Assembly (NCBI GenBank): GCA_964016885.1
Contig: OZ024742.1
Coordinates: forward strand, 212,784,001 to 212,848,000
Direction of reading: 5' to 3'
Source of the DNA: Eledone cirrhosa
Lineage: Eukaryota
Length of the DNA: 64,000 bases
Shown here piece after piece: positions 1 to 64,000 of the stretch (the first letter of the stretch is position 1; each line of letters begins with the position of its first letter). The notes beneath the pieces were generated by a model. The model did no database searches. It was given only the letters and a program-made list of their open reading frames with translations, and was not told the DNA's origin. The position numbers and the translations under genes are program-made.

Positions 1-146
1 AAGATTTTAGACAAAGACAATCAGAGGAAAACAGAAAATAATTCAGATAAAGAGGAGAAAAGAAGAAGGATAAACAAGTGGAAAATATGTCCAGTGAAAA
101 TTCAAGTATAGGTGAAACGGACTGACAACTAAAGATAGAGCACATA

Positions 147-360
147 GCGGATTGGCTGTATCGGTAGAGCATCGGACACTATGCTTTGTGGCATAAAGTT
201 ATGGCCATTTATTTTCTGAGTTCAAATCCCGCTGAGGTTAGCTTTGCCTTTCATCCTTATGGGATCGATAAAATAAAGTACCAGTAATGCACTGGTTTCA
301 ATTTAATTGACTTCTCCTCCCCACAAATTGATGGCATTGGGCCTAAATCAAAAACCATTA
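147..360 (+). mobile_element. tRNA-derived SINE (family 1)
   Basis: A-box-like TGGCTGTATCGG, B-box GAGTTCAAATCCC, central GCCTTTCATCC..GATCGATAAAATAAAGTACCAG block and tail; more than 12 related copies in the window. Confidence 0.85.
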
Positions 361-379
361 TTTTGAAAATAATTTTCTT

Positions 380-1420
380 TAGTATGTTTCAGGCCATTTC
401 TGTTTATGTTCGGGCCTCCAGTGTTTTTGGTGGGTTTTGGCATCTCTAGTTAGCGGATCACCAAATTGGTGGAGTTTGCTCTGCTTTCGTTATCAGTTTG
501 TACAGTTAACTGGTCCAGTATGGTAGAGGAAAATGGAACTTGACACCCTTTAAAAGACTCAGAGAAACTTTGCTCATATTTTGTAATCCTTTTGAGAGAT
601 GCTCGTACAATCATGGACCTTTAAATGCCAAACTGTTGCTGTATAAGAGCCTGATAGAAAAGTGTGTGGAAGGGAGTGCTGAATTCTTAGAGTACCTCCA
701 ATTTCTCCTGTTTTTCTCCCTCTTGTGTTTGAAACAAGATTTGAAAATCTTTCACATATATTATGGCATATCATTCCAGTAATTAAGGTTTCTAACTGGG
801 TTTATTATTTTTGGTGAATGCTTTTTGCAATCTCTCTATTTTGAAGGTTTGGGGACCAAAATTATGAGCAGTAGTTTGACCAGGTGAAAACAAAGAATTC
901 TCAGAGAGTCAACACCATTGTTCTTAGTATTCATCCACTAAACTCTTGAAATATTTCTGACAGCCAGTAAATATGTTTAGAGAAACAAATATAAGAAGAC
1001 AAGGCAATACCCAGAAATGAATGTGCTCAAAGTTTTGAATTATTTTCCTGTTTTGTTGAGGTTCTTTTTTTAAATGGAGGGCACAGAAATCTGTGGCATT
1101 GAATGACATGTTGAATGACATTTTCTCAATTCTATATGGCATTTAGGTTTTGTTGCAGAATATATATATATCAATGCCTGCCTTTATCTTTAGTATCACA
1201 AGAGAGTCCTCTGCATATCTGCCGAGTGCAGCTTATTGTATAGTTTTGTCAATGTCTGATAACATGATGAGAAAAAAGGGGATCTAGAATGGTTTGTGGC
1301 TTATGGTACTTGATTTATTATTGCAGAGCTTCTTTGGCAGTAACCATTTGACACTGGCCTTTCAAGAAATCAGAGATCCAAATACCCAACGATGTCTAGG
1401 TCTTAACCATTAAAAAAAAA
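380..1420 (-). mobile_element. heavily decayed CR1/L2-group LINE 3' remnant
   Basis: minus-strand traces of the VPQG..LGPLLF and YAED (FADD-like) motifs; 3' end resembles the element at 49590-51730. Confidence 0.5.
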
Positions 1421-2639
1421 CAAAAACATTTGTTGAAATATATCAAGAAATGAACTGGATTATTTGAGAAGTTTTAACATGAAAACGTATACTCAATCAT
1501 CACTACCCCAATGATACAAGCCCAGACAGTATGGAAGAACGCTCTATGGCATGCAGAACCCCAGGCACAAGCTGTCTTGTGGATATAATGGACAGAATGG
1601 GGAAAGTGTTACCCTCAAGGATAGCAAGAGAGATGTTAAGACTGATTCTGTTCTTCGTATCTCTTTCCAGTTATACATTGTATGAGAAATCCGTCAAAGA
1701 CTGCGTCCCTTTTTTCAAAATGTACCAAAGTGAGAACCTCAGAATGGAATGTCATTTTTTCCAGCAAAGCAAGCGTCTCTATTGATGAAATCGGTAGATA
1801 ATCAATGATAGAGGATGGAGTACATGATATCAACAGTAGCATGTATAGAAATCAACGCCATAGATTGAAATGGAATATATATTTGAAAGTTTAATTAATC
1901 ATATCTAAATACTTTTATAATCACATAAGTTTCCCTATTTTGGAAATTCCATTTCTAGTTATTAGTGTAATGTATGGTAAGCTTCTTATAAGGCAAGGTT
2001 AAAATTAAAATGAAAGACATCTAGAAATAAGAACTGCATCTTACTTACATGTGTTCTGATGCAGCCTCTCTTTAGAGTGTACTGACTGTATTTTTTTGTT
2101 ATTAGCAATAGGGAATTTGGCATGTCTGACACAAATAAGGAGTCTTTTCAATCCTTTGTTTAGTACGTTTTCTACAGCTAAATGTTCTTTCTTTCACCAA
2201 CCACTTTACTGAGAGTACTGCATGCATTTTATCCTATCACCAACACTAGAGAGATTGTTGTGCCTTTAACACAACTGAAGAGCTTTCTCAACTCTTCGTT
2301 AGGCATGGTTTCTATGGGGGGGGGGGGTTAAGGGCAATGGGTGTAGGATAAGTATAATGCCATGAATGTATGGCATGGTGGGAGAAGAGTTGAGAAAGTG
2401 TCATGGATGTACAATAGGTATGGTTGGATCTGACAAGGTCAAAAGAGGGAGGGGCAAAGGTGATACAAAGTTTCTAACGAGTTAAGATTAGTGCTTTACG
2501 ATTTAAATGGATGGAGGTGGTCTTAGGGAGAGTTGATGTGGGATGTAAAGAGATGGTGAGGATAGTTACTATGGGCAAGGGGCATGTGGTTGGGTCAGGA
2601 CACGTTTTTATGTTGGTAGGCAGGGTTTCTTTGTGCCTT

Positions 2640-5373
2640 CCAAATTGAAGCAAGCACCTATAGATCAGGGGAGCATTCTAGTCAGATAGATTTTATCCTC
2701 ATCAGAGGACGTGACAGATGGACGGTTGTAAACACAAAAGCCTTCCCTAGTGAGGAATGTACCTCCCAACATAGCGTAGTTGTCAGTGACCTCACGGTCA
2801 GAACTAGACGAACCTGGAAGCAGAGGCCAACCTGGAGAAGAAAGATCTGGAAGCTGAAAGACCCCTCAGCCAGTAACAGATTTAAAGATATTTTACTCAA
2901 CGCCTATGACAGTAAAGAAGAACAGATAGAGACATTCAATGTAGAAGAGCACTGGAGTTCCTAAAAAATAACTTACTAGAGGTGACGGATGAGATCTGTG
3001 GCTGGAGTAAGACCACAAGCAGGTGGAGAGTGACTTGGTGGTGGAACAATAAGGTAGATGAGGCAGTTAAGGCCAAGAGACAGGCATGGAAAGAATGGAA
3101 GAACGGGGGAAGCAGGGTACATTACATAGAGACCATGAGGGAAGCTAGGCGTCAAGTATACTTAGCTAGGAGGGAAGCAGAGGATAGAAAATTCAAGCAT
3201 GTTTGCAACGTGAGGACCAGAAATAGGTGTTCAAGATTGCGAGGCAGTGTGTAAGAGAGAATTGTGATGTCATTGGAGAGAAGTGTACCCGGAATGATAA
3301 AGGTGAGCTTGCCCTCACAAGTGCTGAGAAGAAAGATGCATGGAAGAGCCATTATGATAGATTACTAAATGAGGAGAATGCATGGGAAGAAGAGACCCTA
3401 CCCCAAGTAGACCCTATAGAGGGGCCAGCAGTACAAGTCAGCAGCAGCGTAGTAAGTAAGGCAATCAAAGATATGAAGATGGGGAAGGCAACCGGTCCAT
3501 CGGGTATAGCTGCCGAGATGCTGAAGACATCTGGGTCTGTAGGTCACACTATAACCACACGTATTGTTAACCAGGTAATACTAGAAGGTGTCATACCAAA
3601 AGATTGGTGCAGTAGCATCATTGTCAACTGCTACAAAGGTAAAGGTGATGCACTAGATAGAGGAAACTATAGAGGTATAAAGCTGATGGACCAGGTCATG
3701 AAAGTAACAGAAAGAGTTATAGTACAGTTGACTAGGGACCGGGTGAAACTAGATGAGATGCAATTTGGGTTTGTACCAGGAAGAGGCACCACTGATGCCC
3801 TCTTCCTTGTGAGGCAGTTACAGGAAAAGTACCTAGCTAAAAGTAAGCCACTCTACTTGGCATTCGTCGATCTCGAGAAAGCCTTTGACAGAGTTCCACG
3901 TGCTATAATCTGGTGGGCTCTTAGAAAACTAGGAGTAGATGAATGGCTTGTGAAAGCTGTACAAGCCATGTATAGGAGAGCAGTCAGCAAAGTTAGGATT
4001 AGCAATGAGTATAGCGAGAAATTTAGCGTACAGGTTGGTGTCCACCAGGGCTCTGTTCTTAGCCCTCTCCTGTTCATCATAGTCCTGCAAGCAATAACGG
4101 AGGAGTTTAAGACCGGATGCCCATGGGAACTCCTGTATGCAGATGACCTCGCACTTATAGCTGAATCTATGGTAGAACTAGAGAAGAAATTCCAAACTTG
4201 GAAGCAGGGACTAGAAAGAAAGGGTCTCAGAGTCAACATGACAAAGACTAAGGTCCTTGTAAGTAGACGAGAAAACAGAACCCAGATCCCCTCAGGGAAA
4301 TGGCCTTGCTCAGTATGTAGGAAAGGTGTAGGTAGGAACTCCATTCTCTGCCCCAAATGCAAACAAGAGATGTAGCGGGATCTCAGGAAGCTTAATTAAG
4401 AATGTAGGCTTCACATGTAGCAGCAAACAGCCACAGGAAACAAGTACCACCAATCTCTGGGAGGGCTCTGTAGAAACAGTAGACAGCTTCTGCTACCTAG
4501 GTGACCGAATTAGCAGCAGAGGTGGGTGTTCAGAAAGTACAATAACTAGGGTAAGAACGGGATGGAAGAAGTTCAGGGAACTACTGCCACTGCTAGCTAC
4601 AAAAGGTTTCTCCCTCAAAATGAAAGGCAGACTGTATGATGCGTGTATCCGAATAGCAATGCTACATGGTAGTGAGACCTGGGCGCTGAAGGTGGAAGAC
4701 TTACGTAGATTAGAAAGAAACAAAGCCTGCATACTCTGATGGATGTGTAATAGTAATATACACGAATGGCAAAGCATAAATGAATTTGAGAGAGAGACTG
4801 AGCATAAGAGGAATCAAATGCTGTGTGCAGGAGAGGCGGTTGCGTTGGTATGGACATGTGATGCGTATGAAGGATGACAGCTGCATAAAAAGGTGCAGAG
4901 CACTAGAAGTCAATGGAAACCGCGGAGTGGGGAGACCGAAGACCTGGGATGAGGCGATAAAAGCCGACCTTACCCAATTACACCTCTCAAAGGCGATGAC
5001 ACACGACCGTGACCTCTGACGTCACGCAGTAATACAGAGTACCCGACCTCCCATGGGTACAAGCTGAAGCATATAGACAATATGCCCCCACACCCTCCCA
5101 CTGCAAAGTGGTCGTGGAGGTGCCACAGCAAAAAAAGCACCCAGCCCATACTGTAAAGTGGACGTGTAGGCGCCACGGAAAAAAGCACCCAGCACTCACT
5201 GTAAATGAGGTTGGTGTTAGGAAGGGCATCCAGCTGTAGAAATCAAGCCAAAATTAGTTCCTGTATGAGCAAGGCATGGTCAGCCGATCAGACACTGCCC
5301 ACAACAGGACAACCCGTCTAACCCATGCTAGCATAGAAGAACGGACGTAAAACGGTGATGATGATGATGATGA
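2640..5373 (+). mobile_element. 5'-truncated RTE-clade LINE
   Basis: end of the APE domain (SQIDFIL..QHSVVVSD), RT, C-terminal region (LRWYGHVMR..GRPKTW), and a 3' UTR ending in (GAT)n. Confidence 0.92.
3227..4375 (+). pseudogene. RTE reverse transcriptase ORF fragment
   Basis: NYRGIKL, QFGFVPGRGTTDA, FVDLEKAFDRV, GVHQGSVLSPLLF, LLYADD, then WPCSVCRKGVGRNSILC; frameshifted on both sides. Confidence 0.92.
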
Positions 5374-5664
5374 ATACATTTTTCTTTGCCATCCAGACTT
5401 CGAGACTTTTCTACTTGCCTCGAACATGAGGCTACCTCACTCTCCCTCATTCTACATGTCTTTTACTTTATATCCATAGACTTCGAAACTTTTCTACTTG
5501 CCTCAAACATGAAGCTACCTTACCCCCCCCCCCTCCATTCTACATATCTCTTACATTATATCTCCCTGTTTATTTTTCTCGCATTCATTCTACAAGCTAT
5601 GAGGCAAGCACGTTGGTTTTTCGCAATATATTTTATACAACCAGATACACCCCTATATGAGCGA

Positions 5665-5762
5665 GACACGGTCATCCGACCCAACTTGCCTCTAAATGGG
5701 ACCCGTCTAACCCATGCTAGCGTGGAAGATGGACATTAATTGATGATGATGATGATGATGAT
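5665..5762 (+). mobile_element. RTE-type 3' tail fragment
   Basis: ACCCGTCTAACCCATGCTAGC..GGAC..(GAT)n closely matches 5310-5373. Confidence 0.75.
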
Positions 5763-5764
5763 TA

Positions 5765-6730
5765 CACTCTACAGTGTATATGCCCCCACTCTTCAAGCAG
5801 ATCCTGCAGAAATGGGACAAATTTTATACTGATTTGCACAACTTTGTACAGCATGATTCTGCAGATCATCATCCATGGTGACATCAATGCCAGAATATGT
5901 CAGGATTAGAAAAGCTGGAAAAGAGTACTTAGCAAACATGGTGTTGGAAACTGGAACGACAGTGGGCACCTTCAATTAGAGTTTTGCATGGATCAGCAAT
6001 TCACCATCACCCACATTCTTTTCCATCAGAAAGACAGCCTGAAGACAACATGGATACATTCTTGGTCAAGCACTGACACCTAATAGACTGCATTCTGATG
6101 CACGAAGAATAATTTCTGGATGTCTTACACATCTGAGTAATGCCTAGTTTTAAGGGTTATATGAACCATTGTCTTGTCTAGTGAAAACTTTGTCTGTATT
6201 TTGAACATAAGCTAAAAGTGGAGGTATCCAAAAGGAAAATGTTTCAGGTTGGCAATCTCCAGTCTACTGAAGTGAAAGCTGACTTCCATGGAAACTTTCA
6301 GTTGAGGTCTGAGGATCCTGGCTTCACTACAGATCCTTCTCCAGAAGTGCCTTGAGAACACTTAAAATTTATCGTGCTTAAAATCCTCTAAAACATTTTT
6401 AGAGTTTTCTACAAAGAATAACTGAGACTGGTTCTATGAAAACAAGGAGATCCAGATATTGCTGGCTTAGAAGCAATCTGCTCACCAGATGTACCTTACT
6501 CAGCCAGCCATTTTGTTCTGGTAGAAAGCAGTCTTTCACCTTTTGTGTAACAAATTCCTCTAGCATTAGTTTTGTGAAATTCAGAATGTTCAGTAAATGA
6601 ATGTTGCAAAGAGAATTCAGTTTTGCACAGACACCAATGATTACCAAAGGTTTCACGATGCTCTCAAGACGTTTTACACAATGCAGATGAACAGGTACTC
6701 TTCACAGACAAAACTTCCATTCTGAACTGG
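5765..6730 (+). mobile_element. decayed RTE/BovB-like LINE endonuclease region
   Basis: VYAPTLQAD, HGVGNWNDSG, KTTWIHSWS and HLIDCIL remnants with stops. Confidence 0.6.
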
Positions 6731-6829
6731 TGCTTGGTGGGCTTTCAGCAACCCCACCTGATTTATCCATGGTTTATGCATGTATATATTTGGTTAGACA
6801 GAAAGCTACTGCTATTTCTCAAAAGGAAG

Positions 6830-8540
6830 TATTTTGGTAGAGTTTTTAACAATGCATTTAGGTCACTTAGGATGGTTACTCTGGAGTGCATGGTGACTAT
6901 GGATACAGTTCAAGAAACGAAGAGAGATCAAGGGTTCTAGAGTTCTGTGATGAAATTATCTAACCATCTGCAATAACAACTTCAAGAAACTAATCAAACA
7001 CTTGATCACCTACTAACATGCAAGCCAGATTGACTTTGTACTCATTAGAAAATAGGACAGATGGTTGTGAATACTAAGTCATTTCCTGGAGAAGAATATC
7101 ATATAGACAAATTATTAGTGACAGAGTAAGATTCAGAGATATAGGGCAATATTTTAAATATATGTTAAGAAAAGTTCTATATGATGAGGAGAAAGAGATA
7201 GATACCTATGATATAGAGGACAACAGGACATTTTTCCATGTCAACTTGTGGGTTTTTAATGAAATCTGTTGTTAGAACAAGGCAAAAAGTAACTTGGTAG
7301 TGGAATAGAACTGTAGATAGGGCATAAAAGCTAAAAGACAGGCCTGGAAATAATGGAGGAAATGGGGCAACAAAGAACAAAATTAAATAGCAGGTCTACA
7401 TAGCATGGAGAGAAGTTAAAAGTAAGAAATTTGCCAATGTTCTATAACATGAGGATCAGAGGTATGAGGTGATCCAGATAGTAAAGCAGTGTGTCAATAT
7501 GGATCAAGAGGTCATTGGAGAGTGTGTCCAACATGGCACCCAAGCATTAGCTTCACCAACGTTTAGACGAAAGAGGCTGAGGAATGAGAAAAAGAGGGAA
7601 GAGGGACTAACCTCAGTAGACCCAACATAGGGACCAGCTATTAAATTAGATAATTATAGGGTTAAAGAAGCCATCTGAAATATGAAAAAGGAAAAGGCTG
7701 CCAGATCCTTAAACATATTCAGAGATGCTGAAAACATTTAGTGAAGGAGAGCTTGAACTAGCTACACATATAGTCAACCAAGTAATACATAATGGGGTCA
7801 CATCAAATGATTGGTGTAGCAGTATAATCATTAATTATTACAAGGGAAAAGGTGATGTTTTAGAAGGGAGCAACCATAGAGGCATTAAACTGATGGATCA
7901 AATTATGAAAGTAGCAAAAAGAATTTTAGCTTAACTAATTTGGGAAAGAATCAGATTAAATGAGATGCAGTTTGGTTTTGTGCTAGGAATGGTTCTTTGA
8001 GATAACCGCAAGAAGTTCCTAGTAAAATGTAAGCTGCCAGTTTTTATTGATCTAGAGAAGGCCTTTGATCTTTTGCTTGATGGTTTTTAAGAAACCTTTA
8101 GGTATATGGATGGCTTGTGAGAGCAGTGCAAGTCATGTAGAGAGGTGCTGTCAGCACAGAGGAATTACATAAGCAGGCAAGTGTTTATCAATACTTGATT
8201 ATAAGTTCACTCCTGTTTGTTTTATAGCTCTTCAGGCCAAAACAGAGATTGGTTGTCTATGTGATCTAGTACTTATAGCTAAATCTGTGGAAGATTTAGA
8301 GAAATTCCAGATATAGAAACAAAAGTTAGCAAAGGCCAAAGGCTTAGTAAATAGGAAAAAAAGACAGGATCATGCTGCCATTAAGGAAATTGTCATGCTT
8401 AATTTCCAGAAAAGGAGCAGGTAGAAAATCGATACAGTGCATTCAGTGTAAACTATGGGTACAAAAGAGATGTATCAGGATCACAGGAAGGCTCTTAAAG
8501 AAAAGGCATTTTGTGTGTTGCAGATGCATAGGGGTAGTAA
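6830..8540 (+). mobile_element. older decayed RTE LINE, same family as 2640-5373
   Basis: collinear remnants DWCSSIIINYYKGKGD..NHRGIKLMDQ, DLEKAFD and CIQCKLWV. Confidence 0.8.
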
Positions 8541-8709
8541 ACACACACATATATATATATATTTATTTATTGTACACTGTTACATGTTATGCATACATAC
8601 ACACATAACTACATTTATATAGTTAGAGTTATTGCTACACAACCACAAACTTTAACATGCAAGCATACACTAATTTTAAATACACTGTTACATAAATATA
8701 CATACAGCT

Positions 8710-9455
8710 CATGAGGGTTACAAGGCAGCTAAGAGGGCCACAAAGAAAGGAGTAGCAAGAGCATGAGGCACATAGAAGTATGTTTAGAGAATGAATGGAT
8801 TAAGAGCAGGACCAGAATGATGTGTTTAGGATTGCAATGCAGTTAGAGAGAGAGAGAGAAAGAGAGAGATGTGATATGAAAGGAGTGAACTGTTGAAGGG
8901 TGAAATGGGTGATGGAATTAAGGAAAGGCGACAGAGATATAATTGGGATGGCAACACGGAGAGCATACCCAGTTCTCAGACGAGTAAAGGAGATAACTGA
9001 GGAAGAAGTTGAGGAAGCATTTAGAAAGATGAAGAGTGGAAGGGCAAGAGGGCCAACAAGAGTTGTGGGAGATGTTAATGGAGGTGGGAAGAGAATGATA
9101 GATATTTGTAGGTTAGTGGTGAAAGAAGACTGTATTAGTGGATTGGGAGTTGATTACTCTCATTCATTGGGAAAGGTAGTCCTCTAAACTGTGGCTCATA
9201 TAGAGCAATCAAGCTACTGGAAACTGGAATGAAGCTATTGCAAAAAATGTTAGAGAAAAGAACAAGAAAAAAGTGAAGATTAATGGAATACAATTTGGAT
9301 TTGTGCCAGGAAAAGAAATGACTGATGCAATTTTTATTTTGAGACAGTTACAGAAACATTTGTTTTCGGGGTTTGTTGATCTGGAGAAACCTTTCAATAG
9401 GGTTCCACATGAAGTAGTGACAAAGGCATTGAGAGAGTTGAAAGTGGAGAAATAA
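8710..9455 (+). mobile_element. decayed RTE LINE fragment
   Basis: KMKSGRARGPT, QFGFVPGKEMTDAIFILRQLQ and FVDLEKPFNRV. Confidence 0.8.
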
Positions 9456-10109
9456 TTCTAATATAAGTGAGTATCCTAGTTCTAAGAATAGGTACACCAT
9501 ACCCTTGTGTATTGTAAGAGATAACTAAAAGGATTGGTATCAAGAAAGACAACCAACTGTAAAACATTCTCAAAAAATCCCATCCAACCCATGCCAACAT
9601 AACATGGAAAAGTGGATGTAAAATGACAATGATGCTGATATATATGAATAAAAGCAATATTAAAAAATAAACAAAACTCAATGCCAAATTGCAGAGTGCA
9701 ATATATATATATATATTTATTATTATCTGAATATTCTGTTATTATATTAGAACTACTTTTTTTATAGTAACAGTCTCTTCTGGTAATGTTCCTTATTCCA
9801 CCTTCATATATTACTTCTTAAAAACAAAGGAGTGATGCCAAGATATTTTGTTACTATTTGAATTGTGGGCCACATATTGGCATTAGCTGCTATGATTGTG
9901 TTGTTTCAACATTTTGATGCGTATTTATGTCAATGTGCCTATTGAAACATGTGTCTATATGTGTGTAATGTGTCTGTGCATTCATTTGAACTGTTTACTG
10001 TATGTATGCATGCTTAATATTATTTTTATTTCTATTAATATGCTCCTCACTAAGTAGAACCCTCTCTGTATTTTAAGAATAACAATCAAATATGAACAGC
10101 CACTTGATC

Positions 10110-10700
10110 TTTCTTTCTAGCAAAATATAAGCATACCCACACATAAATATTATAATGAATATTTAATACAGTGCACAGAAAAATTGATCAAAAGAATGTA
10201 CTGGAAAGCTTTCATTTTTAACAAAAAAGATAGAAAAAACACAAAGCAAATCTCAATTTGGTTTTAAGACCAGAAGATGCCCACTTAAAAACAAACTACT
10301 CGAACCTTTTAAGAAGGACATTTCAAAATGGTGAAGAACATAAAGTTCAAGGAAATATATAACACCTTCCAGCAAAAAATGGCGAACACAAAGAACACAC
10401 AAAAATCAAACAAAAATAATTCTGAAGGCTGACAAAACAAGGAACATAAAATTAACCAAAACAATCTACTGATAAACAGCATATCAACAACTGCCACTAA
10501 AAATATTTTAAATTCCACAAATAAGAAAGCAAAAGATTCAGTCTTGATCCCTAATATAGATGAAAGAATTGAAATTTTTGTACTAAAATAACATATCAAG
10601 GATCAGAAATCTAGCTTTATAAGAATAACTTCATAACTCAACAAAAGCTGCACTCATAAAAAAATTAATTCAATATATTGCCTTAAATTAATAATTTGAA
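10110..10700 (+). mobile_element. decayed Penelope-like element, N-terminal/RT region
   Basis: TEKLIKRMYWKAF, FGFKTRRCP, DKTRNI and KDQKSSF remnants are collinear with the PLE at 61730-62220. Confidence 0.65.
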
Positions 10701-10850
10701 ACAACAGTGCTTATGATAAGTTAGTTTAGACACACAATAAAAAGAAGAATACACATTCACTATTTCCCATTCATCACTAAACACTGATTACTAAGGATTC
10801 TAAATTCATAAAACTCCATGTCACCATTACAGAAAACAACATACAAATAA

Positions 10851-11090
10851 TAATTGTTTCTACTTTTGGCACAAGGCCAGCAATTACCCAGTGCATTACT
10901 GGTACTTTATTTTATCGACCCCGAAGGATGAAAGGCAAAGTTACCTTCGGCGGGATTTGAACTCATCATAATAATGGTTTCTAATTCACGCACAAAGCCA
11001 AAGATTTTGGTGAAGGCAAAAGTGGATTAAATTGACCCGCAGTGTGTTACTGGTACTTTATTTTATCAATCACATAAGATTTGAACTCAA
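10851..11090 (-). mobile_element. two tandem partial family-1 SINEs
   Basis: two copies of the CTGGTACTTTATTTTATC..GATTTGAACTC block. Confidence 0.8.
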
Positions 11091-11455
11091 CTATATGCTG
11101 CAACATACAAATACTAATTCATGATAAAAAATACACCCACTTCTTTAACAGCATAAGGATGAAAAAATATTGCAGATATCATTGAAGTAAGCATGGGAGC
11201 TAGAGATTCCACAGAAATTAAAAATCTAAATGGAATATATATTGAAGATTTAATTCATAATATGGTCCACACTGTTAGCAGAGAAATTGATAGAAATAAC
11301 AGTTAAGTAATCTCTGAAATATATAAACAGCAAGCAGATAAATCCAGGAAGAAAGATCTAACCAAATGTTAAACAAACTGCTTCTAAAGATTATAGCAAG
11401 TAGTAACTTACAATACACATTCAAGCTTAAATGAAAATTTTCAAATGTACATTAA

Positions 11456-11666
11456 CCATTTAGCATTTAAGCAGGCTGTATCTAGCCAGAATTCTCTCAC
11501 CTCTTTCTGTTCAAACCAGCTGCTCATACTGATGTTAAGGTATTGTTCTCAAAATAAATAACATCAAAATTTCATAGATTCGATATTATGTGAGATAATT
11601 ATGTAAGATAGAGTCTTTACCACAAAAATACAATAGTAAATATAGAGTAGTGTAAATCCTAAAGGG
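11456..11666. mobile_element. piggyBac-type MITE
   Basis: TTAA on both flanks; 14-bp TIRs CCATTTAGCATTTA / TAAATCCTAAAGGG with 2 mismatches. Confidence 0.7.
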
Positions 11667-12063
11667 TTAAGTCAAATGACTTTATCTTATATAGGGAGAC
11701 AACATTTCAAATCAGCCATCGTGTATTGTTATATCTATCTAGCAACTCGAACAAACAAATTCCATCAATCTGTTATGATGAAGTACTATTCAACAGAATA
11801 GTGAATGCATTGTTTCTTATTCCATTTTTTAAGTGATGATGATCATGATACATTGCTTCTTGTATTAAGGAATTGATATGAGCTCTCATTCTTATATCAA
11901 ATCATAAAATAAAGATTTATAATATATATAACTGTTGCTGTGATAATTTTCCCAGCTGCAGTGGTATATTCTGAATCCATCTTTAACATACAGAAAACTG
12001 ATATACCTTGGATAACTGTCCTCAGAACAGATAGCTGAAGATCGAATATGTTTCATTTGCATG

Positions 12064-12106
<43 letters not shown>

Positions 12107-12120
12107 TGTGGGTGTGTGTG

Positions 12121-12608
12121 TCATAATCATAATTTTTACATCTGCTTTTTCCAAGCTTACATGAGTTGGTACAAGCCTTTTTTCAGGCAGGTTTTTACAA
12201 TTGGACAATACTTTACTGAGTATAATACATGTTAAGGTTGTATTGTTTATGGGGGACATAAACAATGTCACCACTGGCAATTTTATAAACAAGTGTCAAT
12301 ATGATTTCTCCACACTAGCATGTGTTAGATAAGTTGTCCCATTTGAGACAAATCAGGTCAGGTGACCATGTCTTGCCCATACAGAACCGTTTCTGGCTCT
12401 ATTTCTACAGCCACAAACCATTCTGTATCTCAATCAGGTGAATAACAACCTGAGATAGCAACGGGTATCCTACAGTATCTGCCTACCAAATTCACTCTCA
12501 AAGCCTGGGACTATAGTAGAAGACACTTACCCAAAGTTCTATGCAGTGGGACTGAAACTAGGCTTACATGGTTCAGAAGCAAAATTCTTAACCACAGGCT
12601 ATGCCTGC
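12121..12608 (-). mobile_element. tRNA-derived SINE with RTE-type tail (family 2)
   Basis: minus-strand tRNA-like head GCAGGCATAGCCTGTGGTTAAG, CORE-like TTTGGGTAAGTGTCTT, and tail GGAAAAAGCAGATGTAAA..(ATG/ATT). Confidence 0.65.
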
Positions 12609-14887
12609 TCTCTCTCTTTATATATGTATACAAACACATATATATAGTTCGACCCGTGCAAGTATGAATAAATGGACGAGTTTGATTCCCAGGCTGGACG
12701 ATGCATTATGTCCTTGAGAAAAACACTTTATTTCATGCTCTTTCTGCCAGGAGTTGCAGCCAGTAGATAGTATCAGCAATGGAAGACCAAAGGAAACATT
12801 GTTTTCTTAGTCTAATTTGATGAGTTCCACCCCACTCGATAAGTGAATGAGGTCTGGGATATTGTCGATTATATATGCCACGTGTATCCCAGTTTTTAGA
12901 ATAGATACACCATATCCCTGCATATCATAAGAGATGACTAAAACAATGTCTCAAAACACCTTGTTCAACCTATGCCAGCATAGAAAAGTGAAGATAAAAA
13001 AGATGATGATGATATGAACATAAATATTTATGCATAACACAGCATTTAGAAAATCTAAGATAAGTTTAATGTCAATATAACTGCAGTCTATAAGCTTTAC
13101 TTATACCACATTCTTAAATCTGTTGTTCTTTGGATGATTTCAGAAAGAATTGAAAGATAACAGTTAATTCAATGTTCCAATTGTGCTATTATTACAGTAC
13201 TCTTACATGTTCAGCAGTAGATGAGTGGTCCTATTTCTGTGAGAGAGGTAATCAGGCACATTTCCTTTCAAACTGTTTTGTTTTAAAGATTTGTATTGAT
13301 TTATACACACTTGTGTCTAATCCATAATTGTTCTTAGCAGTAAGCTCAAACTGAGTTATGTATAATTCTTTTGTTATTAGTACTCTTGGAATGAATAAAC
13401 TTTATATTAAATTAACCTGATTATTTGATTAACATCTAAATCAGTACATTTTTCAGATTCACATTATATATCCATAGTGTCATATGTATCTCATTTCATT
13501 TCTAATGTTAGAAACTCTTCTAATTACAAAATTTCATTGTCATATATAATACATGCAGAAAACAATACTAAATTGCACACCATTACAGGTTGCCAACAAA
13601 CAACCTTAACTATTGCTGACTGGCTACTGATAATGATTAATTTTACAAGGTACCAGCACACATCTGTTTCATGGTATCACTACTTGAAATCAGAGCATTT
13701 TCTATACCATGATTGCAATGATTCAATGGTATAAAACCTAAGTATGAGAAAATTGCTTATAATGCATCATTTTCGACATGTTGGATAAAGATGTTTTGGC
13801 ATTTAACCCACCTCTGTAACTACACTGCTACTAAATATTCATAGGATGTTGGTAGTTAAACTGACAGCAGTCTAGAATGGGTTCATCTAATTTCTTGAGT
13901 AATAATCACACAAGGAATAAAGAGAAAAAAGAAATTAAAAAAAGATTTGATTCTTCTAATTTCAGCCCGACATAAACCAATGATTTTATGCTATTAAGAC
14001 CTGCAGTGCTTTGAAAATTGAAAAAGCCCTACAGGAACAAATATTGATAAAATTATTGTTCTAGGTCTAATATTTCCTTTTTACATATATTTTAATTTAG
14101 TGGTCTATATAGTAATGAGCTTGCAACACTTTGTGCTGAGGCTTCATCTGAATGTATCACATTACAGTGGATCAAAGAAGGTGCACAGAAAAAATACATA
14201 AAATGATAACACTGTTATATTCACATACATACACAGGACTGGATATTAAACAATCAAAATATTGTATGCAATAAATATAAATAGACCAAAACTATTTTTA
14301 CAATATCTAGACCAACACATCTAAACTATTTAGGAATATAATCTCAGGGAAATACTTTGGAAGAAGTATTCAGTTAAAGTTAACTAAGTTTTATTCTGAT
14401 AGTAAGAGATTAAACATTTTCAAATCTAAAATTATTGTGAATTCTGCACAAAAGAATATATTTAATCATTATGAAGAGACATGAATACATAATTACAACT
14501 TTTTTTTCTTAATACACTCTTTTTAACAACTACATAGATGAAATTAACAAAAGTTAAATGAAGCGATAGTGTTTTTGTAGCATTTTCCAATATAGAAAGA
14601 ATATAAATAATTACATTAAACACGAAACCTTGTGATTAGATTACAGGTCTTGAAAGTTACCACTAGCTTAAGGTTAAATTTAATCAGTGTCACTGTTTTT
14701 ATGATTAAGAGAAAACTCCTGTTGATTATCTTATCTCTCCTAAGGGCTAGTAGTTTGGAATTTATCTCCAGTCAGAAGAAAACTCATATTATATTACATT
14801 ATGTTGTTACACTGTATTAAATAGCAAACATTCACCCAACAATATTAAAAAATGAAAAAAAAAACAACAATTATATGTAATATACTA

Positions 14888-16059
14888 TTGGGTTGGCTAA
14901 AAAGTCCATTCATTTTTTTTGAGTGAAAATGAGACACAGTTTTAAACCCAAAGCAATTTATTCAATCAGATGTATTTGCCTTTTCATTCCAATACCCTCC
15001 GCCATTTTCTAGGTAGATCCATTATTCCGTCTTTACTGGTGATGAACCCTTCCAAATGAATTTTCACATCTTCTGAAGAACTGAAGGTCTGTCCATTCAA
15101 AGAGTTTTGAAGAGACTGAAACATGTGGAAATCTGAGGGAGAAAGGTTGGAGGAATATGGAGGGTGAGGCAAAACTTCCCAGTCAAGTCCTAGTAACTTC
15201 TGTCATGTCTGCAAGGAAGTGTATAGTCTGGTATTGGCTTGATTAGCAAGTTCTGGATGCTTCTGGCAGATTGCTGCGTTTAATTTGTCCAACTTCACAC
15301 AGTACACATCCAAAATGATAGTCCTGTTTGTGGGAAAAAGCTCGTAAAAAACAACACACTTCCAATCCCACCAAATTGAAAGCATAATCTTCTTTGGAAG
15401 CTGCTTGTAGTGGTTCTTGGTGCTTGTCCCATGATCGTTTTCCCCTACAGTTACCATTTTCTTCACATTGAAGCAAGGAATTGCAAATGGAAATCCATTG
15501 GGTGAGGTTGGCTTCAGTTCATGGGGAACCCAAACTTTGAGCCTGCTCATATAACCAATTTTATTGTAGACGGTTTTGAACACTTGATTAGGATATCTGG
15601 AGAATATCTGCGATCTCCCTGGTTGTACGACAGGAGTGGGTGTCAACTAACTCTTGCACATGGTTGCTGTTAACCACAGTTGGCCGTTCAGAACGAGGTG
15701 CATTTTGAATAAAAAAATTTCCTAATCAAAATTTTGAAAACTACTTCTGGCATACACTGTTCTGTAACAGCATCCTCTCTGCACATAGGGGATATGTTCC
15801 TGCAAGTTTCTGATGCTTTCTTACCTTTTTTGAAATAAAAAAAGCATGATGTGTCGATAATGTTCATTTTGGTTCTCCATTTTGAGGGTTAAGATAAAAG
15901 CACACAATACAGCCAATCTCGGAGTTTCACTATGAACTACTTTGAAGTATCAAGTATCTAATGAGTGCATACTCAGAAGAAGAAAAGTAAAGTTTGCTAC
16001 TATGAGAACACCTTAAGTTTATATTGGCAAAAAACTGAACAGACCTTTTGGCCAACCAA
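14888..16059 (-). mobile_element. decayed mariner DNA transposon, about 1.17 kb
   Basis: TA on both flanks; imperfect ~30-bp TIRs TTGGGTTGGCTAAAAAGTCC / GACCTTTTGGCCAACCAA; transposase remnants. Confidence 0.92.
14960..15880 (-). pseudogene. mariner transposase pseudogene
   Basis: MENQNEHYRHIMLF, WVPHEL, KIMLSIWWD and PHPPYSSNLSPSDFHMF (YSPDLAPSD-type) motifs, with stops and frameshifts. Confidence 0.9.
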
Positions 16060-16254
16060 TACATTCTACTGCTCTTCAAAATTAATCTAATAAATACCCT
16101 CTTTAGTATAGTTTGTACAAATTTAAAGTAGTTATTTTAGTTTCAAGTTTGATCAATTAAACTATATTTTTCAATGTGTTTATTAAAATTCACTAATTCC
16201 AAGTCCTTTTCTAAATTAGTTATTTTGTAAACAGGAAACAGCATACTAAACATA

Positions 16255-16440
16255 TAATTGTTTCTAATTTTGGCACAAGGCAGCAATTACCCAGTACATT
16301 ACTGGTACTTTATTTTATCAATCCCGTAAGGATGAAAGGCAAAGTTGACCTCGGCGGGATTTGAACTCAGAATGGAAAGGGCCGTAACTCTATGCATCAA
16401 AGCATGATGTCTGACCCTCTACCGATACTGCCAATCCACA
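16255..16440 (-). mobile_element. family-1 SINE, full length
   Basis: complete head, body and tail. Confidence 0.88.
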
Positions 16441-17244
16441 ATAAAACCTTTTCATACTACCAAGGCAATAGTTAACTGTGTATACAGTGAGCAAGATTTT
16501 TTACTGTTGAATTCCAAAAGACACTGTTTTGGGAATTAATTAAAACTTGTTCCTATTTAATAAAGAAATTGGACAGTTTAATTACTACAGACATATTATT
16601 TGAAAATGGAGCTGGTGAAACCAATCAATATTATTTAGAAACATGATATTCATACTTTACTAAGTCCAACAGCAAATCTACAACAATTCAGTAGAGTCTA
16701 TTGTATAATTATACCTGGTTTATCACATTGCTTCTTGATATACTCTTTGATAAACCAGTCAGAATAATCTAGAACTGTCAGTTTCATTGTTTAAATTTAT
16801 GATAACCTATTCAGATAGAAAATCTGTGTCATTTATTAATCAGTATTTTATTTTCAATAATAAAAACAAATTATGTAATTGGCAGTGATAAATAGAAATA
16901 ATTAAAATAATTTGAAATTACAGAATTTATTTATTACTTCTCCCTTTTCCAAAAATAGCAATTTCTACTTTCATTTTTAAAATGAGTTACACCGAAAAAA
17001 CTATGAAAAATTAATCACATTACAAGGGTTAAATAAAAGAGAAAAAGAAATAATAATACTCCTATCAACAATAGTTTCTAACTCAGCAATTTTAGGGAAT
17101 GGGGAAGTTCGATTATGATGACTCCCAGTACTTGACAAGTACTTTATTCTATTGATCCCTGAAGGGTGAAAAGCAAAGCTGACATCAGGTGATTTGAACT
17201 TAGAATGTAAAGAAATGCAACTAAATATTAGTCATTCTACTTGG

Positions 17245-17425
17245 TGCCTTCTTCTTCTTTGCCTGGGAGGGTCATGGGGGCTGAGTCCTCAAACATGCCT
17301 TCCAGCTGGTCCTGTCAGAAGCAACTGTCTCCAATTGATTCTGCTGGATCCCCAAGTGAGATCAGCTGAGCTCATGGATGTTATCCAACCATCTTGCTCA
17401 GGGTCTACCCCTGGGTCTGGTTGAT
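17245..17425 (-). mobile_element. RTE LINE 3' end fragment
   Basis: RPRGRP*ARWLDNI..ASDRTSWK, followed by an (AAG)n tail. Confidence 0.65.
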
Positions 17426-18477
17426 TTTGCCAGTAAAATCTGCCCAGTACACGTCCGTAATCTTCAATAATATTGATTTAACATTGGTAGAAGGCCATAC
17501 ATTTTGAGCACCAACACTTGGTTGGTAAATATTTTTGAAAGATAAAGTTGAGTTTTGTGGGATTTTAATTTAGGATGTAACTAAATATAACAAAGCATTT
17601 CATCTTGTGCTCTACCAGTTCTGCAATTCACTGCCATCAATAATAACATAGTTGTGTATCTACTTGGTATATGTCATCACTTAATTATAAAATTTAATAT
17701 TTTGAACTAGGTAGATAATTAGTCAAATATATGATTATTTTGTTAACATTTCATCCTTATCATTATCATCACCATATTATGCCTGTTTTTCCATGCTTGC
17801 ATGAGTTGGGCAAGTCTATTTCAGTAAGCAACCCACCACTTGTTGCAGTCCTTCATCATTTCTGTGAGCTTTAGCGATTTGGGATCAGCTCTCACAACCA
17901 CTGCTCCTGTTTGTAAACATTGCCTCCAAATCAGGTGTATTTTGTTTTTGTTATCTTGAAGTAATGTAACATAATATTACTTATTAAACATTTAATATGT
18001 GTTTTCACCTGTTATGGTTCATTTAGCAATGTACACATACATTAGGAAGCTAATTAGGTTTGTAACTGAAGCTCCTGTTGAATTAATTTAAACATTTTAA
18101 AATATAAAAAAGCAGCAACAGCATTAGAAATATTAGACCAAAATATAAAATAAAATCAATGCATGCGTATATACACACACATATATATATATGATATATG
18201 AAATCCTTATAAGAAATGTGAGTAAAAATACAATAATTATGAATGTATTGAGAATATACATTATGTAATATCAAGGGCTTTTTGTAATCTTTGTCTAAAG
18301 ATCATGGGTTTGTTTCTACATAAACGTTAACACTATATTACAAAATAAAAAAGAATAAAAACAAAAAGCAGTTATCATATTTGCCAAACTAAAATTTTTC
18401 AAAAATATATTTTATGACTATGTCAAGATTGGTATATCCTTGTTATATAATTATTTCTTGATGGGTACTGTTCTAAT

Positions 18478-18772
18478 ATTTTTATATAGGTACAAGGCCA
18501 GCAATCTAGGGGAAGGGATAAGTTGATTAAATTGACCCCAGTACTTGATGATACTTTATTTTATTGACCCTGGAAGGATTTGAACTCGGAATGTAAAAAG
18601 CCTAAAGAAATACTTTAAAGCATGCCAATCTGCCACCCTTAAAGGCTTCTAGTTTAGGCATAAGGTGAGTAATTTGGAGAAAAGGCAAATCAATTAAATT
18701 GACCCTAGTATTTGATCAACCCCAGGAAGAATGAAAAGCAAAGTTGACCTCGGTGTGATTTAAATTGAGAAC
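18478..18772 (-). mobile_element. two tandem decayed family-1 SINEs
   Basis: body motifs TTGACCCCAGTACTTG and GAAAAGCAAAGTTGACCTCGG. Confidence 0.7.
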
Positions 18773-20145
18773 ATATAATAATTTGATTAAATTTTACAAG
18801 TCCTTTTACTGATTACACCACCCACCATACTATAATAATAACTGTAATAATAAATTAAAAAATGATTGGGTGAAGCACTGATAATGGCAGTTGGTCAACC
18901 ATACACACATATATACACTTATATTACACAATACAGTCCAGGTTGGTCAATAAGTAATATTATTTTGTAGTGGAATGCAAACATTTAGATGAAATAAATT
19001 TCTTAAGTAAACCTTGTTTTATTAGCCTGGAGGTGGGGTGAATGAGAAATAAGTTAACAGGTTTTTGCAGGAGGAGGCGATGGTGTGCATGCATGGTGGA
19101 AAAGCATTACATACAACATACATACAGAGACAAACATATGTATAACTATTTCTGCAGGTTCTTCTAATATTCATCCACTCAATGGGTATGATATCACCTG
19201 ATAAATTTATTCACTCACAAAATACATAACCAAAAATGATTAAAAAAGGCCCAACAAAAAACAAAATGCAATTGTAGTCTCATCTATTGCTACTACAATG
19301 GCCTATACGTATCAAGGCTCTTTCTTCCTTTTGTCAATGTATTCCACCTAGATCCTACACCAAACATTTCCTTTGGAAGACAGCAACTCTCCTGTATGTT
19401 CTCTCCACTCATATTTTTCCTACAGACACCAACTTATAGATATTGAATTCAACCACATCAATTTCAACAATCGAAGGTGAGGGGGACTTGGCCTAGTCTG
19501 TAGTGGCTATGGGTACTGTCCCCCTCTTCTCTGACTATCTTAGAATGGAAATAGAAAGAGTTAGAGAAGTTAAGTTATAATTTCTTCAACTTTGTAGTAA
19601 CAGACAAATATAAAAATAAAAAATATATATATTTTTTAAAGAATGCCTTATTTAATGTATGTAACCACAAAACACATATATGCAGAATTTCTCTCAGTCA
19701 CAGAATGTTGAAGTTTGCTAATTTCTTAACTCTATGCACAGACTAAATCTGACAAAGAGTAAAGGTATTCCATTTCTAAGCCACAATTCAACTCACATCA
19801 CACACACACACACACACCATACATAACAGAACGAACACTAAAATAATACAAACATTTATAAGATAAATCGCATAACAAAATAAGACTAATGCAGTACACT
19901 AACAGGAGGAGCCTATACTGTAAACAGCCCCATACGGAAATGAGAACACACACAACTTAGGAACACAGGTGCACCAGATGATGCAGTAGAGACCTGCATA
20001 ACACTACCAAAGAAATAATAATAGTAATGTATTGAATCTTAGGTACAGCTACCTAAATTCCCAATATAATTAAGGTGGCATGAAATAGAAGTTCAGGTAT
20101 ATATTTAAAATGAAGAAAAACCAAGGTTAACTTATATCCATTCTT

Positions 20146-20270
20146 TAATTTCTACGTACGTTTCTATACAGGTGATAATGGTACATGCATATAAAAACAT
20201 TAAATTAATCAGAAACAGTTAATTATACAAGACATAATACATATAACATCTGCATATCATCAGGAATTAT
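20146..20270 (-). ncRNA. type I hammerhead ribozyme, intact core
   Basis: minus strand: ATAATTC-CTGATGA-TATGCAG..long loop..CTGTATA-GAAA-CGTACG-TA-GAAATTA; stems I and II pair, stem III is palindromic, cleavage triplet GUA. Confidence 0.8.
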
Positions 20271-20392
20271 AAAAAGGGATAAAGTTTAACCAAATTCAAA
20301 TGTGTGTGCATGTGTGTATCCTGGGTTCAATCAGAGGTAACCACACCACAGTAAGTAAGGTACTCAATACATAGAGTATATACAATATTTAA

Positions 20393-20449
20393 ATGGTTTC
20401 TACAGGACTAGAACTGTTTCATTCAAAGGAAATCACTAGGAAAGCCATA
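20393..20449 (-). ncRNA. degenerate type I hammerhead ribozyme
   Basis: ATGGCTTTC-CTAGTGA-T.TTC cttt GAA.T-GAAA-CAG..CTG-TA-GAAACCAT; all three stems present but the core reads CTAGTGA instead of CTGATGA. Confidence 0.6.
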
Positions 20450-23119
20450 TCACACCATTGAAACATTAATATGTAATAAACTAAACAAATTATAAAATAA
20501 ATTTTACAGATATATCATTAGGAAAAATAGATACGAAAACTGAACATTTCCCACATACAAAATATAAGTCGCTATGTAAAATCCCACGCATGTCTTTGTA
20601 TTGTCCCCTTTTCTTGTGCGCCCTTGTTGCTAATAAAGAAATATATCTTTCATCTTCTAATATTAGCAATTTCTTAGTGAACGATATTTGGAGGGGTGAG
20701 GGGTGATGTTTATTCTTTTCCCAAGAGCTGGCAGTGCACTAGCCTCTCAATCAATTATATTTCTCCATTGAGCACAAGGCCATAAGCATGTAGTGGGAGG
20801 AATATAATCAATATTAAATTGAATCTGTATACATCATATATTCATTTTATTAATCAACGTGGGATGATGACAAAACCCTAGCAGGATTTGAACTCAGAAT
20901 GTGTAGGGACGAAACTAATTACTTTACAGCATTTAATTCATCAGTCATTTTTACTACGTTAATGCTTTTAACAATCAATAATAATAATTGATTTTAACAG
21001 AGACAAAGCTGGACGGGAGTTGGTTGAACTGGTACTTTCTTTATCGACACCGGAAAGATGAAAGGCAAAGTATTTTAACTCAGAATGTAAAGAACCGGAA
21101 CAATTATTCTGCCAAATAATAATTTCTTTTAGTTTAATTTTATTTATGTAGGCACAAACTTGTTTTGTAGAAGAGAAACGTAATACTTATGAGTTTTCAC
21201 CTAGCGATGAAATTACCAATATAGAAAAATTGAGATTACCCAATTGAAACTTTAAAGTCATAAACGAAGAAACCTCTATGTAATTAATAGTTTTAGTAAT
21301 TCTTTGTGATGTTTGAAACTGAAACCTAGAGATAAAGAATATTTAGTAGCTAATAAACCAAGACTCTGACATTAAATAAGCATTGGAATATCATCAAAAT
21401 TAAAAGAAAATATCAGATTTCGGAGGACTAAGTTTTGTAATATGACATGGCATTGTATTGTATTTAAAACATTAACAAATAAAATATACGACACACTAAT
21501 TACATCTTTCGCTTAAGATGAGGATCTTTACTAAATTGTGAAGGATCTTTACTAAATTGTCAAGTAACAATCTTCGCATGTATGAGCAAGCACAAACCAT
21601 TGTTGAATTCAGAAGAATATCCAAATAGATAATGGCATGGTACAAGTGATGTACTATGTCTGTATATTTAAAATGTGATGTCTTGGGTAACACACTTAAG
21701 TTATTCAGTCTTTTTAGCTATTGTTTATATTATACTATTCACACTCGAAAGTACTGTGAAATAGTTGGATTTACTGATCAACCATCGAAATGGCAATTCG
21801 ATTTCACCTGAAACATCTAACAATAATTAATCCAGGATCTAATCCCATAGCAACAATAACATTAATTGCCACATCTATATGTATCTAAAGACGGTTTCCC
21901 TAAGTATGGAGAAAATACACATTTACACAAGCAGCAATGAAAAAACGTTCGATGACAAAACCTTCAAAATACTTTATAATTCTGCTATAAATTGTACTCA
22001 GCTAGTTAATCAATACTTATAATTAACAGTATCTAATATTCTCACAAAAATTTTGACGAGATATTTGATGACAGCCCGGCATTTTAAAATCGCGGTAGGA
22101 AATGCAATAGATTACAATCAGGTTTTTACTTTCGTCTTTACGAATATAAGAGGATTAAAATACAGAATTTGGTACAATGAAGAACTGAATTCCTTCTGTA
22201 ATACTCTCTATTGCTTATAAATATGTATATACAAACGATATATATATATATATATATATACTTCACACATACATTATTATATTAAATATTATACATATTC
22301 ATAATTATTACAAAGGTAAAAGAAAAAAAAATGTTTAGAGACGAACGTTATATTCCAAAATACTTTAAATTAACGTAATACCATAGAATAACATAAAACC
22401 ATGGAATTACATAAAACCAACAGATGTGAATGGATGGGGGATCTCTGCTGGTATGGTTTCAAATTGGAAATTTGATGGAATGTTTTATTTTAACGCAAAA
22501 CATTATTTCTTATTTATTAACTTTTTAAAATTTTCATTCCTTCTCTTTATAAATTATGTAGAAATAACATTACATAAAACCTTTTACAGAAATAAATTAA
22601 TTGAAAAACCATGAGAGAGAGAAGGAAAGAGAAAGAAAGAAAGAGAGAGAGAAACAGAAAGTGATGGATAAGTGTAAAAAGATGGCGGAAAGGTTGAGAA
22701 TAACCGAAGCAGTACTTGCTTTTTGGATGCCAGTATAAATAACAAATAAACTATATAATATATATATATATAAAGCGAAATTGGAAATTAGTGAAGGCAA
22801 TGAAATATGTAAAGTTCAATTATTGAAGACAATATCATAATTGTTATTAGCTTCAACACTAGGTTGATATAATTATGTCATTCGAAATCATGTCTATATA
22901 TGAGAATGAAAGTAAAATAGACGACTTGTACTGATATATATATATATATATTAATTACAGGCAGAAATGTTTACAACTACTGTGTGCGTGTGTATGTATA
23001 TATATATAACACGGTAATTATAAACATTTCTGCCAGCAATTAATATATATGGTATATTTTTACATATAAACACCTGTCTCGGGTTCGGGTAGAAATGTTG
23101 TAAGTGTACACACACACAC

Positions 23120-23184
<65 letters not shown>

Positions 23185-23403
23185 TATATACATACACACA
23201 AATATATGTGTGTTTATATATATATATATATATTTACAGTCAGATGCTACTCTGATTAGCAACGGATAGTAACCTCAGTAATAAATATATATTTCTCTAC
23301 TTCAGTATCGAGCACTTATTAAATCGAAATCTACCAACTGTCGAGTGCTACTTATCTGATATATGTCTAGTTTTATTGTTCTACAATATTACTCACCTCC
23401 TAC

Positions 23404-23439
<36 letters not shown>

Positions 23440-23774
23440 TGTGTGCGTTATAAACACGCACGTAGGTGTTATGATAGCTGACTACTACGTGAGTATATTA
23501 TAATCGTCTGCGAAGAAGACTTGCCACAATTTCAATAAATACACGAAAAAAAAAGTAAGGGTATACACACACATATACATTTGTGTGTATGTGTTGATAC
23601 ATATAAATATAGAGGAAGACATAATTAGAAATCGTGAACTAAATGACCAATTAGGGAGATTTCCAACAAAATGAAAAAAATAAAAATAAATAAACCGGAA
23701 AAAAAAAACGAATAAAAATATATCCACTTATGGTTTGATAGTTTGAATAGCAGAGAAACTTAAACACCTACATT

Positions 23775-24000
23775 AAACTAATGAGATAGCCTATATGTGG
23801 TCGTTCAACCTGACAGAAATAGCAGCTATATATCCTTCAAATCAGACGTAATCGTCTTAAAAAAAAGGGACAGATTGGATAATGTACACTGAGGTACGCT
23901 ATGTATAAAAGAATAATAATAAAACAGGATGGTCATGGAAAGAATGCATTTGGTTATGTTTAATCTATCATGGAGATATAGGGCTAAACAATAACATCAA
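23775..24000 (+). mobile_element. short interspersed repeat (family 3, SINE-like)
   Basis: GGTCGTTCAACCTG..AGAAATAGCAGC..GGGCTAAACAATAAC; related copies at 26590-26785 and 40730-41125. Confidence 0.65.
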
Positions 24001-24603
24001 TACACCTACTACATTTATGTAATCTACCCATTTTATTGTAACTATATATAATATATATATTAATAAACAACGAAGGGAAATTTTGATATATCGAAAATCC
24101 ATCTACACAACCTTTTCTCAGATGTAGAATATATTTTTTACAGTCTCTCTCCCTCACACACAATATTTGATTGTCATCAAAATCAAAACAGACAAGGCTG
24201 AAGATCGATATATTGATATTCCACTTTACAGCAATAAAAAAAATAAATGAAATGAAACACGATAAGCTAGACATGAAATCGAAGTCTATATAAAAAGCGA
24301 AATTCTTTTCCCTCCACCAATCTACTATGTATATACATTAAATGTCCATAATGTATGCATTATTATCTGGGGTATATTATTTAAACAAAAAAATATAACA
24401 AGCTAACATTAAGTTATATACACACTGAAGAGGAATGGGTAGTTTTGGTTTCTTTAACTGCAGAGGTATCACGAACTATAATAAAACCAAATACAATTAC
24501 AAAGGAATATCATTTTTTTTATCCTTCATCTAAATATCTATAGTCATGATCGAAAAACCTCACATGAAGGTGTGATCATCAACATAATCACCCTAAAAAC
24601 GCA

Positions 24604-24673
<70 letters not shown>

Positions 24674-24682
24674 GTGTGTATG

Positions 24683-24721
<39 letters not shown>

Positions 24722-25056
24722 ATATAGAAAGATAGATAGAGGGGAAGGGAGAGAGACTAAACAATGTATTCGGATTTGAATGATTGCCCTTATAGATTAT
24801 TACAAACATGTACAACAGGTAGGTAAAAAGACAGAAAAAATGTAAAACGAATGGAAATCCTTGGTAAGAATAATGATTTTTCGATGTGACTCATCTTTTT
24901 TCGCTCGTTATCCTTTAAAATTCAGAGAGGGATACAACAGAAAATACAAATTATACATATATATATGTAGGTATATATATATATATAAATATATATATTA
25001 TATATATATATATATTATATATTGTATATATTCGCTTTAATGGTTTATACACTTAC

Positions 25057-25105
25057 TTTTGATGACCCTGTCCGTAGTAGACATCTTACAGTCTGTTGTG
25101 GTCAT
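25057..25105 (-). CDS. PPP3CA: calcineurin A (protein phosphatase 2B catalytic subunit), coding exon 1; invertebrate ortholog of PPP3CA/B/C
   Basis: ATG..MTTTDCKMSTTDRVIK plus 1 nt, then a perfect GTAAGT donor (phase 1); matches the calcineurin A N-terminal K(L/M)STTDRV(V/I)K motif and the known first-intron position. Confidence 0.88.
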
Positions 25106-25560
25106 CGTTCTCGGATTATATATATATATATATACGTATATATGTATATATATATATATTAATTATAAATTCTGTTTGATGTATATATTATATATATATC
25201 TTGATATATTTCGTGTGTATGGATGTATATTGTATTGTTGAATTATGTTATTAATATTTCTTTTGTTTTTTTTTTTGCGTTTTCTCTTTTTTTTGAAGGA
25301 TTTGTATTTGTTTTTAAAAAAAAATAGAAAAAAAATGTTAACTCCTTCCCGGCGACGTCGTTTGTCAGCCGTCGGTAAATTGCAAAGGTAGTTGTTTTAC
25401 AGTAAGCCTTCCGACAGTCCTTGGTTCCTCTTAGTGATGGTATTCTGAACTGTTAATAACAGGCAGCAGTAGTAGCAACAGCACTAGTAGTAGTAGTAAT
25501 AATAGCAGCAGTGGTAGTGGTAGTAATAAAGAAGCCTTCACTCAATACTACTGCTATTAC
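25106..25560 (-). promoter_or_regulatory. probable 5' UTR / promoter-proximal region of calcineurin A
   Basis: largely unique, CpG-retaining sequence upstream of the ATG; TSS not located. Confidence 0.45.
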
Positions 25561-25768
25561 GGCTACAAAACCAAGATCAGAGAAAGAGAAGATAGATACA
25601 TATCTTTATATACATACACACATACATACATATATATATATATATATATTCATTTATATATATATATATAGAGAGAGTGAGAGATGGGGAGAAAGAAATC
25701 TATAGATAAATATTAGTAAATTTTCATCGTGTGACCATCGTGATCGTGAAATTGCTACTTACGCTAAA

Positions 25769-25814
<46 letters not shown>

Positions 25815-26589
25815 TTATAATCGTAAATTATTTGAATGTTCTCATTTTGGTTTTTCACAAGTTTATTGTGAAAAAAGCAAATCTAATCGTGTGTATATAT
25901 ATATATGTGTGTGTGTGTTTAATGACTATGAGGTTACGCGATTTTTTTTATTCATATAACTCAAATGAAGATGTGAGACATTTATATAAACATAATTGTT
26001 GTTATTAGGGTGGGGATCGTCGTGTATATACGTGTCCTCGGGGCACTATAAAGCAGTCCTAAGATCTTTAGTAGTGTGGTAGATACCCACAAAATGTAAG
26101 GGAGGTCACCAAAGATAACGGCAAAGAGAAATAACAATCGAAGACCTTTCCAAAATTCAAGATGGCGTTAACATCTCATTTGCAAGTGAAGCGGCAGAAG
26201 CAGCAGAGAGAGAGAGAGAGAGAGAGAGAGCAGTGAAAGTAACACGTTCAAATCAGCAGCAGTAGCAGCAACATCAAGCGAGATAGCAGTAAACATCAAG
26301 ACTAATGGCAGCAGCAGCAGCAGTGGCTGCAGCAACAAGATCGACTGCAACAGTAGCAGTAATGAAGTGTGTGTGAGAGAGAGAGGGAGGGGGGATAGCA
26401 GCAAAAGTAAAGCGATCAAATCAGCAGCAACATCAAGTACGACAGTAATAAACAGCAACAAGATCAACAGGAGTAGCAAATATGAGCCGCAATAGAAACA
26501 GGATAAGGAGGTTGAATAGCTTAACGTTGAGAACTATAAGGCCGATGAATGACAAGGCTTAACCATCACCATTAACATGATCTCTATGA

Positions 26590-26785
26590 ACTAAACAATG
26601 GAGGCTATATTCGGTTGCTCAACCTGCAAGAAATAGCTGCCAAATTTCCCTTAAATTACATCTTTCTGCCTTAAAAAAACGAATAATGTAATCGTATATA
26701 GCTCTAAAAGGATGGGATGTTTCTGACGTTAATTTGACCATAGAAGCGTTGAGCTCTGGCTAAAGATCACCACCACAACAACTAT
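26590..26785 (+). mobile_element. family-3 repeat copy
   Basis: similar to 23775-24000. Confidence 0.6.
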
Positions 26786-27102
26786 CACCAGCATAAGTAT
26801 CAGCATCTCACTGTCGTCGTCGCAATAAAATTCGTCGGGATTAGTAGTTGGTCGGTGTGTACTTGAGACGAGTTACCACGCTACTCACTCACACCGTGGG
26901 TTATAAAGTGGCTGTTGTTACATATTGATTTTTCATATACCGACAGACAAAATCTCTAGTTTATAGCATGGGGCGAAATGTGATGCTGTGAGATTCATAC
27001 TTTTTCTGATATACCTGAAGTGAATGGGATTTAAACTGGAATGGAAATCACAGGAATATACTTCGATTCTTCGACGAACACCATGTTGTTACTTTATGAT
27101 AT

Positions 27103-27468
27103 AATAATTGTTTCTGCTTTTTGCACAAGGCCACCAATCACCCCAGTACATTACTGGTGCTTTATTTTATCGGCCCCATGAGGATGAAAGGCAAAGCTAA
27201 CCTCGGCGGGATTTGAACTCAGAACATAAAGGGCCACAACTCTATGTTGCTAAGCATGGTGTCCGACGCTTTACTGATACTGTCAATTTACCGCCCGATG
27301 ATAAAATAATTGTTTCTACTTTTGGCTCAAGGTCATTAATCTAATAAAAGGGAAAAGTCGATTAAATTGACCTCAATGCGTTATTGGTAGTTTATTTTAT
27401 TGACCCCGTAAGGATGAAAGACAAAGCTAACCTCGACGGGATTTGAACTCTGAACGTGAAGGGCCAGA
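27103..27468 (-). mobile_element. two tandem family-1 SINEs
   Basis: a full copy at 27103-27296 and a head-truncated copy at 27308-27468. Confidence 0.85.
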
Positions 27469-27524
27469 ACGGGAACAGAGGTAAGGCACAAGCCAGGCGG
27501 CAGTAGATAACGGACGTGATGTAT

Positions 27525-29700
27525 GCGTTCGCATCCCTGACAGACCGAGTGCATTATACTGAACATCTCCGATAGGTGGCCATTCACACTAACCATCGAG
27601 CAGATGCCGCGGTACATTGCACCGATCCCTCCCCTGAAAACAGCCACCATGTAGAAATAGTCGGCCCTCTCGAAGCTTTCGATTGATCCAAGTTGATCAG
27701 GGCCTCCACCCTTACTAGGTTCCTTATTTACCCTCTGTATGATATATCGTATGTGTTGAGTTGTGTAGATGGATCTGTTTGGGATGGTGCATGTCTGCAC
27801 CTCTGCAACCACACCATTGACGATAAGCGCCAACCTATTTGCCAACAACTTTGTTAAAATCTTGAACTTTGCGTTTAGCAGAGTTATAAGCATGAAGTTA
27901 TGTGATTCCCTCTGTCCTGGTCATTTCTCAGCAGCGTCACCCCCTTCTTCTGTTCACAGAACCGAGAATTTTCTCGTTCTGCTGTTAGTTGGTGCTGACA
28001 TCAACTAAGATGTCGCCGAGAAAAAACTCACTTGTAAACTTTAAGCTCGTAGCGGAGACCATCCAAACCCAGCAATTTTGGCCACGAACAACCAGCTATT
28101 ACCTCTTGTATTTCGTGGGCTATCAGTCTTCGCAGCATTGCATCCCCATTGCCGAGAGTGGCGACAGACCGTCGAGGTGGGCACAGAAGTATATCTTGTG
28201 ATCCTGCTCATCTCGAAAAACTGACCGAAGCGAAGCACAACTGAAAGGCCGCACACAGCTGCTCGGAACCGATTGGCACGCGCCCGTCATGGTTAGCAAA
28301 AGATCCAATTGTGGCTTTGTGGTTACATTGTGTCTCTACCACACGGGCTCACTTGAGAGCTTTCGTCCTTCGTGTCTTACAGCATGCGCCCTAGCTCTGT
28401 CAACGCAGCCTTCGTTTTTCGCGCTGAAGAATATGTCGAGGGTCAATCTCATCGCGAACACATCATTTGCGATTGCTTTTCCTAAATACCTCATCTAGAT
28501 TCCTGACTAGCCCCTCCCACTGTTTTTCTCCCTCCCTCTAATCCTTTGTTAAACCTTATGGATTCTATTCCAATGGCCCTTTTTACGATGAACCATAATT
28601 TGCTGTTGACGATAGTGCCCGTCAACGCCTGCTTAACTAATTCACAATTTGTAAGCTTTGCGCACCGAGAGCGACGCGCTCTGCTTTTAGTAGTCAGGTC
28701 CTTATGACCACACATTTGTGATTTCTGTTGTGCACAGTTTATGCTATTCCTATCTAAAAAAAAAAATACCCCATTTAGATACGATTTGGGTGATCCAATG
28801 TGGTTTGGCATATCCGGGAAACCCAGTCTATAACTCAGACAGTGGAAAGTATCTGAGCAGGTTTACTGCAGGTTTTCTGCACCACCCTCCTGTCTGCTAG
28901 CCCCCACACACTCCCAGCGTACATTTAAAATACCCTTCCAGTTGTTCACTTACACTAAAAAGCGGGGCATTCCTAGAAAGATCTGACGCCTGAAGAAATC
29001 TGACAGTCCTGTCCCTTTCAAGACATAGGCGGCTACTAACCTGATAGCATGACTTTCACTATTGGCCACGTCCAGCGCCACCGGCTGGGTCCAGGTAGAC
29101 GGGCCAAATCGCGAGATCCAGGCATTTCCGAAACAACTCAGAAACTCCACCTCTCGATCCCTGGCAACTTGGAGATGTGTACACCACGTAGTATTGGTGG
29201 TGGTGATAATGGTAGACGGGAAGTTGGCGTTGGTGTTGTTTGCTTTGTGGCTATTCATCTTATCCTATCCACTGTTTTTCCTTTTTACTTTTTTCCCCTC
29301 TTTTTAGAAGTTTGCAACTCACCATTTTTCTCTCCTTCGCCATACCGCCATACTACAAATCCGAGTGATCGAAATTCAGGCTTGCCATGTCCTCAAGTGT
29401 TGTGTTGTGCTTGGAGGATTCTGTTGTAGATGGTTTTGCTGTTAGTGCTGCTGCTGTTGTATTTTTCTGCTGTTGCAGCTGTTGATGGTGTGATGTGTCA
29501 GGTGTCAGCATTAATGCTTTTCACACTCCTTCTGCCTTCAAATGTATGTTGGCACCACACATATGACAATTTGACCTTCTACCCTACGCCATCACAGACT
29601 GTTGGGTGCCACCCGGCAGATTAATGAGGTCAAGGATGGCTTCTCAACTCTTTGTATTTATTTGGATCAGAAGCTCTATTCCCATGTCTGCCCATTTTTT
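27525..29700 (-). mobile_element. decayed Tx1/L1-clade LINE (ORF1 end, APE, RT start)
   Basis: AIRLVAAY..SDFFRRQIFLG, KQALTGTIVNSKLW and ITLLNAKFKILTKLLANRL..QTCTIPNRSI are collinear with ORF2 at 34976. Confidence 0.85.
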
Positions 29701-30021
29701 CTTACTTAGCTTTGAACCTGGAGCATCTCTGTTTTTTGCTCTATTTCTACTTGGACTGCTGTCACCAATCAGCAAATGTTTATTCTGGGGGCTACGTCTG
29801 TTATTTTTATCTTTGCGATCCTTATTCTGTAGTACATTGGGATAAAGGTAAGTTTTACGCTTTTAAAGTGTCAATTGAGTGTTCTCTGGCTTCTGCTACA
29901 ATTTGGAAACTTCACCTCGACTGTGTCAAATATTTTCTCTTGCGCTCTTGTTTTGATGCTCCAGGCTGGCCCAAGGCATCTTTCAATTTGGTCTTTTTTC
30001 ACTTGATGTCTATGCATCTGT

Positions 30022-30128
30022 GAAGGCGTATGGCTTAGTGGTTAGGGCGTCGGACGTGAGGTTGTTAGTTCGATTCTCAGACCGAGCTTTGCGTTGTGTC
30101 CTTGAGCAAACCGCTTTTGCTCTCATGC
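30022..30128 (+). mobile_element. tRNA-derived SINE head with CORE-like segment
   Basis: TGGCTTAGTGG A-box, AGTTCGATTCTC B-box, TGTGTCCTTGAGCAA. Confidence 0.7.
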
Positions 30129-30130
30129 TA

Positions 30131-30320
30131 GCCGCCGCCGCCGCCACCGCCGCCGCCACCGCCGCCGCCACCGCCACCGCCGTCGCCGCCGCCATCGCCG
30201 CCGCCGTCGTTGTTGTTGTTGTTGTCTTTCTTTCTTTCTTTCTTGTTGTCGTTGTTGTAGTGTATTGTTCTGGCTGTCTGCTAAGATCAAAGTACAGTTG
30301 TTGTTGTTGCTGCTGCTGCT
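30131..30320. repeat. compound (GCC)n/(GTT)n/(GCT)n microsatellite
   Basis: directly visible. Confidence 0.9.
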
Positions 30321-31038
30321 CATTAGATATTTCTAGCGGTGAATATTCAGTATTATATTTATGAGTGAGAAATGCTATTTGGCTGTTCTCTGAACGAACA
30401 ATTTTGGTCACCTTTGGCCTCAATTTTTTTTCTTTGCTCCAAAATATGGGTGTGCTTGTGTTAAACAAAGAAAAACAGATTTTGCCCACATGGGCCGAAT
30501 GTTGATAGTCGCCCTCTTTGCAGAATAAAGAGAGATGCCTTATTTAGATAAATATAACACATTTTAAACATGTCTCTAGTAAACAAGTAAAAGAAAAAAA
30601 AAGAAAAAAAAAAAAAAGAAACATACGGAACCGAAGCGATACAAGAGCAAATATAGAAAATAGTTTTTTGTTTGAAGGCAGTGTGAATTGGACGGTAAAT
30701 GTTAAAAATAATAATGTTCTTGGGATGTTACCTCGTAGTTCTTTATAGGTCGTTATATTTTGGGATAACATTTCTTGGCAGCTTAAGAGCGACAAAATAT
30801 AAACAGCTCTGAACTAGTGTCTTTTAATCTTTTGATGAAAGTATTTTATCCCGAAATATAAGAACCTATAAAGAGCTGCACGGTAATATCCAAGCATCAT
30901 TGTTATCATATTTATAATATTTAATATCCAATTCACTTTATGGTAGCCTTTAAAAAAAAACAAAAAAAATACAAAAACTATTTCTACACTTTATACAATA
31001 CTTCAAGCAAATTACAACACCCTCTTAAAAGAAAAATA

Positions 31039-31368
31039 TAATGGTTTCTGATTTAGGCACAAGGCCAACTATCTGTGGGGAGGGGAAGTCGATTAAATCT
31101 GCCCCAGTGTGTTACTGGTTCTTATTTCAACGACTCCGTAAAGATGAAAGACAAATATAACCTCGGCAGGAGTTGAATTCAGAACGTAAAGGGACAGTTT
31201 ATTATTATTATATTTCCTCTCTTATGAGAAAATATAATAGTAATGATAATAACAATAATAATAATTGTTTCTACTTTTGACACAAGGCCAGCAATTATCC
31301 CAGTGCATTACTGGTACTTTATTTTATCGACTCCGTAAGGATGAAAGGCAAAGTTAATCTCAGCGGGA
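31039..31368 (-). mobile_element. two partial family-1 SINEs
   Basis: body motifs at 31039-31197 and 31261-31368. Confidence 0.8.
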
Positions 31369-31399
31369 TGATTTCATTGGCCACAAAAACCCAAGACTT

Positions 31400-32010
31400 T
31401 GGGAACTGTACAAAGGCAAAATACATAAGAAAGCAACAAACAAGAGACTATGGATGATTTACAGAGTAAGAAGGGTATTTAGCAATAACAGTAGGGACGC
31501 ACTAATACACAAGCTATAATAAATATAATAAATAAAACAAACAGTACAGAATAAGAAAAGCACCCCCACCAAAATGCGGCAGAAACCATATTGATTCAAG
31601 ACCCCCAACAGACAAGCTCGTGTTAACCTGACATACCAATGACAATGCCATCTTCTAGTCCTTGTCACCAGCCTACAGCCACGGAATTAATGCGGCCCCA
31701 TTTAACTACACCATTTTCATCACTCATCCTCCTTTCATAAAATTTACTGGTGGACCGCACCTATCTCTCTACCCTTATCTTTCTTTTAAAGGGGTATTTG
31801 CAGAAGTTGATTAAGGACATGCTTTGGAAAGAAAAGTTCTGCCATCAAAGCTTTCAACCGTGACTATTATGTCACTTTCTCCATCATAGCCACCAGTCAT
31901 AGGATGGCTGCTCCCTTTTCCTTGCAAAGGGAAGGTATCCATTCGATCTTCACAACAGATTCAGATGACAGTCCGACCACTCTACACAGACACTGAACAA
32001 ATATGTCCCA
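31400..32010 (-). mobile_element. decayed Tx1 3' fragment (ORF2 C-terminus plus 3' UTR)
   Basis: LSSESVVKI..LVAMMEK..TFLS..SKFYER aligns with LTTENIVTI..VIAMAKE..TFLS..SKFYER of the ORF at 37356. Confidence 0.7.
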
Positions 32011-32552
32011 GATATTTTCGTTATTTTGGACAGATTGGTTTGCTGGCGGCGCCAGCTTGGCACATGTCTGGGATCTTCAAAAATTATTCATAATATACGA
32101 CCTGAAAGTCCTACATACATGCTCACCTTTGTCGTTGTTCAGGAATCTCTGTAGGTGTACCAGCCGAAGTATATGATTCCACACCATCAGTGACAACATT
32201 CCTAAACTCCTTTTTAATGGACCTTAGCAGCAGAAGGACCTCCTGATCAGTAGGATTTGTTCCATCCTCAAAAACGAAAGAGCATATGCGCCAATATGAC
32301 CAGGTGCTTCCCGTGACAAAGTACAATGATCAGATGGTAGCAGAGGCGGTGGAAGCATTTCTGAAATTGAATTTGGTCAATTTAGTTGTAGGGATTAGTT
32401 TAGCTCCTTGCATTCTGAAATGGTCTGAAAATGTCGATATGCGATAAACATAACATGTACATAAATTGTAGCTCATATCCAAATAGATGTGTGTTTTGTT
32501 AGTTTAGGGAGAAAAATATAATTATTGGGGGAGGGAGACATGCCCCCGCAAT

Positions 32553-32598
<46 letters not shown>

Positions 32599-32630
32599 AA
32601 CACACACACATACACACATACACACACACA

Positions 32631-32677
<47 letters not shown>

Positions 32678-32807
32678 GAGAGAGAGAGATAATTTAAAAA
32701 AATTAGGCTCGGTACCCGATCCTAAGGCGTTAATATATCGAATTTCTTCGCATTTGGCAAGAAACTGGTATTATACCCAATTTCTTCACCTCCTATATAT
32801 ATATATA

Positions 32808-32998
32808 TAAATCTACTACACGACAATCTCTCTTCCAATGCACCTCTCTACATCAATTACCACCAAACTATCTCCCTTTCTATATCTATCAACACCTATA
32901 TTAATCCGCTCACTCTATTCATTACCACCAAACTTTCCTCCTCTCTACATCAACCATACAACACTTTCTCTCACCCCCCTCTCTATATCAATTAACAC
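32808..32998. repeat. pyrimidine-rich ~30-bp-unit minisatellite, left part
   Basis: repeating units of the type CTCTCTAYATCAAYYAYACMAMACT. Confidence 0.8.
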
Positions 32999-33005
32999 TT
33001 GATAT

Positions 33006-33012
33006 AGACGTG
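33006..33012 (+). promoter_or_regulatory. AGACGTG downstream-promoter-like motif of a LINE internal Pol II promoter
   Basis: motif lies about 8 nt inside the element 5' end; AGACGTG is typical of LINE internal promoters. Confidence 0.5.
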
Positions 33013-33193
33013 ATTTACTTTGCTCCGGATTTTTGCGGATTGTTGTAAAAAAGAACTGAGTTTACTGATCAATTTAATAACATTGTTTGGTTTAGCCCCT
33101 TGCCTTGGCCGTCAGACGTTAAGTCAACAAATTTTCGCCCCTTTCTGGGACGAAAATTTCAATTTTCATCTAAAAACTGTAGACTTGGTGGCA

Positions 33194-34933
33194 ATGGATG
33201 CCATTTCCACCTCGCACACTGTCGTGAGTGCCACGCCCACTAAGAAAAGTGGTGGAGGGAAGCCGTCCCCCCTCGCATCATCGAAAAACGTGGAAAATAT
33301 CGAAACCGCGAAAGCAAATCCGGCAAATAATAGCAGCACCAACAACAAGAACAATGACAACAACACCACAACCAACAACTGCAACAATAGCAACACCAAT
33401 ATTACCAACAGTGACAGTAACACGAAAGACAACAACACCAAAACAACATTTGCACAGACCGTAAAAAAAAACGAACTATACACGCCAATAGACATAACAA
33501 ATGCTAAACAACTATTACAAGACGCAAAACAATTTGTGACTTTTGGTGAAAACGGTGCTTTTAGCATTAATTCTCCACAGGAATTACGTAGAGAGGCTGT
33601 CCTGAAAACCACAGTTTTATCGAACGTAACAAGAAAACCAGCGCAATTATCACAAAATGAGATTGAGCTGGTTCTAAAAGACGCAATGAAGGACTTAACC
33701 TTCATACAAAAAGGTAAACTGTTTGGTAGCATTTCGGTGCTGATGAACAACCAGTCAACAGCTGAAAAGTACTCCATAGCACCCATTGTGTCCCCCACTT
33801 CACCTTTTACCCCACATACAGGGGAAACAGGACACAAAGAATAAAAATAATGAGTATCACACCAAATGTAAACATTTGGTGGATACTATGTGGAATAATA
33901 AACTTGGACGAAGACAATATAATTTCAATAGGAAAGTGCTCCGGAGGTGTATTTGGTGGGACCACAGTAGAAGTTCTGGTGCAAATGAGCCCAGAACGAA
34001 TAGCGAATATCCCACAACGCGTGCCTCTGGACGGGCTAACTTATATAAACATTTCAGTGGAGGGAAGGCGGCCGTCATGTTTCCACTGCTTAAGCAGGGG
34101 TCACCTGAGGGCTGCCTGTCCTCAATTAACGAGTCAAAAAAAAAAAGGCTCTTCTGCCAACCCCGAACACAACACAACCACCACCACCACCACCACAACA
34201 ACAACACGGAAAAATAACAACACAAAACACTGTTCCACCCAACCCCTCCCCACCTAAAACAAATACAAAAGCAACCACAACAAAACCCCAAAATATACCC
34301 CTCCCCAACAACACGGAAGAGGACTCCGTATCAACGTCACCCAGTGACGACGAGGGAGAACCCTTTCAACAGGTGAAAAGGAAAAATAAAAGGCACCACA
34401 TTAACAAAAATGCCACAAACACACAGCCACCAGCACAAACAGAACAAACATCACAAATAAAAAAACCCACCCCTCCCCAAAACATAACACGTACTATAAA
34501 ACGCAAACACCCGCAAGAACAACAAACAAAAACAAACACAACACAACAAAAACTCTATACATACATTAACAAGAACAATAAAACGTTGATGAAAGCGATA
34601 GAAAATAACCCTTCGGTGGAAACCGAAGGGTTCACTTTCACCTACGCAGCGAACAAACCGCACCTAATGATGATTAGGGTCCCAACGGAAACATATGTAA
34701 CTTTGAAAAACAACCATCCAATGCATGTGGGGACTAACTGCACCAAACCACATAACAGCGTCCTATTGAGATGTTTCCCCACCCCCACACCAGACACCCA
34801 CACCCCACCAAACACCCTAATCCCACCACACACTGATGTCCTCACCCCACTACAAACCACCACCCCACCAAACAACCCTTCCAACACCCCCATGGAAATT
34901 GTGCAGCCTGGCCCCCAGGAGACGGAGAGGTAA
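33194..34933 (+). pseudogene. Tx1 ORF1 (gag-like nucleic-acid-binding protein), frameshifted
   Basis: three ORF pieces (33020, 33850, 34373); CFHCLSRGHLRAACP zinc knuckle; N/T/P-rich linkers. Confidence 0.85.
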
Positions 34934-34975
34934 GTAATTTCCTTTCCTCTTCCTTTTTAACTCTTCAGCACCAAC

Positions 34976-37900
34976 ATGGCCAATATAAGAGTTGGATGTG
35001 TGAATGCACGCGGCTTGGGGATGTCCTGGAAACAGGGAAAACTCTTAAATGACCTCAGGTCGCACAGAGTGGATGTAATGGTTATTTGCGAGTCCAGGAT
35101 CAGCAGCGAGCGCCAACTGGCCCCCATCTTCGACGACTTTGAGATCTACGTATCTCTCTGTCAGCCGAGGGGTGGGGGTGGGGTTGTCGTTCTGCTGCGA
35201 AAATACCTGGGTCTTGCCACACAGAAGGTACACCTGGACCCGGAGGGTCGACTGGTGGTTTTAGACGTCGGCAGTGGTGAAGGTGGAGCTTTCAGGCTGG
35301 TGGCAGCGTATGCCCCATCGGGGACACCGCGACCAGACTTCTTCCGACGCCTGGAGAATTTCCTGGGAACGTCTCGCTCCTTGCTTTTAGTGGGGGACTG
35401 GAATGGTATCCTGGATGCACGTTGGGACTATGTAGGGGCATGTCCCGATAGAGGGGGATGTAACAGCCTCAAACGATTAATCGGCCGATTTGATCTGGCC
35501 GATAGATATCGACTGGATTTTCCGACTGTGCCACGGTGGACGTGGAGTAATCGCAGTGGATCATCCAGGTCGTACCTAGATAGGTTCCTAGTTAGAAATA
35601 AGGATAGGGACATATTAAGCTGTCCACAAATGTTCATGGTTGACTATTCGGATCACAAGTTGTTGACCGGAGTGGTCAACCTTGATAGAACTCATAGACA
35701 GGGACCCGGTTACTGGAAGCTAAACTTGTCTTTACCGACAAACAAAGCTTACAGTAAGCGGATTAGCACACTAGTTAAGCAGCGTTTGACGGGGGCAATT
35801 GTCAACAGCAGGTGGTGGGGCTCTCTCAAGAGAGAAATTAGAATAGAATCGATAGGTTTTAGTCGGGAATTAGCATCAGATAGGAATAGAACTGAAAGGG
35901 AATTAACAAATAGAGTAGAAGAGGCGATTAGGAGTGGCAACGTGGCCGGCGTGCTGGCGTCAAGAACGGCCCTAGACCAGTTCTTTGATGCGAAGCACGA
36001 GGGCTGCGTTGTCAGGAGTAAAATACGTGCTCTGGGTAACGAGGGAGCCAAAGCTGTTAGCTGGGCCCGAGTGACAGAGGCAAAAAGTGGAAACAAGTCC
36101 ACGATTCGGTATTTGAAGGACCAGGATGGACGCGTGATCCTTGAACCTGAGCGGATGAGCGCGGCCTTTCAACGGCGCTTTGCACGACTGTTCGGGAGGG
36201 GCGGCGGGCCGGGTGGGGCCATGGATTTCGGTCCATGCCTCGACGGTCTGGCGCGGCTCTCGGACGGGGCGGCGAAGTCCTGCGAGAGGCCGATTTCAGC
36301 CGCTGAAATAGGGAAAGCGCTGAGCCAATGCGGCAAACGCAAATCTCCGGGTCTCGATGGTCTACCATACGAACTTTATGTAGCGATGCCGGGCTTGTTC
36401 TCCGGTCTCCTCGAGGCGGTCTACTGCAACTGGCAACAGAACGGGAGAATTCCCAGTTCTGTGACCAAGGGCGTAGTCACGCTGGTGAGGAAGGACGAGA
36501 ACAAGGGGGATGACATAGATAACTTCAGGCCCATAACTCTGCTAAACACAGAGTTAAAGATTTTGGCCAAGGTGTTAGCGAAGAGGTTGGCGCTTGTCGT
36601 CGGGAACCTGGTGGAAGAAGCGCAGACATGCGCAATCCCGTCCAGGTCCATACACGACAACCTCCACCTCATGCGATACATCGTAGAGAGGGTAGGGAAC
36701 GAACCCGGCTTTGGTGGGGCCCTGATCAACTTGGATCAATCTAAAGCGTTCGATAGGGTTGACCATCGGTACCTGGATGCGGTGCTCGCGGCGGCAGGCT
36801 TCGGACCCGTTTTCAGGGGCTGGATTGCTGCAATGCACAGCAGCAACACCTGCTCGAGGGTCAAGGTGAACGGCTACTTCTCGGAGCCGTTCCAAATCAC
36901 GCGATCCATTCGACAGGGATTCCCTCTCTCCTCCCTCCTGTATGTGCTGGCTCTCGAGCCACTACTGAGGAAGCTGGAGCTGTTGCAGGGCATCCCCTTG
37001 GAACTGGGATTGCGGAAAGCGGTGTCGCCCTACGCCGATGACGTGACAGTAATGGTGTCGTGCGCCTCGGAAATCGGGCAGATCGGCACATTACTGGAGG
37101 AATATGAAAGGTTCACAGGAGCCAAGCTGAACCGGGACAAGTCCGTCGGTTTGCAACTCGGGACGTGGAGGGGCAAAACGATGCCCTCTGACGGCATCGT
37201 CGGACGCTGGACGGAGGGACCGGTCAAGCTGCTCGGGGTCTGGTTCGGACCGGACCTCCAGGTGGAGAAAAACTGGGACGAGGTAACGAGCAAGGTGTTT
37301 GCACTCGCCCAGAAGTGGGCCGAGTGCAAACTATCCCTGAAAGGTCGAAGCGGAGGTGGAGAACGCTTATATAGCGTCCGTCATCTACTACCGCTTGACC
37401 ATCGTGCCTTGCCCAGAGAAAACACTCGCCAAAATGGAGCGCGCGCTCTTCCGATTTCTTTGGAAGAAGCGGGCTCCTTTGGTGAGAAGATCCATCTGCT
37501 GTCAACACCCTTCGAACGGAGGGCTGGGGATGCCGTGGCTGACGATGCGTAGACACACATTAAGGCTACGGCACCTCCAGGTATTCCTCACCGGTCAGCC
37601 GGTGTGGGCCCTGTTTGTGAGGCGAGCCTTTCCGAGACTCGTCTCACTCACCGAGCTGCAATCCTGGGTCAAGCAAAGACCGAGAAAAATGGGCGACTGG
37701 CACATTGAATGTGCCCAGGCGCTCACGGCCCTCTGGCAAGCGGATCCGGCAATCAGTGGAGACTCAACCTCAACATTCTATAGAGGGTTGGTGCGCAGTA
37801 AGTGCGACGACGCTCTCGGACAGGCTCTGGGCATGGAGGAAGACGAGCTGGCCAGTCTGTTCGGTAGGACGTTTGGCCCGGGACCGATGGACAACTTCCA

Positions 37901-38414
37901 AAAGTCCCTGGCTTGGCAATGTTACCGAGGAGCTCTACCCGTTCGGGACAAGCTCTACAGACACGGGCGCCCGGGTAGGGACCCCTCGAAGACGATCTGT
38001 CCAAGATGCGTGCGTGACGAGGAAACCGTCGCACACGCATTCGTACACTGCCCGGGCGTTGCTGACCTGTGCGGCTATGTGGAACGACTACTGTCGCGGG
38101 TGGGACCAATCCGGTTGACCACCGAGAACATTGTCACAATCAAACCGCCTCCCCCTTTCAAAAACGAAGGAGAGGCAGTTTTCCTCTGTGTGATAGCCAT
38201 GGCGAAAGAAGTTGTATGGTGGACAAGGTTGAAAGGGCTGAGGTCAGACACCTTTCTCTCCGGCCAACAACTGGTCTTTTTTTTCAAGTACCACTTTAGA
38301 AGAAGGATCAGAATGGAGAGAGAGGTGCTCTACCCCAGCAAGTTTTATGAAAGATGGGTGAAAGTAGCGAGAATGGCCCGAGTGAATGAGCCTTCTCTCT
38401 ATATCAGCCTGTAG
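34976..38414 (+). pseudogene. Tx1 ORF2 (APE endonuclease + RT + C-terminal zinc finger), one frameshift near 37350
   Basis: NARGL, GDWN, YLDRFL, SDH; KSPGLDG, NFRPITLLN, DQSKAFDRV, RQGFPLS, YADD; CPRC..EETVAHAFVHCP. Confidence 0.95.
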
Positions 38415-38655
38415 GTGAGAGAGGAGAAGAATGAGGAGAGGAAGGAAGTACCCGCTCTTTGTGCTCCTGAAGAGGAGGGTTGCACATTTTTTCGGGGGTG
38501 TGTGCGACCCATGTCAACGCCCCTCCCTATTGAGGACATCGATTGTTAAATTTAATTTGTTATATGTTTTTTACACGTCTTTTTAAATGTATGTAAACTC
38601 CCCCCCCTTTGTATTTGTTCCAATCTTTGGTGCCCTGGTGGCAAATAAATAGAAA

Positions 38656-39230
38656 TATATATCTATCAACACCTAATCCGCTCACTCTATTCATTACCAC
38701 CAAACTCTCACCCTCTCTACATCAACCATACAACACTTTCTCTCACCCCCCCTCTATATATCAATTAACACCAAACTCTCCCCCTCTCTATATCTACCAT
38801 ACAACACTCTCTGTCATTCCCTCTCACTCTATCCATCACTACCAAACTCTTCCCCTCTCTATATCTACTACACGGAACTCTCTTTCAATTCCCCTCTCTA
38901 AATCAATTAACACCAAACTCCCCCCCCCCCTCTCTACATTTATCAATATCTATCTCTATCAATCCTCCACCAAACTCTCCTCCTCTCTACATCAACCATA
39001 CATCACTCTCTTCCAACCCCACCCCTATAAATCAATTAACACCAAACTCTCCCCTCTCTACATCTACTACACGGAACTTTTTTCTAATCCTCCTCTCTAT
39101 ATGAATAAATATCAATCTATCCCCTTCTCTGTATCTAATATACAATACACTCTCCCGATCTTCCTCTCTATATCAATTACCACCAAACTCTCTCCCTCTC
39201 TATATCTATTCTATCTCTCCCATCTATCTA
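38656..39230. repeat. pyrimidine-rich minisatellite, right part
   Basis: same units as 32808-32998. Confidence 0.85.
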
Positions 39231-40109
39231 CATAACATGTACATAAACTGTAGCGTATATACAAATAGGTGTGTTTTTGGTAGTTTTGGGAGAAAAATAT
39301 AATAATTGGGGAGTGGTGCATGGCTAAAGGCCAGAGTGAGGCCCTGTTTCCATTTATCTAATGGCGTTATTTTCTCGTTATCTCAGAGAAAGCGTCCTAG
39401 TACGGACAATGCATCAAGGACTATTTTTGCCACAAACATGTTGTAGGCAATGTCTTTACTGTTCGTATATTCTAGTCGCTTGATTATCCTTTTCTTTGAT
39501 TTGCTGTTCTTCTTTACTGTTTCTTGCTAAAACGTGCAGATACTATTATACAATTCTAATTTTACTGCTTAATTAATTCGGTAAATCCCGATCCTAAAAT
39601 CTGTCTTTGCTGGCAGGGATGCAGTCAGTTTCCAGTACCCAGGCTCCTGTTTTTTTCAGTCTTGTCTAAGTTGATATGTCTTGTCTAAGTTATATATGTC
39701 ATTAATTTGTGGTCCGTGCAACCAACTATCTATAACTGTGAACAACGTATACAATGCTTATTGATTACACTAATGAATATTCTGTTTAGATATGATTTGA
39801 ATGACTTGCTGTGGTTTGGTGTGTTCGAGAAATCCATGTGGTAGCTGTCTCCTAGATGGAAATGCTTGAACACGTTGACGAGGCTTTTATTCACCTTATC
39901 CTCCTCCCGCCACGAAAGAAATGCTGCTTACAGATCTTTTTGCATGCTCACCTTATATTATAAATAAAACATAGAAAACATTATTGATTGCGGACACGAC
40001 AAAAACACAAAGATGCAATCACCTATACTCTTGGACGAAGCGTAATTGAAATTCTCAAAATCGCTATAAATGCTAGATCTGGTAATATCTGAAGGTTGCT
40101 CCTAACATA

Positions 40110-40620
40110 TTCATTTACAGAATTTAGCAAAATCTGCTTCTTAAAATATTTACATTTATATGATAAGTCGCATATTTCTTATAAAGCTCAAGTGAGACCA
40201 ACAATGGAGTGCTTCTCCCTCATCTGGGACGGTGCTGTTCTTATGCGCACAAATAACCTAAAGTGTATACGAAAGAAAGCCGTGAAGCCGATTAAAAAAC
40301 GATGCATTACCAACATACTGCAACGCCTAGCACATAGATACATTGCCTTTTTTTTTGCCTTTCCTACATGCATTACAGCCGCCTCTGCTCCTCTCAACTG
40401 GCTACTCTCATACGACATTTCACTGAAGCTCACTCGACATATTTGTCTTTTCCCTTCTCACCACTCATAATGGTGTCTTGTTCTCAGACCTCTACACTAA
40501 CTATGGCCGCTCTTTCCTACTCGGAAAATCGACTCCCGGGTATTCTCTTCCTGTCACGTTTTCCTCTACAGATGTCGACATGAAAATGTTCAAATGGGGA
40601 AACAAATGTATCCATATCAC
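40110..40620 (+). mobile_element. decayed LINE 3' fragment (Jockey/CR1/L2 group)
   Basis: YKAQVRPTMECFSLIWDGA..LQRLAHR..CSSQL. Confidence 0.7.
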
Positions 40621-40815
40621 AATTCTTGTTAAAAACATGTGAAGATTATAGTCACACACACACAGACACACACACACAAACATCTTTATCGTCTCGGCCA
40701 TCTTCGCCTTTCTTAACTACTCTAGTATTACAAGCTAACGAAGGAACTCTATGCTGTCATTCGACCTGCTTGAAAATAGTGACCAGATCTCCCTGAAATC
40801 TTATTTCATCTTTTA

Positions 40816-41010
40816 CAGACCTGTCAACTCTCCCCATCTGACGGGGAGATATCCCACCCCCTTTGGGATGGGTGAGAGATGTCTTCTCTTGTGAAAATGG
40901 ATACAGCTTTAATTATGTAAAATCTCCCAATTTTGCCTAATTTCTCCCCGTTTTGGGGCACTGCTTTTCATGGTACTCCCCGTTTGGGTTTTTAGATGTT
41001 GACAGGTCTG
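40816..41010. mobile_element. hAT-like MITE, 195 bp
   Basis: perfect 13-bp TIRs CAGACCTGTCAAC / GTTGACAGGTCTG; CTTTTA on both flanks; interrupts a family-3 repeat. Confidence 0.8.
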
Positions 41011-41948
41011 CTTTTATAAAAATACAAAAACGCTTTATACAACCCCAACAAAAAGGCGGTATGATAACGGTTGATTATAGATTTGTCCTATCCAGGCTTA
41101 TTTTCGGCTAAACAACTGCAAACAACCGCATCAGACCTCGTTTTCTATGGAATAATATGTCTAAATCATCTATTGTAGAAAATTATATTTTTAATGTCAC
41201 CGAGTCATTAAATCGTAAATAATCTCTGGTGATTCTGAAATAATGTGAATATTCAGAAACATCATTCCAATTACCTTCTACATATCGATGGTTCGATTTG
41301 AAATTAATACGGCTATCTAATTAAATACTCATTAATCATACAGTCGTCATGCTGTTTACAGCGGTTAACTGTTAAATCTGAACATGGTGCCTATTTACAG
41401 CTGCTTAGTCTGAGTTATTGATTCAGTTTTGATCTTGAAAAGATCTGAGTCGCCATCCCTACGGATGACACTACAACCTCCCACACACTTTAAATTTTAG
41501 AACTAGATGTCTAAAAATATATTTATTTTTCTTCCTTGGATTTTTGTTGCACTTTAATACATCTATACTATAAAGCACTCTTACGGTGCAGTATCACACA
41601 AAGCACACACACGCACACGCACACACACACACACACACAAACACACACAATTCATTTACTGGTTTCAGTAAATGAACTGCAGCTATGCTGTATCAATGTG
41701 TCAATGCTCAAGATTTCTGTTTATCTCAAATTTATGTCTAGAGTTAGCGAAAAACAGCTAACATTCTAAATATTTGTTAAACATCGCCAACCTTTTCATG
41801 ATGTTTGTAAAGGACCTATGTTTAACATGGGAAAAGAAGGAAAACCGATGCACAAGAACTCTTGTTAACTTTGTGATGCCATGGTGGGACCTGGCATGAG
41901 ACTCAAGAGTCCTGAAAGAACCAGTTACTTTCTGAACCTCCGCACATA

Positions 41949-42010
<62 letters not shown>

Positions 42011-42013
<3 letters not shown>

Positions 42014-43887
42014 TAGACAATTATCAAAGTTACGTTCAAATCATTTAATAGCTGACAATCGTTTCTTCCAAACTCTTGTTTGGAGTCATCGGAGCATTAT
42101 CAATGTTTGTACATGTAATTACCCTCCTATTCAACTGAAAATAATATAGATACATATATATTGATGTTGTGAGCAACAGTTTCGTATTTACAGGGTGGAA
42201 TGGATGTGACATATATTTTACGAGAATTGTACAAAAATTCAAATTCAAATTAAAAGCACAGAGTGGAATACATGCAACGGATAATACAAGAGAATAGTCT
42301 AATAATTAAAGAGGCATTGAGAAAGAAAGAGTACATTAGTAATACATATGCAAGCGTGTAGAAAGTGCACAAGCGTAAGTCATATATATGAGAAGGAAAT
42401 AGACAAAGGCATATATAGATAAATAAATACTGTATGTTAAGCAAATGTGTTAATGTATTACAATCTATGGTGGATGTAGTATGTTGATAGTGTTTGAATT
42501 TGTGTTTGTTGAGAAAAACAAAGTTATTGCAGTCTTGCACCTGAGCACTTTACACAACAACATTATTTTCCATTACATATGTTGAATTATATTTTAGTTA
42601 ATATTTATATTGAATGTTTTAAGTTAGTTAAAGCAATGTATTGTAAATTAGTCTTATTGTATTCTTATTCATGGACTATAGTTGTTCAACAGGTAGCTTT
42701 TCTAACGGTTTAATTTCCGGAAGTGAGTAAGGGGAGCTAATGCGTAAGGGGAGGTAACTAGGTAATTAAATTCAGTTATTTAAATTCTTTGCTCTAATAC
42801 ACATTATAATGTGATAAAAGTGAATCTCTATTACATAATGCTATACATTTATACTTGATTTTAAATACAGTCTATTTTCCTATAATACATTAAAGGTCTC
42901 ATTAGATTGTTATCTATTCATTACTGGACAAGATATATATTATGGAAAAATTGCATAGCTATTTATATGTCCAAATAGATATATCATTTGTGTAATAATA
43001 TACATTATTGTGTTAAAGGTTAATCCCTTATATACAATGCTATTACATTATATATTTAATTATTAATGTATATATACTTCATTATTATTATATTGTGTTA
43101 AAGGTAGATCCATTATATACATGTTATTAATTTAAATATTTAATTATAAATGTATATATAGTTTATTATTACATATTACATTAAATATCTCTACATATTA
43201 AATATCCATTACTGTATATAATATAATTAAGCTATAGTAGTTATATCAAAAGGTGGTAACTTTATGTTTAATTCTAACAGTTATTGTAGAGTATAAGGTT
43301 AGAGATAAATAGAAGTTGTGTAGAGGAAAGAGCTGATCAAAGTGTGTGTAGCCGTGGGGGCTGATAAATCCTAGATGTGAAGTGTTAATGGTGGTGAGCA
43401 ATTCAAATCTGACATTGTTATATACTAACAGCTAGGTTTAAAGTTATGGAACGAGTGACGGTATCGGTGTTGGCACGAGGAAAATATCTCTGACTTTCTA
43501 TTAAGGAGGCCTAGTTTCGAAAAGATTATATTATGGGTCTCTAGAAGGCAGAGATTACACAATTTATTCGGTGGTTTATACGATGAGGCCCTACCTACTA
43601 CTTCCCATTTCAGTGTAAATGGTCTATTCTTAGTTTTCAGAGAGTGTACGTAGCTAGATAAAGAAGTGGAGTTGGCTAGATTGTGTTTTTGAAAGAGTGG
43701 AGGTGCGAGTTGTATCTCGTCTTGAAGCTGTTCGAAGTAGAGCCGATATATGTTTTAGAAGAGTTGTTTTCGCTGACGGGGCATGAGTAGATGATGTCTT
43801 TGGTTAAGCAATTATTACCTAAAAGCAAGTTCTATTAGTTTTACAATTACATTTATTCTGGATGTTTGCTTGCCGGTTACTATGTTG
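42011..43887 (-). mobile_element. Penelope-like element 3' part (GIY-YIG endonuclease, long 3' UTR, hammerhead)
   Basis: KCNCK..NCLTKDIIYSC..YIGSTSNSFKTRYNSH..CNLCLLE..LLNRKSEIFSSCQH at about 43880-43430; (TA)n on both flanks. Confidence 0.88.
42046..42099 (-). ncRNA. minimal type I hammerhead, CCGAUGA core variant
   Basis: TAATGCT-CCGATGA-CTCCAAAC aaga GTTTGGAA-GAAA-CGATTG-TC-AGCTATTA. Confidence 0.8.
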
Positions 43888-43972
<85 letters not shown>

Positions 43973-43984
43973 TAAAAGTCTGTC

Positions 43985-44187
43985 TTAAGCCAGAAGGCTC
44001 ATTTGGCCGGTGTTTATCCCTGTTTCATGGCGTGAAGCGACTGAGAGTACAAGACCTTGCCCTGGACAACTATTTCTGGTACTCAGTTTCAGCTGAGTAT
44101 ACTGGAGCGACGTGAAAGAACACAACATGCAGCTCAGGAATCGAACCCACGATCGGAAGTCGAACACCCGTACCACTAAGCCACGTG
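43985..44187 (-). mobile_element. tRNA-derived SINE (family 4)
   Basis: TGGCTTAGTGG A-box and GGTTCGATTCC B-box on the minus strand, followed by a non-tRNA body. Confidence 0.75.
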
Positions 44188-44211
44188 TAGAAATACCTGC
44201 ATTGGTTGCCG

Positions 44212-44329
<118 letters not shown>

Positions 44330-44477
44330 ATAACCCAGATCCTAGATAAAATTATCCCCCAAATTAGACAAAAGATCCACCTCAATCTTTGGGGAAACAC
44401 TAGAGAGGGGATAGATTGGTTCACCAATATTAATATTACACTTCGATTTCTCCTATACTTTTAAATAAGGCTCTAAT

Positions 44478-44665
44478 AATTGTTTCTACTTTTGGCACAA
44501 GGCCAGCAAATACCCAGTACATTACTGGTACTTTATTTTATCGACCCCGTAAGGAAGAAAGGCAAAGTTAACCTCGGCGGGATTTGAACTCAGACCGTAA
44601 AGGGACGTAACTATCCTGGAAAGCATGGCGTCGGACTCTCTACCGATACTGCCAATACACCGCCC
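44478..44665 (-). mobile_element. family-1 SINE inserted in the PLE
   Basis: full-length copy; CTCTAATAAT on both sides (TSD-like). Confidence 0.9.
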
Positions 44666-46024
44666 TCTAATAATGCTCTAATAAGGCTCTAATAATGGCT
44701 ATGAATAATAGTGACCTCACTAGATCCCAGGTGGATGTTATTCTTGCGGCCCGTAAAACTATCATCAAATTTGAGGATCAATTATGGACCTGTAAGAATA
44801 CAGCAAATAATGTTGACATTACTATGGGATGTAGTGACTCTGCGCAGGTTATAGACTTGGTTGCTTTATACCTTTTAAATGAAATCCATAAAGCTATACC
44901 TTATCTTAAGGGTGGATTGTATCGCGACGATGCATTATTCCTCTTAGATTATAAAAAATATAATATTGAAAGAATTAGGAAACAACTACACAAATTCTTC
45001 AAACGCTTTAACCTAGGTATTACTTTAGATAAAAACACTAAAAATGTTAACTTCCTTGGTGCTACCCCATGCTTAGATTCTAATATATATATATATATAT
45101 CTTATCATAAAACCAACGAAAAACTATTTTATGTTGATACTAATTCTAACCACCCCAGATCTGTATTAAACTCAATTATAAAAGGGGTATCTAATAGAAT
45201 AACATGTCTATCATATAATGAAAGTACATTTAACCAAAATTGCCATTATTACAATGAAGCTTTATCTCGTTCTGGCCATAAAAATAAAATTAAGTTTGTA
45301 CCTAAAAACTCTTCTAATTTTTACCATAAAGAACCCAATATTATTTCACATAGTATGGCTATGAATAAACATAAAAATCGTCAAAATAATGAGGATAATA
45401 ATACTAATATTGAGGGTAACAGTAAATTAAATAGGGAAATGTACCATCCCAATATACATAATAAAATCTTAGGGAAAAGGGTAATTTTGTAAATAAGAGG
45501 AATAAAAATTACACTATACATAGCACTATACAAAACAATGAAGTTAATAACCTCAAGGATATGAGTACTAGTAAGAATAATAAAAAGAATAGAAGAAGGC
45601 TTAGTTCATTTTTTAATTCACCTTTTAACTTAAATGTTTCTACTAATATACCTAGAGCCTTCTTCACAATTATAGAAAAACATTTCCCTCTGAACCATAA
45701 ATACCATAATTTAATTAATAAAAATACCATTAAAATCTCTTATTCTACCACACCTAACATTGCAAACCACATAGCTAGCAGTAATAAAAAGAAAATTAAT
45801 AAATATTTCCAATCATACCAGGTTAATAACTCAGAACTTGTAGATACATCTAACAATTTTATATCCTATAATCTTAGAAATCATCCTCATAATAATTCAA
45901 TAGCTAGGAGTTTTTATACTCTTGCTCTATAATATATTGGATTAACACATACTTATTCTTCTCACCTATAATGTATCCTGCTAATTGTTCAAGTGAATAG
46001 GATTATATTTGTTTTAACCTTTGT

Positions 46025-46074
46025 ATGCTCCGATGATTCCAAACTTATGTCCGGATGAAACGATCGTAAGCTAT
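46025..46074 (+). ncRNA. minimal type I hammerhead, CCGAUGA core variant
   Basis: ATGCT-CCGATGA-TTCC..GGAT-GAAA-CGATCG-TA-AGCTAT; palindromic stem III; stem II partly decayed. Confidence 0.72.
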
Positions 46075-46149
46075 TAAATGTTTAAAAACCATTTGATTGT
46101 AATTTATGTTGTAATTTATGTTGTACATATATATATATATACATATATA

Positions 46150-46494
46150 CAAATTTTTGCCAATAGAGAAAGTGTCGGTTTCTCACATAGAGACTGTCTT
46201 ATTGGAATTTACACAACATCAACTAGGTAGATATGTCTGCATGTCTGCATGCATACATGTGTGTGCAGGTATGGATGTTATTGTATGTGTGCATGTGCAT
46301 CTGCTTTGTATCTGTACAAGTGTATATGCAGTTATTAGATGCAGAATTTTTGGAATGTTTTACATATTTTTACTGTTCCATTAATGAATTGTACTTGTAA
46401 TTTTCTAACTAGTCGCGTTCTTTCTGTTTCTGTGAAGTCCAGCTTCTCAAGATTTGTATTGAGGCAGTTACTAACATATCCCAGTGCCCCAATA
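46150..46494 (-). mobile_element. R4/Dong-like (RLE-type) non-LTR retrotransposon 3' fragment
   Basis: IGALGYVSNCLNTNLEKL..LQVQFINGTVKICKTF resembles the R4/Dong C-terminal IGALG..LQ..GT motif; microsatellite flanks. Confidence 0.65.
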
Positions 46495-46496
46495 TG

Positions 46497-46530
<34 letters not shown>

Positions 46531-46580
46531 TGTATGTATGTATGTATGTATGTATGTATGTATGTATGTATGTATGTATG

Positions 46581-47213
46581 TTTTAGTCCTGCAGGATGTC
46601 CAAAGTCACCCTCCTCACCAAGAAACCTTGGTGGGGTTGCCAGTTTAGTCGCCAACGACCCGACCATGAGACAGGTTGTACTGGAATACATGTTACCAGT
46701 AGCACCAACTGGTCAAAGGTCAAAGGAGCTCTTAAGAGTCAATGGCCATCCAAAATCACCGGGGGAGATGACCCCTTAGCCTTTGTCAAGGCAGAATTCT
46801 AGGAGAAGGAAAACTCTGATATAACACCTGCAACTCTGATGGTATCCAATGATGTTGGCTTGTTCTTCTTTTTGGTAAATATCATCTTGGTTAAGAGAGT
46901 GGGACTGGCTTTGTGCAGTGCCTTTGCTCACTATAAAAGCTTCACGGCACAGGCATTGCTTTATATCTGGAGATCTCTCTGCACTTGTCGTCACATGGTA
47001 CCATGGGCCCAGCACTATGTGTCAATAATTGTCACAAGTGTAGTGTTTGTACCAGAGTTTTCAAGTCGCTGGCTGGACTAAAAAGTCACACTCGTTCAGC
47101 GCATCGGTAGGAGTTCTCCTACATGGATATAAAGTAGTGGCCGTACTCGAAAACGAGTTGGCAGCCACCATGTATGTATGTATGTATGTATGTATGTATG
47201 TATGTATGTATGT
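46581..47213 (+). mobile_element. internally deleted RTE-group element (5' UTR joined to 3' end) with (TGTA)n tail
   Basis: 5'-UTR-like TAGGAGAAGGAAAACTCTGA; C2H2 finger CSVCTRVFKSLAGLKSHTRSAHR* at 47039-47110; (TATG)n on both flanks. Confidence 0.65.
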
Positions 47214-47296
47214 GCCGAAGAGATTGTTTTGGTAAAAACAGGAGAAAGCTCTCAACATTCGTAGTTTGTAGTTACAATGGAGATTCAGTATAATAA

Positions 47297-47410
47297 TAAC
47301 ATTAATAAACATGGTGATGTGACATAAATTGTTTATTTATTATAATTAACCGTTGAAATAATTATAAGGAATAAACGATTTATGTAACATCACCATCTTT
47401 ATTAATGTTA
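47297..47410. repeat. AT-rich inverted repeat with 52-bp arms
   Basis: TAACATTAATAAACATGGTGATGTGACATAAAT.. / ..ATTTATGTAACATCACCATCTTTATTAATGTTA; about 5 mismatches, 10-nt loop. Confidence 0.85.
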
Positions 47411-47497
47411 TATATATATATATATATATATATATACTGTGTGGTATCTATTTCCAAAATGTTATCGTTTCTGTCACTTCACTGTCTTTTCATGCAA

Positions 47498-47716
47498 ATA
47501 ATTGTTTCTACTATAGGCGCAAGACCAGAAATTTGAAGGGGAGAGGAAAGTCGATTAAATCGACCTCAGTGCATTACTGGTGCTTTATTTTATCGACCCC
47601 GTAAGGATGAAAGGCAAAGCTAACCTCGGCGGGATTAGCACTCAAAACGTAAAGGGACATAACTCTGTGCTGCAAAGCATGTTGTCTGACCCTCTACCGA
47701 TAATGCCAATCCACCC
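47498..47716 (-). mobile_element. family-1 SINE, full length
   Basis: complete head, body and tail. Confidence 0.88.
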
Positions 47717-49035
47717 CTCTAAAAGTTCTATATTTTTTTAATAAAAATGGGATGTTATATAGTGACACCCATACTTTTTCCAAGGATATGAATCCTAAGT
47801 ATAGTGAAATGACTATCAGTTGCTTTGCAAACACGTTTATCTCTTGCAGTTTATATCATAAGACAGAGGGGAAAAGCTATATGCTTATGTTTTACTGTTC
47901 TTTTCTAATCATATTTTATAGAAGCAAGTAACATTCAGCTGAACAAATTTCTGATCACCTTTATAGTCATCAGTAACATACTGCTGTGTCGTTATTCTCT
48001 TAATCAACTTTTTATAGCAGCCATTGATACATCACCGGATTCTTAATACGTTCTTAGGCACTATTAACATCGACAAGCAGGTTATTTTTTAAAGCAATTA
48101 TATATGCACTTGTTAAACAGCATTCTTTCTTTAAAAGAAAGATAATTTTTCTTCTAATATACTTGTCTAAAATGAAAAGTAATTAGTTTTAAAAGAATTC
48201 GCAGGTCCTGACAAAATTGAATATATCAAACTTGAAATTAATTTTCTTCAAATTAAAAAGATTAGAATAAAATAAAGGAAAATAGATTGTTTAACCTTGA
48301 TTATATTTTTTATTGAAATCACAGCTAAATTATTCTGAATTGTTTACCATTTTCCAGCAAAGTTACCGTTTAGTGGCATTTCTAGTTTGTAATTTTGACC
48401 AAGTAACGTTAGTTTTATGGCATTTTATTTGTTCATTGTAAGAGAGTTGATTTGAATTATTCACGCAGAATATACATAAATCAAGTTACACGTTTGTGTT
48501 CTGGCACTTGATGCACAGATTAAACTAAATTGAAAGCGATGGGTAATTCTGTTAACCCTATTTAAGAAATCACTAACCATAAGTCTCCTTTATTGAACAA
48601 TAAAGCTCAGATTTGAACTTAAATCACACAACGCGGCTGGCTATTTTTCATTTTCATTTCTCTATATTTTTTACTGTAAGTGGATAAAATCACGTTCTTT
48701 AACATTTCAGTAATGCAAATGTTCAGGCTGGTGGTGAATCGAACAACCAATTTAAATGTTTGAAGTTCATATTCTATCAGCAACTTTGTGTGGTGACCAT
48801 GGTCAGGACCTTTAATTCACAAATACCCCATTCTACCTATTATTAAAAAAAAAAAGATACTGCACAGCATAACCGACTCACTACCTGAAGCAGTGTTATC
48901 ACTCTAAAATTAAGTATTAAGTTCAATTTCCCCATGAGAATTTACTATTGTACCACCCACATCATGTATAAGGACTATTTACAAATAAGACTGTGCTTTT
49001 GTTTTGTAGCATATATTTACGTCCCTTTATCTTCT

Positions 49036-49156
49036 GAATACAAATTCCGCCGAGGTTAACTTTGCCTTTCATTCTTATGGGGTCGATAAAATACAGTACC
49101 AGTAATGCACTAGAGTCGAAAAAATGGTTGGCCATATGCCTAAATCAGAAACCATA
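49036..49156 (+). mobile_element. family-1 SINE, decayed
   Basis: CGCCGAGGTTAACTTTGCCTTTCATTCTTATGGGGTCGATAAAATACAGTACCAG. Confidence 0.8.
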
Positions 49157-49587
49157 AATAAATGTAGGCTCTAGCTGGGATGTTATCACTGAGGTCTAGA
49201 ATGACAGACAACCAATCGAGAGATCAATTGTTCATGTACACAGCATCCTAGTCGAAATACCTAACTTTCAAATGGCGGCGGAAGTTCATCAATTAGCTAA
49301 TGAGCGTAGTGACAGCACTGTAAAACTGACAAGTGTTTTGCTAGCTTGCGGAGTTGAGTTCAATTTCTTCTTGTTAAAGTGGATTGTTAGCTCGAAGATG
49401 TATGATCTCTAAATTGAGATGACATGAAGAAAAAGTCTTTAGTAGTGTGCCTACTATCCAATGGGTTACGGTGTCTATACAATATTGAATAACTAAAAAG
49501 CGTGGGTGTTGTAGAATAATAGTAAATTCACGACAAACTGAATGTGGACGTGTGCACGAGTGTATGGATGCTTGTGTGTGTAACTGT

Positions 49588-51730
49588 GATAACTTTGACA
49601 ACTTTGATAGGTTTTGGCCAGTATTGACCAGGCCATGACTAACTTAATAGCACCACCTGGCGAAGTCTGTCAAATCGGGATTTGGACATCATGGCACACC
49701 CAAGAAGGGAGTTATTGTTTACGGAGACATATCCGGGTGTAGGAGGTTTATAAGGGATTTCTTGAAGGATCTTGTCCAAAGATACTTTAAACTTGATGGG
49801 GTCTGTTTCTGTTTTAATGTGTTTTGGTGTAATGTTAAAGAGAGCGGGGCCAATTGAGGTGAAATAATTGTGCCGTATTGTTGTTATGAGGTGCGAGTGT
49901 GATTTTTGTCGTGGTCGGATAGCACGGGCCCAAGCCTTGGGTGTAGTTTAAAGGTGATGCCAACATCATTTGAGCAATGCTGATGGAATAATTTCCACAT
50001 AATGCAGATAATGTAGCACTCACGGCGGCGATGGGGAGAATAAAGTTTGAGTTTTTCTAGTCGACCCCAATAGTCAAAGCCTGACATGCCATCTATCTTT
50101 TTCGTGATTGACCCTTTGAGGAGCTTCAATTTTCATGATACTTTGTTTCGTGTGGGGAGACCACAGTGGACAAAGTATTCAAGGTGGAGTCGGGCAAAAG
50201 TAGAGAAGAGAAGGATAATAGTGTGGATATCCCTCGACTGGAAATTTCTGAGAATCCAGGAACACATTCTGGGGGCTATGTCAACTTTGCTGTTTATATG
50301 AGTGGCCCAGCTTATGTTGTTGTCCACAATTACTCCCAAGTTGTTGGATGCCACGAGAATTTCACCAGAAGGAAGGGAGTATGGGAGTTTCAGGGTATCC
50401 TCTTTTCCAAAGTCGATTAACTCAAATTTATCCTCGTTCAGCAGCATATTGTTCTTTTCGGCCCATTGGATAACAGCAAGAAGATCGGATTAAAAGCATA
50501 TCCGGTCACCCACGCCATTGATGACCTTCTGGAGCTTGGAATCATCTGCGAAAATGTTTATGCTGCTGTGCTTGATGATGTCAGTAATGTCATTAATATA
50601 GATAATGAAAAGAAGTGGGCCCAACACAGTGCCTTGTGGGACACCACTACTGACTTTGGCTGGGCTTGATTGTACTCCTTCGACTACAACATGTTGGGCT
50701 CTGTTTGAAAGGAAACACTTGGTCCACTGCAGCAACTTTCCAGTGACACCAATGCTGGATAGTTTTCTCAGTTGAATCTTGTGATCAACCCTGTCAAAGG
50801 CTTTGCTGAAATCAAGGTAGATGACAAGGTAGATGACAAGGCAGCTACTACATCAAAGTGATGTAGTAGCTGCGTTAGGCAATCCCTTCGATGACAGAAC
50901 CCATGTTGGCTGGAGTTCAGCAGATTGTTACTTTCGAGAAACTGAGTCGTTCGTGATCTCACCATCCTCTCAAATACCTTAATGATATGAGCGATGAGTG
51001 ATACTGGACGGTAATTCACGACAAGGGATTTGTTTCCCTTTTTGAAAACTGGGACAACAGACTGGGATAGTAAATTTTCTGGTATATATCCAGCATCCAG
51101 AGTGCCATTTTCATCAATTAGAGGGCCAACAGTGGAACCAGTGATTTTGTGTTTTTTCGCAAATGAAAAGAACACTATGGGTTTGAGTTTGATTTTCTCA
51201 ATGGCCCAGGCCTCTTGAGCTGCTCTTTGATTGTTGATGATGGACATCATGCTGTTTTGGAGGTTGTGTTTTTTTCGATTCTAGCCAAATGGATGTGTTG
51301 GTGTTGGCAGGATTTTAGTTTGTTGATTTTTTTTTGTTAATTTAAAATTTTTTCTGGTGAGTGTTCTATTTCTAGGAATTCAGCACATAGATTTGTTTAC
51401 AGATCTTGATGGGATATGTTTTACACATATATTTGTTACAACGTCTACAAATGACTGCCATGATTTTTTTATGTTAGTGGGTGTGTGAGTGTGAGTGAAA
51501 GACCAATCGACATGTACAAGATCATGATTGATCGCTTCCCAGTTTGCATTATGAAGAGCCATGGTGTCAAATGGATGAACCGGAGAGATGTCAATGGGTT
51601 TGCGTTTTGGACGGTGGAATCTCAGATCACAGAGAACCTTGTCATGGTCTGAGAGGAGTTCTTTCCACTGCAATATTGTGGATAGCGTCAGTGTGGTTAC
51701 TGAACATTAGACCCAAGACGTTTTTGTGGA
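49588..51730 (-). mobile_element. 5'-truncated, internally deleted CR1/L2-group LINE
   Basis: NYRPVSL, QHGFC, SGVPQGTVLGPLLFIIYINDI, FADD and LEKLKLYSPHRRRE; short (CAAAGTTRT)n tail. Confidence 0.9.
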
Positions 51731-51779
51731 ACCTATATAATAATTAATTAATTAATTAATTAATATATATATATATAAA

Positions 51780-54700
51780 TAAATATTGTTATACTTTGGG
51801 AGGGTCATATTACCAATAAGAAACACACGCACTAGTTGCTTTCACTCCAATTTATTATAAATTAAATTATAAATTAAAATTTTTTTTAATAAATTTCCGG
51901 TTGGTTGGTTCCACAACCGGACGGTTGTTCATATATTGTCAAAGTTCTTTCGTCACACATTCTGTGACCTCATCAGTCACCGGGGATTCTTTTCTTTGTT
52001 TTGTGCCTCTCCTTTGTTCTGTCCTACGCCATCTTGTTTTTGTGTGTGTTGTGTGCTTAGTTTGCGCATGTGTTACATCCGGGTGTCCGTATGTGTTTTT
52101 ATTTGTTTATTTATTTGTTTATTTACATGTTACTAGTTGGTTGTTTGTTCTATGTGTGTGTGTTTTCATTTTGTCCTTAATTGTAAGTTGTGATGTTGCT
52201 ATTCCATTCATGTTTTCTATTTAATTTTGGTTGGAGTTCATTTATGTTTATTGCCTCTGTGATTTATCTAAACATTGCGTCTTTTCTGTGTGCAGATTTT
52301 ATTTTTATTTCTATGTTCTCTAATTTGCCCTTATGTTCTATTTTAGCATGTTGGTGGAGTACTGATGATTCTTTTCTATCTTGAATCTCTCGTCAGTGTT
52401 CATTTAATCGTTCTCTTATACTACGAGCTGTCTCAACTATGTACATTATATTCTTATCTTTACATTGTCCCTCAGTACACCTTATGCTATATACTATGTT
52501 TCTAGTTTTACAGTTAATATGGGGGCTTAGTTTACAGATTATGCATTTCTTATCTATACAGGGAGGTCTTTGAAAAGGGTATGTATTACTAATAAGTGTT
52601 TTTATGGTGGTATCTGGTCTTTCCACTATCTTAATATTTAGTTTAAGTTTATCTAGGGCTCTTCTAAATTTGTAAGCTTGTTCACCTCTAGGGGTTGTAT
52701 TGATGAACATTACACTCTGGTATTTATTGCTATCATACCATGAGTTTATTCTATTAACCTTATTCCTAGTTCTTTCTATTCTATTCCAAAATTTACTCCT
52801 ATACAAGGGGCAGGTCCCATTTGTATCATTAATTACCATTTTTTCCCATTTGGTTCTGGCTTCTCTATATACTCTGATTTTATCTATATGATTGTAACCA
52901 GAGAACTGCATACGGTGGATGAAGTGTTGTATGTGTCTCTCTAGTTCTTTGGGGTTGCACATGCGGGACACGTTCCTCATCACCCGTACTAAATCCGCAA
53001 TCAGTATGTTGATTTTGGTGTGATCCGAAACAGCTGAGTTTCGGTGGATCAGGTATTTGGAAGTCATGGGTTTGGCATAATGGGTATGGAGGATTTGTTT
53101 TTTGTTATCAATGGTTTCTAACCAGAGTTCTGTGTCTAGTACAGGTAATCGATGGTTGGGGTGTTCGCTTGGGTAGTCTCTAGTAATTTTAATACTCTGG
53201 TGGATGGAGTTAGCTATTTGCTGGATGCTTTCCATTGTGTTTTTCTCTAATTCCTGACTGTTCTCTAGTGGGGGTGTTTTTACTACGATGTTTATATCAT
53301 CAACGTAGCGGGAGTACATAATCAGGGTTAAGAGGTTGTTGTCTTCTAATTGTTCTTTAAGTTTATTGTCCCACCATACCATGAATAGGTTAGCTATGTC
53401 ACCTGCAATGGCTGCTCTCTCTTCTTGGGCATATGTTTTTCCATTAAATTTGAACATATGTTCCTTAAGGGTTAGTTTTATACTGGCCCCCACCGCATGT
53501 GCAATCATTTTTTTTATAGTTCATCTGGTTTTCAGGGGTCCGTATGGCTCTGGTCCACCCGCTCCATCTTTCTGTGTGGGTTTTTTTGGCCATTGAGGTA
53601 ATGGCAGGTGGTCTGCCTCTTGCTGGCCTTGTGGGACAGAGGTTGCTAAGGTCATACGTATCTAGATAATCATTATTATATGTAAGTTTAAGTAGAAGTC
53701 CCAGCTCACTGGTATCAATCCCACGGAATTCAACATTGCTCTCACTAATCATTTCCACGCATTTCTCCACAGCAAAATTCACATCAGTGGATGGGTATAG
53801 GGACACTACATCCATACTACCTATTATACAGTCTGTAAGGTCCTTAGACAGGTTATTTTCGCTGATTCTGCTGAGGAGGTCCTCCGTGCTGTCACATATA
53901 TCCGGGATATTTCAATGATGGGGCGTATGATCAGGGAGAGGAAGTAGGAAAGTCTGTAGTTGCTAGCAATGTTAGCTCCACAGACTGGCCGTGTTGGTGG
54001 TCCTGTGACTGGGTCACTGTTCGTCTTATGGTCTTTTCGAAGCCCATACGACGCTGGCACGTCATTGTTCCAGGCCTGGAAGTTGTTGGCAGTCCGTTTA
54101 TTGGGCTGCATTATGTTTGTCCACATCATCATATGAGCGTTGAGGGTTTTCTCCCTATCCTCATGCTCTTGTGGTGTTACTTCTCTTGTGTTAGTGATGT
54201 GGGGTTGCATTGCCTGGATATAGTTTGACAGACTGTCAACCGACATTCTGCCAGACTTGTCTGTTGGAAAGCATGCAATCTCTCCATTACATGAGCGCTG
54301 CATGAGCTTACGCAAGCCATTTGCAGATTTTTCTCCCAGTTGCTGGGCCTCCATTCTACTTTGCCTCTTGCTATACTGTTCTATAATATTTCTAAGTTTA
54401 GATCTAGCTATATTAAATTGTGCTTCTGTTTGTTCATCGACCTGCGACGGCAATTGTGTGCGTTTTTTAAAAGCTAAAGTCGTGGCGTGGACTCATTGTA
54501 AGTCGAAGGACATATCAGAAGGATTATAAAAAGTAGAATTCCAGGTTGCGGTGTGTGTTCTATTGCTATTGTTAGTTGTGTTGTTGTTTCTATTTTTATT
54601 TCCACCAACTGCCTCATGGTTGTTTCTATGTCTCTCATTGTTACTCCTGTCTCTTCCTTCTGGCTCATTGTTACTATCTAGTCTATTTTGTGTGTCTGTG

Positions 54701-55671
54701 TGTTCGTCCTGGTTATTTTCTCAGACATTGTCAATAGTCTTTCTACTTCTCTCATTGTTATTACAGTCCCTCACCTCTGTGTTACTGTCATTATCTGTTT
54801 TCTGTGTCTGTGTGTCTGTTAAAATTGTGGTGGTGGTGAGAGGCATAGGATGTGTGTGTGTTGTTGTTGTTGATGTGTGTTGTTGTTGATGTGTGTTGTT
54901 GTTGTTGTTATTGTTGTTGTCTCTGTATGTTGTTATTATTGTTGTGTGTGTTGTTGTTATCGTTGTTTGTGTCTGTGTGTCTGTTGTTGTTATTGTTGTT
55001 GTCTTTGTGTATGTTGTTATTATTGTTGTGTGTGTTGTTGTTATTATTGTTATCGTTGTTTGTGTCTGTTGTTGTTGGAATGTGTGTTGTGCGTGTGTGC
55101 GTTTGTTGTTCGTGTTGTTATTTTTGTTTGTGTTTTTGTTGTTGTTGTTTTTGAGGCTCCAACGTAATTTTGTAAATGATTTTTCTATTTCCGACAAGCA
55201 TCTTATCATATTTACCTTATTATATGTGGAATATTTAGGTGGTAGCTGTAAGATGGATAATTCATCAGAGTCCACTGTAGTGATGCCGTATATATTTGTG
55301 TTGTTGTTGTTGAATTCGTCCGTTAATGAGACGTCAGCCATGCTTATACCATCAATCCTATCTGGATATTATTTATCTCTATTCTCTGAAGTTTCTTGGT
55401 TTAGTTTCATCTGTTTGAGCCACGTTAATTTATTGTTAAAGTGTTTGTTGCATTCTTGGATGATGTACTTTTTTTCTTCATGTATAATGTTTATGTATTC
55501 TAATTTTTCTTTTGGTGTAGTGATCTTAGTTATTTCTTGTATTAGGTTACGCTTATGTTTTTCTTGACTTAATTCTCTGTAAATCTTTTTTATGTTTAGA
55601 ATTAGTGTTCGTTTTAGCCTGCTTGTTTTTTGGTAAGTTGTAATCTACTTACATCGGTGTTGATGGTGTTG

Positions 55672-55675
<4 letters not shown>
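51780..55675 (-). mobile_element. near full-length Penelope-like element (RT + GIY-YIG + 3' pseudo-LTR)
   Basis: PTDKSGR, YGLRKDHK, DVVSLYPS, RYVDD, LPVLD, C..C..C..NIVYSIRC..YIVETARSIRERLNEH; frameshifted; TA-rich flanks. Confidence 0.92.
51938..51980 (-). ncRNA. minimal type I hammerhead (family alpha, copy A)
   Basis: GTGA-CTGATGA-G-GTCACA gaatg TGTGAC-GAAA-GAAC-TT-TGAC. Confidence 0.75.
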
Positions 55676-57460
<1,785 letters not shown>

Positions 57461-57990
57461 ATACTATCTTTCTCTTTGCTCCCTTACTACTTTCGTTTTC
57501 TCTCGTCTCTGCCTCTTTTCGCCTGCTCCTGCCGCTGTTAGTCTTGTTTTACTTCGCTCTTCCTATCTCACCGTCAATAAGGCTTCAGTCGCTGTTTGAC
57601 TCCTCTCTCTCCCCCGGTTACTTACATCCATGTACTTCCTCCTCGTGTCCCCCCTCTTTTCGGTATGGTCTCTGCGTTTTTATTTTCGTTTTTTCCCTTC
57701 TGTTTAATTTTTCTCACTCCTTTTTTCCTTCCACCATAACTTTCATAAGTTATTGACGCACTGGAGTTAGACATATTGTCTTTAATGCGTTGAAATGTCG
57801 GTGTCCTCCAGCAGACAACTGGAAAAGGGACCGTCCCTTGTTTGTGCTTTCCTTTTACTTATATATATATATATATATATATGACGGCGATTTATTTGTT
57901 TTGCAAGGTTTTTGATATGAAATCGTGTGTCGAAACAAATATTGTTATACTTGAGGAGGGTCATATTGTTGTAATAATATTGCCAGAAAT

Positions 57991-58176
57991 AATAATTGTT
58001 TCTACTTTAGGCACAAGGCCAGCAATTACCCAGTGCATTACTGGTACTTTATTTTATCGACCCCGTAAGGATGAAAGGCAAAGTCAACTTCGGCGGGATT
58101 TGAACTCAGATCGTAAAGGGACGTAACTATGCTGGAAAGCATGGCGTCCGACCCTCTACCGATACTGCCAATCCAA
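57991..58176 (-). mobile_element. family-1 SINE inserted in pseudo-LTR B
   Basis: full-length copy. Confidence 0.9.
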
Positions 58177-58315
58177 ATAGAACACACTCACGGTTTGGTT
58201 GGTTTTCACTTCTGTATCTTTTATATCTCCATAGTTAATTTATTGGTCAATCAATGTTTGTCATTGATTGACCAACGGTTAAAAATACAAATATAAATAT
58301 ATATATATATATAGT

Positions 58316-58361
58316 CTATCAAAGTTCTTTCGTTGCATATCTGCAACATCATCAGTGGTAG
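58316..58361 (-). ncRNA. minimal type I hammerhead (family alpha, copy B)
   Basis: CTACCA-CTGATGA-T-GTTGCA gata TGCAAC-GAAA-GAAC-TT-TGATAG. Confidence 0.78.
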
Positions 58362-58739
58362 TAATATGTTCCCTCCTATTGTATTGTAATGCCTACGCCA
58401 TTTTTATTTTATTTATTTATTTATTTCTTCTTGTCCCTGTCTTTGCGCATGCGTTTGCGTGTGTGTATAATGTTTGGTGTGTGTGTTCGCGTTTGAGTGT
58501 ATGTGTTTTTGTATTCTATCTTCGTTTCCCTAGTGTGTGTTTACATGTGTTTGTTGTTATTGTACTTGTGTATATATTTATTTATTTTTTTATATTTCCC
58601 TTATGTCAGTATTGTTTGCTTGGGTATGGTTGTTGTTATTCCATTATTATTTCTCTTTAACTTTGGTCTTCTTAGCTCTATCTCAGTTGCTTCTATGACT
58701 TGCTACCCGTTGAGTGAGTCATTCCTATATCTCTATATT

Positions 58740-60053
<1,314 letters not shown>

Positions 60054-60054
<1 letters not shown>

Positions 60055-60305
60055 ATGGCGTAGGACAGAAGAAAGGAAAGGCACAGAAACAAAGAAGGAA
60101 TCCCCAGTCACTGAAGAGGTCACAGAGTGTGTGACGAAAGGACTATGACTATATATAAACAACTATCTGGTTGTGGAACCAACCAACCAACCAGAAATTT
60201 ATAAATTTGTAAATTTGTAAATTTATAAATATATAATAAATTGAAGTGAAAGCAACTGGTGCGTGTGTTTCTTATTGGCAACATGACCCTCCCAAAGTAT
60301 AACAA

Positions 60306-60306
<1 letters not shown>
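60054..60306 (+). mobile_element. solo Penelope pseudo-LTR (copy C)
   Basis: closely similar to the reverse complement of 51780-52032; (TA)n on both flanks. Confidence 0.88.
60106..60150 (+). ncRNA. minimal type I hammerhead (family alpha, copy C)
   Basis: AGTCA-CTGAAGA-G-GTCACA gagtg TGTGAC-GAAA-GGAC-TA-TGACT; perfect stems I and II. Confidence 0.82.
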
Positions 60307-60997
<691 letters not shown>

Positions 60998-61001
60998 AGG
61001 A

Positions 61002-61107
61002 ACCAGTAAGACCCCGACAGCTGAGCTCAAGCCGTTTCGACGGCTAATTCTGAGTCCAGAATTAGCCGTCGAAACGGCTTGAGCTCAGCTGTCGGGGTCT
61101 TACTGGT
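61002..61107. repeat. perfect GC-rich inverted repeat, 51-bp arms, 4-nt loop AGTC
   Basis: 61002-61052 is the exact reverse complement of 61057-61107. Confidence 0.95.
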
Positions 61108-61187
61108 CCTATTACCCACTCTACTACCACAAGTATTGAGTACTTTGGTGCGTTATGGTCCACCTGGTTCCTTACCACATTCCTTCG

Positions 61188-61231
61188 TTATATAATATAT
61201 ATATATATATATAGCATATAATATATATATA

Positions 61232-61299
<68 letters not shown>

Positions 61300-61312
61300 T
61301 ATATATATAATA

Positions 61313-61343
<31 letters not shown>

Positions 61344-61349
61344 CATATA

Positions 61350-61380
<31 letters not shown>

Positions 61381-61526
61381 TATACATATAATATATATAT
61401 ATATATACATATAATATATATATATGTATATATATATATACATATAATATATATATATGTATATATATATGTATATATATATATATGTATATATATATAT
61501 ACATATAATATATATATATGTATATA

Positions 61527-61614
<88 letters not shown>

Positions 61615-61620
61615 GTATAT

Positions 61621-61668
<48 letters not shown>

Positions 61669-61675
61669 GTATATA

Positions 61676-61720
<45 letters not shown>

Positions 61721-61730
61721 GTATATATAT
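61188..61730. repeat. (TA)n-derived array
   Basis: directly visible. Confidence 0.95.
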
Positions 61731-64000
61731 ACTAAAGACATTCCTATACCTGGTAAATCTGAATTCACCAAACTTCTGATTGAAAAAACTGACTGCTTTG
61801 TGAGAGGCTTAGATGGGTAGCTTTTTTTCCACGACCAGCGCCAAAAAGGAAATTTCTATACTAAGGAACATAACTTTCTTGATCATTTATTTAACTTTAG
61901 AAGAAATCCTCCTTCCAACAAAAATCTAGTGCAGTTCGAGGAAAAATTATCTAATATTATAAGAAGTCTTAAATTCAAGAGAAACCTTTACAGAGGACAA
62001 AACTAATAATTTATATGGTGTATCTAGGGATAACTATAATAACCTCATCCTTAAGGAACTAAGGAAGAATTATCGTAAGACTAACCATGACAATTTGGAA
62101 TCTATAAACTTTGAAGCTTCTGAGATTATGTCAAAACCTGGCATAGAAAAAAAGACCGAACCATTCCTCCCAAGAACTCCGAGGATAAATCTCAAGGATC
62201 ATAAAAGTAATTTTCGAACGGAACTACCTGTTAGACTAATCGCCCCCTCTAAATCAGATCTGGGGGTTGTTAGTAAAGCCATCTTGGATAGAATGATCCC
62301 ACAGGTTCGTTCTAATTGCTCTATTTCTAACTTAAATTTATGGTTTGGTACATCTGAAGTAATTGGCTGGTTCAACAACCTGAATAAGAAAAACAAACAA
62401 AAATTTATTCAATTTGATATTGCCAGCTACTATTCTTCTATTTCGCCTTCACTTCTCAACAATGCTCTATCTTTCGCATTTAAATATTCTGACATCACCA
62501 CAGATGAACTTAACATCATTCTCACCGCAAGAAACAACATCTTAGAATTCAACAATGAATACTGGACTAGAGCCGAACTTCCAACAACTTTGATATCAGA
62601 ATGGCTGCTTCCGATTCATCGCAATTGACTGATTTGATTGGTATTTTTATTTTGAATTCTTTAAATCGGAAAATTCCTCAACTTCGCGGTGGAATTTATC
62701 GTGACGATGGACTTTTTACTATCTTAAATTGCAACTTAGTTAACCTTAATATTATTAAGAACAATATACGTGATCTCTTTAAGCAACATAACCTTAAAAT
62801 TGAATTTGATAACAACGTCAAACTAGCTAACTTCTTGGATGTATCCCTTAATCTTGACACTGGCCTATATTACCCTTACCATAAAAACAATGAGAATCTA
62901 AATTATGTTAATTTTAAATCTACCCACCCCACTAACATTAAAAATGCTATAGTCAGTAATATTGGAAAAAGAATATCAAACCTATCCTCTAATAAATATA
63001 TCTTCGATGCTAACGCCAATTACTATAATAATGCGCTTTCTAAAGCCGGTTATCCTGATAAAATTAAATACAGTAAAGAAACCTAGAAGGTCTTAGAGTA
63101 AAATAATTAATTATGAACATTCCAATAACTTAAATAAAAGACCTAGATACAAAAATATAATCTGGTATAATGCTCCTTTCTCTATTTCTATTAATAATAA
63201 TATTCCTAAACTATTCTTTAGGGCCTTAGATAAATGCTTCCCTCCCTCACATATCTATAGTAAAATCTTTAACAAACACAATAACATTTTCTTATTTCAC
63301 CTCTTCCAACATCTCTAACATTATCTCTAAACACAACAATAAAATATTAAATATTAAATCACATCCTTCCAACACTGAGCGTCATAATAATAGCAATAGT
63401 ACTCCCGACGTCATTGTTAACTCTAGGCTAGATTCTGTAAACTTAAATACGACGTCAAACGTAACTTCGTTGAATGTTCATAATACCAATCTAAATCAGG
63501 AAACTATTATTCCTATCGTAAATAACTGCTCCAATCCAATTCCTCCTATAAATAATACCAGGTCACTTGTTAATAACTCTGTTAATTTCTCTAATCGTAA
63601 TTGTAATTGCCCTGTTAGAACTAAATGTCCTCTTAATAACCATTGTCTTGATAAAAACTTAGTCTATGAATGTAAGGTTATAACTGATACTAATTCCTTT
63701 ACCTATTTCGGTTCCACTTCCACCTCCTTCAAAGCTAGATTTTATAATCACAATTCGTCTTTTAAATACCAACTTAAAAGAACTAACACGGCACTCTCGG
63801 AACTCATATGGTCCTTGAAAGACAAAAATATTAACTATAACACCTCTTGGAGAAAAGTTTGTTCTGCCTCTCCTTACTTGAATTCCTCCCTATCCAGAAC
63901 ATATAATCTCTGCCTAGCTGAGAAATTTACCATTATATCTAATTTCAATTCTATAATAAATAGACGCACGGATTTATTTTCTCTCTGCTTGCATAAATTC
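61730..64000 (+). mobile_element. Penelope-like element (Neptune-type), runs off the window end
   Basis: KDIPIPG, LKDHKSNF..PVRLIAPSKSDLG, QFDIASYYSSI, GGIYRDD, NFLDV, STHP; CNC..CPLNNHCLDKNLVYEC..YFGST..FKARFYNH GIY-YIG domain; frameshifted. Confidence 0.92.

Follow-up and report, generated by a model that had tools for sequence, protein, structure and literature searches.

The window analysed in this study, a stretch of 64,000 nucleotides from Eledone cirrhosa, contains two exact reverse complements of 51 bp each (61002-61052 and 61057-61107) that flank the tetranucleotide AGTC, and the question is how one half of a hammerhead ribozyme came to be joined head to head with its own inverted copy. 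The perfect fold-back had been reported in a reading made without database searches (the sequence-only reading) and was confirmed: the next-best GC-containing palindrome in the 64-kb window measures 15 bp, as against the 51 bp of 61002-61107, and the RNA fold of the palindrome gave z = -17.9, with 0 of 200 shuffles as good. Small perfect inverted repeats of 15 and 14 bp are also found elsewhere in the window, at 50841-50873 and 58243-58275. The hairpin is a 190-bp insertion within (TA)n, with a unit extending from 60999 to ~61190, and its features are listed in Table 1. Arm positions were numbered with the G of GAAA (window 61071) as 0. The right arm had been correctly described as the 3' strand of stem II, GAAA, stem III and a GUC, all of which were located at 61063-61093 with the 3' strand of stem I beyond. 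The native 5' core strand and the 5' strand of stem I of this type I hammerhead are missing from the copy, and the inverted arm stands in their place. The G at 61052 can be read either as a left-arm base or as a cap-derived base. Literature is cited throughout for the portions of each source that were compared.

Table 1. Features of the hairpin and its flanks (window positions; signed numbers are parent positions relative to the G of GAAA).
Feature	Position	Strand	Remark
(TA)n target array, left flank	60300-60998	.	Last ATA overlaps the inner end motif of the element; (TA)n surroundings in 30/30 family loci read
Inverted untailed arm, parent +39 down to -14 (or -13 plus shared G)	60999-61052	-	
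Head-to-head junction, G 61052 then A(-18) 61053	61052-61053	+	A(-18) would be the capped first base
Direct arm, parent -18 to +39	61053-61109	+	3' half of type I hammerhead
Stem II, 3' strand	61063-61070	+	
GAAA	61071-61074	+	
Stem III	61074-61092	+	
GUC cleavage site	after C 61093	+	
Stem I, 3' strand	61094-61098	+	
TAT at inner fixed end (+42)	61110-61112	+	Join of untailed arms to (TA)n
PLE tail, ~80 nt	61113-61191	+	Ends at +122 (TAT), the outer fixed end; in the parent the sequence runs on into the ORF leader
(TA)n target array, right flank	61192-61730	.	

The parent, a Penelope-like element (PLE), was read at locus L087, where an inverted copy with tail and a truncated direct copy with tail are followed by a full tailless unit carrying an intact 719-aa ORF. 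This arrangement, a tail-bearing partial tandem plus an inverted copy with a unit of 3,118 bp, is the long form of the EN+ PLE insertion unit. The inverted arm of the window hairpin, TAT included, is identical to the parent at 57/57 positions, and full arms extend to GGAACC/GGT(T)CC. Relative both to the parent and to contigs of public runs, the window copy is one T short at two places, after 61106 and after 61179, and carries A in place of T at 61129. Contigs of the X1 and X4 runs covered 27/27 bins of the stretch, including the junction bin, with no single piece spanning the junction. An assembly artefact was ruled out by copy number, junction variety and coverage in the public-run contigs. 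A non-LTR retrozyme, which consists of tandem units with a complete hammerhead in each (bioRxiv 10.64898/2026.07.22.740005), was rejected as well, the insertion being a single unit with half a ribozyme. The locus itself is an ordinary dead PLE copy, a dead-end insertion that consists of two short head-to-head terminal-repeat arms with a tail at one end; the sequence-only reading was right to see in it an inverted PLE pseudo-LTR segment.

The single ORF of the parent encodes a reverse transcriptase (RT) with YRDD, followed by a C-terminal GIY-YIG-type nuclease with an IY..YIG-like stretch; the domains were assigned by motif, and Pfam and PDB searches with the protein returned no match. The motifs SDKTG, LRWR, CNCPDRSIC (CxCX5C), CNLC (CxxC) and CKH (CxH) were read from the sequence and, together with the (TA)n target, place the parent in the Hydra clade of PLEs as far as motifs can assign it. 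This clade is characterised by a ~3.1-kb unit with a single ORF, DKT, RWK, a CxCX5C linker, CxxC and CxH, (TA)n and a hammerhead (PMC8557442). The parent shares the unit length, the single ORF, DKT, CxCX5C, CxxC/CxH around E and N, the (TA)n target and the hammerhead in the repeat, but it has RWR instead of RWK, and a U3-A8 (or C3-A8) core with a long loop II instead of a canonical hammerhead. Its repeat also carries a CC(A/T)6GG stretch just upstream of stem I, at L087:4296-4305 and in all long copies, which we take to be CArG-like.

The sequence-only reading had placed the hairpin between TA arrays and upstream of a PLE ORF. The arrays were found on both sides, whereas the downstream ORF could not be retained as the source. 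This neighbouring ORF (window 61740-64000 and L056:2000-3300) is a frameshifted Hydra-type PLE of a third family; a hammerhead-like motif belonging to it lies near L056:3200-3262, with (TA)n after it. Because it shows only 39-44% amino acid identity to the parent, no blastn match at E 1e-3 and a ribozyme-like end motif of its own, it was rejected as the parent and regarded as a neighbour. A Pfam search with pieces of this ORF gave no match.

The minimum-energy fold of L087:4290-4412 is a type I hammerhead with three helices around the core (z = -0.56, not above shuffles), and the same fold is the minimum-energy fold in only some family variants. It comprises stem I (ACCCC/GGGGT), the core (T/C)TGAGAA, a bulged stem II, GAAA, a 6-bp stem III and GUC; the core, YTGAKAA in general, sits 55-61 nt upstream of GAAA, and loop II, of ~37 nt, contains a small hairpin. 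A fold-back centred on stem II had been proposed; the symmetry centre is not the stem II loop but lies at parent -14/-18, on the 3' side of loop II. Intact hammerheads were predicted to exist elsewhere with the spelling CTGANGA. They do exist, as judged from 4,141 matches to the ribozyme 5' half, but their core reads (T/C)TGAGAA or TTGATAA; a pattern with CTGANGA within 36 nt of GAAA gave 25 matches, mostly chance junctions or ribozymes of other families. An Rfam search with the half motif of the window returned only microRNA-type hairpin matches below the gathering score, and no hammerhead family. A further hammerhead family, with a YY1-like AAGATGGC in loop II, was noticed at L035, L042 and L047 (upstream, - strand) and L021 (downstream), and is a candidate second case of a promoter inside a ribozyme.

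A DNA search with the window unit returned 2,085 candidates, and each of the 40 that were scored showed 98% identity or more across the full unit. The copy belongs to a young subfamily, and ongoing conversion, one of the two causes that had been suggested, is not required for its zero mismatches. Genome-wide, at least 10,139 tight fold-backs and at least 38,642 matches to the ribozyme 3' half were counted, both with exact patterns and hence as lower bounds; matches to the 5' half amount to about one ninth of the latter number. Among 44 sampled fold-backs, 38 distinct junction centres were found; most are blunt or overlap by 1-2 nt, and short additions or A-runs occur at some. The junction of the window makes up 5 of the first 50 fold-backs listed, is carried by at least 40 near-identical copies and occurs in three subfamilies with the tail on either arm type (L146, L186 and the window), a recurrence that would be explained by the G shared between the left arm and the cap copy (TTCT-G-A(-18)). 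Neighbouring insertions of family copies with short (TA)n between them form clusters at L013/L014, L018, L121 and L171-L173, and at L091 (G000:C1:27009513, 27009770 and 27010027) three direct copies with 257-bp spacing form a short tandem with ORF-leader sequence.

At their 3' sides, the arms end at two fixed TAT motifs, +42 and +122 (121 arms, contig C1), and exactly one tail was present in 44/44 short fold-backs. The tailed arm was longer in 17 of these, the untailed arm in 18, and both were equal in 9; self-priming of one cDNA, part of the mechanism put forward in the sequence-only reading, predicts a longer tailed arm and does not agree with this distribution. Paired arms carry the same subfamily allele in 3,408 (AA) and 3,669 (BB) cases and differ in 29, compared with ~3,550 mixed pairs expected at random. 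Two tails were seen in 3/20 mixed-allele fold-backs examined and in 1/94 others (P = 0.017). These counts fit a scheme in which a single RNA with two start sites is normally used and two RNAs only exceptionally; same-allele arms are also expected if the subfamilies had separate periods of activity, and later gene conversion could have produced the 29 mixed pairs.

The 5' ends were determined for the first 100 arms listed on contig C1 plus neighbours (n = 121), a sample taken from the start of C1 and made up of arms with stem III. As predicted, the breakpoints are clustered: 105 ends lie within 24 nt of GAAA (88 of them at -11 to -23), 2 at -25 to -89 and 14 at -90 or beyond, so that the rate of 5' ends is 39-fold higher before the wall than past it. 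An apparent second pile of ends at -90/-95 reflects the divergence of other subfamilies from the reference and is not a wall. The wall is sharp at -18 to -22. In 36/44 fold-backs the longer arm reaches -16 to -22, a number in which 4 cases are inflated by 2-3 nt through scoring tolerance at two variant positions; it never reaches further, and its commonest reach is -17 (12/44), not -18 or -22. The ribozyme cut was rejected as the general breakpoint. Scored by eye, the start coincides with the cut clearly in 11 arms and ambiguously in 6, at most ~17 among the 100 listed of 674 lopsided fold-backs, or ~1% of all fold-backs; 6 of the 11 clear starts are explained by a GG overlap.

Extra bases at the wall were scored in the first 50 of 2,205 fold-backs in which both arms reach -18. 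Among the 82 cDNA ends flanking inserts of at least 2 nt, 61 continue with the parental A; the remaining 21, which end at -18, have an added C in 14 cases, G in 5 and T in 2 (P = 0.002 against 1/3). In the same 50 fold-backs, single-base inserts are C.G in 6/7, the base after -22 is C in 8 cases, the parental G in 6 and A in 1, and C is present on both ends at -18 in six loci. The added C could be a plain terminal addition at any template end rather than a copy of the cap. An extra G derived from the m7G cap is known for L1 and for AMV RT (PMC4038843). Runs of up to ~17 T on the 5' side of A(-18), corresponding to A-tails on cDNA ends, were also observed in copies without an inverted arm (L078, L111/L112, L118).

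Promoter-like sequences around the wall were judged against the general consensus letters of the initiator (TCAKTY) and of the TATA, YY1, NRF1 and ETS motifs. Initiator-like A residues lie at the wall, at -22 (TCATTT) and -18 (TTAGTC or TCAGTC), and appear to fit the initiator consensus. They are situated 25-31 nt below a TATA-like box that overlaps the 5' strand of stem II and is degenerate in some subfamilies (TATTCATA, TACTTAAA); in long copies where both were read, the TATA-like T precedes A(-18) by 29 or 31 nt. From DNA footprints and these motifs, we infer that transcription starts at A(-18)/A(-22). Transcription of D. virilis Penelope starts within its own repeat (PMC2377424).

A second (TA)n-targeting family allowed a comparison of wall and ribozyme. 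It is represented by 15,668 matches, among them a short copy at window 60053-60305 (+) with a complete small hammerhead (core at 60111) and a further window copy near 51948-51976 (-). The copy at 60053-60305 begins at a YY1-like motif, and long copies have NRF1-like and ETS-like motifs upstream. Among 30 arms of this family, long ones number 22 and short ones 8; all short arms end within ~25 nt upstream of the YY1-like motif, below the NRF1-like/ETS-like motifs, 3 of them with an extra G (by eye). The wall of this family is thus found ~55-80 nt upstream of the ribozyme core, at promoter-like motifs and outside the ribozyme, and therefore follows promoter-like sequence and not the ribozyme. Human start sites have YY1 sites immediately downstream of them and NRF1 sites on the upstream side (PMC11269187, a human study).

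The parent element, the two fixed 3' ends used once each, the wall, the varied junctions and the extra G, all of them observed, would be accounted for if the cut (TA)n strands both prime on one RNA and the two cDNAs are extended until they run off the capped 5' end of this RNA, inside loop II, before they are joined head to head, a mechanism to which we assign a probability of about three in four. Briefly, transcription would be driven by the TATA-like box over the 5' strand of stem II and start at A(-18) and A(-22), inside loop II. At its front, such an mRNA would have no more than the 3' half of the ribozyme and so could not cut itself there. The enzyme would then cut both (TA)n strands, and reverse transcription would be primed close to the front end of the RNA, at +42 and at +122; these positions probably correspond to the pair of internal sites at which the RT of another PLE starts in vitro. 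Both cDNAs, nearly always made from one RNA, would each run to the capped 5' end, after which their 3' ends would be trimmed and joined with 0-2 nt overlap or short additions, either by host end-joining or by a jump of the RT onto the partner cDNA. Long copies would arise from starts at the downstream repeat of a tandem transcript.

Other explanations were weighed against this one. On a longer RNA, the RT might stall on both strands at the distal loop II hairpin, or at a bound protein, with the stalled cDNAs being joined. The wall indeed coincides with the 3' strand of the small hairpin predicted in loop II (-22 to -14), but that hairpin is weak, and its pairing varies among subfamilies while the wall stays at AGT. 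The RT would moreover have passed stems I, III and II before reaching it, arms beyond -24 seldom end in the rest of stem II (2/16), the extra C and the A-runs point to a template end, and the wall of the second family lies outside its ribozyme; we consider a stall unlikely. Slightly less is to be said for a single run-off cDNA that folds on itself with little pairing, and not through stem II, to prime its own second strand. Self-priming has been proposed for PLE palindromes (PMC3846280), and arms share alleles in 99.6% of pairs. However, the tailed arm should then always be the longer one instead of in 17 cases against 18, the stop would have to fall exactly at +42 every time, and loop-free palindromic centres, cap-like C on both ends and the 29 mixed-subfamily pairs all occur, which makes this course quite improbable.

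The breakpoints adjoin the 3' strand of stem II, as would suit the sequence-only reading, according to which a cDNA snapped back through stem II pairing and self-primed its second strand. This reading fails for the present family because the left arm reproduces the right arm exactly and is not the native 5' strand. The centre contains neither that strand nor loop II, and the predicted loop-retaining product gave 0 matches (exact pattern, three subfamily spellings) against the 10,139 fold-backs, leaving it next to no credence. Self-priming on an antisense transcript, the published proposal for head-to-head PLE junctions (Arkhipova et al. 2013, PMC3846280), is very unlikely here: the extra base, a G, is located on the 5' side of the sense strand, at initiator-like A residues, and the proposal explains neither why the sense-strand wall is fixed nor why one tail occurs on either arm. 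We regard as similarly implausible that the hairpin is a non-autonomous MITE- or SINE-like element copied whole from masters. The abundance of near-identical copies with the junction of the window speaks for such copying, whereas the many distinct centres speak against it, and the recurrence of that junction in three subfamilies with the tail on either arm type is as expected of repeated new formation. A MITE-like element of fixed structure, with terminal inverted repeats copied whole, was ruled out by the 38 centres in 44 and the tail on one side, so that the fold-backs are not one master multiplied, in agreement with the sequence-only reading.

If capped run-off of two cDNAs is indeed the mechanism, the ten thousand junctions of this one family yield a base-exact prediction, namely capped sense starts at -18/-22 and two cDNAs per break. 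They also bear on the role of the hammerhead: the templates here would be uncut, and the front ribozyme copy would be without its 5' core. In a wider reading, which we put forward tentatively and would sooner expect to fail than to hold, PLE palindromes in general would be fossil 5' maps, left by a dimeric enzyme that uses both strands of a single break as primers and starts at two internal sites of the same capped sense RNA. In the hairpin family, the promoter would be built into the hammerhead with the start in loop II, and the inactive half ribozyme of the mRNA could be completed only by the 5' half in the downstream repeat; the resulting split ribozyme might cleave 40 nt downstream of the cap.

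In L1 twin priming, two primers from one target break produce an inversion, the second primer annealing internally so that the arms do not overlap. The hairpin family would share with L1 the two primers from one break that lead to inversion and the extra G that marks a copy made to the cap (PMC4038843), but here both arms copy the same stretch, which results in a palindrome. According to Craig et al. (2021, PMC8557442) and Arkhipova et al. (2013, PMC3846280), the insertion unit of endonuclease-bearing (EN+) PLEs consists of a 5'-truncated copy and an adjacent inverted copy with a tail at one end; PMC3846280 explains PLE palindromes by self-priming on an antisense template. The portions compared describe the same head-to-head inverted pseudo-LTR, junction palindrome, single-end tail and microsatellite target; the hairpin family differs in a tail of ~80 nt instead of 30-40, in a unit that is cut down to ~190 bp in >10,000 copies, in its fixed 5' wall and in the extra G. 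The insertion layout is thus already known, and the origin of the inverted and tandem ends of PLEs was named as open (PMC8557442). Cap run-off or twin priming in PLEs, and with them the two-cDNA cap run-off mechanism, were not found in the literature searched, mostly open-access main text; the Hydra consensus file of PMC8557442 may include the family. The hairpin family contributes a putative start site inside loop II of the ribozyme, the zero count for the product of a stem II snap-back, and the counts of alleles and tails.

The protein of PAc (Poseidon of Anolis) cuts and extends both target strands in vitro on an uncleaved RNA template (Frangieh et al. 2024, PMC11167929), with RT starting at two internal sites that bound the tail. 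The hairpin family would have in common with it the two fixed RT start points bounding the tail, the cutting and extension of both strands and the uncleaved RNA template; PAc belongs to another clade, and inverted junctions, 5' run-off and the cap lie outside the portion of PMC11167929 compared. As in the PLE hammerheads described by Cervera and de la Pena (2014, PMC4209133), which include the U3-A8 core variant in Schistosoma, the parent has a type I motif in the pseudo-LTR, U3-A8, an extra base before stem II and a bulged stem II. It is set apart from those compared by its 6-bp stem III and by a ~37-nt loop II that would hold the transcription start.
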